From: a virus
Lineage: Duplodnaviria; Heunggongvirae; Uroviricota; Caudoviricetes
IMG/VR virus record: IMGVR_UViG_2684622620_000011
Location: 1-9,345 of that record
Length of the DNA stretch: 9,345 bases
Direction: 5' to 3' (one strand)
Part shown: piece by piece, positions 1 through 9,345 of the stretch
Numbering within the stretch: the stretch's first letter is position 1
How the letters are laid out: the number at the start of each line of letters is the position of its first letter
Notes under the pieces: model-generated
What the model saw: the letters and a program-made list of their open reading frames with translations, nothing else
What the model was told of the DNA's origin: nothing
The model's database searches: none
Position numbers and translations under genes: made by a program

Positions 1-25
1 TGAACCGCCCCGGGTTTCCTGGAGA
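1..25. repeat. Terminal inverted repeat of the left IS copy (orfB-proximal end)
   Basis: TGAACCGCCCCGGGTTTCCTGGAGA matches the reverse complement of 1286..1310 at about 22 of 25 positions; positions 1-13 and 17-25 are identical. Confidence 0.8.
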
Positions 26-42
26 GTGTTTTATCTGTGAAC

Positions 43-933
43 TCAGGCTGCCAGATCATCGTTTCCGATGGAAGCATAATAAGCTTTTTCTGCTTCTGCC
101 GGAGGAGTATGGCCCAGCCTTCCCAGCAATCGTCGATTGTTATACCAGTCCACCCACGTTAGTGTGGCCAGTTCCACTTCTGCACGGTTTTTCCAGCTCT
201 TACGGTGTATTACCTCCGCTTTGTAAAGACCATTGATGCTCTCAGCCATCGCGTTGTCATACGAGTCGCCTGTACTCCCTGTTGATGCCAGTAATCCGGC
301 TTCTTTTAGTCGCTCCGTATAGGCCAGTGACACATACTGAGAGCCTTTATCGCTGTGATGGATGGTGCCAGACGGACGACGGGCCCACAACGCCTGCTCC
401 AGCGCATCCAGCACGAATGTCGTTTCCATAGACGATGAGACCCGCCACCCCACGATGTATCCGGCAAACACATCAATGATAAACGCCACATAGACGAAGC
501 CCTGCCATGTGCTGACGTAAGTAAAATCAGCCACCCACAGCTGGTCAGGTCGTTCTGCCACGAACTGACGGTTTACGCGGTCGCCTGCGGCAACGGCTTT
601 CCGGCTGATGGTCGTACGGACCTTTTTACCCCGGAGAACACCGGCAAGTCCCATAACCGCCATGAGACGTGCCACTGTACATCTGGCCACCCTGATTCCT
701 TCCCGTAACAACTGACGCCAGACTTTACGCACACCGTACACCTGATGATTTTCATCGTATACGCGCTGTATCTCTCTCTTCAGCCAGTCGTCGTGCTGCG
801 CACGGGCACTGCGTTTATCCGGATGATGTCGCTGTTGCTGACAATGGTAATACGTTGACGGGGCAATATGCAGTTCGCTGCATACCGGTCCGACCCCGTA
901 CTGCTCACGCAGCTTATCCAGCAGTGGCATCAT
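43..933 (-). CDS. IS3-family transposase OrfB (DDE/integrase catalytic domain), 296 aa
   Basis: ATG start overlaps the orfA stop by 4 nt (ATGA). Protein shows integrase-core hallmarks (W..DFTY, HSD.GSQY, ...[10 protein letters not shown]). Identical to the ORF at 8413..9303. Confidence 0.9.
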
Positions 934-1256
934 TTTTTCCAGAGGCGGTCGAACTCCGCCTTCGCAAAATAAGCGGAAGCCTGGCGAAGGATATCGTTAC
1001 TGCGGCGCAGTTCACGATTTTCACGTTCCAGCTCTTTCAGACGCTGACGTTCAGCGCTGGTGAGCCCACCATCACCGCCCCCGGTATCCCGCTCATGCTG
1101 GCGAACCCAGACACGCAGAGTCTCCGGCGTACAGCCAATCTTTGGGGCAATGGAACAAATTGCCGCCCACTGTGAGTCATATTCATCCTGACTTTCCAGA
1201 ACCATACGAATCGCCCGCTGACGGACTTCGGGGGAAAAACGAGTATTTTTAGTCAT
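930..1256 (-). CDS. IS3-family transposase OrfA (HTH and leucine-zipper DNA-binding subunit), 108 aa
   Basis: Starts [22 protein letters not shown]... with a helix-turn-helix region and a heptad Leu repeat ([18 protein letters not shown]). Identical to the ORF at 8090..8416. Confidence 0.9.
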
Positions 1257-1285
1257 CCTGTTTACCTCTTTCTCAGGGAGTTTAG

Positions 1286-1310
1286 TCTCCAGGATTTCCG
1301 GGGCGGTTCA
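1286..1310. repeat. Terminal inverted repeat of the left IS copy (orfA-proximal end)
   Basis: Reverse complement reads TGAACCGCCCCGGAAATCCTGGAGA, an imperfect match to 1..25. Confidence 0.8.
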
Positions 1311-1619
1311 AATTGAAGTAAGTTCATTTTTAGGTGAAGGAGTGATATCTTCGCTTCCAAAGATCATATCTTGGTATTGTGCCCAATTTTGGCGAATTTC
1401 GAAATACATATCAACATCATAATCCTGCCCTCTTAGTTCATCATCTGAAGATATATTCAATGTCTTTTTGAGACCGATGATGTTAAAGATCCACTTCTTA
1501 CCACCTTTAATGAAGTATGCCCCAGTATATGCCTCTTCATCTGGTACAGCCTCATAACCTAAATTTAATGCTAATTGTATCTGTTCTGCTAATGTAAAAG
1601 GCTCTTTCCATCCACTCAT
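1308..1619 (-). CDS. Hypothetical small protein (103 aa as read), probably 3'-truncated by the IS insertion
   Basis: ATG at 1619..1617 with an AGGTAGGT Shine-Dalgarno-like sequence upstream. The in-frame stop TGA is formed by the last 3 nt of the IS terminus (1308..1310), so the native C-terminus is probably missing. AT-rich codon usage like the neighbouring 221-aa gene. No recognisable domain. Confidence 0.55.
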   Translation of the reverse strand: MSGWKEPFTLAEQIQLALNLGYEAVPDEEAYTGAYFIKGGKKWIFNIIGLKKTLNISSDDELRGQDYDVDMYFEIRQNWAQYQDMIFGSEDITPSPKNELTSI

Positions 1620-1707
1620 AGCTTATTACCTACCTGTGAACCTGTTTGCTGCATGAAAAACAATATAATAAAGCGTTATTGAAGACTATGATCCAAGTAA
1701 ATTTAAT

Positions 1708-1730
1708 CAAATACGTTTATAACGTATTTG
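1708..1730. promoter_or_regulatory. Perfect 10-bp inverted repeat with a 3-bp spacer (CAAATACGTT-TAT-AACGTATTTG), candidate operator
   Basis: Arms 1708..1717 and 1721..1730 are exact reverse complements. It lies about 90 nt upstream of the 1619 start codon, in the 320-bp intergenic region between the two AT-rich genes. Confidence 0.35.
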
Positions 1731-1939
1731 CCTAAACAACTTCCAACGTATGATCCGCTTCTCGCTCTCAGCAGACCTTTATCTGCAGGTGCTTGTCTGC
1801 TGTGTTCCAGAAGCAGATATTATTATATAACTCTTTAACCCATGTATGACAAAATATTCTTGGAGCTTATTAAAACTTCATACGTCTAAATCACCTCTTC
1901 ATTAGTGAATCAATAATTGTATAGTTAAAATGTAACACT

Positions 1940-2605
1940 TTATTTTTTATGATTAACTTGCTTTGCTAAAGAGCTATAAATCATATCAACCAAAACATAT
2001 TTTTCGCATTCCCAAGGTTCACTAATAGATGGGTTTACTAAGTCTGGCTTCCCCCCCATTAGTGTATGAACATGCGAATAAATACCTATTCTTTCTGCGA
2101 GCTGCATTATTTTTATTTGATGTTCTGGTGGGAGCATTTTGTTTTTAAACCATGTTGTAAATATATGCTTGGTAAGTTCCTTAGTACAAACAAACCATTC
2201 ACCTTGACGTCTTTCGTTGCTAAATTTTTCATGAAGATAGTTTTCTTTTTCTGAACCACCTGGTTCCAAAGCGTGTAATATTAATTGACCAAATGCACCT
2301 GTCTGCAGGTTAGACAACCTTTTTAGCACATTATTGGAACGCCCTATTTTCACATAAAGTCCCGAGTAAGGGTTATTTTTATCTGAAGAACCGGCCCAAG
2401 TATCAGGCACTTGTAAAATATAATAAATACTACTTACTTTCCCACTCGATACATTATTTGCCCAAATCTGCCATTCTTCCATCCAGCTTTTTGCATCTTC
2501 TCTCGTGTCAAAGGCATGACTTGTATAGTAAAATTCACCAGTATCCAAGAACATATCGAAAACATATTTGCCATTCTCTATAATTCTTAAGTTGTCGGCT
2601 TTCAT
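1940..2605 (-). CDS. T5orf172/MUG113-domain (GIY-YIG superfamily) protein, 221 aa, with N- and C-terminal extensions of unknown function
   Basis: Central motifs IYYIL...GLYVKIGRSNNVLKRLSNLQTG...YLHEKFSNERRQGEWF fit the T5orf172 pattern (G-x-Y-K-I-G, R-x-x-x-L, H-x-x-F...R-x-GEWF). ATG at 2605 with a GAGA-type ribosome-binding site. Gene and flanks are strongly AT-rich compared with the rest of the window. Confidence 0.75.
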   Translation of the reverse strand: MKADNLRIIENGKYVFDMFLDTGEFYYTSHAFDTREDAKSWMEEWQIWANNVSSGKVSSIYYILQVPDTWAGSSDKNNPYSGLYVKIGRSNNVLKRLSNLQTGAFGQLILHALEPGGSEKENYLHEKFSNERRQGEWFVCTKELTKHIFTTWFKNKMLPPEHQIKIMQLAERIGIYSHVHTLMGGKPDLVNPSISEPWECEKYVLVDMIYSSLAKQVNHKK

Positions 2606-2809
2606 GGAAGTTTCTCACAAAGTTACAGGAATATATAAAAACTTTACTACGCTTAGTATATATTACCACCTGATTATGTATTATTTGATTTACACAACTT
2701 ATTGCTAGTAATAACGGTTTTGATGTAATCTTCTCATCCCAAACTAACCTTCAAAATAGATTTAATCTAAATTATATCAAAATATGCTCTCAGTTAAGAT
2801 GGCTTATTT

Positions 2810-3007
2810 TTAATCAGTTAGAGGATCAACCTGATTTTCTCTAATAAGATTTCGTAACGCAGTACGAGCAGCCGCGACTTCTGTCATTCCATTTAGAACC
2901 ACGCTGGAATGCCCTCCTCTAACCCCAAAGACTGTGACCATATCCTCTTCACGGAAGTATTCTGCTTCATACTGAAGGCCATCTTTCTCTACGCGAATAT
3001 ATGACAT
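2810..3007 (-). CDS. Hypothetical small protein, 65 aa
   Basis: ATG at 3007 preceded by GAGG about 6-9 nt upstream. Composition is like the phage backbone, not the AT-rich block. No recognisable motif. Confidence 0.5.
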   Translation of the reverse strand: MSYIRVEKDGLQYEAEYFREEDMVTVFGVRGGHSSVVLNGMTEVAAARTALRNLIRENQVDPLTD

Positions 3008-3633
3008 AACAACCTCATTTTATTATCTTTTGTTTGAATGATATATCCACAAAATAATTTAAGCAATCTCGCCCAAGACGGTACGCCAAGCTTGCCTTGT
3101 AAGTATACTGTAAATATTCCGATAAAACTAATCATTCGCTTTTAGCGCATGTCCAAAAAATGGTTCAGGTATCCTATCGTGCCAATATTCGCTCCTCACT
3201 CATAGCGGCTTTCAGGCAAGTTAACTAGTCCGCTCGGTGCCATATAGAGCCATGGTTATTAACAGCAGGGAATAATTCCACACTGAAATTAAATGTCTAC
3301 CTTTTACAGTAGAAATAGTTCCTCCAGGACACTATCCATTGCCGGGCACAATCACTCGGGGTATAACGATATAAAATATGTTCATGATAGTGCAGGTTCG
3401 TATATTAAGTTCAGCAGCGAAAACATGCCTTACAGGTTTCCGGTTTTGGGAGCGTCGTTACAGGATCCTGTGCATACCGTTCCCATCTGTTGAATTAAAG
3501 GTTTCACAGCCTTTGCCGATATCACCTTTTACCTTGCCTGTGATGCGTTCAGTGCTCAGCGTTGTTTACTGTAGCTCTCGGAACTGATTACAGACCGCGT
3601 CTTAAAAACCAATCCTTACTCTAAAGGGAATTC

Positions 3634-4557
3634 ATGAGATTAAAATACTCAGTACTCTTACTCGCCATTGCCCTTACAGGCTGTGATAACAAAAAAGATG
3701 AGATCGGTTGTTCTTCGGAAATGACCCAATCAGCTCTCATGGATTTATTAAAAAAATCTGCTTATGAAGGACTCTCTGAACAGGTCGATAAATACCCTGA
3801 TGTCACTAATCAGACCAAACGAAGCACACTGGACAAGATCAAACTAGCCGTCTCTGAAATCTCCACAACATCAAGTGACACGGGCAGCACAATGAAAACT
3901 TGTGAAGGGACCGTGACGATGACTCTACCTGCGAACGAGTACATCCAGCTTTCTGATGCTTACCGAAAGAATTTTAATCGTAATCTCGATAAGCAAATGG
4001 AAAATCTGTTTTTGGAGAACAACGCAAACGCCTTTTCAAAACGTATCACCTACACCGTGCAGGCGACCGACGATCAGAAAAACGTTTTTGTAAAAACCTC
4101 TTCTGATAATCCGATATCAGTGGGCGCCGCTTTACTGACATCGCTTTCCATTATCAACCCGATCGTTGAGCAGCAGAAAATCCAGCAGGCTAAGGATGCC
4201 CAACAGAGTCAAATTGAAGCGGAACAACAGGTGCAACTCAGGGCACAGGAACAGGCCAGGTATGAGGCGGAGAAGCAAATAGAGAGGCAGGCACAACTTC
4301 AGCCGCAAAAAGCTGAAAGCCTTGATCAGTCCCGAATGGCATTTGCGAATGCTGACTCTGATTTGAATACAGTCTGGGGCAGGTTAACGCCGGCGAAGAA
4401 AAAAGAGTTGCTGCCTTCTCAGCGTCAGTGGATCAAAACTAAGGATGCTATGTGCGGTAAAGTTTCAATGCAGGGAACAGATGCTGAAGTCAAGAAAATG
4501 GTCGACTGCCAGACGCAAATGACCCTTTCAAGAATCGCTTTCCTCAGAAACCAATAA
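3634..4557 (+). CDS. Lipoprotein with a Q-rich coiled-coil middle and a C-terminal DUF1311/LprI-like domain, 307 aa
   Basis: N-terminus MRLKYSVLLLAIALTGC has a signal peptide and lipobox (LTG-C). C-terminus LLPSQRQWIKTKDAMC...VDCQTQMTLSRIAFL matches the DUF1311 signature (Q-x-x-W-x-x-x-R-D-x-x-C ... C ... T-x-x-R). AAGGGA ribosome-binding site 7-8 nt upstream of the ATG. The only long plus-strand gene in the insert. Confidence 0.8.
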   Translation: MRLKYSVLLLAIALTGCDNKKDEIGCSSEMTQSALMDLLKKSAYEGLSEQVDKYPDVTNQTKRSTLDKIKLAVSEISTTSSDTGSTMKTCEGTVTMTLPANEYIQLSDAYRKNFNRNLDKQMENLFLENNANAFSKRITYTVQATDDQKNVFVKTSSDNPISVGAALLTSLSIINPIVEQQKIQQAKDAQQSQIEAEQQVQLRAQEQARYEAEKQIERQAQLQPQKAESLDQSRMAFANADSDLNTVWGRLTPAKKKELLPSQRQWIKTKDAMCGKVSMQGTDAEVKKMVDCQTQMTLSRIAFLRNQ

Positions 4558-4571
4558 CTGAAGTTTCCTTC

Positions 4572-4605
4572 AAGCTGGCGCCTGGTGTTAACCTGGTGCC
4601 AGCTT
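4572..4605. terminator. Candidate hairpin between the convergent lipoprotein and anti-repressor genes
   Basis: AAGCTGGCGCC...GGTGCCAGCTT forms an 11-bp stem (one G.U pair) with a 12-nt loop containing GTTAAC. No clear U-tract on either strand, so the terminator call is weak. Confidence 0.3.
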
Positions 4606-4734
4606 AGTCATCAAGTACATACGTAACAGTTTTACATGGGCGGTACTTTGACAGAGTATTCGGCCTCGTGCTGGTTGTGACTAAATACCTTTTTAAGCGC
4701 AAATAGAGTATAACCGCGCCAAACATTCAACCTG

Positions 4735-5523
4735 TCAAAATGCTGAATCAGCAACGGATACAACCGACTTTTTCCCCATTACCATCAATTTATCCAGCGT
4801 CATACTTCGCAGGTTGTCGCTGTGGATCACCAGATACCCTGCCCGCTCAGCGATCTCTTTGAAAGCGTCAAACGTCATCAGATGTTCGCCTTTGGCAACA
4901 TGGCGCATCCTGGTCACTTTTCCATTTTTGATAGTGGTGATAAAAGAAAAATCTGGAATGGTTGGCTGATTTTCATCGAGTAGCAGGCAGTGGATGTATT
5001 CAATCGCCTCTAACATTTGCGTCTGTGACAGTTGTTCTATGTGAGAGACGGCGAAGCGTTGATGAATCATGGTGTAGGCATCGGGATACATCATGCCTTT
5101 CTTACCGACCAGCATATTAACGGCATCACGTAAGGGAGTACGGTCATCGGTAGTTGTACTCCGCCTCTCTGGACGCTGTCTAAAATAACAATCTTCCAGC
5201 TTTTCGAAAACTTCCCAGGCCTGTTCTGTTTCCAGCATTTTGGCATGGCGAGCTGCGCCGCGTTCTGTCCAGAGAATGAGGGATCGGGTATGTTTAGCAA
5301 CTGACTGACTATCTGTCAGTCTGTTTTTGAAGTCGCGTAATTCATTACCTTCCAGCTTAAAAAAATGCTTTCCTACGACAAATCTGGCGATGTTGCGCTT
5401 GAAGTTTTGCTGGATACCATTTACTTCCGTGCCATACAAACTGGCAAGCAATTCAGTAGTGATGACGGGAAGTTGGTTATGATGTAGCGGAGAAAGGGAT
5501 TCCGCAGATATTTGGATTGTCAT
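4735..5523 (-). CDS. Phage anti-repressor-like regulatory protein (ORF6N/KilA-type N-terminal domain), about 262 aa
   Basis: The N-terminal region (...ELLASLYGTEVNGIQQNFKRNIARFVVGKHFFKLEGNELRDF...WTERGAARHAKML...) resembles ORF6N-type anti-repressor domains. Start chosen at ATG 5523 (MTIQ...), which has GTGAGG 8 nt upstream. The ORF track extends the frame to 5571, but that start is a TTG; another ATG at 5553 has poorer spacing. Confidence 0.65.
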   Translation of the reverse strand: MTIQISAESLSPLHHNQLPVITTELLASLYGTEVNGIQQNFKRNIARFVVGKHFFKLEGNELRDFKNRLTDSQSVAKHTRSLILWTERGAARHAKMLETEQAWEVFEKLEDCYFRQRPERRSTTTDDRTPLRDAVNMLVGKKGMMYPDAYTMIHQRFAVSHIEQLSQTQMLEAIEYIHCLLLDENQPTIPDFSFITTIKNGKVTRMRHVAKGEHLMTFDAFKEIAERAGYLVIHSDNLRSMTLDKLMVMGKKSVVSVADSAF

Positions 5524-5683
5524 CGCAGTGGCCTCACTTAGTGTTTTTTTCATCACCACCAGCGACGCCAATCATCTGGTGGTGAACTGTGCAGGGTTGG
5601 CGTAACCGGCTAAGTGAACCCGGCGCTTCCGCAGAAGCCCCCACACAGCCCACCATAATGCGAATGTGGCCGTGCCTAACACA

Positions 5684-5707
5684 TAAAAAAACCGCTAACG
5701 CGGCTAT
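5684..5707 (-). terminator. Candidate rho-independent terminator (minus strand) downstream of the small-gene operon
   Basis: Minus strand reads AGCCGCGTTAGCGG followed by TTTTTTT. The stem is short (4 G-C pairs plus possible G.U/A-U) with a 4-nt loop and a T7 tract, about 100 nt after the stop of the 5796..6017 ORF. Confidence 0.3.
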
Positions 5708-5795
5708 GCGTCACTTAGATATCCGGGACGCCAATCCCGGCAACCGATTTTGCGGCTGCGCGGAAACTATAGCCCCGGGCTTTTTCTAAGTCAAT

Positions 5796-6017
5796 TCAAT
5801 CAACTTCAAACCTCCGGTGTTCACATTCCATACACTCAACGGGAACATCATCGCGATGCAAGTCCACATATCCGACCCGCTTATACAACTCAATAATGTC
5901 CGGTAACGTGACCAGATGTTTTTCCGGTTCCAACACCTCAGCCCTGGTTACTTTGTAATCTGAAATATAGAGCACTATCCGCCCGTTCCGTGGTAACTCC
6001 AGTTTATCGCCAAACAT
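5796..6017 (-). CDS. Hypothetical small phage protein, 73 aa
   Basis: ATG at 6017 with GGAGGGAAAGGA Shine-Dalgarno sequence immediately upstream. Last gene of the minus-strand operon. No recognisable domain; C-terminus has a CxxC (CMEC) pair. Confidence 0.6.
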   Translation of the reverse strand: MFGDKLELPRNGRIVLYISDYKVTRAEVLEPEKHLVTLPDIIELYKRVGYVDLHRDDVPVECMECEHRRFEVD

Positions 6018-6091
6018 GTCCTTTCCCTCCGGGAAACCAATGATATTGACGATATTACACCCACAAAGATTCGTTTTACGTCACTCCGCAA

Positions 6092-6208
6092 TCACCATAC
6101 ATACGTACCAATCCGTACATTCCCACCACAAAAATGGCATTCGGCGGGCACTGGTAATGGATTTTTAACGCGTGCTATTGCCTTGCGACGTATTTTCAAT
6201 TCACTCAT
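6092..6208 (-). CDS. Possible unannotated small ORF, 38 aa (MSELKIRRKAIARVKNPLPVPAECHFCGGNVRIGTYVW)
   Basis: ATG at 6208..6206 overlaps the stop of the upstream ORF (ATGA) and is preceded by GGGAGG 5 nt upstream. Below the 60-aa cutoff of the ORF track. Contains one CxxC pair. Translated by hand. Confidence 0.35.
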   Translation of the reverse strand: MSELKIRRKAIARVKNPLPVPAECHFCGGNVRIGTYVW

Positions 6209-6429
6209 ACAGCCTCCCTGCTCTCAAACGGGCGAATATTGGTTGGTTCTCCACACGGAATGGCCCAACCCAGCCAGGTAAATATTTTCAGATCACACAT
6301 CGCGTCATACCGTTCGCCCGGATTCACATCCACCATGCTGCAGGCAATTTCATATTGTTCACCATTATCAGTCAGTGCGATCTGGTCATTAATAAACCGG
6401 GGCACAAATGCAAGAAAAAGCTCTTTCAT
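6205..6429 (-). CDS. Hypothetical small phage protein, 74 aa
   Basis: ATG at 6429 with GGAGGA Shine-Dalgarno sequence; ATGA overlap with the upstream gene, consistent with translational coupling. Confidence 0.6.
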   Translation of the reverse strand: MKELFLAFVPRFINDQIALTDNGEQYEIACSMVDVNPGERYDAMCDLKIFTWLGWAIPCGEPTNIRPFESREAV

Positions 6430-6737
6430 GAAATCCTCCGCTCAAAATAAACAAACTGATTCACCGCTCCGATCGGCATTTCGAGTTTTTCCGCGATATC
6501 CTGGCGATTAATACCCGACTGATGTAATTCCCTTGCCAGCTCGACATCTTCCTGTAGGTATTTCGCTGACTGGTGATAATTACCCCGCAGATACATACAG
6601 ATTTTCAGCTCGCGCGCTTTTGTGCGTACCGACGCAGCGGTTCTGCCAATAAGCTGCCCTATACTTTCAACTGTCATGCTGCCTGCACATTGTTTGATGA
6701 TTACGACTTCCGCACGCACCCACCGTTTGTATTTCAT
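6426..6737 (-). CDS. Hypothetical phage protein, 103 aa, possibly DNA-binding (two helix-turn-helix-like segments)
   Basis: ATG at 6737 with GGAG upstream; ATGA overlap with the upstream gene. Segments SIGQLIGRTAASVRTKAREL and NRQDIAEKLEMPIGAVNQFV look HTH-like by eye only. Confidence 0.55.
   Translation of the reverse strand: MKYKRWVRAEVVIIKQCAGSMTVESIGQLIGRTAASVRTKARELKICMYLRGNYHQSAKYLQEDVELARELHQSGINRQDIAEKLEMPIGAVNQFVYFERRIS

Positions 6738-9345: not shown

What the first reader, a model, noticed from the sequence alone, without database searches (positions are those of the whole stretch)
1308..1619. Small ORF whose stop codon is supplied by the IS terminus, so the gene is probably truncated
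On the minus strand the ORF ends ...L-T-S-I-stop, and the TGA is the first three bases of the IS inverted repeat (TGAACC..., plus-strand 1308..1310). A native stop would not be expected to lie inside the IS, so the insertion has almost certainly cut off the original 3' end. If the ORF is the partner of the T5orf172 gene, this copy of the module is damaged, and an intact version should exist in IS-free relatives.
Basis: seen in the sequence. Interest (0 to 1): 0.55.

Follow-up and report, generated by a model that had tools for sequence, protein, structure and literature searches.

The report
IS629-truncated prophage cargo gene
A copy of the common insertion sequence IS629 has landed inside a small prophage gene of unknown function in E. 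coli O103:H2, cutting off its last 31 conserved residues and supplying the stop codon; this is an ordinary insertional mutation.

Summary
The minus-strand ORF 1619..1308 encodes 103 aa (not 102). It ends ...NELTSI-TGA, and that TGA is the first three bases of an IS629/IS1203 end.

Seventeen complete E. coli genomes carry the same prophage without the IS. There the gene is 134 aa, identical over residues 1-103, and continues YHDLQVTDEPREMVYLSDGMWLDPNGRIVQR. Homologues in Proteus, Providencia, Serratia, Citrobacter and Yersinia are also 134 aa. The lost tail evolves under the same purifying selection as the rest of the gene (dN/dS 0.11-0.22). It holds a (V/T)YLSDG(M/V)(W/Y) motif found even in 30%-identical relatives.

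The window is one whole draft contig of E. coli O103:H2 PARC445 that ends in IS copies, so the far flank and the target duplication cannot be seen.

The suggested partnership with the T5orf172 gene is not supported. Outside Escherichia the gene travels alone as a ~0.6-kb single-gene cassette in prophage cargo slots and defence islands.

The protein family has no Pfam, PHROG, NCBIfam, PADLOC, PDB or viral-structure (BFVD) match. Interest in the finding itself is low; the orphan family is a minor lead.

The parts
1..1310 (-). Left IS629/IS1203 copy (IS3 family). orfA is 930-1256(-), 108 aa. orfB is 43-933(-), 296 aa. The orfA-proximal end faces the prophage DNA.
   Evidence: It is 1310 nt with 25-nt terminal inverted repeats, and the two ORFs are listed. 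It is 99.5-100% identical to copies annotated IS629 or IS1203 in Stx phages and plasmids.
1308..1310 (-). TGA stop codon of the truncated ORF. These are the first three bases of the IS terminal repeat.
   Evidence: Direct reading of the sequence. The IS-free allele has TAC (Tyr104) at this position.
1311..1619 (-). Codons 1-103 of a 134-codon prophage cargo gene (intact form WP_048963140.1). The N-terminal domain is kept; the C-terminal 31 residues are missing.
   Evidence: 100% identical to residues 1-103 of the 134-aa protein in IS-free prophages.
1620..1939 (-). Upstream intergenic region of the small gene. It contains a perfect 10-bp-stem hairpin (1708-1730) at the edge of the region conserved between genera.
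   Evidence: Terminator-like hairpin CAAATACGTTATAAACGTATTTG (L001 9398-9420 corresponds to window 1708-1730). Homology to other genera begins about 100-150 nt upstream of the ATG.
1940..2605 (-). Intact upstream neighbour: a 221-aa T5orf172/MUG113 (GIY-YIG-type) protein. It is not a conserved partner of the small gene.
   Evidence: Pfam PF13455 and PF10544 and phrog_8130. It is absent near homologues of the small gene in other genera.
7421..8035 (-). Remnant of the prophage replicative DnaB-type helicase (residues 260-463 of 463), cut by the right IS copy.
   Evidence: DnaB_C domain, E 3.5e-44. The intact 463-aa gene is present in L001 and L015.
8036..9345 (+). Right IS629/IS1203 copy. It is inverted relative to the left copy, and its orfA-proximal end also faces the prophage DNA.

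Best explanation
An IS629 (IS1203-type, IS3 family) element transposed into codon 104 of a 134-codon accessory ("moron") gene of a lambdoid prophage in an E. coli O103:H2 lineage. The IS end begins TGA and happens to be in frame, so translation stops right after Ile103. The product is a 103-aa protein with no IS-encoded residues. It keeps the family's N-terminal domain (about residues 10-87) and lacks the conserved C-terminal segment carrying the ...MVYLSDGMWLDxNGxIVQR motif. Shown here: the junction, the identity of the IS, the 134-aa intact allele, and conservation of and purifying selection on the lost tail. Inferred: the allele is null or strongly impaired. Also inferred: this was a simple insertion with a 3-4 bp duplication, with the 3' remnant lying beyond the IS. 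The gene is a self-contained single-gene cassette, not half of a two-gene module with T5orf172. In the sequenced strain a second IS629 has separately cut the prophage's DnaB-type helicase gene, so the prophage is decaying through IS hits. The two full IS copies at the window ends are the repeat-bounded ends of a short-read contig.
For: The junction and IS structure are. The IS is 99.5-100% identical to annotated IS629/IS1203 copies. Seventeen of 5426 complete E. coli genomes have the uninterrupted 461-bp gene region at 99.3% identity or better, and the annotated 134-aa CDS WP_048963140.1 is seen. The alignment shows 103/103 identity, followed by 31 extra residues in the intact allele. All full-length homologues from six genera are 134 aa, with V117-R134 nearly invariant. 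The C-terminal motif also recurs 14-22 residues from the end in about 25 of 92 distant representatives, including 16 of the 20 best hits. dN/dS is 0.13-0.19 for the whole gene and 0.11-0.22 for codons 104-134. The same junction occurs in other assemblies whose DnaB gene is intact (463 aa), so the two IS hits are separate events. The interior 1310-8035 is 100% colinear with the IS-free prophage in APEC20/16. In O157:H7 genomes 62% of IS629 copies lie in prophages, with 3-4 bp duplications (PMC3271280).
Against: The far side of the IS is not in the window or in any retrieved contig. A target duplication and survival of the 3' remnant are therefore unverified, and an IS-mediated deletion or rearrangement cannot be excluded. 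Loss of function is inferred only. The N-terminal domain is an autonomous unit in many relatives that lack the C-terminal motif, so the 103-aa product might keep some activity. The function of the protein is unknown.
Confidence: 0.9

Rival explanations
1. The break is not a simple insertion. An IS629-mediated deletion, an inversion between the two inverted IS copies, or mobilisation of a composite transposon has removed or relocated the 3' end of the gene.
For: Two identical IS629 copies in inverted orientation flank 6725 bp. The outer flanks are not in the contig. The 3' remnant is nowhere in the window. No gene fragment corresponding to the remnant appeared among the homologues. IS629-driven deletions are known from established literature on O157 (Ooka 2009, as cited in PMC3271280).
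Against: The interior is 100% colinear with the native prophage, so the segment has not moved to a new context. Related strains carry only the left insertion with an intact DnaB gene, which points to two sequential simple insertions. The 100% identity of the two arms is expected from repeat collapse in a short-read assembly. The remnant would not be called as a gene anyway, because it has no start codon after the in-frame TAA near the IS end (sequence).
Confidence: 0.12
2. The truncated 103-aa protein is still functional, because the conserved N-terminal domain is intact. On this reading the insertion is nearly neutral rather than a knockout.
For: The N-terminal block (about residues 10-77) is the part shared by most of the 93 family representatives, and roughly two thirds of them lack the C-terminal motif. 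The AF2 model is most confident for residues 11-80, with block-mean pLDDT 84-92. The allele persists in several sequenced strains.
Against: Within the 134-aa subfamily the tail is nearly invariant and evolves under purifying selection as strong as in the rest of the gene. Many of the short representatives are probably fragments from short metagenomic contigs. The insertion also separates the gene from its native 3' end.
Confidence: 0.2
3. The ORF is the functional partner of the upstream T5orf172/GIY-YIG gene, so the IS has crippled a two-gene module.
For: The two genes are adjacent and co-oriented, and they co-occur in all 18 complete E. coli genomes that have either one and in E. whittamii.
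Against: All Escherichia copies are 98-100% identical to one another across the two-gene cassette, so they count as a single observation. In Proteus, Serratia, Citrobacter, Enterobacter and metagenomic relatives, no T5orf172 or MUG113 gene lies within 4-6 kb. Inter-genus nucleotide homology covers only the small gene plus about 100-150 nt upstream and about 83 nt downstream, and stops short of T5orf172. A 320-nt spacer with a hairpin separates the two genes.
Confidence: 0.07

Closest known systems
IS629/IS1203 insertional inactivation of prophage genes in EHEC/STEC (e.g. O157:H7; PMC3271280)
   Same: It is the same element: 1310 bp, TGAACC... ends, orfA and orfB, and 99.5-100% identity. The target class is also the same, since IS629 lies mostly in prophages. 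The outcome matches too: a disrupted ORF and a decaying prophage.
   Different: The host is an O103:H2 phylogroup B1 strain, and the target is a previously undescribed gene. The target duplication could not be verified.
Prophage morons (self-contained accessory gene cassettes with their own promoter and terminator, typically of low GC)
   Same: A module of about 0.6 kb is shared between genera. It sits at different positions: the lambdoid early-right region, a P2-like prophage end, next to int/xis, and after tail-fibre genes. The region has low GC, 31-39% against 47-56% in the rest of the prophage.
   Different: No promoter or terminator was demonstrated. The consensus scan found only a hairpin upstream. 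No phenotype is known.
T5orf172 (PF10544) / MUG113 GIY-YIG-type nuclease genes
   Same: The neighbouring gene, 1940-2605, belongs to this family.
   Different: The truncated ORF itself has no similarity to this family and is not linked to it outside Escherichia.

Membership tests
IS629/IS1203 (IS3 family) | About 1310 bp with roughly 25-bp imperfect terminal inverted repeats beginning TGAAC | tested here: met
   Each copy is 1310 nt, and the 25-nt ends are 88% complementary.
IS629/IS1203 (IS3 family) | Two overlapping transposase ORFs: orfA of 108 aa (HTH_Tnp_1) and orfB of 296 aa (rve integrase core) | tested here: met
   The ORFs 930-1256 and 43-933 overlap by 4 nt. Their Pfam families are listed.
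IS629/IS1203 (IS3 family) | Near-identity to reference copies annotated as IS629 or IS1203 | tested here: met
   99.5% identity to the IS629 feature of phage VT1-Sakai. 100% identity to copies in phages PA4 and PA5 and in plasmids annotated IS1203.
IS629/IS1203 (IS3 family) | A 3-4 bp target-site duplication flanking the element | not testable with these tools
   The window is a whole contig that ends at the outer IS ends. The expected duplication is ATT on the minus strand (AAT on the plus strand), possibly with one more base.
134-aa orphan family (WP_048963140.1-like) | N-terminal conserved block ALxLGY...AYxGxYFIKxGKKWIxxI..LK...EL...(G/D)YDVDxY | tested here: met
   Window residues 1-103 are identical to the intact protein. 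The conserved block is shown.
134-aa orphan family (WP_048963140.1-like) | C-terminal (V/T)YLSDG(M/V)(W/Y)-L..xG.I motif 14-22 residues from the end | tested here: not met
   The motif is absent from the window copy because of the IS. It is present in all 15 full-length close homologues and in about 25 distant representatives.
Two-gene module with T5orf172 | Conserved adjacency of the two genes across independent lineages | tested here: not met
   The genes are adjacent only in the single Escherichia cassette. T5orf172 is absent near the small gene in five other genera or contexts.
Composite transposon | The IS-flanked segment is found in a non-native context, with a duplication flanking the whole unit | tested here: not met
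   The interior is 100% colinear with the native prophage. Relatives carry only one of the two IS copies. The outer duplication is not testable.
Known anti-phage defence proteins (PADLOC-DB v2) | A significant match to a defence-system HMM | tested here: not met
   The 134-aa protein has no PADLOC hit.

The most novel reading that the evidence does not exclude
Probability: 0.25. Interest if true: 0.45.

Novelty: new member of a known kind. Interest (0 to 1): 0.17.

Why it matters
As an event it matters little. It is one more example of IS629 eroding prophages in STEC-related E. coli, and a reminder that ORFs ending at an IS terminus are truncation products that should be annotated as pseudogenes. 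Two practical points follow. First, the window is a repeat-bounded draft contig, so its composite-transposon look is an assembly effect. Second, the T5orf172 gene next door is intact and does not depend on this ORF, judging by gene context in other genera. The only forward-looking value is that the disrupted gene belongs to a conserved, wholly uncharacterised family of mobile-element cargo proteins. That family could be tested for a role in phage exclusion.

Tried and rejected
- **Function by sequence.** I looked for a known function of the 134-aa protein in Pfam, including E up to 10 and 38 family members. I also tried PHROGs, PADLOC, NCBIfam and a PDB sequence profile. Nothing was found.
- **The window in complete records.** No E. 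coli complete genome, phage or plasmid record contains either junction.
- **The far flank of the IS.** The source contig and the Logan contigs all stop in the IS. No partial product of the 31-aa remnant appeared among the homologues, and the remnant sequence is not in the window.
- **Other tool attempts.** With alignment A3 it gave only two genome loci.
- **Rejected readings.** A natural stop at residue 103 is rejected, as are an assembly chimera, a composite transposon carrying the cassette, and an obligate T5orf172 partnership.

Full report
**Observation.** The window consists of three parts: a 1310-bp insertion sequence at 1-1310, 6725 bp of other DNA, and an identical inverted copy of the IS at 8036-9345. 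The two arms are 100% complementary, and each has 25-nt imperfect terminal repeats beginning TGAACCGCCCCGG. Each copy has a 108-aa orfA and a 296-aa orfB. The copies are 99.5-100% identical to elements annotated IS629 or IS1203 in Stx phages and E. coli plasmids.

On the minus strand an ORF starts at ATG 1619 and reads ...AAT GAA CTT ACT TCA ATT TGA. That TGA (1310-1308) is the first three bases of the IS end.

An immediate in-frame stop has a prior chance of one in three, because the IS end begins TGA. Read directly, the other two frames would run 9 or 16 codons into the IS before a TAA. The feature is real but statistically unremarkable.

**Origin of the window.** The exact 103-aa product is on record in seven contigs. 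One of them, LECG01000026.1 of GCA_001309675.1, is 9345 bp long and is the reverse complement of the window. That assembly is the 158-contig draft of E. coli O103:H2 PARC445, phylogroup B1 (PMC4563881).

The window is therefore a whole short-read contig bounded by a repeated element. This explains the perfectly identical arms. It also means that nothing beyond the IS copies can be inspected.

Two independent Logan assemblies (SRR33975075 and SRR6112177) show the identical junction ...ACTTCAATT|TGAACCGCCCCGG and then stop 28-29 nt into the IS. The junction is thus genuine and shared by several strains. In those two assemblies the prophage DnaB-type helicase is intact at 463 aa. In the window it is cut by the right IS, leaving residues 260-463. 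The two insertions were separate events, and the one in the small gene is shared more widely.

**Is the gene truncated?** Yes. The DNA 1311-2700 occurs in 18 of 5426 complete E. coli genomes at 99% identity or better. In 17 of them the full gene region is uninterrupted. It is annotated as the 134-aa hypothetical protein WP_048963140.1.

The window product is identical to residues 1-103 of that protein. The intact protein continues YHDLQVTDEPREMVYLSDGMWLDPNGRIVQR. At the DNA level the IS-free allele reads ATT TAC CAT... where the window reads ATT TGA ACC....

A search of 5.8 billion proteins found only 24 clusters, from E. coli, Proteus, Providencia, Serratia, Citrobacter and Yersinia. Every full-length member is 134 aa. 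Residues 115-134 are almost invariant.

Pairwise dN/dS against four genera is 0.13-0.19 for the whole gene and 0.11-0.22 for codons 104-134. The gene is therefore real, and the lost tail is selected as protein.

A profile search of 1.84 billion representatives found 93 more distant relatives. They share an N-terminal block (about residues 10-77). About 25 of them, including most of the best hits, also carry a C-terminal (V/T)YL(S/E)(D/G)G.(Y/W) motif 14-22 residues from the end.

The IS has thus removed a conserved, family-defining C-terminal element and left the N-terminal domain whole. Loss of function is a reasonable inference but was not shown. Many relatives carry the N-terminal domain without this tail.

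**Context.** In E. coli the gene lies in the early-right region of a lambdoid prophage. It sits between a T5orf172/MUG113 gene on one side and a divergently oriented gene pair (a 201-aa hypothetical protein and an ImmA/IrrE peptidase) on the other. The stretch has 31-39% GC, against 47-56% elsewhere in the prophage.

Homologues in other genera lie in different places:
- Proteus mirabilis: next to prophage int/xis, followed by a DUF3800 protein and ApeA-HEPN.
- Serratia: between a LysR regulator and an SMC_N ATPase.
- Citrobacter: at the ogr/gpD end of a P2-like prophage.
- Another Proteus: after tail-fibre genes.
- Enterobacter: between two ~930-aa proteins (one with a weak AAA ATPase match) and a type I restriction R subunit.
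- A metagenomic relative: one of three genes on a tandemly assembled ~2.8-kb unit, with a resolvase and a YagK/YfjJ-type protein.

None of these loci has a T5orf172 or MUG113 gene within 4-6 kb.

Nucleotide homology between the E. coli copy and the Citrobacter, Serratia and Proteus copies covers only about 100-150 nt upstream, the gene, and about 83 nt downstream. That is 590-640 bp at 81-84% identity, and it stops short of T5orf172. A perfect 10-bp-stem hairpin (window 1708-1730) marks the upstream edge.

The gene is thus a self-contained single-gene cassette (a moron). The co-occurrence with T5orf172 in Escherichia reflects one recently shared cassette, 98-100% identical across those genomes. 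The T5orf172 gene itself is intact.

**Mechanism and rivals.** The best explanation is a simple IS629 transposition into codon 104, giving a truncated and probably inactive product (confidence about 0.9 for the truncation).

IS629 favours prophages: 62% of copies in O157:H7 lie in them, and it makes 3-4 bp duplications (PMC3271280). The expected duplication here is ATT on the minus strand (AAT on the plus strand), possibly with one more base, but it cannot be checked.

An IS-mediated deletion or inversion remains possible (about 0.12), because the 3' remnant was not found. A composite transposon is unlikely. The interior is 100% colinear with the native prophage of strain APEC20/16, and relatives have only one of the two IS copies.

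The truncated gene and the IS transposase genes point the same way. Transcription from the prophage gene could therefore read into orfA. This is inference only.

**Verdict.** The observation and its main interpretation are right, and the event is ordinary. Interest is low. A modest lead is that the interrupted gene belongs to a conserved, entirely uncharacterised family of mobile-element cargo proteins often found beside defence genes. The same gene is also independently interrupted by IS1 in another E. coli strain.

Noticed in passing
window 1-9345 (= LECG01000026.1, whole contig): The window is a complete 9345-bp draft contig of E. coli O103:H2 PARC445, bounded by full IS629 copies. The composite-transposon appearance and the 100% identical arms are what a repeat-bounded short-read contig looks like. 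They do not show a mobile unit.
   Followed up: yes
window 7421-8035 (-) and junction 8035/8036: The prophage replicative DnaB-type helicase is cut by the second IS629, leaving residues 260-463 of 463. An open frame runs from inside the IS into the remnant and was called as a 226-aa gene in the public annotation. Related strains with the left IS have an intact helicase.
   Followed up: yes
[not shown]
   Followed up: partly
window 1708-1730: A perfect 10-bp-stem hairpin, CAAATACGTTATAAACGTATTTG, lies between T5orf172 and the small gene, at the edge of the inter-genus conserved cassette. It could be a terminator for T5orf172 or an operator.
   Followed up: no
window 1311-3200: A low-GC island (31-39%) holds three minus-strand genes: the small gene, T5orf172 and a 65-aa ORF with no family match. 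In the related prophage of strain BCE-1 (L004) this slot holds a different gene plus an IS3-family element, so it is a variable cargo slot.
   Followed up: partly
L027 (JGI 3300007505 contig, 6558 bp): A 162-aa relative of the small protein is one of three genes (resolvase, family member, YagK/YfjJ_C protein) on a unit of about 2.8 kb assembled as tandem copies. This suggests a tiny circular plasmid-like element.
   Followed up: no
L024 (Enterobacter sp. BIGb0383) 268-10385; L005 (Proteus mirabilis) 4747-7689: Family members lie beside defence-type genes. In Enterobacter these are two ~930-aa proteins (one with a weak AAA_16 match), a YgjP-like peptidase and a type I restriction HsdR. In Proteus they are DUF3800 and ApeA-HEPN.
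   Followed up: partly
window 3634-4557 (+) and 4735-5571 (-): An LprI-family (lysozyme inhibitor) lipoprotein-like gene lies on the opposite strand, next to an ORF6N-domain protein that weakly matches PADLOC candidate PDC-S05. Both are further prophage cargo genes not examined here.
   Followed up: no

Follow-up and report, generated by a model that had tools for sequence, protein, structure and literature searches.

Organization of the AT-rich block

The window, by which we mean the whole 9,345-nt stretch of DNA analyzed here, is bounded on both sides by copies of IS1203 (IS3 family). The left copy (1..1310, minus strand) is 100% identical to annotated IS1203, with orfA at 930-1256, orfB at 43-933, an NCBIfam transpos_IS3 match (2.9e-94) and an ALIL frameshift pseudoknot at 859-975 (Rfam ALIL, 121.5 bits). 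The right copy (8036..9345, plus strand) is inverted relative to the left one, the two forming a perfect 1310-nt inverted repeat, and it truncates the prophage dnaB gene, whose remnant at 7421-8035 retains the C-terminal 204 aa (DnaB model positions 266-419 only).

Next to the left IS1203 lies a block with a G+C content of 35.1% (1311-3103), compared with 47.6% in the remaining prophage DNA (3104-8039) and 54% in the IS. By our own arithmetic, the gap between the block (1.8 kb) and the rest (4.9 kb) corresponds to about 9 standard errors. The original prediction had judged positions 1311-2809 to be more AT-rich than the phage backbone and had taken them for separately acquired cargo, and both views were borne out. 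The two same-strand genes it described were also present, on the minus strand, but the block did not end at 2809: a third gene on the same strand, p65, follows, and the low G+C content extends to approximately 3103. When locus L001, which carries the block in E. coli, was compared with E24377A by blastn, homology resumed at L001 position 13923, equal to window position 3233, and the DNA from the left IS through 3232 is thus variable cargo. The conserved right flank starts with the upstream region (3233..3633) of an LprI-family lipoprotein gene (3634-4557). A megablast search of the block against phage isolates returned no match.

Three genes occupy the block, all on the minus strand. The central one (1940..2605) is a stand-alone gene for a 221-aa predicted nuclease of the T5orf172/MUG113 type (GIY-YIG superfamily). 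Upstream of it is an AT-rich intergenic region (2606..2809, minus strand, ~28% G+C), presumably containing the promoter, which is ~85% conserved wherever p65 and the nuclease co-occur. A consensus-like promoter site, TTGATA-16-TATTTT, was seen there at 2780-2753; it was no better than chance, and promoter-like matches were not commoner than in shuffled sequence. The p65 gene (2810..3007) encodes 65 aa and has a strong GAGG ribosome-binding site.

The third gene (1308..1619) is a 103-codon remnant of a 134-aa stand-alone gene. The original prediction that the gene beside the nuclease had been cut by the IS proved right: the final base of the left IS is 1310, and the TGA stop of the 103-aa ORF (1310-1308) lies wholly within the IS1203 terminal repeat (TGAACCGCCCCGG). 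This exact junction was absent from all complete E. coli genomes searched, and the intact version, found in 18 complete E. coli genomes (11905-12309 in L001), encodes 134 aa. The 31 residues lost to the IS contain the most conserved motif of the family, EMVYLSDGMWLDxNGRIVQR, and the remnant is very probably non-functional, an unrelated moron inactivated by IS1203. As had been noted from the letters, the 103-aa ORF showed no recognizable domain (no match in Pfam, PADLOC, PHROG or NCBIfam); the intact 134-aa protein had no PADLOC match either, and its AlphaFold model was poor (pLDDT 49). The conserved 5' non-coding region of this gene (1620..1767, minus strand) moves with it in blastn module mapping and can be aligned with the corresponding upstream regions in Proteus, Citrobacter and Serratia. 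A terminator-like hairpin found there by a scan (1708-1730) was dropped, as it was not conserved in these three genera.

Blastn module mapping resolved the block into distinct units of DNA homology, namely the 134-aa gene (module A), p65 together with the nuclease (module B, 1754-3103) and, in Enterobacter cloacae, the nuclease ORF alone. The junction of modules A and B falls at about 1754-1767. E. coli RM10042, E62 and S42 are among the strains that hold module B free of the IS. On these results, the block is best described as a patchwork of three accessory genes ("morons"), each mobile independently of the others, that together fill a variable slot for cargo in a lambdoid E. coli prophage.

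The 221-aa protein carries a central GIY-YIG core

Residues 74-152 of the 221-aa protein matched two Pfam models above their gathering cutoffs, MUG113 (6.4e-10, 39.9 bits versus a cutoff of 22.3) and T5orf172 (4.4e-7, 30.8 bits versus 20), in agreement with the assignment made from the sequence alone. About 73 N-terminal and 69 C-terminal residues are left unassigned by these matches, close to the roughly 60 and 70 predicted originally. The protein had no NCBIfam match, a PDB sequence search was empty, and it falls in PHROG 8130, to which no function is assigned. The structural model (pLDDT 89.6, pTM 0.85) is one compact globule with the GIY-YIG alpha/beta fold. It consists of a YegP/DUF1508-like N-domain (residues 1-51, nt 2605-2453), the GIY-YIG core (residues 59-139, nt 2431-2189) and a basic helical C-terminal region (residues 142-221, nt 2182-1943).

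The core contains the motif "IYYIL ... VKIGRS" and the residues Y61/Y62, K86-I-G88, R96, E121, H125 and E136. R96 and E121 were invariant in 28 homologues, down to 39% identity; we take these two to be the counterparts of I-TevI R27 and E75, on the basis of the Odn study (PMC8263062) and of the general GIY-YIG topology. Alignment with E180 of ICP1 Odn, whose change to alanine abolishes cleavage (PMC8263062), places the catalytic Glu at E121, and E136 sits in a GEWF motif. The 221-aa protein is probably a self-sufficient endonuclease made of a single polypeptide.

The nuclease gene spreads without a fixed partner

The original prediction viewed the block as a nuclease effector with a small partner, the layout of a defence or toxin-immunity pair. 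The 134-aa gene and the nuclease gene do lie adjacent on the same strand, and are both AT-rich, and each of the 18 block-carrying E. coli genomes has the two side by side; however, this adjacency counts as a single evolutionary event, because every E. coli copy belongs to the same prophage lineage. The two genes are separated by a 320-bp gap, the 134-aa gene has a conserved upstream region of its own, and the two belong to different homology modules. A tblastn search covered 39 loci, of which 37 encode a nuclease relative or no less than its T5orf172 core. In it, the 134-aa gene was present in four Escherichia loci only and missing from every non-Escherichia locus encoding a nuclease relative, while its homologues in Proteus, Citrobacter and Serratia had no nuclease nearby. 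In Vibrio vulnificus, the nuclease ORF is the only gene between two attC-type repeats of the superintegron (6909-7035 and 7707-7833), which makes it a single-gene cassette. Conserved two-gene synteny across lineages was therefore not found, the pair being confined to one Escherichia prophage lineage, and the claim of a pair did not hold. The original prediction had named two observations that would speak against it. The lack of a co-occurring partner is what we found, since the 134-aa gene and the nuclease occur apart, in separate modules, and the nuclease also as a lone integron cassette; confinement to fixed phage structural or replication contexts was not seen.

The other neighbor, p65, moves with the nuclease in Enterobacterales as part of module B, and this co-occurrence is limited to nuclease relatives at 90% identity. 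We considered p65 as a dedicated partner or antitoxin and rejected it, since it is absent with the E. cloacae relatives (76% identity) and with all relatives at 57% identity or below, and since it also occurs without the nuclease, beside Lamassu operons and FRG/PDC-S15 genes. It showed no profile similarity to the nuclease N-domain and no PADLOC match. Thus p65, a small ORF often seen in defence islands, is no obligate partner of the nuclease.

The nuclease family itself is rare and patchy, forming roughly a dozen 50%-identity clusters in a set of 1.8 billion representative proteins, distributed over five phyla (Gammaproteobacteria, cyanobacteria, Chloroflexi, Planctomycetes and Acidobacteria). 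Its carriers are integron cassettes, prophage cargo, integrative and CP4-57-like islands, chromosomal islets and cyanobacterial chromosomes, and no full-length relative was found in 50,697 phage isolate genomes.

The gene occupies a cargo slot that houses a validated defence gene in sister prophages

The slot taken by the block in E. coli is variable and lies between the conserved flanks of one lambdoid prophage lineage, with the nin/Q side on one end and the LprI-antirepressor-replication side on the other; the left flank ends at L001 position 9918. Of 24 E. coli prophages belonging to this lineage, 6, including those of E24377A, L26 and LD91-1, have the slot filled by PD-T4-3 (PADLOC E 5.7e-138), which is CMoRE, a validated single-gene GIY-YIG restriction enzyme (PMC12923530). 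The other alleles of the slot carried different cargo and none was an empty target site.

Relatives of the nuclease elsewhere were found beside Shango SngABC and a Mokosh-like helicase (L004 and L027) and beside PARIS AriA/AriB (L040). Locus L010 has an Eco29kI-type restriction-modification pair in this position, and L013 an AAA_15/21 ATPase pair. One relative adjoins an integrated filamentous phage, and several homologue contexts, L005, L006 and L051 among them, showed no recognizable defence neighbors. As a qualitative finding, the family does occupy defence and hotspot neighborhoods. The association with defence islands, which the original prediction had stated for T5orf172 proteins in general, thus came out more clearly than could have been known from the letters, through Shango, PARIS, restriction-modification and the PD-T4-3 slot.

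Comparison with known nucleases

It had been stated that the architecture matches no named defence system, and the PADLOC search agreed. The only PADLOC-DB v2 match to the T5orf172 core was PDC-S57 (E 0.0037, residues 83-157), a marginal match confined to the core, and the 221-aa protein is a different family.

The closest likeness in kind is to PD-T4-3/CMoRE, an E. coli type IV restriction endonuclease (Vassallo 2022, PMC9519451; Liu 2026, PMC12923530). Both are encoded by one gene, combine a GIY-YIG superfamily nuclease with accessory domains in 220-270 aa, and are found at exactly one and the same variable position in this prophage lineage; as single genes in a mobile-element hotspot they are alike, which is a likeness of kind and not membership. 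Family-level homology was lacking, as BLASTP against E24377A PD-T4-3 gave E = 1 and there was no PADLOC PD-T4-3 match. PD-T4-3/CMoRE has a GIYxY-YIG motif and a C-terminal 5hmC-sensing domain, whereas the 221-aa protein has an IYYIL motif, a central core, a YegP-like N-domain and a helical C-terminus.

ICP1 Odn (gp88) shares with the 221-aa protein the T5orf172 subfamily, an aligned KIGRS..KR motif, the Glu pair E180 and E121, and a similar length (226 aa versus 221 aa). Odn is reported to be without the first-helix His/Tyr (PMC8263062). Odn and the T5orf172 homing endonucleases, which lytic phages encode, have the nuclease at one end and a separable DNA-binding domain (RepA_N or zinc fingers) attached to it. 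In the 221-aa protein, by contrast, the core lies in the middle and neither a zinc finger nor RepA_N is detectable, and the genes lie in prophages, islands and integron cassettes. The Pfam search found no zinc-finger or other separable DNA-binding domain, Pfam having no CapR model. SNIPE is likewise a single-protein anti-phage nuclease with a GIY-YIG effector and an essential Glu, its E414A change abolishing defence (bioRxiv 10.1101/2025.11.03.685801). It differs by having an N-terminal transmembrane helix and DUF4041; the 221-aa protein has neither, with a maximum 19-residue Kyte-Doolittle score of 0.49 and no Pfam DUF4041 match.

A candidate single-gene defence nuclease

We lean towards reading the 221-aa protein as a candidate new single-gene nuclease directed against phages or other mobile elements, to which its mobility as a single gene, its patchy distribution, the hotspot and the defence-island contexts point. 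In the proposed mechanism, the prophage would express this one gene for defence, and its product would cleave DNA brought in by superinfecting phages or by other invading elements. In the predicted globule the YegP/DUF1508-like N-domain and the basic helical C-terminus wrap the catalytic core, and the two flanking domains would supply target recognition or activation; in this they may be analogous, and not homologous, to the modification-sensing domain of PD-T4-3/CMoRE. In Menshen NsnA, DUF1508 was proposed to act as a nucleic-acid sensor (PMC12065111). Neighborhood to defence genes is not the same as function, and hotspots also house anti-defence genes, toxins and selfish nucleases. Nor does a T5orf172 domain by itself imply host defence, because the characterized members include homing endonucleases, the anti-satellite Odn and the repressor CapR. 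A further counterpoint to the defence reading is that it leaves unexplained how a constitutively encoded nuclease spares host DNA.

More tentatively, and with rather more doubt than conviction, we propose that the protein founds an unnamed family of single-gene defence, in which a T5orf172 nuclease and a YegP/DUF1508-like domain share one globule and invading DNA is recognized by a route unlike those of CMoRE (base modification) and SNIPE (injection site). A candidate route would be the binding of single-stranded or replication-intermediate DNA by a Whirly-like YegP dimer.

Three other explanations were weighed. The protein might serve the prophage rather than the host, as a weapon of the Odn kind directed at satellites or competing prophages, as a lytic-cycle nuclease, or as a catalytically domesticated DNA-binding regulator like PLE CapR. 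We consider this unlikely: although Odn and CapR are T5orf172 proteins active in phage-satellite conflicts and repression, the E. coli gene is flanked in its prophage by the modules for replication and late regulation, and one relative stands next to a filamentous phage, the family is mostly found outside prophages (integron cassettes, the PARIS-side islet, cyanobacterial chromosomes, CP4-57-like islands) and is absent from sequenced phage isolates, and the invariant catalytic residues argue against a purely DNA-binding derivative. Its anti-satellite form moreover overlaps the defence reading, because both concern nucleases in mobile-element conflicts.

It is quite improbable that the gene is a free-standing homing or selfish endonuclease, spreading by cutting nuclease-less alleles and benefiting only itself. 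Homing endonucleases of the T5orf172 class abound in ICP1-like, T5-like and other phages; 87% of these enzymes carry zinc-finger modules (CapR, DUF723, DUF4397), and their domains are described as separate and linker-joined, like "beads on a string" (PMC10448857). The 221-aa protein is instead a compact single globule with no such modules, and its only two Cys (140 and 200) are not conserved. Conserved catalytic residues and presence/absence polymorphism among related prophages would suit a homing gene, but the alternative alleles of the slot hold other cargo rather than an empty site, full-length relatives are missing from the phage isolates, and the genes lie in a variable slot that holds several genes, in integron cassettes, in integrative islands and in chromosomal islets, not in a lytic phage within or next to conserved essential genes. 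The idea that the IS has broken a cassette of two genes, nuclease and small downstream ORF, acting in defence, abortive infection or as a toxin-immunity pair, is largely refuted by their independent spread, and we give it hardly any chance.

Returning to the single-gene defence reading, single-protein nucleases that tell phage from host DNA are compact models of self/non-self discrimination and potential tools, as illustrated by CMoRE, which has been proposed for 5hmC mapping. The family described here is small, compact and confidently modelled, and the nuclease is cheap to clone and test because the integron-cassette form already delimits a one-gene unit. If the protein turned out to be without defence activity, it would be an ordinary uncharacterized GIY-YIG accessory gene. 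The analysis also defined a prophage hotspot with known flanks, one allele of which holds a validated system, and other cargo genes of the slot therefore become candidates: the 134-aa gene, p65, a pair formed by ImmA/IrrE and a membrane protein, and, from the PD-T4-3 allele, its HNH and hypothetical genes.

AT-rich block and the T5orf172 nuclease

The original prediction described an AT-rich cargo block extending from the left IS to about position 2809. Its AT-richness was borne out, with a G+C content of 35.1% at 1311-3103 versus 47.6% in the remaining prophage segment and 54% in the IS. The right end had to be moved, as the cargo reaches about 3103 through p65, a 65-aa ORF (2810-3007, minus strand), and the variable region runs to 3233. 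The 221-aa protein encoded at 1940-2605 (minus strand), which had been assigned to T5orf172 from its motifs, passed the Pfam gathering thresholds of both MUG113 and T5orf172 over residues 74-152, and its identity as a T5orf172/GIY-YIG protein is practically certain. This gene, hereafter the nuclease, is intact in the window; of the 18 complete E. coli genomes bearing the block, most have a copy with 100% identity to it.

The AlphaFold model of the nuclease, based on a 28-sequence alignment, showed a confident single body (pLDDT 89.6, pTM 0.85), in which a pair of long helices spans residues 142-183, with a conserved PDxVNPS...W...D tail after them. With a pI of 4.6 the N-domain is acidic, the C-terminal part (pI 9.1) is basic, and the sequence contains neither a membrane segment nor a zinc-finger cysteine pattern. 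Invariant residues include Y61, Y62, K86, G88, R96, E121, H125, R132, R133, and E136. In an alignment with Odn, the T5orf172 nuclease of ICP1, the KIGRS..KR motif superposed and Odn E180 fell on E121. Since Odn with the E180A substitution no longer cleaves, either in vivo or in vitro (PMC8263062), the catalytic apparatus of the nuclease looks intact and the protein is presumably active. For the N-domain, a Whirly-like DUF1508 sensor role is a lead by analogy with Menshen NsnA, whose DUF1508 pairs have been proposed to act as a Whirly-like single-strand-binding sensor (PMC12065111).

Alternative cargo in a prophage hotspot

The flanks of the hotspot were defined by comparing the intact prophage of E. 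coli RM10042 (L001) with the sister prophage of E. coli E24377A (L069), which share identical terminase, gpW, holin, DUF1364, and other proteins. The conserved left flank ends at L001 9918, and the right flank starts at L001 13923, equal to window position 3233. Eighteen genomes carry the nuclease allele of about 4.0 kb, comprising a 92-aa ORF, an ImmA/IrrE peptidase plus a putative membrane protein, a 134-aa gene, the nuclease, and p65. An alternative allele of about 7.1 kb was present in six genomes (three inspected, three recognized by a shared flank-only match); it lies at L069 11212-17974 and also in loci L070/L071, and one of its proteins matched the PADLOC PD-T4-3 model end to end (E 5.7e-138), with an HNH protein next. 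These comparisons indicate that this E. coli slot is a true hotspot, with PD-T4-3 and the nuclease as alternative cargo.

PD-T4-3 came from an E. coli functional selection by Vassallo et al. (PMC9519451) and is the same protein as CMoRE, a GIY-YIG type IV restriction endonuclease that has a single component and is specific for DNA with 5hmC and glucosyl-5hmC (PMC12923530). Both it and the nuclease are GIY-YIG single-gene cargo of the same prophage slot, although they have no family-level homology (BLASTP E = 1).

Immediately after PD-T4-3 lies a 411-aa HNH_2 protein, and around the two are four hypothetical proteins (259, 220, 459, and 186 aa) without PADLOC match; these neighboring genes are themselves defence candidates. 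In the intact prophages, the ImmA/IrrE metallopeptidase (PADLOC capP-like, E 2.4e-25) and, after it, a protein of 201 aa that is hydrophobic at its C-terminus and lacks any known domain occupy L001 10692-11795 (plus strand), just beyond the position of the left IS. The two possibly form a protease-controlled module, which was displaced or lost from the window through the IS.

Genomic homes of the nuclease

The full-length architecture is rare, with 12 cluster representatives below 1e-30 among 1.84 billion proteins, of which 29,613 share the T5orf172 core alone. No full-length relative was found among 50,697 phage isolate genomes. PHROG 8130, annotated as function unknown, matched the nuclease end to end.

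The relatives occupy diverse sites. In Vibrio vulnificus (L048 1-11395) the nuclease is a single-gene cassette in a superintegron with BrnT and ParE toxin cassettes and an IS; at least 15 attC-type repeats were found, and the nuclease ORF alone is enclosed by attC-pattern repeats some 125 nt long. Its annotated start overlaps an attC repeat and is probably over-extended, and the spurious N-terminal extensions of several Vibrio and Pseudoalteromonas homologues likewise look like read-through of attC-type repeats. Another Vibrio locus has the nuclease directly upstream of an Eco29kI-type restriction-modification pair. The Enterobacter cloacae gene is in a small chromosomal islet, convergent with PARIS AriA/AriB. 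In a Citrobacter or viral contig, Shango SngA/B/C is followed directly by p65 and the nuclease, with a Mokosh-like helicase downstream. The Trichormus gene lies between a putative PIN toxin pair (by ORF reading) and an AAA_15/21 ATPase gene pair, and one relative flanks an integrated filamentous phage near smpB. A CP4-57-like Enterobacter island (L047) contains, besides the nuclease, another T5orf172 gene as well as GTPase, WYL, and Mrr genes.

The second T5orf172 protein of that island is a different one of 268 aa, with the domain at its C-terminus. It forms a pair with a 302-aa protein of unknown kind (L047 5176-6892, minus strand) and is 2 kb away from the p65-nuclease module; an antirestriction gene, RadC, and CbtA/CbeA are also present. 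In the 259-aa protein P0115 of the representative library, a DDE transposase C-terminus is joined to the last 63 residues of a member of the nuclease family, which suggests another independent IS disruption in this gene family.

Proposed function of the nuclease

We propose that the nuclease would be a stand-alone DNA endonuclease, carried as an accessory gene by prophages, islands, and integrons, and would restrict invading DNA, whether from superinfecting phages or from other sources. Recognition of the substrate, or activation, would depend on its N- and C-terminal elements, and host DNA may be spared by modification dependence, as for CMoRE, or by structure dependence (single-stranded DNA or replication intermediates). 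A role in defence against phages or other mobile elements is slightly more probable than not. Single-gene GIY-YIG defence nucleases (CMoRE, SNIPE) and T5orf172 conflict effectors are already known, and the nuclease is a good, cheaply testable defence candidate, not a surprising one. As originally stated, no named system fits: the architecture has no PADLOC model and differs from CMoRE, SNIPE, and the known T5orf172 effectors.

A function serving the phage itself, whether as a nuclease against satellites, like Odn, or as a regulator, like CapR, partly overlaps with defence and is unlikely; a purely regulatory derivative fits poorly with the numerous homes outside prophages and with the invariance of the catalytic residues. 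A homing or selfish endonuclease is also unlikely, as the fold is compact and lacks the zinc-finger modules that T5orf172 homing endonucleases typically have (PMC10448857), the gene was not found in lytic phage genomes, and the alternative alleles hold other cargo instead of empty sites.

The 134-aa gene and p65 are separable from the nuclease

The 103-codon ORF at 1308-1619 (minus strand) had been taken for an IS-truncated partner without recognizable domain. It indeed gave no match in Pfam, PADLOC, PHROGs, or NCBIfam, and the opening three bases of the IS terminal repeat serve as its stop codon; the uninterrupted gene encodes 134 aa in 18 complete E. coli genomes. With the 31 residues lost, the remnant in the window lacks the invariant C-terminal motif of the family and is therefore almost certainly non-functional.

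Full-length nuclease relatives were sampled from one genome per species, viral contigs, and metagenomes, and all the loci collected were then searched for the 134-aa protein. It occurred in four Escherichia loci only, and otherwise each gene was found without the other, so the proposed cassette of nuclease plus small partner is essentially refuted. Homologues of the 134-aa protein (67-89% identical) had no nuclease nearby in Proteus (prophage end, ApeA-HEPN gene adjoining), Citrobacter (ogr end of a P2-like prophage), or Serratia (SMC-like ATPase adjoining). DNA-level mapping separated two modules. Module A, the 134-aa gene together with roughly 150 bp of conserved upstream DNA that belongs to it (window remnant 1311-1767), is common to the Proteus, Citrobacter, and Serratia loci at 80-84%. 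Module B, p65 plus the nuclease (1754-3103), recurs at 84-86% in loci of Citrobacter and Enterobacter and in a single viral contig; in E. cloacae the homology is limited to the nuclease ORF. Given these separate modules and distributions, the E. coli adjacency is best read as a single historical juxtaposition in one prophage lineage, and the nuclease very likely acts without the 134-aa protein.

As a dedicated partner of the nuclease, p65 was rejected as well. Found in Enterobacterales only, it also stands directly after Lamassu LmuA-LmuC-LmuB operons in integrase/AlpA/YfjJ-type islands, where the downstream cargo varies between an unknown 441-aa protein, an FRG-domain protein (PADLOC candidate PDC-S15), and the nuclease. 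It recurs within defence islands in loci L060-L064, also ahead of FRG/PDC-S15 and Lamassu-like genes. No domain was detected in p65, which may be a small regulator or a hotspot-boundary marker.

Other features of the window

In the window, 6725 bp of a lambdoid E. coli prophage lie between two inverted, 100% identical IS1203 copies (1-1310 and 8036-9345), each with orfA/orfB and an ALIL frameshift pseudoknot (Rfam). This arrangement is composite-transposon-like, and homologous recombination between the copies could invert the enclosed 6.7-kb segment. The exact IS junction had 0 matches among 5,426 complete E. coli genomes. The minus strand reads, 5' to 3', truncated dnaB, several small phage genes, a C4-antisense-RNA/ORF6N module, p65, the nuclease, and the 103-codon ORF running into the left IS. 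Cut by the right IS, the dnaB replicative helicase gene (7421-8035, minus strand) retains only its C-terminal 204 residues (DnaB model positions about 266-419), and the prophage is therefore probably replication-defective.

Rfam matches to C4 antisense RNA (74.5 bits), its a1/b1 target (52.9 bits), and an overlapping isrK (80.4 bits) at 5575-5772 (minus strand) lie directly upstream of an ORF6N/Ant-type antirepressor gene (4735-5571, minus strand; PHROG 4792). Together with it, they constitute a P1/P7 immI-like antisense-controlled antirepressor module within a lambdoid prophage. A phage-borne 78-aa theta homologue is encoded at 6734-6970 (minus strand; PHROG 1105, HolE-like DNA polymerase III theta subunit, 1.1e-27; Pfam match weak). 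The sole plus-strand gene of the prophage segment, at 3634-4557, is the conserved right-flank gene of the hotspot and encodes a 307-aa LprI-family protein (Pfam LprI 5.4e-8, C-terminal) with an apparent lipoprotein signal (…LAIALTGC) and a Gln/Glu-rich coiled region.

What the first reader, a model, noticed from the sequence alone, without database searches (positions are those of the whole stretch)
1940..2605. T5orf172 domain flanked by unassigned N- and C-terminal regions
The recognisable motifs sit between roughly residues 60 and 150. The N-terminal segment (MKADNLRIIENGKYVFDMFLDTGEFYYTSHAFDTREDAKSWMEEWQIWANN...) and the C-terminal segment (...HIFTTWFKNKMLPPEHQIKIMQLAERIGIYSHVHTLMGGKPDLVNPSISEPWECEKYVLVDMIYSSLAKQVNHKK) match nothing I can name. 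The domain also has an insertion (PDTWAGSSDKNNPYSG) between the first strand and the KIG motif. The flanking regions could be sensor or regulatory modules.
Basis: partly seen in the sequence, partly recalled or inferred. Interest (0 to 1): 0.55.

Follow-up and report, generated by a model that had tools for sequence, protein, structure and literature searches.

The report
YegP-like domain fused to T5orf172 nuclease
This prophage gene encodes a rare stand-alone DNA-cutting enzyme whose "unassigned" front end is a diverged copy of the widespread but functionally unknown YegP domain; it travels alone between phages, plasmids and integrons, so it probably acts in conflicts between mobile elements, but that role is untested.

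Summary
Window 1940-2605 (minus strand) encodes a 221-aa protein with a T5orf172/MUG113 (GIY-YIG clan) core above Pfam thresholds. Its catalytic positions are invariant in the family: Y61/Y62, K86-I-G88, R96, and E121, which corresponds to the experimentally essential E180 of ICP1 Odn. A family-specific ~14-residue insertion separates the first strand from the KIG motif.

AlphaFold gives one confident compact body (pLDDT 91, pTM 0.86), reproduced on a 43%-identical member. The three-part architecture is a sharply bounded, rare family: about 15 of 1.84 billion representatives, and 18 of 5,426 complete E. coli genomes.

No neighbouring gene is conserved. The gene occurs in lambdoid and filamentous prophages, a plasmid-like contig, a PARIS-adjacent islet, and as a single-gene integron cassette.

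Best reading: an autonomous endonuclease carried by mobile elements, probably for defence or exclusion, with the YegP-like domain recognising nucleic acid or mediating dimerisation. The function is inferred. This is a new variant of a known kind, of moderate interest.

The parts
1940..2605 (-). Whole ORF, 221 aa plus stop (stop codon at 1940-1942). Identical to RefSeq WP_021560857.1, 'GIY-YIG nuclease family protein'.
   Evidence: P0001 is 100% identical
2435..2605 (-). Residues 1-57: divergent DUF1508/YegP (UPF0339)-like domain with three strands (2-8, 14-19, 25-28) and a helix (35-49). W45 and W48 are invariant. It keeps the repeat's G-x-Y-x-F...(N/T)GE...S...aromatic...A pattern.
2408..2434 (-). 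Residues 58-66: first strand of the GIY-YIG core, 'SIYYILQV' (the GIY equivalent). Y61 and Y62 are invariant.
2357..2407 (-). Residues 67-83: family-specific insertion 'PDTWAGSSDKNNPYSGL' in the beta1-beta2 hairpin. P67, W70, G72, G82 and L83 are invariant.
2141..2356 (-). Residues 84-155: T5orf172/MUG113 core from the KIG strand to helix alpha3. It contains K86-I87-G88; R96 (8 residues after G88); L100 at the position of the usual His/Tyr; E121 and H125 in helix alpha2; and G135-E136-W137-F138.
1943..2140 (-). Residues 156-221: family-specific C-terminal extension. It comprises 'MLPPEHQ', a long helix (160-183), an extended 'PDxVNPS...W...D' segment and a short helix (212-219). L158, P159, N191, P192, W198 and D207 are invariant.
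2810..3007 (-). 65-aa ORF upstream of the nuclease. It travels with the nuclease only in the enterobacterial subclade (91% identical copy in a Morganella prophage) and is absent from all other loci. It is possibly a linked accessory gene, and is not a family-wide partner.
1754..3103 (-). 1.4-kb block (65-aa ORF + nuclease gene + ~190 nt downstream, including a terminator-like hairpin at 1730-1708 just beyond it). It is shared at 84% nucleotide identity between the E. coli and Morganella prophages, at different positions in each.

Best explanation
The gene encodes an autonomous, single-polypeptide DNA endonuclease carried as cargo by mobile genetic elements. It has three integrated parts. (i) An N-terminal divergent YegP/DUF1508-type domain; I infer that it supplies substrate recognition, most likely of single-stranded or structured nucleic acid, and/or dimerisation. 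(ii) A catalytically intact T5orf172 (GIY-YIG clan) core that cuts DNA using Y61, R96 and the metal-binding E121. (iii) A ~14-residue insertion in the beta1-beta2 hairpin plus a 66-residue C-terminal extension; I infer that these wrap the core and shape or gate its DNA-binding face, as the extra elements of GIY-YIG restriction enzymes do. The most likely biological role is conflict between genetic elements: anti-phage defence or superinfection exclusion for the host of the prophage, integron or plasmid that carries it.

Shown: the domain composition; conservation of the catalytic residues; the compact confident fold; that the architecture is a single unit; the absence of a conserved partner gene; and the mobile or defence-type contexts.

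Inferred: nuclease activity; what the N-domain binds; the role of the C-extension; and the defence function.
For: Core identity and catalytic residues: Pfam hits are above the gathering cut-offs. Y61, Y62, K86, I87, G88, R96, E121, H125 and E136 are invariant in 29 and 22 homologues. E121 is in register with Odn E180, which is required for cleavage in vitro and in vivo (PMC8263062).

One integrated body: pLDDT 90.7 and pTM 0.86; the same layout with pLDDT 91.2 and pTM 0.84 for a 43%-identical member.

Architecture is a unit: a sharp cliff in the exhaustive search, and searches with the C-terminal and N-terminal profiles return only fragments of the same family.

Autonomy: it is a single-gene cassette bracketed by attC repeats in V. 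vulnificus, and no ORF other than the nuclease is shared across loci.

Context: a lambdoid prophage accessory region; the integrase-proximal end of a prophage; the end of a CTX-like filamentous prophage; a ParAB plasmid-like contig; and an islet beside a DUF4435 + AAA_15 (PARIS-like) pair.

Selection: all segments are under purifying selection, and the N-domain evolves fastest, as expected for a recognition module.
Against: There is no experimental or direct bioinformatic link to defence. PADLOC gives only sub-threshold core matches, no NCBIfam model hits, and no paper in the searchable library tests this family.

A stand-alone nuclease without an immunity partner needs some restraint on self-cleavage, and none was identified.

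The biochemical function of YegP domains is unknown, so 'nucleic-acid recognition' rests on a published structural analogy only.

I had no access to model coordinates or PAE, so the packing of the flanks onto the core is inferred from pTM and from conserved Trp/Pro residues.

Several copies are decayed or IS-disrupted, which fits a selfish or toxic gene as well as a defence gene.
Confidence: 0.5

Rival explanations
1. It is a free-standing homing endonuclease: a selfish gene that cuts a cognate site in genomes lacking it and spreads by repair-mediated copying, with no benefit to its host.
For: T5orf172 proteins are a major class of putative homing endonucleases in phages (PMC10448857). The gene lies between other genes in a prophage and has much lower GC (~35%) than its surroundings. 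Decayed copies are frequent: a frameshift in L014, an in-frame stop in L016 and an IS chimera in P0074. That pattern fits the homing endonuclease gain, decay and loss cycle.
Against: It lacks the Zn-finger (CapR/DUF723/DUF4397), RepA_N or HTH DNA-binding domains that accompany almost all T5orf172 homing endonucleases (no such Pfam hits). It occurs as an attC-bounded integron cassette, in a chromosomal islet and on a plasmid-like contig, where homing is not the means of movement. In E. coli it is present only as part of a larger 1.4-2.4 kb block, in 18 genomes at >=99.3% identity, not as a precise presence/absence polymorphism of the gene alone.
Confidence: 0.2
2. It is a phage recombination or replication accessory: a structure-specific endonuclease (SLX1-like, functionally analogous to RusA or Rap/NinG) that resolves branched DNA for the prophage.
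Against: The position is not conserved. The gene is beyond the integrase in Morganella, at the end of a filamentous prophage, on a ParAB contig, in a non-phage islet and in an integron cassette. It is very rare among lambdoid prophages (18 of 5,426 E. coli genomes). The SLX1 match is simply the generic GIY-YIG core.
Confidence: 0.12
3. It is the toxin of a toxin-antitoxin, addiction or abortive-infection module, and its partner is a small neighbouring ORF (in enterobacteria, the 65-aa protein at 2810-3007).
For: The 65-aa ORF travels with the nuclease between two different prophages (91% amino-acid identity; 1.4-kb block at 84% nucleotide identity). Vibrio integron arrays are rich in toxin-antitoxin cassettes, with BrnT and ParE in the same array. 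A constitutively active nuclease would need an inhibitor.
Against: No partner is conserved beyond the closest relatives. The Vibrio cassette contains only this gene. Gaps of 200-250 nt separate the 65-aa ORF from the nuclease, unlike tightly coupled toxin-antitoxin pairs.
Confidence: 0.1
4. It is a non-catalytic DNA-binding or regulatory protein that only retains the T5orf172 fold.
For: T5orf172 was originally annotated as a DNA-binding domain, and homing endonucleases can moonlight as repressors (PMC8096241).
Against: Every catalytic position that could be tested is invariant across the family, and the core has the lowest dN/dS (0.06-0.09). CapR, the one 'domesticated' example, has lost the T5orf172 domain altogether.
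Confidence: 0.05

Closest known systems
ICP1 Odn (Gp88), origin-directed T5orf172 nuclease (PMC8263062)
   Same: An N-terminal targeting domain is followed by a T5orf172 core. Both have the same KIG/KVG-R-...-E-x-x-[LI]-H-E motif register, with our E121 matching Odn E180. Both lack the His/Tyr in helix alpha1 (L100 here). Both act alone in conflicts between genetic elements.
   Different: Odn's N-domain is a RepA_N iteron-binding domain; ours is YegP-like. Odn has the canonical short beta1-beta2 spacing and no long C-terminal extension. Odn is encoded by a lytic phage to destroy a satellite, whereas this gene is carried by prophages, integrons and plasmids. No significant whole-protein similarity was seen: ICP1 was not among the phage tblastn hits.
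YegP / UPF0339 / DUF1508 proteins (PDB 2K8E, 2K49, 2K7I, 3BID, 6Q2Z)
   Same: Residues 1-57 have the same three-strand-plus-helix fold. They align without gaps to the repeat and keep the G-x-Y-x-F, (N/T)GE, S, aromatic and Ala positions.
   Different: They are not detected by Pfam PF07411. The helix carries a family-specific W-x-x-W-A-N motif. There is a single copy fused to an enzyme, whereas known YegP proteins are free single or tandem repeats of unknown function.
Menshen NsnA with N-terminal tandem DUF1508, and Shedu nucleases with N-terminal sPC4/Whirly-type domains (PMC12065111)
   Same: A DUF1508-type or Whirly-like module sits at the N-terminus of a defence protein or nuclease and is proposed to sense nucleic acid.
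   Different: Menshen is a three-gene system and NsnA is not a GIY-YIG enzyme. There DUF1508 is tandem; here it is single, so a Whirly-like surface would need dimerisation. No sequence relationship to those proteins was tested.
Ordinary phage/prophage T5orf172 proteins, e.g. HK106 gp64 (YP_007151734.1)
   Same: This is the closest phage relative of the core (41.6% identity over residues 67-143), with the same KIG...R...E..LH..F...GEWF motifs. It is also a lambdoid-phage moron.
   Different: It is 162 aa and ends right after helix alpha3. It has the canonical beta1-beta2 spacing and an unrelated N-terminus.
GIY-YIG restriction endonucleases (Eco29kI, Hpy188I). From my own knowledge; not tested here.
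   Same: A minimal GIY-YIG core is elaborated by insertions and terminal extensions that build the DNA-recognition surface, and the enzyme is a stand-alone defence nuclease.
   Different: Those enzymes have cognate methyltransferases, and none is linked here. No detectable sequence or fold match beyond the core.
PHROG 8130
   Same: There is a full-length match (E 3.6e-78), so the family is already catalogued among phage proteins.
   Different: The PHROG carries no functional annotation or domain dissection.

Membership tests
T5orf172 / MUG113 (Pfam PF10544 / PF13455; GIY-YIG clan) | Score above the Pfam gathering threshold | tested here: met
   MUG113 39.9 bits (cut-off 22.3) and T5orf172 30.8 bits (cut-off 20). 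All homologues carry both precomputed domains.
T5orf172 / MUG113 (GIY-YIG clan) | First-strand Tyr (GIY equivalent) and second-strand KIG/YIG motif | tested here: met
   S59-I60-Y61-Y62 lies in strand 59-66 and K86-I87-G88 in strand 84-90. All are invariant.
T5orf172 / MUG113 (GIY-YIG clan) | Catalytic Arg in helix alpha1, about 8 residues after the motif Gly | tested here: met
   R96 is invariant and lies 8 residues after G88. The spacing equals that of I-TevI G19-R27 (from memory).
T5orf172 / MUG113 (GIY-YIG clan) | Metal-binding Glu in helix alpha2, equivalent to I-TevI E75 / Odn E180 | tested here: met
   E121 is invariant. The motif E-x-x-L-H-E-x-F is in register with Odn 'E180-QRIHEEL'.
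T5orf172 / MUG113 (GIY-YIG clan) | Canonical ~10-11 residue spacing between the two motif strands | tested here: not met
   There are 25 residues from Y61 to K86, a conserved ~14-residue insertion. This is a variation within the fold and not a reason to exclude membership.
T5orf172 / MUG113 (GIY-YIG clan) | Metal-dependent endonuclease activity | not testable with these tools
   Requires purified protein.
DUF1508 / YegP / UPF0339 (Pfam PF07411) | Match to the Pfam model | tested here: not met
   No PF07411 hit for any of 18 N-terminal segments even at E<=10. The profile search against PDB sequences finds 2k7i only at E 9.2, though in register.
DUF1508 / YegP / UPF0339 | Profile-profile similarity to authentic repeats | tested here: met
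   hhalign probability 77.8%, P 1.9e-5, 39 gapless columns. 200 column shuffles reach at most 15.0 against the real 25.8; the reversed alignment scores 7.6.
DUF1508 / YegP / UPF0339 | Three-strand-plus-helix fold of the repeat | tested here: met
DUF1508 / YegP / UPF0339 | Conserved Asn (NGE) and Tyr of the repeat (invariant in the 7 reference repeats) | tested here: inconclusive
   In the hhalign register the Asn column is T22 here (N, S or T in the family, followed by invariant-like G-E), and the Tyr column is F32 (F or Y in the family). These are conservative substitutions, not identities.
Free-standing homing endonuclease | Separate sequence-specific DNA-binding domain (Zn finger, HTH, RepA_N) | tested here: not met
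   No such Pfam domains in either flank, and no conserved Cys/His cluster.
Free-standing homing endonuclease | Precise presence/absence polymorphism of the gene alone between otherwise collinear genomes | tested here: inconclusive
   In E. coli the gene occurs only within a 1.4-2.4 kb block in 18 genomes. Empty sites in related prophages were not examined.
Known anti-phage defence systems (PADLOC-DB v2) | Significant match to a system model | tested here: not met
   Only weak partial hits: PDC-S57 at E 0.004 on the core, and a REase_II model at E 0.004 on residues 5-57.
Integron gene cassette (the Vibrio vulnificus copy) | Single ORF bounded by attC-type repeats within an array | tested here: met
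   In L003, repeats at 5909-6033 and 6701-6831 bracket the gene at 6001-6702. There are 14-16 repeat copies across 10 kb.

The most novel reading that the evidence does not exclude
The protein is a previously unrecognised single-gene anti-phage (or anti-plasmid) defence system. Its YegP-type domain would be the trigger-sensing or substrate-selecting module, for example dimerising into a Whirly/PC4-like surface that recognises single-stranded or replicating foreign DNA and licenses the GIY-YIG core to cut. If true, it would also give the first biochemical function for the widespread, decades-old 'unknown' YegP/DUF1508 domain, and a tractable 221-aa model in which to study it.
Probability: 0.3. 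Interest if true: 0.65.

Novelty: new variant of a known kind. Interest (0 to 1): 0.42.

Why it matters
T5orf172 nucleases are abundant (about 29,000 clusters at 50% identity), but only a handful have been studied, and all of those have classical DNA-binding domains. This family shows a different solution: a YegP-type domain, a hairpin insertion and a unique C-terminal wrap, fused into one compact body that moves as a single gene among prophages, plasmids, islets and integron cassettes.

It is small and confidently modelled, and it has clear point-mutant predictions (Y61, R96, E121, W45/W48, truncation at 156). That makes it a cheap test case for two open questions. The first is what YegP/DUF1508 domains actually bind; they also appear in Menshen, in Bub ubiquitin-like proteins and downstream of CapK/CapS regulators. 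The second is how partner-less nucleases on mobile elements avoid killing their host.

If it turns out to be only another selfish or accessory nuclease, the result is still a corrected annotation: 'DUF1508-like + T5orf172' in place of the generic 'GIY-YIG nuclease family protein'.

Tried and rejected
1. The Foldseek search against AFDB50 could not be run because the library is not installed. BFVD and PDB were used instead. BFVD matched only the core (query-normalised TM 0.28-0.37).

2. 'Stand-alone' C-terminal proteins of 49-98 aa looked like evidence for a portable module. They are fragments. They start at internal Met codons; L014 is frameshifted at a contig end, L015 is a near-full copy, and L016 is a full gene with an in-frame stop.

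3. P0074 matched only the C-extension but is a transposase::nuclease-tail chimera from an IS-disrupted copy.

4. N-domain-less T5orf172 proteins whose matches ran to profile position ~190-200 (P0089, P0113, P0118, P0172 and others) lack the LPPEHQ/NPS/W signature. Their overlap is generic helical similarity.

5. The PHROG 8130 profile length (434, against our match at 99-333) suggested longer relatives. None were found, and family members are 211-252 aa.

6. Pfam CSTF_C hit 6 of 17 C-segments (best E 8e-4, below the 24.3-bit cut-off). It covers only 17 residues of the LPPEHQ helix and I treated it as chance.

7. The search for a conserved partner gene (all-against-all ORF BLAST over seven loci) was negative.

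8. The promoter scan gave no signal above shuffles: 8 found against 9.4 expected.

9. I had assumed that CapR was a non-cutting T5orf172 protein. The paper shows it is only the Zn-finger domain, so I dropped it as a model.

10. The N-domain profile searched against 5.8 billion proteins found only fragments of the same family. There is thus no evidence that this N-domain variant is swapped onto other effectors, although the search is word-seeded and insensitive for a 57-residue profile.

11. Literature searches found no paper that tests this family or any YegP-nuclease fusion.
Full report
**1. What is at the coordinates**

Window 1940-2605 holds a 221-aa ORF on the minus strand. The + strand frame is full of stops. 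The protein is identical to RefSeq WP_021560857.1, annotated only as 'GIY-YIG nuclease family protein'.

Pfam places MUG113 (PF13455) at residues 85-147 (39.9 bits, cut-off 22.3) and T5orf172 (PF10544) at residues 74-152 (30.8 bits, cut-off 20). PHROG 8130, of unknown function, matches the full length at E 4e-78. PADLOC gives only sub-threshold partial hits, and NCBIfam gives none.

**2. Where the window comes from**

The window is exactly two complete, 100%-identical 1,310-bp IS3-family copies in inverted orientation (1-1310 and 8036-9345) around 6,725 bp of prophage DNA. From memory, that length fits IS629/IS1203.

In E. coli RM10042 the same DNA is uninterrupted. It lies in a lambdoid prophage integrated at tRNA-Ser/mtfA, in the accessory region between the replication genes and Q. 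In the window the IS copies truncate a DnaB-type helicase (7421-8035) and a 134-aa hypothetical protein (1308-1619).

The region around the gene has ~35% GC, against ~50-55% elsewhere in the window. Only 18 of 5,426 complete E. coli genomes carry the locus, all at >=99.3% identity.

**3. The family**

A search of 5.8 billion proteins found 34 clusters. Nearly all are 211-242 aa long and match over 88-100% of the query, down to ~45% identity. Named sources are Enterobacter, Morganella, Klebsiella, Vibrio vulnificus, Photobacterium and Thiohalophilus.

In the alignment of 29 sequences, invariant residues occur in all three segments:
- N-terminal part: W45, W48.
- First strand, insertion and core: Y61, Y62, P67, W70, G72, G82, L83, K86, I87, G88, R96, L100, T102, G103, E121, H125, F128, R132, R133, G135, E136, W137, F138.
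- C-terminal part: H147, L158, P159, N191, P192, W198, D207.

An exhaustive HMMER search of 1.84 billion representatives with this profile gave 29,453 hits at E<=1e-3, but only 12 at E<=1e-30. There is a cliff between 97.6 and 85.5 bits. Above it are full-length members or fragments of them. Below it, proteins match only profile positions ~84-152. The three-part architecture is therefore a small, sharply bounded subfamily of a very large superfamily.

A Limisphaerales MAG carries a full three-part copy with an in-frame stop (L016), so the family extends beyond Gammaproteobacteria.

**4. Structure**

AlphaFold2 with the family alignment gives mean pLDDT 90.7 and pTM 0.86. The elements are:
- strands 2-8, 14-19 and 25-28, then helix 35-49;
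- strand 59-66, a loop, then strand 84-90;
- helix 93-101, strand 107-115, helix 118-127, short strands 132-134 and 137-139, helix 142-155;
- long helix 160-183, an extended segment with bridges at 189-190 and 204-205, and helix 212-219.

A second model, of a 43%-identical member (P0032), gives the same layout with pLDDT 91.2 and pTM 0.84. The high pTM for a three-segment protein argues for one rigid body. I could not inspect coordinates or PAE, so that point is an inference.

**5. The core and its catalytic residues**

Published work establishes several points. T5orf172 is a GIY-YIG subfamily. ICP1 Odn (Gp88) cleaves DNA in vitro and in vivo. Its E180A mutant is inactive, and E180 was chosen by alignment with I-TevI E75. 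Odn keeps the catalytic Arg and Glu but lacks the His/Tyr of helix alpha1 (PMC8263062).

I retrieved Odn (L012:9828-10508, minus strand). E180 lies in 'YDT-E-QRIHEEL'. Our 'EK-E-NYLHEKF' and HK106 gp64 'RET-E-NMLHRKF' share the register E-x-x-[LIM]-[LI]-H-x-x-[FL]. So our E121 corresponds to Odn E180, and H125 to Odn H184. MAFFT itself shifts Odn by four columns, so this register is read from the motif.

R96 lies exactly 8 residues after G88, as R27 does after G19 in I-TevI (from memory). L100 occupies the missing His/Tyr position, as in Odn. E136 (in GEWF) lies 15 residues after E121, the same spacing as I-TevI E75 to N90; that equivalence is my inference.

**6. The insertion**

Y61 to K86 spans 25 residues. 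Ordinary T5orf172 proteins have about 11: HK106 gp64 'VYVLSSKKTGLTKIG', P0089 'IYFISDGRGFIKIG', P0113 and P0172.

The Pfam models begin matching only at residue 74 or 85, and other T5orf172 proteins match the family profile only from ~81-85. The inserted loop (residues 67-83) is conserved, with a mean majority-residue fraction of 0.67 and invariant P67, W70, G72 and G82.

**7. The N-terminal segment**

Before running any structure tool, I noticed that 'GKYVFDMFLDTGEFYYTSHAFDTREDA' resembles the YegP repeat.
- Foldseek against the PDB independently gave high probability (0.9-1.0) only to the same proteins, e.g. 3bid at 2.0 A over 47 columns with target TM 0.65.
- At the sequence level, Pfam does not detect DUF1508 in any of 18 N-terminal segments. 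A profile search of PDB sequences finds 2k7i only at E 9, though in register.
- I built a reference alignment of seven authentic repeats from PDB chains 2k8e, 2k49, 2k7i, 3bid and 6q2z. hhalign against the N-terminal profile gave 77.8% probability and P 1.9e-5, with 39 gapless columns aligning residues 6-44 to repeat positions 4-42.
- Two hundred column shuffles scored 8.5+-1.8 (max 15.0) against the real 25.8, and the reversed alignment scored 7.6.

What is known about the domain:
- It forms homodimers (6Q2Z) or tandem pseudo-dimers (2K8E) (bioRxiv 10.1101/2024.11.21.623966).
- Tandem copies at the N-termini of Menshen NsnA proteins are proposed to be sensors with sPC4/Whirly-like single-strand-binding topology (PMC12065111).
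- yegP homologues lie downstream of the DNA-damage-responsive immune regulators CapK/CapS in 57 cases (PMC13373217).
- Its biochemical function is unknown.

A search with the N-terminal profile found only fragments of this same family, so this variant is not seen on other effectors.

**8. The C-terminal segment**

HK106 gp64 ends just after helix alpha3, so the ordinary core ends at about residue 155. Residues 156-221 match nothing in Pfam; a sub-threshold CSTF_C hit covering 17 residues was rejected. They also match nothing in PDB sequences.

A profile search returned short 'proteins' that are all fragments of family members. The one hit in the exhaustive search that matched only this segment is a transposase::nuclease-tail chimera (P0074). 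The extension is conserved (majority fraction 0.61; dN/dS 0.12-0.19).

It is therefore a family-specific elaboration that never occurs apart from the core. It is neither part of the standard T5orf172 fold nor a portable module. With its invariant Pro and Trp residues and the high pTM, I infer that it packs on the core together with the hairpin insertion.

**9. Selection**

Pairwise dN/dS values:

| Pair | N-domain | Core | C-extension |
|---|---|---|---|
| E. coli vs Enterobacter | 0.17 | 0.09 | 0.16 |
| E. coli vs Morganella | 0.39 | 0.06 | 0.19 |

All parts are constrained, and the N-domain changes fastest.

**10. Genomic context**

No neighbour is conserved. All-against-all BLAST of ORFs from seven loci shares only the nuclease. 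The settings are:
- a lambdoid prophage accessory region (E. coli);
- the integrase-proximal end of another lambdoid prophage at icd (Morganella);
- the end of a CTX-like filamentous prophage next to smpB (L010);
- a ParA/ParB plasmid-like contig (L019);
- a three-gene islet between core genes, beside a DUF4435 + AAA_15/21 pair that looks like PARIS (Enterobacter);
- beside DUF3800 and a DEAD helicase (L009);
- beside transposases (L016, L017);
- in Vibrio vulnificus, a single-gene cassette bracketed by attC-type repeats (5909-6033 and 6701-6831) in an array that also holds BrnT and ParE toxin cassettes.

The N-terminal 'extensions' of the Vibrio proteins are translated attC sequence. The cassette shows that the gene is a self-sufficient unit. 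Sedentary integron cassettes are documented reservoirs of compact single-gene defence systems (bioRxiv 10.1101/2024.07.02.601686), although that paper does not mention this family.

E. coli and Morganella share a 1.4-kb block (window 1754-3103, 84% nucleotide identity) that includes a 65-aa ORF upstream of the nuclease. More distant loci share only the nuclease ORF.

**11. Interpretation**

The evidence shows a catalytically intact T5orf172 endonuclease with a YegP-like N-domain, a hairpin insertion and a unique C-extension, inherited and mobilised as one gene by many kinds of mobile element.

The most economical reading is a stand-alone nuclease used in conflicts between genetic elements (defence or exclusion). 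The N-domain would provide recognition and/or dimerisation, and the insertion and extension would shape or gate the active-site face. That functional step is inference.

The rivals are:
- a free-standing homing endonuclease, supported by decayed copies and the phage setting, but weakened by the absence of a DNA-binding domain and by the integron, plasmid and islet contexts;
- an SLX1-like structure-specific recombination nuclease, suggested by its position in the E. coli prophage, but that position is not conserved;
- the toxin of a toxin-antitoxin or abortive-infection pair with the 65-aa ORF, which is linked only in enterobacteria;
- a non-catalytic binder, which the invariant catalytic residues contradict.

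**12. Novelty and score**

The gene is annotated and catalogued (RefSeq, PHROG 8130), and its core is a known kind. I found no description of a YegP-T5orf172 fusion, of the insertion, or of the C-extension in the searchable literature. I rate it a new variant of a known kind, with interest 0.42. It is not surprising in principle, but it is a compact and tractable entry point to the function of YegP/DUF1508 domains and to the question of how partner-less nucleases on mobile elements are controlled.

Noticed in passing
window 1-1310 and 8036-9345: Two complete, 100%-identical 1,310-bp IS3-family elements (OrfA 108 aa, OrfB 296 aa) lie in inverted orientation exactly at both window ends. From memory, the length fits IS629/IS1203. 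The window is therefore IS - 6,725 bp of prophage - IS. That is either a composite-transposon-like unit or an assembly contig bounded by repeats. The IS copies truncate a DnaB-type helicase (7421-8035) and a 134-aa hypothetical protein (1308-1619).
   Followed up: partly
window 2810-3007 (-): A 65-aa ORF with no family match lies upstream of the nuclease. A 91%-identical copy occupies the same position in a Morganella prophage (L018:7552-7749), within a shared 1.4-kb block (window 1754-3103). It is absent from all more distant loci. It may be a small regulator or partner specific to the enterobacterial subclade.
   Followed up: partly
window 3634-4557 (+): A lipoprotein-like protein with a C-terminal LprI (lysozyme inhibitor) domain (Pfam E 5e-8; phrog_5094 E 1e-183) is encoded on the opposite strand in the same low-GC accessory block. 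It is a separate prophage moron.
   Followed up: no
L006-L008: 7892-9923: In Enterobacter the nuclease sits in a small islet next to a DUF4435 protein and an AAA_15/AAA_21 ATPase. That pairing is typical of the PARIS (AriA/AriB) defence system, which suggests a defence hotspot between opu-type transporter genes and an NMT1/ABC operon.
   Followed up: no
L003: 5909-6831: The Vibrio vulnificus copy is a single-gene integron cassette. The database proteins with N-terminal 'extensions' (P0014, P0018-P0020) start inside the upstream attC repeat (the peptide 'RHSPLNAALA' is translated attC). Their true start is probably a TTG/CTG/GTG codon near 'LNVQNIKK'.
   Followed up: partly
L014, L016: 4834-5459, and P0074: Several family members are decayed: a frameshift (L014), an in-frame stop in the N-domain beside an IS200-type transposase (L016, Limisphaerales MAG), and an IS insertion that creates a transposase::nuclease-tail fusion ORF (P0074). 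This suggests frequent inactivation, as expected for a costly or selfish nuclease.
   Followed up: partly
window 1940-2605 (-), residues 5-57: A PADLOC 'REase_II' model (PDLC03432, profile positions 233-285 of 462) weakly matches the YegP-like N-domain (E 0.004). This hints that some type II restriction enzymes may contain a similar domain.
   Followed up: no
L001: 15793-16679: In the intact E. coli prophage the genes just upstream of Q are DUF1367 and DUF1364, and no RusA or NinG-type resolvase is annotated. This is relevant to the rival idea that the GIY-YIG protein substitutes as a structure-specific nuclease.
   Followed up: no

What the first reader, a model, noticed from the sequence alone, without database searches (positions are those of the whole stretch)
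3008..3633. Unexplained 626-bp non-coding gap in an otherwise compact phage region
No ORF of 60 aa or more with a credible start is present on either strand (the two plus-strand ORFs at 3293..3587 overlap each other and lack ribosome-binding sites). Phage genomes are usually tightly packed, so this gap could hold the promoter and long 5' UTR of the lipoprotein gene, a decayed gene remnant, or a small RNA.
Basis: seen in the sequence. Interest (0 to 1): 0.35.

Follow-up and report, generated by a model that had tools for sequence, protein, structure and literature searches.

The report
Flagellar sigma-28 promoter before prophage lipoprotein
The 626-bp gene-free stretch is a patchwork spacer between two back-to-back prophage genes, but its right end carries a conserved promoter of the kind read by the flagellar sigma factor FliA, which would link a phage-borne lipoprotein to the host's motility programme.

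Summary
The gap is real. It runs 3008-3633, between a 65-aa gene on the minus strand and an LprI/DUF1311 lipoprotein gene on the plus strand, and no E. coli genome annotates it. I found no pseudogene: six-frame translation gave no protein hit. I found no Rfam family, no covariation and no conserved ORF. The gap is a mosaic of three parts.

- **3008-3208:** travels with the left gene.
- **About 3209-3404:** filler seen only in E. coli prophages.
- **3405-3633:** the leader of a mobile cassette (3405-4606) shared by prophages, Klebsiella phage-plasmids and chromosomes of several Enterobacterales.

The one strong feature sits at 3496-3522: TAAAGGTT-N11-GCCGATAT. It has 2 mismatches to the sigma-28 (FliA) consensus. 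It scores 20.8 bits on a matrix built from 52 ChIP-mapped E. coli FliA sites, and no random window reached that score. In 33 distinct relatives the two boxes are nearly invariant while the spacer and flanks drift. The motif keeps its distance of about 111 nt from the ATG even in Pantoea and Erwinia copies whose flanks cannot be aligned.

The best reading is a FliA-type promoter with a roughly 104-nt leader driving the lipoprotein gene. This is predicted, not shown. It is a new member of a known kind, comparable to flxA.

The parts
2810..3007 (-). Left flanking gene, a 65-aa hypothetical protein. It has no Pfam, PHROG or NCBIfam match.
   Evidence: (annotated as WP_021560858.1)
3008..3208 (-). 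Upstream (leader/promoter) region that travels with the 65-aa gene. A weak sigma-70 candidate, TTGCTT-N17-TATCAT, has its -35 at 3066-3061 and its -10 at 3043-3038.
   Evidence: The stretch 3008-3103 is 81% identical next to the homologous gene in E. coli S40-type prophages, where the far neighbour is a different gene (DUF4145). A local alignment extends the homology at about 70% to 3208. The sigma-70 boxes were read by eye from the alignment. They were not reported by the consensus scan, so they are an inference.
3209..3404 (.). Filler or junction DNA with no detectable feature. Recombination or insertion breakpoints fall at 3190, 3233, 3361 (an IS1 insertion in one strain) and 3405.
   Evidence: This stretch is found only in closely related E. 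coli prophages. About 413 genomes share 3233-3633 at 98%. It has no match in the phage or plasmid collections, no protein similarity and no Rfam hit.
3405..3495 (+). Distal part of the mobile LprI cassette. It contains a decayed palindrome at 3419-3441.
   Evidence: Homology to Klebsiella/Raoultella phage-plasmids, Citrobacter, Yersinia and Pseudescherichia begins at 3403-3405. Only 10% of columns are invariant. The palindrome is a perfect 13-bp stem in L006 (-24.5 kcal/mol, z -5.2) and is kept with altered stem sequences in most lineages. It is not better than shuffles in the window (z -0.04), is deleted in L011 and is absent in L036.
3496..3522 (+). Predicted sigma-28 (FliA) promoter: -35 TAAAGGTT (3496-3503), 11-nt spacer, -10 GCCGATAT (3515-3522).
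   Evidence: The site has 2 mismatches to the consensus TAAAGTTT-N11-GCCGATAA (consensus from PMC2859248). The chance expectation in the window is 0.01. It scores 20.8 bits on a matrix of 52 ChIP-seq FliA sites from PMC4183435, against a maximum of 18.1 in 200 random windows. In 33 distinct relatives the -35 is 7/8 invariant and the -10 is 6/8 invariant, against 2/11 for the spacer. The motif is kept at 111-115 nt from the ATG in Pantoea and Erwinia homologues whose flanks cannot be aligned. It is the only hit of at least 17.6 bits in 310 kb of fetched loci.
3530..3633 (+). Predicted 5' untranslated leader of the lipoprotein mRNA (about 104 nt). The Shine-Dalgarno sequence AAGGGA lies at 3624-3629.
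   Evidence: The start point is inferred from the usual 7-9 nt distance downstream of a -10 box and has not been mapped. Indels of 1, 4 and 7 nt among relatives exclude coding. The fold z-score is -0.76. Only 1 of 38 predicted pairs shows a compensatory change. The block TAAAGGGAAYTYATG is invariant.
3634..4557 (+). LprI/DUF1311-family lipoprotein gene (307 aa, lipobox LTGC), the gene served by the promoter.
   Evidence: Pfam PF07007 matches at residues 225-304, and phrog_5094 matches. An AlphaFold model with pLDDT 85.6 shows an NTF2-like domain, a long helix and a DUF1311 bundle, the last matching 3gi7 with probability 1.0.
4573..4604 (+). Strong hairpin at the 3' edge of the cassette. It is a candidate transcript end or stabiliser and has no U tract.
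   Evidence: Its energy is -28.2 kcal/mol with z -4.6. Cassette homology ends at 4606. The terminator scan did not call it.

Best explanation
The gap holds no gene and no recognisable RNA gene. It is a mosaic intergenic region between two divergently transcribed prophage accessory genes. The left ~200 bp is the upstream region of the 65-aa gene. The middle ~200 bp is filler at recombination joints. The right 229 bp is the leader of a mobile lipoprotein cassette spanning 3405-4606. Within that leader, 3496-3522 is a promoter for RNA polymerase carrying the flagellar sigma factor FliA (sigma-28). Transcription would start near 3530, run through a ~104-nt unstructured leader, and translate the LprI/DUF1311 lipoprotein from the Shine-Dalgarno sequence at 3624-3629. 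The lipoprotein would then be made only when the host's flagellar class-3 genes are on, meaning FlhDC is active and FlgM has been exported, whatever the state of the prophage's own lytic/lysogenic switch. What is shown: the gap, its mosaic structure, the motif, its score and its conservation. What is inferred: FliA dependence, the start site, and the physiological coupling to motility.
For: The motif has 2 mismatches to the consensus, with a chance expectation of 0.01 per window. Its -35 is identical to that of fliC and its -10 to that of motAB, both in the ChIP-seq table of PMC4183435. Its matrix score of 20.8 bits would rank 8th among the 52 validated sites and exceeds every one of 200 random windows. 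It is the only site of at least 17.6 bits in 310 kb of related loci on both strands, and it always lies on the gene's strand just upstream. The phylogenetic footprint is clear: both boxes are nearly invariant while the spacer and flanks vary. Overall upstream identity equals third-codon-position identity, so the bulk of the leader drifts neutrally while the boxes do not. The motif and its 111-115 nt distance to the ATG persist in Pantoea and Erwinia homologues of 67-75% protein identity, where the rest cannot be aligned. Erwinia has only 1 mismatch. The cassette moves as a unit between different backbones. Negative evidence rules out the alternatives: no protein hit, no Rfam hit, no covariation. 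There is a precedent: flxA is a FliA-dependent gene with no obvious flagellar role.
Against: There are no expression data, and no paper in the held library links DUF1311/LprI to FliA. In E. coli K-12 most newly found FliA sites were intragenic and many had no measurable effect on the neighbouring gene, so a good motif does not guarantee productive regulation. The cassette also sits on Klebsiella and Raoultella phage-plasmids. From general knowledge those hosts normally lack flagella and FliA, so the promoter would be idle there; four of those copies carry ACCGATAT. Two homologues in the 67-75% range lack a good motif (L059, L060), as do the 45-50% identical chromosomal homologues of Proteus and Morganella. 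About 400 bp of the gap remains without an assigned function.
Confidence: 0.72

Rival explanations
1. The sigma-28-like motif binds FliA holoenzyme weakly or not at all, or is otherwise non-productive. The lipoprotein gene is really transcribed from an unrecognised sigma-70 or activator-dependent promoter elsewhere in the gap, or by read-through. The gap is then simply a long regulatory spacer.
For: Many FliA ChIP sites in K-12 have no effect on the adjacent gene. The cassette persists in Klebsiella and Raoultella plasmids, whose hosts are normally non-flagellate (host biology from general knowledge). Conservation further upstream, to -231 or -500 in some lineages, hints at other signals.
Against: The consensus scan found no sigma-70-like site pointing at the gene in 3233-3633. 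Both boxes and the exact 11-nt spacing are selectively conserved across unalignable sequences, which is hard to explain without function. The score equals that of strong class-3 promoters.
Confidence: 0.15
2. Part of the gap, especially 3209-3495, is the worn-down remnant of a gene that once lay between the two flanking genes.
For: Stop-free stretches exist on both strands. A minus-strand GTG ORF overlapping 3430-3525 is 31 aa here, 53 aa in Yersinia and Pseudescherichia, and 117 aa in Citrobacter. Overall identity is near neutral.
Against: No frame of 2990-3650 matches any of 5.8 billion protein clusters at E<=0.01. The ORFs differ in length, are frameshifted in Klebsiella, and are interrupted by 1-7 nt indels. 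There is no DNA match in the phage collection.
Confidence: 0.08
3. The sigma-28 promoter produces a short regulatory RNA from the leader, analogous to the sigma-28-dependent UTR-derived sRNAs of E. coli. Alternatively, the gap encodes another small RNA.
For: A sigma-28 promoter followed by about 100 nt of non-coding sequence resembles the 5'-UTR-derived sRNAs described in PMC10578931 (title and abstract seen). A weak terminator-like site lies at 3550-3564. The block 3536-3560 is well conserved among close relatives.
Against: There is no Rfam hit even at E<=10. The fold is no better than shuffles. There is no covariation. Yersinia lacks 7 nt of the putative terminator stem. The leader sequence is not conserved in Pantoea or Erwinia.
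Confidence: 0.05

Closest known systems
Class-3 flagellar promoters of E. coli read by sigma-28/FliA (fliC, motAB, tar, flgMN)
   Same: It has the same bipartite motif and 11-nt spacing. Its -35 TAAAGGTT matches fliC and its -10 GCCGATAT matches motAB. Its matrix score falls within the range of the strongest sites.
   Different: It serves a horizontally mobile lipoprotein gene of unknown function, not a flagellar, motor or chemotaxis gene. FliA dependence has not been tested.
flxA, a FliA-dependent E. coli gene with no known flagellar role (located in the Qin cryptic prophage, from my own knowledge)
   Same: It is a prophage-borne gene with a consensus-like FliA promoter (TAAAGATT-N11-GCCGATAG, 20.6 bits against 20.8 here) and no obvious role in motility.
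   Different: flxA is a small cytoplasmic protein in one cryptic prophage of K-12. Here the promoter and gene form a cassette that has spread across prophages, phage-plasmids and chromosomes of at least eight genera.
Phage 'morons': autonomous accessory cassettes with their own promoter and terminator, such as lambda bor and lom (from general knowledge)
   Same: It is a discrete unit (3405-4606) inserted between backbone genes. It moves independently of its neighbours, carries its own predicted promoter, and encodes an envelope lipoprotein.
   Different: The promoter is of the sigma-28 type rather than sigma-70. The 3' hairpin lacks a U tract, so it is not a canonical intrinsic terminator.
Prophage rewiring of host flagella by TldR (PMC13418256)
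   Same: Both involve temperate-phage cargo that interacts with the host flagellar programme.
   Different: TldR is an RNA-guided repressor acting on the host's flagellin gene. Here the host's flagellar sigma factor would act on a phage gene. There is no sequence relationship.

Membership tests
sigma-28 (FliA) dependent promoter | -35 element resembling TAAAGTTT | tested here: met
   TAAAGGTT at 3496-3503 matches 7 of 8 positions and is identical to the fliC -35. It is invariant at 7 of 8 positions in 33 relatives.
sigma-28 (FliA) dependent promoter | -10 element resembling GCCGATAA | tested here: met
   GCCGATAT at 3515-3522 matches 7 of 8 positions and is identical to the motAB -10. The core CCGATA is invariant in 33 relatives.
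sigma-28 (FliA) dependent promoter | 11-nt spacer between the two elements | tested here: met
   The spacer is exactly 11 nt in the window and in all relatives that have the motif.
sigma-28 (FliA) dependent promoter | Intergenic position, correct orientation and plausible distance to a downstream gene | tested here: met
   The site is on the plus strand. The end of the -10 lies 111 nt from the ATG at 3634, and this distance is 106-115 nt in relatives.
sigma-28 (FliA) dependent promoter | Transcription that depends on FliA (in vivo in a fliA mutant, or in vitro with E-sigma-28), or FliA ChIP occupancy | not testable with these tools
   No expression or binding data exist for this locus. Literature searches found nothing.
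Known small RNA or cis-regulatory RNA family (Rfam) | Covariance-model match at or near the gathering score | tested here: not met
   There is no hit in 2950-3700 even at E<=10, apart from two chance eukaryotic lncRNA fragments. There is none upstream of the gene in 12 related loci.
Structured RNA (any) | Fold more stable than shuffles, with compensatory base changes | tested here: not met
   The leader has z -0.76. The covariation term is +0.21, and 1 of 38 pairs is compensatory.
Pseudogene | Translated similarity to a known protein, interrupted by frameshifts or stops | tested here: not met
   Concatenated six-frame segments of 2990-3650 were searched against 5.8 billion clusters, and none matched at E<=0.01. 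The search needs shared 5-residue words, so very old remnants could be missed.
Phage moron cassette | Moves as a unit between unrelated backbones | tested here: met
   The same 3403/3405-4606 block lies in E. coli lambdoid prophages, ~110-kb IncFIB phage-plasmids, and Citrobacter, Yersinia and other chromosomes, with different neighbours.
Phage moron cassette | Own intrinsic terminator | tested here: inconclusive
   A strong hairpin at 4573-4604 marks the cassette's end. It has no U tract and was not called by the scan.

The most novel reading that the evidence does not exclude
The cassette is a mobile, sigma-28-wired envelope module: a phage- and plasmid-borne periplasmic or outer-membrane lipoprotein that the host makes only while it builds flagella. 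It has spread among motile Enterobacterales because it acts at that moment. For example, it might exclude flagellotropic phages that can infect only motile cells. Alternatively, it might shield peptidoglycan or the envelope from lytic enzymes during flagellar assembly. This would be a case of mobile elements borrowing the host's flagellar sigma factor as a sensor for timed defence.
Probability: 0.1. Interest if true: 0.7.

Novelty: new member of a known kind. Interest (0 to 1): 0.38.

Why it matters
If the promoter works as predicted, a widely distributed accessory gene would belong to the FliA regulon although it is absent from K-12, where that regulon was defined. The gene occurs in about 8% of complete E. 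coli genomes, judging by strain names including many pandemic ST131-type isolates, and in several other genera. That would add a horizontally mobile, non-flagellar envelope protein to the motility programme. It would also give a concrete handle (motile versus non-motile state) for finding the function of a DUF1311 lipoprotein that currently has none. For genome annotation, the practical message is that the gap is not a missed gene.

Tried and rejected
- **DNA searches of the gap.** Megablast and blastn against 50,697 phage records gave no match. The plasmid search matched only the last 229 bp.
- **Rfam.** I ran it at gathering and at E<=10 on the window, and at gathering on 12 related loci. 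There was nothing in or near the gap. There are no tRNA or tmRNA genes.
- **Pseudogene check.** Six-frame translation against the protein collection gave no hit.
- **Sigma-70 and terminator scan.** Counts were no higher than in shuffles, and no sigma-70-like site pointed at the lipoprotein gene. I also considered sigma-54 and sigma-E by eye and dropped them: the GG of the -24 box is missing, and a GGAACT...TCTTA pair is spaced too closely.
- **Repeats within the gap.** Only short chance-level matches appeared.
- **Conserved small ORFs.** A minus-strand GTG ORF and a plus-strand ORF ending at 3493 recur in some relatives. Their lengths vary from 31 to 117 aa and they are frameshifted in Klebsiella, so I rejected them as genes.
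- **Leader structure.** Neither a single-sequence fold nor an alignment fold gave support.
- **Upstream palindrome as a terminator.** It has no U tract on either strand and is decayed in the window, so its role is left open.
- **Function of the lipoprotein.** PDB sequence search found nothing. The fold search recognised only the DUF1311 domain, plus weak NTF2-like similarity.
- **Literature.** I searched for DUF1311 or LprI with FliA, for the protein accessions, and for ST131 motility transcriptomes. Nothing relevant turned up.
- **Not done.** I did not use the last large protein search on the extra upstream block (-500 to -231) found in Yersinia and Klebsiella copies, because that block is absent from the window.

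Full report
**Observation.** The window is a 6.7-kb piece of an E. coli lambdoid prophage (1311-8035, 100% identical to strain APEC20/16). It is bracketed by two perfect inverted copies of an IS3-family element. In related genomes the piece lies between the replication genes and the Q antiterminator. Within it, a 65-aa gene runs leftward from 3007 and a 307-aa LprI/DUF1311 lipoprotein gene runs rightward from 3634. Its two ORFs longer than 60 aa (3293-3493 and 3378-3587) overlap and have no ribosome-binding site. None of 452 E. coli genomes carrying part of it has an annotation there.

**What the gap is not.** It has no similarity to any of 50,697 phage records at either sensitivity. I concatenated all stop-free segments of at least 20 aa from the six frames of 2990-3650 and searched them against 5.8 billion protein clusters. 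None scored at E<=0.01. Rfam finds nothing at gathering thresholds, and only two chance fragments at E<=10. It also finds nothing upstream of the homologous gene in 12 related loci. Internal repeats are at chance level. A pseudogene of any recognisable family and a member of any described RNA family are both unsupported.

**Mosaic anatomy.** Comparison with other genomes splits the gap into three parts.
- *Left part, 3008-3208.* The first 96 bp (3008-3103) are 81% identical next to the homologue of the 65-aa gene in S40-type E. coli prophages, where the gene beyond is a different one. A local alignment carries this homology at about 70% to 3208. In other strains the same small gene sits inside an operon, and only 13 bp upstream are shared. 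So this stretch is the upstream region of the left gene. A weak sigma-70 candidate (TTGCTT-N17-TATCAT, 3066-3038 on the minus strand) is conserved between the two versions, but this is my reading of the alignment, not a scan result.
- *Right part, 3405-3633.* From 3233 rightward, about 413 E. coli genomes share the sequence at 98% with quite different DNA to the left. Other breakpoints lie at 3190 and, through an IS1 insertion, at 3361. From 3403/3405 rightward to 4606 the sequence is 82-90% identical in several places: ~110-kb IncFIB phage-plasmids of Klebsiella and Raoultella, chromosomes of Citrobacter, Yersinia rohdei, Pseudescherichia, Leclercia and Enterobacter, and 30-odd viral contigs.
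- *Middle part, about 3209-3404.* This is confined to close E. coli relatives and has no feature I could detect.

The unit 3405-4606 behaves as a mobile cassette: 229 bp of leader, the lipoprotein gene, and 49 bp of trailer ending in a strong hairpin (-28 kcal/mol, z -4.6).

**Selection on the leader.** Averaged over the leader, identity to the window equals identity at third codon positions of the gene. For example, it is 83% against 79% for the Klebsiella plasmid and 85% against 87% for Citrobacter. The bulk therefore drifts roughly neutrally. Indels of 1, 4 and 7 nt occur among relatives, and candidate ORFs change length or frame. The leader therefore does not code for protein. An alignment fold of 15 diverse leaders gives a covariation term of +0.21 with 1 compensatory pair of 38. 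The window's own leader folds no better than shuffles (z -0.76). Nothing supports a structured RNA.

**The one strong signal.** In the alignment two short blocks stay fixed at a constant distance: TAAAG and GCCGATA. Together they read TAAAGGTT-N11-GCCGATAT (3496-3522, plus strand). The consensus for promoters read by the flagellar sigma factor FliA (sigma-28) is TAAAGTTT-N11-GCCGATAA (PMC2859248). The evidence has four strands.
- *Match quality.* The match has two mismatches. Dinucleotide-preserving shuffles of the window give 0.01 such matches. The -35 is identical to that of fliC and the -10 to that of motAB in the ChIP-seq catalogue of PMC4183435.
- *Matrix score.* A weight matrix built from all 52 sites of that catalogue scores the window site at 20.8 bits. 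That would rank eighth among the training sites themselves and is level with flxA and flgKL. It exceeds the best score in every one of 200 random windows (mean 11.7, maximum 18.1).
- *Specificity.* Across 310 kb of fetched loci on both strands, every hit of at least 17.6 bits is this site, always on the gene's strand.
- *Footprint.* In 33 distinct relatives the -35 box is invariant at 7 of 8 positions and the -10 box at 6 of 8. The variable positions are the ones that also vary among known FliA promoters. The spacer is invariant at 2 of 11 positions and the 91 bp upstream at 10%.

Most tellingly, Pantoea and Erwinia homologues with only 67-75% protein identity keep the motif although their upstream DNA cannot otherwise be aligned. 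They have 1-2 mismatches, the same 11-nt spacing, and a distance of 111-115 nt from the ATG (L014, L056, L058, L061). Two homologues in that range have lost it (L059, L060). The 45-50% identical chromosomal homologues of Proteus, Morganella and a third group never show it.

**Mechanism proposed.** RNA polymerase with FliA would start near 3530. This start point is inferred from the usual spacing and has not been mapped. The polymerase would transcribe a ~104-nt leader and the lipoprotein gene, whose invariant TAAAGGGAAYTYATG provides the ribosome-binding site. The transcript would probably end at or be stabilised by the 4573-4604 hairpin. Expression would follow the class-3 flagellar programme rather than the prophage's own switch. 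The protein model (pLDDT 85.6) shows a lipobox, an NTF2-like domain, a roughly 60-residue helix and a DUF1311 helical bundle. Only the last has a confident structural match, so what the protein does at that moment is unknown.

**Caveats.**
- There are no transcript or binding data, and I found no paper connecting DUF1311/LprI with FliA.
- The K-12 study itself shows that many good FliA sites have no measurable effect on neighbouring genes, although those are mostly intragenic and not conserved in this way.
- The cassette also resides on plasmids of Klebsiella and Raoultella. From general knowledge these are normally non-flagellate, so the promoter would be idle there. Some of those copies read ACCGATAT, a variant also seen in functional E. 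coli promoters such as ycgR and fliD.
- A palindrome about 95 nt upstream of the predicted start is a perfect 13-bp stem in one Klebsiella plasmid and is kept with altered stems in most lineages. It is decayed in the window and absent in two relatives, and I cannot assign it a role.
- Roughly 200 bp in the middle of the gap remain plain filler on present evidence.

**Comparison and verdict.** The closest known case is flxA, a FliA-dependent gene without a flagellar function. By my own knowledge it lies in the Qin cryptic prophage. The cassette's behaviour matches the general idea of phage morons. The sequence meets every sequence-level criterion of a sigma-28 promoter, but the defining functional criterion cannot be tested here. 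I therefore classify the finding as a new, predicted member of a known kind. It is of moderate interest: the gap itself is ordinary, but it reveals a probable link between a widespread mobile lipoprotein and the host's motility regulon.

Noticed in passing
window 1-1310 and 8036-9345: Two perfect (100%) inverted copies of an IS3-family element, each with an ALIL frameshift pseudoknot, bracket the prophage segment. They cut the replicative helicase gene at 8035. No complete E. coli genome contains the whole window. This could be a composite-transposon-like structure, an IS-mediated inversion or an assembly join.
   Followed up: partly
window 5575-5772 (minus strand): Rfam finds C4 antisense RNA, isrK and the c4 a1/b1 target elements just upstream of the ORF6N (antirepressor-like) gene at 4735-5571. 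This is a P1/P7-type immunity-I module inside a lambdoid prophage, and it explains the other large 'gap' in the window.
   Followed up: no
window 4573-4604: A very stable hairpin (-28 kcal/mol, z -4.6) lies right after the lipoprotein stop codon and ends exactly where cassette homology stops (4606). It has no U tract on either strand and sits between convergent genes.
   Followed up: partly
window 4626-4705: An 81-nt segment downstream of the lipoprotein gene recurs at 92.6% identity inside the 3' end of an unrelated hypothetical gene a few kb away in related prophages (L001 6125-6205, L002 3971-4051). It may be a recombination linker.
   Followed up: no
window 3419-3441; L006 5010-5038: A palindrome lies upstream of the promoter. 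It is a perfect 13-bp stem in one Klebsiella plasmid, with its 3-nt loop flipped (CTT to AAG) relative to a sister plasmid. Stem sequences differ but still pair in Enterobacter-type copies. It is decayed in the window.
   Followed up: partly
L010 2000-2270, L015, L011, L005 4850-4950: In Yersinia, Pseudescherichia, Leclercia and Klebsiella-plasmid copies, non-coding conservation upstream of the lipoprotein gene extends to about -500 (80-90% identity) with no consistent ORF and no Rfam hit. This block is missing from the window and unexplained.
   Followed up: no
window 3765-3792 and 4091-4118: Two weaker FliA-like matches (13.2 and 11.2 bits) lie inside the lipoprotein coding sequence on the sense strand. 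They fall within the range expected by chance for a window of this size.
   Followed up: no
window 3634-4557: The PHROG profile for this protein family (phrog_5094) begins at residue 36. Some phage annotations therefore start the gene at an internal Met and lose the lipoprotein signal peptide. The lipobox cysteine (C17) is invariant in 34 homologues.
   Followed up: no

Follow-up and report, generated by a model that had tools for sequence, protein, structure and literature searches.

We report that a prophage in a 9,345-nucleotide stretch of DNA (hereafter the window) carries a gene for a predicted two-domain periplasmic lipoprotein, and that this gene travels on a discrete mobile cassette shared with other Enterobacterales. 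The closest characterised homolog of the protein is ScwA of Salmonella Typhimurium (SL1344_0490). We tentatively suggest, at somewhat less than even confidence, that the prophage protein is a lipidated, spacer-extended relative of ScwA that is tethered to a membrane and, in the periplasm, binds or regulates peptidoglycan glycosidases. It probably does not belong with the classical MliC- or Ivy-type inhibitors of animal lysozyme, and its RefSeq product name, 'lysozyme inhibitor LprI family protein', over-interprets its DUF1311 domain.

The gene and its cassette

The lipoprotein gene occupies positions 3634 to 4557 on the plus strand, stop codon included, and encodes 307 amino acids from an ATG start, as supported by the list of open reading frames, Pfam, homology and dN/dS. 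Full-length homologs are found across Enterobacterales, and comparison with three other copies from prophages and chromosomes gave dN/dS values of 0.11–0.21 overall and 0.08–0.24 by domain, low in the N-terminal domain and in DUF1311 alike; the Proteus copy was left out of this calculation because its synonymous sites are saturated. Given these homologs and this constraint, the open reading frame is a real gene, far beyond chance. A Shine-Dalgarno-like AAGGGA, read from the sequence, lies at 3624–3629 (plus strand), 4 nt 5′ of the ATG, and is kept in the Citrobacter, Yersinia and Enterobacter copies, and thus in every cassette copy compared, in agreement with the preliminary description, which had given the gene its own ribosome-binding site. 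That description had also called it the only substantial plus-strand gene, and no other plus-strand frame of at least 100 codons was found within the prophage segment (1311–8035). Plus-strand transposase reading frames also occur in the right-hand insertion sequence copy (8036–9345). A C-terminally truncated allele, P0071, in which most of the DUF1311 domain is missing, is fairly common (166 member sequences), suggesting that the gene is dispensable in some strains.

Comparisons by blastn delimited a mobile cassette of about 1.2 kb (3403–4606, plus strand) that consists of a conserved upstream region, the lipoprotein gene and a downstream hairpin. Homology begins at 3403–3415 and stops at 4563–4606, with flanks that are unrelated between contexts, and the boundaries 3403–4606 are common to four unrelated genomic contexts. 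Nucleotide identity of the cassette is 87% with the Citrobacter chromosome, 89% with the Yersinia rohdei chromosome and 82% with Enterobacter prophages. The earlier suggestion of a moron-like insert therefore stands as regards a discrete, mobile and oppositely oriented insert with these boundaries, but not as regards a distinct base composition. The gene had been described as lower in G+C than its flanks; at 44.9% it lies above the left flank (35.9%) and below the right flank (49.1%), and since the phage DNA minus the cassette has 44.1%, G+C was discarded as a sign of foreign origin.

The non-coding region upstream of the gene (3403–3633, plus strand) is present in all four cassette contexts and is presumed to be regulatory. 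Neither a consensus scan nor a relaxed scan for conserved hexamers found a sigma-70 match better than 7/12 in this upstream sequence. A sigma-E-like GGAACT...TCTTA motif noticed by eye was rejected for its spacer of 13 nt rather than about 16, and small upstream reading frames (3293–3587 in the window; minus-strand ones in Citrobacter and Yersinia) were rejected as genes because they are not conserved. At the right end of the cassette, between the convergent genes, RNA folding predicts a strong stem-loop at 4573–4604 (ΔG −28.2 kcal/mol, z −4.9 on the plus strand; −24.3 kcal/mol, z −3.0 on the minus strand), which is terminator-like though without a U-tract and was not reported by a terminator scan. 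With no promoter matched and no U-tract at the hairpin, we can only assume that the lysogen expresses the gene.

The cassette lies in the variable region of a lambdoid prophage that separates the replication and antirepressor genes from the Q antiterminator; in the window this prophage is a remnant cut by IS1203. The lipoprotein gene is transcribed against the phage operons and adjoins a variable hotspot of accessory genes, and in prophages of both E. coli and Enterobacter the cassette occupies the same slot, next to genes that vary. Convergent with it on the minus strand is a module at 4735–5772, identified by Pfam and Rfam hits above the gathering score, in which an ORF6N protein gene (4735–5571; Pfam ORF6N, 9.2e-22) is preceded by C4 antisense RNA (5575–5660), isrK (5685–5759) and the a1/b1 targets (5720–5772), all three matched by Rfam and all on the minus strand. 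This is an antirepressor module of the P1/P7 type, and the convergence with an anti-repressor gene that had been noted earlier is thus confirmed.

Distribution

The cassette is found in lambdoid prophages of 439 of 5,426 complete E. coli genomes (about 8%), pandemic ST131 among them, and every full-length row sampled from these 439 genomes is a single-piece match under an annotated coding sequence of the LprI family. It also occurs in Enterobacter prophages and, outside phages, in the chromosomes of Citrobacter and Yersinia rohdei. One Citrobacter allele accounts for 1,006 indexed blocks of the collection, its neighbourhood does not differ between the four genomes inspected, and the copy in Proteus is likewise chromosomal and non-phage, among housekeeping genes. 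These Citrobacter and Proteus copies argue for a general envelope role that is not specific to phages.

Searches of 50,697 deposited phage genomes by megablast and tblastn found no homolog, and Foldseek found nothing among viral structures at E ≤ 1e-3. The sole PHROG match, phrog_5094, is strong, has no assigned function and aligns only from Met36; it presumably reflects prophage-derived members, and its beginning at Met36 is taken as a mis-called start because conservation of residues 1–35, lipobox included, extends as far as Proteus. Distant family members lie in mobile or accessory neighbourhoods, in which no recurrent partner gene was seen. Three spacers from E. coli type I-E CRISPR arrays match the lipoprotein gene at 32 of 32 positions, each next to a PAM, with protospacers at 3634–3665 (minus strand, PAM ATG), 4107–4138 (minus strand, PAM ATG) and 4220–4251 (plus strand, PAM AAG).

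Predicted export and domain architecture

The protein begins with a signal peptide (3634–3684, plus strand) that ends in a lipobox, L-T-G before Cys17 (3682–3684), with Asp18-Asn19 next. A positive n-region, MRLK, is followed by a hydrophobic core, and MRLKYSVLLLAIALTG stands directly ahead of Cys17, in keeping with the pattern [LVI][ASTVI][GAS]C within the first ~35 residues. Cys17 is invariant in alignment A1 and nearly so in A2, and 107 of 121 distant family representatives have a lipobox, in support of the one read earlier from this sequence. We infer from these sequence features that the product is an exported lipoprotein with predicted lipid modification at Cys17. E. coli lipoproteins that have Asp at +2 followed by Asp, Glu, Gln or Asn avoid the Lol pathway and so remain in the inner membrane, and Cys17-Asp18-Asn19 follows this rule. 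Because of Asp+2 and Asn+3, the predicted site is the outer leaflet of the inner membrane, and not the outer membrane, one of the two locations considered before. Among 38 close homologs the residues at +2/+3 are DN in 21, DD in 4, DE in 2, DK in 1, ND in 4 and GE in 6, so that Asp+2 is present in 28; Gly+2 is found in Proteus and Morganella, and in the family as a whole the sorting residue varies between Asp, Gly, Asn and Ser.

Residues 26–157 (3709–4104, plus strand) form an N-terminal domain without a Pfam family, whose fold is an NTF2/cystatin-like alpha+beta roll and whose conserved features are Cys26, Cys90 and the motif Q143-x-T-D-D147. Distant relatives sometimes have this domain joined to SH3_3, TPR, YARHG or TonB_C in place of DUF1311, and it defines an uncatalogued periplasmic family of about 130 clusters. 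A spacer follows, residues 160–221 (4111–4296, plus strand), which AlphaFold (AF2) models as one long, unbroken, Q-rich helix; the linker of close homologs is 55–93 amino acids long and 41% Q, and in allele P0002 it contains an 8-residue duplication, AEQQVQLR. Of the Q/E-rich coiled coil that had been described here, the composition holds (32% Q and 15% E in residues 177–229) and the coiled coil does not, as no heptad register places more than 3 of 9 hydrophobic residues at a/d. That sorting residue and spacer length both vary in the family fits a protein that reaches the wall layer from either membrane.

The C-terminal domain, residues 225–304 (4306–4545, plus strand), matches Pfam PF07007 (LprI/DUF1311) over profile positions 10–106 of 106 at 33.6 bits, above the gathering threshold of 22 (E = 5.4e-8), confirming the DUF1311 signature recognised earlier. 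It has the three-helix-bundle fold of the DUF1311 crystal structure, including the cysteine pair, here the conserved Cys274 and Cys292. In PDB sequence searches, the protein and the family profile each yielded noise only. Pseudomonas putida PP0307 (PDB 3gi7), a secreted 98-residue protein with no assigned function, is DUF1311 standing alone, and differs from the prophage protein in having no lipid anchor, N-terminal domain or spacer.

Relationship to ScwA

The ScwA sequence was recovered from a metagenome contig (L020) by a scan for 24-nt qPCR primers and is confirmed by four primer-encoded peptides. BLASTP aligned residues 11–304 of the prophage lipoprotein with residues 15–271 of ScwA (E = 5e-11), and hhalign of a 121-sequence family profile against ScwA gave a probability of 98.7% (E = 4e-16) over 254 columns. 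The two proteins share periplasmic export, an N-terminal domain followed by a C-terminal LprI/DUF1311 domain, and four cysteines, Cys26, Cys90, Cys274 and Cys292 aligning with C30, C100, C237 and C259 of ScwA. C26 and C90 are kept at ≥90% across the family, in which some members have no DUF1311 match, and this argues for predicted pairing within domains, C26–C90 and C274–C292, unlike the C30–C237 and C100–C259 pairs proposed for ScwA. Like the prophage gene, that of ScwA was horizontally acquired and has a G+C content below the genome average; it is chromosomal and adjoins copA, whereas ours lies in a prophage. Production of ScwA is favoured in stationary phase.

ScwA is periplasmic and stabilised by two disulfides, and it raises the levels of the lytic transglycosylase MltD, with Slt, AmiC, NlpC, PBP4 and AmpH also affected; what links it to MltD is a change in the amount of that protein rather than demonstrated binding (PMC7933661). 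Prolonged overproduction of ScwA leads to cell lysis, while lysozyme sensitivity of the deletion mutant is unchanged with or without EDTA (PMC7933661). Salmonella that has lost ScwA is hypervirulent in the mouse typhoid model. The function of the prophage protein may differ from that of ScwA, since the two are only 21% identical, ScwA is soluble and has neither lipobox nor Q-rich spacer (a 38-residue gap in the alignment), and it reads QLADN where the prophage lipoprotein family has a near-invariant Q-P/A-T-D-D motif.

Possible functions

Were the protein to bind or regulate glycosidases, it could act as follows. The accessory cassette rides in the lambdoid prophage and would be expressed in the lysogen. 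Through Asp+2 and Asn+3, the lipid anchor on Cys17 would keep the product in the outer leaflet of the inner membrane and hold the disulfide-stabilised NTF2-like domain near that membrane, and the Q-rich helix of ~60 residues, about 9 nm long if fully helical, would extend the disulfide-stabilised DUF1311 bundle outward. At the wall layer the lipoprotein may then bind one or more peptidoglycan-cleaving glycosidases, of the lytic transglycosylase or lysozyme type, and change the stability or activity of the bound enzyme, giving lysogens with the cassette an altered cell-wall turnover or tolerance. In fold, the DUF1311 domain resembles TsiV3, an immunity protein that neutralises VgrG3, itself a peptidoglycan hydrolase, and the DUF1311 proteins Etsi4 and Psi15 are paired with effectors aimed at peptidoglycan.

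The main rival to this reading, which we consider unlikely, is orphan immunity, by which the lipoprotein would neutralise lysozyme- or pesticin-like toxins delivered by the type VI secretion systems (T6SS) of rivals and the prophage would shield its lysogen. There is precedent among DUF1311 proteins: EHEC Etsi4 rescues cells from the periplasmic toxicity of Etse4 (PMC12981562), Pantoea genes with LprI domains sit downstream of lysozyme-like effectors (PMC9796082), and the pair of Pse15 (pesticin) and Psi15 (LprI) confers a T6SS-dependent advantage (bioRxiv 10.64898/2026.08.01.741415). The horizontal mobility of the cassette, its accessory contexts and the predicted topology, which faces the periplasm, would also suit such a role. 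However, an effector gene adjoins those of the DUF1311 immunity proteins, Vibrio cholerae TsiV3/TsaB (PDB 4NSR/4NOO), Etsi4 and Psi15, and no effector or T6SS gene was found within 6–20 kb of the lipoprotein gene in the contexts examined (the window and loci L001–L012 and L016–L019). T6SS immunity proteins are usually small and single-domain, whereas the lipoprotein adds a spacer and a second, N-terminal domain that is the more strongly conserved; TsiV3 is 9% identical to it in structural alignment. Orphan immunity genes are usually variable between strains, but the Citrobacter gene looks chromosomally stable and the Proteus copy sits among housekeeping genes.

Slightly less likely still, in our view, is a general anti-muramidase shield, in which the tethered lipoprotein, with its NTF2-like 'Q-x-T-D-D' domain and DUF1311, would neutralise exogenous periplasmic enzymes that cut the wall. 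Its targets would be muramidase effectors of the T6SS and perhaps also the tail lysins of phages, and its family, undescribed so far, would be a 1.2 kb module that spreads between Enterobacterales chromosomes and prophages and is repeatedly sampled by E. coli CRISPR-Cas. If true, the prophage would give its host both interbacterial and anti-phage protection.

That the protein inhibits lysozyme in the manner of LprI is what the preliminary description had drawn from DUF1311 and what its Pfam and PGAP label, 'lysozyme inhibitor LprI', implies; this reading, with c-type lysozyme of the host as target and the wall of the lysogen guarded in animals, we find improbable. PF07007 is named after Mycobacterium tuberculosis LprI (Rv1541c), which, like the prophage protein and MliC, is a lipoprotein, and a bona fide gene of the Ivy family in a related Enterobacter prophage (L010) indicates that prophage-borne lysozyme inhibitors do occur. 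According to PMC7933661, however, LprI combines DUF1311 with an MliC domain that has been shown to suffice for lysozyme resistance and is credited with lysozyme inhibition, and PF07007 itself is without experimental evidence of inhibiting lysozyme. In the prophage protein, DUF1311 is C-terminal and is partnered by the NTF2/cystatin-like domain in place of MliC; Pfam searches at E ≤ 1 detected no MliC, Ivy or PliG domain, the only hits being LprI and two at sub-threshold noise level. The predicted inner-membrane anchor, moreover, lies behind the wall and not in front of it, and the homolog ScwA can be deleted with no effect on lysozyme sensitivity, as noted above. Protection against muramidase-type enzymes more broadly, such as T6SS effectors or phage lysins, is conceivable.

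We give similarly little credence to superinfection exclusion, through inhibition of the tail-associated lysin of other phages or a block to DNA entry at the inner membrane. T4 Spackle inhibits the gp5 tail-associated lysin, and the link of DUF1311 to muramidase antagonism, the predicted periplasm-facing topology at the inner membrane, the neighbouring accessory hotspot and a position and orientation typical of conversion or exclusion genes in lambdoid prophages all point this way. The lambdoid lipoprotein morons Bor and Cor, and T5 Llp, are small independent genes that are regulated or oriented apart from the lytic operons and benefit the lysogen, and our gene is likewise set apart from those operons and encodes a lipoprotein. 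Sequence and profile comparisons revealed no similarity to any of the three, and the prophage lipoprotein differs from them in being much larger and two-domain, in its predicted inner- rather than outer-membrane site and in having chromosomal counterparts in other genera. Against exclusion, no PADLOC defence family matched at E ≤ 1, phrog_5094 was the only PHROG, neither the phage genomes nor the viral structure library held a homolog, and the gene also exists outside phages in the chromosomes of Citrobacter, Proteus and Yersinia. Finally, a functionless passenger, a captured chromosomal fragment decaying in the prophage, would account for the frequency of P0071, for the failure of both promoter scans to recognise a promoter and for its place in an IS1203-cut remnant, but is very hard to reconcile with the low dN/dS of both domains in prophage and chromosomal copies, the single-piece coding sequences sampled in E. 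coli and the conservation of lipobox, four cysteines and ribosome-binding site.

As accessory genes go, this one is ordinary to moderately interesting, not a surprising new system, and the boundaries of its cassette are now precise enough for cloning. Should the prophage copy tune lytic transglycosylases as ScwA does, or block muramidases that come from outside, it would count as a lysogenic-conversion factor that acts on cell-wall turnover. Such a factor could affect the release of immunostimulatory muropeptides, the robustness of the envelope or competition between bacteria.

Domain structure and relatives of the lipoprotein

The preliminary description of the lipoprotein gene was largely right. 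The gene lies at 3634-4557 (+), encodes a product of 307 aa and is the sole sizeable plus-strand ORF within the prophage segment; its own ribosome-binding site (AAGGGA, 4 nt before the ATG) is kept in all related loci, and the N-terminus, MRLKYSVLLLAIALTG followed by the lipobox Cys17, has the classic form of a lipoprotein signal. The protein clearly belongs to PF07007 (DUF1311), matching at residues 225-304 with 33.6 bits against a gathering score of 22 (E = 5.4e-8). The lower G+C attributed to the gene did not hold, as its 44.9% compares with 44.1% for the remaining phage DNA, and is well above the left flank (35.9%) and below the right flank (49.1%).

Aligning 38 homologs and modelling with AlphaFold (pLDDT 85.5 for the full length; pLDDT 92.8 and pTM 0.84 for the N-domain) gave a layout of a predicted lipid anchor at Cys17 with a short tether (about 8 residues), an N-domain of alpha+beta type spanning roughly residues 26-157 (invariant Cys26 and Cys90), a predicted continuous helix (residues 160-221; 41% Gln across homologs) and a three-helix DUF1311 bundle (residues 230-305; invariant Cys274 and Cys292). 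The Q-rich region, 55-93 residues long among homologs, had been called a coiled coil; one long helix is indeed predicted there, but it has no heptad register and the coiled coil is unproven. Among E. coli alleles, one (P0002) carries an 8-residue AEQQVQLR tandem duplication in this spacer, and another (P0071, a cluster of 166 sequences) is truncated at residue 259, losing most of DUF1311.

An exhaustive HMMER search for the N-domain recovered a family of 130 representative clusters that appears to be uncatalogued. Its proteins are about 300 aa long, 107 of 121 have a lipobox, and C26, T78, D82, S85, C90 and Q143-P-T-D-D147 (as Q-x-T-D-D in the family) are near-invariant. The N-domain is paired with PF07007 in at least 56 of 121, and in a few with SH3_3, TPR, YARHG or TonB_C. 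As Cys26 and Cys90 persist though some members have no DUF1311 match, the disulfides would most simply be intradomain. A distant member (P0124; about 30% identity, 356 aa, with an LprI domain) lies on an integrase-bearing island (L016-L018) beside a TerD/VWA/TerY-PP2C-kinase cluster.

The window protein already has a RefSeq annotation and a PHROGs entry (phrog_5094, function unknown). At the 5' end of the gene (3634-3741), the PHROG alignment starts only at Met36, so its members seemingly begin at an internal ATG, without lipobox or signal peptide; conservation of residues 1-35 in all homologs supports the upstream start. In E. coli, Asp at +2 and Asn at +3 after the lipidated Cys lead to Lol avoidance and inner-membrane retention. 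The envelope lipoprotein proposed earlier stands as a lipoprotein, but one that Asp18-Asn19 predicts to be retained in the inner rather than the outer membrane. Proteus and Morganella have Gly at +2, a position that differs widely across the broader family.

The closest characterised homolog is Salmonella ScwA, a periplasmic protein of 275 aa that has four conserved cysteines and ends in an LprI domain (PMC7933661). With the scwA locus obtained from a metagenome contig by a published primer, BLASTP aligned residues 11-304 with 15-271 at 21% identity (E = 5e-11), and the family profile matched ScwA over 254 columns (98.7% probability, E = 4e-16). The homology thus covers both domains, with all four cysteines in register, but ScwA lacks the lipobox and the Q-rich spacer and has QLADN in place of Q-x-T-D-D. 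By sequence, the window protein belongs to the two-domain family of ScwA type as a divergent member, extended by the spacer and with a predicted lipid anchor.

A mobile cassette in prophages and chromosomes

In blastn comparisons of the window with loci of other genera, homology began at 3403-3415 and ended at 4563-4606 in every case, within unrelated flanks. The cassette is 87% identical to a Citrobacter chromosome, 89% to a Yersinia rohdei chromosome and 82% to Enterobacter prophages. In Citrobacter the gene has a fec-like transport operon on one side and shiA/amn-type genes on the other, a Proteus homolog (45% protein identity) lies amid housekeeping genes, and no phage genes were found near either. 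Enterobacter prophages carry it in the same slot as E. coli, flanked by O/P and by DinI-DUF1367-RusA-Q and in the opposite orientation. With dN/dS values of 0.15 against Citrobacter, 0.21 against Yersinia and 0.11 against Enterobacter, low in both domains, the shared ends, strand and purifying selection support the earlier reading of a moron-like accessory unit. As the Citrobacter and Yersinia loci have extra flanking sequence in common, absent from the phage copy, we infer that the transfer was probably a capture from a bacterial chromosome.

The genes downstream of the Citrobacter copy (L002-L005) encode a 438-aa MFS sugar transporter and a 484-aa AMP nucleosidase-type protein, read as a shiA/amn-like pair; the cassette-bearing APEC20/16 prophage, at tRNA-Ser, is about 10 kb from shiA. 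This proximity may be coincidence or may hint at the capture route. One cassette-carrying Enterobacter prophage (L010) also has an Ivy-family (PF08816) lysozyme inhibitor at 5178-5591 (-), between antiterminator and terminase genes.

A strong hairpin without a U-tract (dG -28.2, z -4.9) coincides with the right end of the cassette, and a search of the 230 bp conserved upstream gave no credible sigma-70 promoter. The gene is carried by 439 of 5,426 complete E. coli genomes, always chromosomally; no homolog was found in 50,697 deposited phage genomes or the viral structure library. About 148 of the 5,426 match the gene only via type I-E CRISPR arrays. Three distinct spacers, each 32/32 identical and with a canonical PAM on each protospacer, target 3634-3665 (-, ATG), 4107-4138 (-, ATG) and 4220-4251 (+, AAG), the commonest spanning the start codon and signal peptide. 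Spacer and gene rarely share a genome, with two matching places in no more than 6 genomes.

Prophage setting

The window is bounded by full-length, 100% identical, mutually inverted IS1203/IS629 copies (1-1310 and 8036-9345), both with an ALIL frameshifting pseudoknot, which together with the 6,725 bp of prophage DNA between them form a composite-transposon-like unit. The IS copies truncate a helicase gene (7421-8035) and an ORF (1308-1619), and the whole arrangement is absent from all 5,426 complete E. coli genomes. The interior matches a lambdoid prophage of E. coli APEC20/16 at 99.96-100% identity. That prophage is integrated at tRNA-Ser beside mtfA and, being intact, has replicative helicase/nin-like genes on one side of the segment and DUF1367-DUF1364-Q antiterminator-lysis genes on the other.

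The anti-repressor gene convergent with the lipoprotein gene was also borne out. An ORF6N-domain gene (4735-5571, -) has directly upstream a C4 antisense RNA (5575-5660, -), and upstream also isrK (5685-5759, -) and a c4 a1/b1 target element (5720-5772, -). Together they are a P1/P7 immI-type (immunity-I) antirepressor control module in a lambdoid prophage, and this layout justifies the antirepressor name. The ORF6N protein matches a candidate defence family, PDC-S05 (PADLOC, 1e-9). Among the prophages examined, one in ST131 included, the ORF6N side is constant and the other side variable.

The segment at 1310-3000 is very AT-rich (about 36% G+C) and contains two small ORFs and, at 1940-2605 (-), a gene for a T5orf172/MUG113 (GIY-YIG-like) protein. 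Related prophages, including the ST131 one, have other genes there, such as ImmA/IrrE plus hypotheticals, which marks it as a variable accessory hotspot. An imperfect palindromic element of about 50-64 bp, CAGCAGAC...GTCTGCTG, lies at 1754-1817; it also flanks the lipoprotein cassette on both sides in Yersinia rohdei (L007, 7452-7515 and 9387-9436), its left copy abutting a truncated catalase gene, and may be a small mobile or REP-like repeat.

Possible functions

In Salmonella, ScwA increases the amount of MltD, a lytic transglycosylase, and also affects Slt, AmiC and several peptidases; its prolonged overproduction causes cell lysis, and its loss makes the bacteria hypervirulent in mice (PMC7933661). 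Elsewhere, DUF1311 proteins are immunity partners of peptidoglycan-cleaving T6SS effectors (PMC12981562; PMC9796082; bioRxiv 10.64898/2026.08.01.741415). Because both sets of data share an interaction with peptidoglycan glycosidases, we tentatively suggest, as the best-supported mechanism, that the window protein is tethered to the membrane and binds or regulates such enzymes in the periplasm. Its helical spacer, variable among homologs and here about 9 nm long if fully helical, would hold the DUF1311 bundle out toward the wall layer, and the apparent anchoring of family members to either membrane would fit a target between the two.

The same effector pairings would suit an orphan T6SS immunity protein, but no neighbouring effector occurs in the window or the other contexts examined, and the two-domain build also makes this unlikely. 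A classical lysozyme inhibitor, as the preliminary description proposed, is improbable and poorly founded: the name traces to M. tuberculosis LprI, which also has an MliC domain sufficient for lysozyme resistance, PF07007 itself has no experimental evidence for lysozyme inhibition, and scwA deletion leaves lysozyme sensitivity unchanged (PMC7933661). Unlike LprI, the window protein has no detectable MliC domain, nor an Ivy or PliG domain, and falls outside the proven lysozyme-inhibitor families. Superinfection exclusion, the other role suggested for it, is likewise improbable for a protein without a PADLOC match whose gene is chromosomal in other genera. A decaying passenger is contradicted by the purifying selection and is very improbable indeed.

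While the lipoprotein cassette is nothing categorically new, it contains an accessory gene that is common in prophages and carries a probably misleading annotation, and it offers a testable link to the control of cell-wall hydrolases.

What the first reader, a model, noticed from the sequence alone, without database searches (positions are those of the whole stretch)
6092..6208. Unlisted 38-aa ORF with a near-consensus Shine-Dalgarno sequence inside an apparent intergenic gap
The 187-bp gap between the 6205..6429 and 5796..6017 genes contains an ATG (6208..6206) that overlaps the upstream stop codon in the ATGA arrangement and is preceded by GGGAGG at ideal spacing. It encodes MSELKIRRKAIARVKNPLPVPAECHFCGGNVRIGTYVW. 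The gap is therefore probably not non-coding.
Basis: seen in the sequence. Interest (0 to 1): 0.4.

Follow-up and report, generated by a model that had tools for sequence, protein, structure and literature searches.

The report
Truncated relic of a phage zinc-finger gene
The 38-codon reading frame is real, but it is the leftover first quarter of a roughly 150-residue phage zinc-finger gene (DUF3268 family) whose remainder has been lost, and it is evolving like a dead gene fragment rather than like a new small gene.

Summary
There is an ORF at 6092..6208 (-) whose ATG shares ATGA with the stop of the upstream 74-aa gene.

It is not a chance ORF. Residues 5-36 match the N-termini of 141-204-aa DUF3268/PF11672 "zinc-finger-containing" phage proteins. 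E-values are 8e-6 to 7e-5 against 1.84 billion proteins, and tblastn hits fall on annotated family genes.

Similarity ends at Thr35 (6104). The last three codons (YVW) and the stop are foreign to the family. No frame downstream resembles the missing 100 or more codons. Only the first CxxC of eight conserved Cys/His positions survives.

Among closely related E. coli prophage copies the relic behaves neutrally:
- pN/pS is 0.92, against about 0.20 in the flanking genes.
- The nonsynonymous:synonymous polymorphism ratio is 11:6, against 1:10 in the upstream gene.
- The commonest allele has lost Cys24.
- Other copies carry ATG>TTG, ±1 frameshifts in a T5 run, or an IS insertion.
- Two other prophage lineages break the same gene after codon 3 or about codon 15.

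The Shine-Dalgarno sequence lies inside the upstream gene's last codons, so its preservation needs no selection on the relic. The relic may well be translated. Verdict: an ordinary pseudogene fragment of low interest.

The parts
6213..6218 (-). GGGAGG Shine-Dalgarno sequence, 4 nt upstream of the ATG. It is embedded in the last codons (..S R E A V) of the upstream 74-aa gene.
   Evidence: Sequence read. The same GGGAGGCTGTATGAGTGAA is kept in E. whittamii L007 and in E. coli L140, where different DNA follows.
6205..6208 (-). ATGA overlap: the ATG of the relic (6208..6206) and the TGA stop of the 74-aa gene (6207..6205).
   Evidence: In L029 the A is T (GTT TGA). That change is synonymous in the 74-aa gene and turns the relic's ATG into TTG.
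6104..6208 (-). Codons 1-35: the 5' relic of a DUF3268/PF11672 (phrog_1934) zinc-finger gene. It contains only the first CxxC knuckle (Cys24, Cys27) and carries a 12-nt deletion after codon 6 or 7 (exact placement ambiguous) relative to intact relatives.
   Evidence: phmmer against 1.84e9 representatives gave P0009, P0010 and P0012 at E 8e-6 to 7e-5, all PF11672. tblastn hit annotated 'zinc-finger-containing protein' genes.
6092..6103 (-). Three codons foreign to the family (TAT GTA TGG = YVW) plus the TGA stop. This is the junction left by the loss of the rest of the gene.
   Evidence: Full-length relatives continue ...CGGNVRIGT-HQELYGRDFSDWPY... where the window reads ...CGGNVRIGT-YVW*. The DNA alignment needs 8-nt and 3-nt gaps here and then stops.
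6018..6091 (-). A 74-nt spacer with no detectable coding or RNA signal. It carries the GGAGGG Shine-Dalgarno sequence (6030..6025) of the downstream 73-aa gene.
   Evidence: No similarity to the family in any frame. No Rfam match and no promoter or terminator in the gap. RNA fold z = -0.20.
6205..6429 (-). Upstream 74-aa gene (phrog_2241, WP_000661082.1), under strong purifying selection.
   Evidence: pN = 0 with pS = 0.106 against the ST131 allele. Polymorphisms are 1 nonsynonymous to 10 synonymous.
5796..6017 (-). Downstream 73-aa gene (phrog_340).

Best explanation
**What it is.** The ORF is a pseudogene fragment. An ancestral prophage carried a full-length gene of about 140-160 codons from the DUF3268 (PF11672, phrog_1934) zinc-finger family. 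That gene lay directly downstream of the 74-aa early gene and was translationally coupled to it through the ATGA overlap.

**What happened to it.** A deletion or illegitimate recombination removed everything after codon 35. That is at least 100 codons, including the second CxxC pair and the C-terminal Cys/His positions. The 5' stub was joined to unrelated sequence, which supplies three codons (YVW) and a TGA.

**Why the start signals survive.** The Shine-Dalgarno sequence and the start codon lie within the end of the upstream gene, which is under selection, so they are preserved for that reason.

**Shown versus inferred.** The homology, the truncation point, the loss of the zinc ligands, the neutral substitution pattern and the disrupted alleles are shown. 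Inferred: the stub is probably still translated at some level as a 38-aa peptide, the peptide has no selected function, and the only likely effect of reading it is passive, namely ribosome traffic across part of the gap before the 73-aa gene.
For: **1. Homology found without prior selection of targets.** phmmer of the 38-aa peptide against 1.84e9 representatives returned its own alleles and then P0009 (153 aa, E 8.1e-6), P0010 (204 aa, 3.0e-5) and P0012 (157 aa, 7.0e-5). The match covers query residues 5-36 and lies at their N-terminal regions. All three are PF11672 at E 1e-29 to 1e-36. In tblastn, 15 of 18 plasmid hits lie on genes annotated 'zinc-finger-containing protein'. Phage hits lie on 156-157-aa PF11672 proteins.

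**2. Length.** Of the 105 complete ORFs that carry the RVKNPLPxPxxC motif in viral contigs, 92 are 135-200 aa. Only the three complete E. coli-prophage copies are 38 aa, plus one cut off by a contig end.

**3. Break point.** L076, L055 and L064 read CGGNVRIGT-HQELYGRDF..., whereas the window reads CGGNVRIGT-YVW*. A family HMM aligns residues 7-35 only, and every other frame and segment down to 6000 scores below zero. DNA of the tail scores no better than shuffles against the rest of ten full-length genes.

**4. Zinc ligands.** The conserved positions are C27, C30, C56, C59, H66, C121, H122 and C131 (L076 numbering). Only the first two are present.

**5. Selection.**
- Window against the ST131 allele: pN 0.069, pS 0.075. 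Pooled flanking genes give pN 0.012 and pS 0.060.
- The nonsynonymous rate per site is 6-fold higher (Fisher p = 0.0014), while the synonymous rate is equal (p = 0.67).
- Across 16 copies the N:S polymorphism count is 11:6 in the relic, not different from neutral (p = 0.17). It is 1:10 in the 74-aa gene (p = 1.6e-6 against neutral; relic against the 74-aa gene, p = 0.006).

**6. Disrupted alleles.**
- Cys24>Tyr in the allele that falls in the 90-95% identity band, 416 of 448 genomes.
- ATG>TTG in L029.
- T5>T4 and T5>T6 frameshifts in L128 and L129.
- An IS inserted in L130, L131 and H110.

**7. Other break points in the same gene at the same locus.** These lie after codon 3 in E. whittamii and after about codon 15 in L140-type E. 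coli, 4 genomes.
Against: - The ORF stays open, at the same length, in most copies seen. All of these copies are at least 90% identical, so this carries little weight.
- Polymorphism-based omega is about 0.5 rather than 1. The numbers are small and weak constraint cannot be excluded.
- The two frameshift alleles each come from one read-set assembly and sit in a homopolymer, so they could be sequencing errors.
- Seven of the eight ST131-allele substitutions cluster in 25 nt. This could be one recombination patch rather than independent neutral mutations.
- No intact ancestor at this exact locus was found, so the deletion event itself is reconstructed from relatives only 57-76% identical over the shared part.
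- Translation was not and cannot be tested here.
Confidence: 0.85

Rival explanations
1. The stub is a genuine, selected small protein: a 38-aa zinc-knuckle or basic peptide, domesticated from the N-terminus of the DUF3268 protein and expressed by translational coupling with the 74-aa gene.
For: The Shine-Dalgarno sequence, ATG and ATGA coupling are intact. The ORF is open with the same stop in most copies. Some gene callers predict it. Polymorphism-based omega of about 0.5 is not formally 1.
Against: The commonest allele changes 6 of 38 residues, including one of the two cysteines. pN/pS is 0.92 against that allele, compared with about 0.2 in neighbours. Start-codon loss, frameshifts and an IS insertion are tolerated. 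Other lineages dispense with it altogether. The start signals are explained by the upstream gene. No 38-aa form was found outside the group of near-identical E. coli prophages.
Confidence: 0.07
2. The peptide is irrelevant, but the act of translating the stub is useful. It would keep ribosomes on the early-operon mRNA across the 187-nt gap, limiting Rho-dependent polarity or mRNA decay and so helping expression of the 73-aa gene.
For: The ORF covers 117 of the 187 nt and ends 74 nt before the next ATG. No terminator or promoter is predicted in the gap, so the 73-aa gene is probably read from the same transcript. Sequence-independent selection for an open frame would be compatible with a high dN/dS.
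Against: The frameshifted alleles end at other stops (43 and 42 codons), and the IS-interrupted allele separates the two genes entirely. The L140 and E. whittamii arrangements have stubs of 36 and 16 codons of different sequence. Any short ORF therefore seems to be tolerated, and nothing shows it is needed. There is no direct evidence of polarity.
Confidence: 0.06
3. A chance ORF in a true non-coding spacer, with an accidental Shine-Dalgarno-like sequence.
For: ORFs of this length are very common in the window: 107 of at least 30 aa.
Against: There is significant, position-specific homology to the N-termini of PF11672 proteins in a search of 1.84e9 proteins. There is also DNA-level colinearity with full-length genes, starting from the ATG itself for L096 and L066.
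Confidence: 0.02

Closest known systems
DUF3268 / Pfam PF11672 'zinc-finger-containing domain' proteins (PHROG phrog_1934). Examples: Pseudomonas phage F116 gp23 (YP_164287.1, 156 aa), Erwinia phage Fifi011 gp43 (XHG84479.1), Cobetia phage Carin1 gp22 (XFA12802.1), and viral-contig ORFs in L076, L055, L064, L096, L066 and L040.
   Same: Residues 5-36 of the ORF align with their N-terminal segment, (S)RKAxARVKNPLPxPxxCxxCGGxVRIGT. Identity over residues 8-36 is 46-76%. They occupy the same kind of genomic place, the early/replication-recombination region of temperate phages. L096 and L066 also start with ATGAGTGAA/ATGAGCGAA and have a 76-77% identical homologue of the window's 103-aa DNA-binding protein nearby.
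   Different: The window copy has 38 codons instead of 141-204. It lacks the second CxxC, the conserved His66 and the C-terminal C/H/C positions. It gets no Pfam hit at all at E <= 1 and no PHROG hit at E <= 0.01. The family itself has no known function and no solved structure.
Gene remnants in defective or mosaic prophages of E. coli (a general class; my own knowledge of cryptic-prophage pseudogenes).
   Same: A truncated 5' stub kept at a module boundary. Substitutions are neutral. IS insertions and alternative break points occur in sister prophages. The window's prophage segment is itself cut by two IS1203-like elements.
   Different: Nothing distinctive. The one noteworthy detail is that the stub keeps a functional-looking coupled start, because that start lies inside the upstream gene.
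Bona fide translationally coupled small phage genes with ATGA overlaps, as in lambdoid nin/early regions (my own knowledge).
   Same: ATGA stop-start overlap and a Shine-Dalgarno sequence inside the preceding gene.
   Different: Such genes are conserved with synonymous-site bias across diverged phages. This ORF is found only in copies at least 90% identical, and it shows pN/pS of about 0.9 together with disrupted alleles.

Membership tests
DUF3268 / PF11672 zinc-finger-containing protein (functional member) | Significant sequence similarity to family members | tested here: met
   Met for the N-terminal 29-32 residues only. E is 8e-6 to 7e-5 against P0009, P0010 and P0012 in a library of 1.84e9 proteins, and all three are PF11672. 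tblastn hits fall on annotated family genes.
DUF3268 / PF11672 zinc-finger-containing protein (functional member) | Reaches the Pfam gathering score for PF11672 (28.4 bits) | tested here: not met
   No Pfam family at E <= 1. In full-length proteins the Pfam model starts at about the first CxxC, so only about 12 residues of the stub overlap it.
DUF3268 / PF11672 zinc-finger-containing protein (functional member) | Full set of conserved Cys/His positions (C27, C30, C56, C59, H66, C121, H122, C131 in L076 numbering) | tested here: not met
   Only the first CxxC (Cys24, Cys27 of the stub) is present. Cys24 is Tyr in the commonest allele.
DUF3268 / PF11672 zinc-finger-containing protein (functional member) | Length of about 140-200 aa covering the whole domain | tested here: not met
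   38 aa, against 92 complete motif-bearing ORFs of 135-200 aa. No remnant of the rest in any frame downstream.
Pseudogene / gene relic | Truncated relative to intact homologues, with a junction foreign to the family | tested here: met
   Similarity ends at Thr35, and YVW* is not family sequence.
Pseudogene / gene relic | Relaxed selection compared with neighbouring genes | tested here: met
   pN/pS is 0.92 against about 0.20 in the flanks. N:S is 11:6 against 1:10 in the 74-aa gene, p = 0.006. The relic is not different from neutral, p = 0.17. The counts are small.
Pseudogene / gene relic | Disrupting variants tolerated in the population | tested here: met
   ATG>TTG (L029), ±1 frameshifts (L128, L129; single assemblies), IS insertion (L130, L131, H110), and replacement in L007 and L140.
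Pseudogene / gene relic | No translation or no function of the product | not testable with these tools
   Needs Ribo-seq, mass spectrometry and mutant phenotypes.
Known RNA family or regulatory element in the gap | Rfam match, promoter/terminator consensus, or unusually stable fold | tested here: not met
   No Rfam match within 6018..6208 at E <= 1. No promoter or terminator in the gap on the coding strand. Fold z = -0.20.

The most novel reading that the evidence does not exclude
The 38-aa stub is translated by coupling to the 74-aa gene and has acquired a role of its own. That role would be either as a basic or half-zinc-knuckle micro-protein, or as a sequence-independent 'ribosome bridge' that protects expression of the downstream 73-aa gene. 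Either way it would be an example of a gene fragment being recycled after truncation.
Probability: 0.1. Interest if true: 0.35.

Novelty: already known. Interest (0 to 1): 0.1.

Why it matters
It matters mainly for annotation. The 187-nt "gap" in this widespread E. coli prophage (about 450 of 5,426 complete genomes, including ST131) is a DUF3268 pseudogene stub. It is neither a missing small gene nor a regulatory spacer. It should be labelled as a pseudogene fragment rather than added to small-protein catalogues.

It also illustrates a trap for sequence-only readers. A near-consensus Shine-Dalgarno sequence and an ATGA overlap can be inherited from the preceding gene's coding sequence and therefore outlive the gene they once served. 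The three different break points seen behind the same start signal (codons 3, about 15 and 35) give a small, clean example of phage mosaic recombination at a gene boundary.

Tried and rejected
1. **Pfam, PHROGs and NCBIfam scans of the 38-aa peptide.** No hits. The peptide is too short and lies mostly N-terminal to the Pfam model.

2. **The search for homologous proteins and the search for related loci with the bare peptide.** Padding the query with XX gave only its own alleles.

3. **Search for an intact ancestor at this locus.**
   - blastn of the region against phages found nothing.
   - Distant blastn of the stub, of the L076 full-length gene and of the L140 stub against 5,426 E. coli genomes found only stubs or nothing.
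   - A genome-contig scan with the 74-aa neighbour gave one locus, E. whittamii, where a different cassette follows.
   - Allele-specific and CGGNVRIGTH patterns in viral and metagenome contigs gave only stubs or the already known L064-like genes.

4. **Residual homology after the break.** A colinear TGTATG---GTGATT match to the family's LYGRDF codons appears in the alignment. It is no better than shuffles, and the frame-shifted translation does not score against the family HMM. I treat it as unproven.

5. **The idea that the L140 stub joins the N- and C-termini of the family.** Only its first 15 or so residues resemble the family.

6. **Regulatory RNA, promoter or terminator in the gap.** Nothing found.

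7. **The family HMM E-value of 1.5e-15 for the stub.** I do not use it as evidence of homology, because the HMM's sequences were collected with a motif taken from the stub itself.

Full report
**1. The observation**

On the minus strand the window reads ...GAG AGC AGG GAG GCT GTA TGA GTG AAT TG....

- The upstream 74-aa gene (6205..6429) ends with TGA at 6207..6205.
- An ATG at 6208..6206 overlaps that stop as ATGA.
- GGGAGG lies at 6218..6213, with a 4-nt spacer before the ATG.
- The frame runs to TGA at 6094..6092 and encodes MSELKIRRKAIARVKNPLPVPAECHFCGGNVRIGTYVW.
- The gap between the annotated genes (6018..6204) is 187 nt.

All of this matches the finding. The only quibble is 'ideal spacing': four nucleotides is on the short side (my own knowledge).

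A 38-codon ORF is not remarkable alone, since the window has 107 ORFs of at least 30 aa. NCBI's PGAP does not call it in any annotated relative inspected. Other pipelines have deposited it as a hypothetical protein.

**2. The setting**

The window is a fragment of the early/replication region of an E. coli prophage. On the minus strand it reads, in order:

| Element | Coordinates | Evidence |
|---|---|---|
| DnaB-type helicase, C-terminal 204 aa only | 7421..8035 | |
| 136-aa gene | 6972..7382 | |
| 78-aa gene | 6734..6970 | |
| 103-aa gene (HTH / D5-like regulator) | 6426..6737 | |
| 74-aa gene | 6205..6429 | |
| the ORF | 6092..6208 | |
| 73-aa gene | 5796..6017 | |
| isrK / c4-type antisense RNA module | 5575..5772 | |
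| ORF6N antirepressor | 4735..5571 | |

Two inverted IS1203/IS629-like IS3-family elements bracket the fragment. The same stretch, at least 90% identical, occurs once in about 450 of 5,426 complete E. coli genomes, including ST131.

**3. What the ORF is**

- tblastn of the peptide against phage genomes hit the N-terminal part of 156-157-aa proteins: Cobetia phage Carin1 gp22 (E 1e-4), Achromobacter phage 2-1, Burkholderia phage Bups phi1, Pseudomonas phage F116 gp23 and Erwinia phage Fifi011 gp43. The three checked are PF11672/DUF3268 at E 2e-28 to 5e-37.
- Against plasmids, 15 of 18 hits fall on genes annotated 'zinc-finger-containing protein'.
- The unbiased test is phmmer against 1.84 billion cluster representatives. 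After the ORF's own alleles come P0009 (153 aa, E 8.1e-6), P0010 (204 aa, 3.0e-5) and P0012 (157 aa, 7.0e-5). Query residues 5-36 align to the segment just before and at the start of their PF11672 domain. The remaining three hits are repeat-rich, multi-stretch matches to unrelated long proteins.
- A degenerate DNA motif for RVKNPLPxPxxC recovered 120 viral-contig loci. Of the 105 complete ORFs carrying the motif, 92 are 135-200 aa. Only the E. coli-prophage copies are 38 aa.

The stub is therefore the 5' end of a DUF3268 gene.

**4. Where the gene breaks**

The best full-length relatives (L076, L055, L064) read ...RKATARVKNPLPAPSACRLCGGNVRIGT-HQELYGRDFSDWPYVYLCECCGAYVGLHPFT.... The window reads ...RKAIARVKNPLPVPAECHFCGGNVRIGT-YVW*.

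- DNA alignment is colinear up to the Thr35 codon (6106..6104). With L096 and L066 it starts at the ATG itself, and it shows a 12-nt deletion in the window after codon 6 or 7.
- Beyond Thr35 the alignment needs 8-nt and 3-nt gaps to reach a 12-nt match. The 89-nt tail as a whole scores no better than shuffles against the remainder of ten full-length genes.
- A family HMM aligns stub residues 7-35 only. All other frames and segments down to 6000 score below zero.
- At least 100 codons are missing, and only 86 nt separate Thr35 from the next gene's ATG.
- In the family alignment the positions at least 85% conserved as Cys or His are C27, C30, C56, C59, H66, C121, H122 and C131. The stub keeps the first two.

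**5. How it evolves**

*Window against the ST131-type allele (L002).* The stub has 8 substitutions in 117 nt. They cause P17L, A22V, E23K, C24Y, H25R and Y36D, and two of the eight count as synonymous by Nei-Gojobori.

| | pN | pS | pN/pS |
|---|---|---|---|
| Stub | 0.069 | 0.075 | 0.92 |
| Six flanking genes, pooled | 0.012 | 0.060 | 0.20 |

The nonsynonymous rate per site is 6-fold higher in the stub (p = 0.0014). The synonymous rates do not differ (p = 0.67).

*Across 16 copies.*

| | Variable changes | Nonsynonymous : synonymous | Test against neutrality |
|---|---|---|---|
| Stub (117 nt) | 17 | 11:6 | p = 0.17 |
| 74-aa gene (225 nt) | 11 | 1:10 | p = 1.6e-6 |

The stub differs from the 74-aa gene at p = 0.006. 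Polymorphism density in the stub is four times that of the two adjacent genes (p = 1.3e-4).

*Disrupted copies.*
- L029 has ATG>TTG through a change that is silent in the 74-aa gene.
- L128 and L129 carry -1 and +1 changes in the T5 run, giving 43- and 42-aa products.
- L130, L131 and H110 carry an IS3-family insertion inside the stub.

*Caveats.* The counts are small. Seven ST131 substitutions cluster in 25 nt and could represent one recombination patch. The frameshift alleles come from single read-set assemblies.

**6. Other break points behind the same start**

- In Escherichia whittamii (L007) the 74-aa gene is 99% identical and ends with the same GGGAGGCTGTATGAGTGAA. Homology stops after codon 3, and a different 117-aa gene follows.
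- In four E. coli genomes (L140 type) the identical 74-aa protein is followed by MSELKIRMNPSRKAI.... This still shows the family's NPSRKA segment but diverges after about codon 15, and a different 85-aa gene follows.
- In E24377A-type prophages the 74-aa gene is only 78% identical, while the stub and the 73-aa gene are 99-100% identical to the window.

The start of the former DUF3268 gene is thus a recurrent mosaic junction. The Shine-Dalgarno sequence and the ATGA belong to the conserved end of the 74-aa gene module, so their preservation says nothing about selection on the stub.

**7. Mechanism**

- *Shown:* a DUF3268 gene once followed the 74-aa gene, and everything after codon 35 was lost. 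The stub lacks the second half of the presumed four-cysteine zinc site and all C-terminal conserved residues. It accumulates amino-acid changes at the neutral rate.
- *Inferred:* because the coupled start is intact, ribosomes finishing the 74-aa gene probably re-initiate and make a 38-aa peptide at some level. That peptide is most likely a by-product.
- *Rivals:* a selected micro-protein (0.07), a sequence-independent ribosome bridge for the 73-aa gene (0.06), and a chance ORF (0.02, refuted by the homology).

**8. Comparison with what is known**

The parent family, DUF3268/PF11672 (phrog_1934), is widespread in temperate and virulent phages. tblastn found 567 phage records at E <= 1e-10. The family has no assigned function and no solved structure detectable by sequence. 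The stub fails every membership criterion except local similarity, so it is a fragment of a member and not a member. As a kind of object, a truncated prophage gene with a surviving start, it is ordinary.

**9. Verdict**

Nothing here is novel. Interest is 0.1.

Noticed in passing
window 5575-5794 (-): Rfam finds a complete P1/P7-type immI-like RNA module just upstream of the ORF6N antirepressor gene (4735..5571): isrK (5685-5759, 80 bits), C4 antisense RNA (5575-5660, 74.5 bits) and its a1/b1 target (5720-5772, 53 bits). It is preceded by a promoter-like TTGACT-17-TATAGT at 5794..5766. This is a known kind of element and none of it lies in the finding's gap.
   Followed up: partly
window 43-1256 (-) and 8090-9303 (+): Two copies of an IS3-family element, with identical OrfA and OrfB proteins in the two copies, lie in inverted orientation and bracket the 6.8-kb prophage fragment. 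PGAP names the relatives 'IS3-like element IS1203 family'. The right-hand copy cuts the DnaB-type helicase gene, leaving only its C-terminal 204 aa (7421..8035). No complete E. coli genome in the collection carries this dnaB-IS junction.
   Followed up: partly
window 6734-6970 (-): The 78-aa early gene is a phage-borne homologue of DNA polymerase III theta subunit (HolE-like). It matches phrog_1105 at E 1e-27. The Pfam DNA_pol3_theta match is only sub-threshold, E 0.003.
   Followed up: no
window 6135-6159 (-), compared with L002: Seven of the eight differences between the window and the ST131-type allele of the stub are packed into 25 nt (codons 17-25), while the flanks are 97-100% identical. 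This could be a short recombination patch from a diverged copy rather than independent mutations.
   Followed up: partly
L007 2722-2775; L140 2410-2520 (-): Behind the same GGGAGGCTGTATGAGTGAA, other prophages carry different mini-ORFs. E. whittamii has a 16-codon ORF, MSEILPFAIVLIALVT. Four E. coli genomes have a 36-aa ORF, MSELKIRMNPSRKAIKFAQCVLQMAEGECYIKECHG. Each is followed by a different gene cassette. This marks a recurrent mosaic junction at the former DUF3268 start.
   Followed up: yes
L003 / L047 compared with window 6205-6429: In E24377A-type prophages the 74-aa gene is only 78% identical in protein (82% in DNA), whereas the adjacent stub and the 73-aa gene are 99-100% identical to the window. 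A recombination boundary therefore coincides with the ATGA junction.
   Followed up: partly
L130 1594-2944; H110: In some E. coli genomes an IS3-family element (ISEc52-like according to PGAP) sits inside the stub after codon 26, giving a 30-aa ORF (P0007).
   Followed up: partly
window 1308-1619 (-), 1940-2605 (-), 2810-3007 (-): Three ORFs (103, 221 and 65 aa) on the left side of the fragment have no NCBIfam match. This left part (window about 1260-3200) seems to differ from the GIY-YIG, HNH-endonuclease and 561-nt genes annotated at the corresponding position (locus 768-3582) of the otherwise identical CFSAN061769 prophage. I did not align the two.
   Followed up: no
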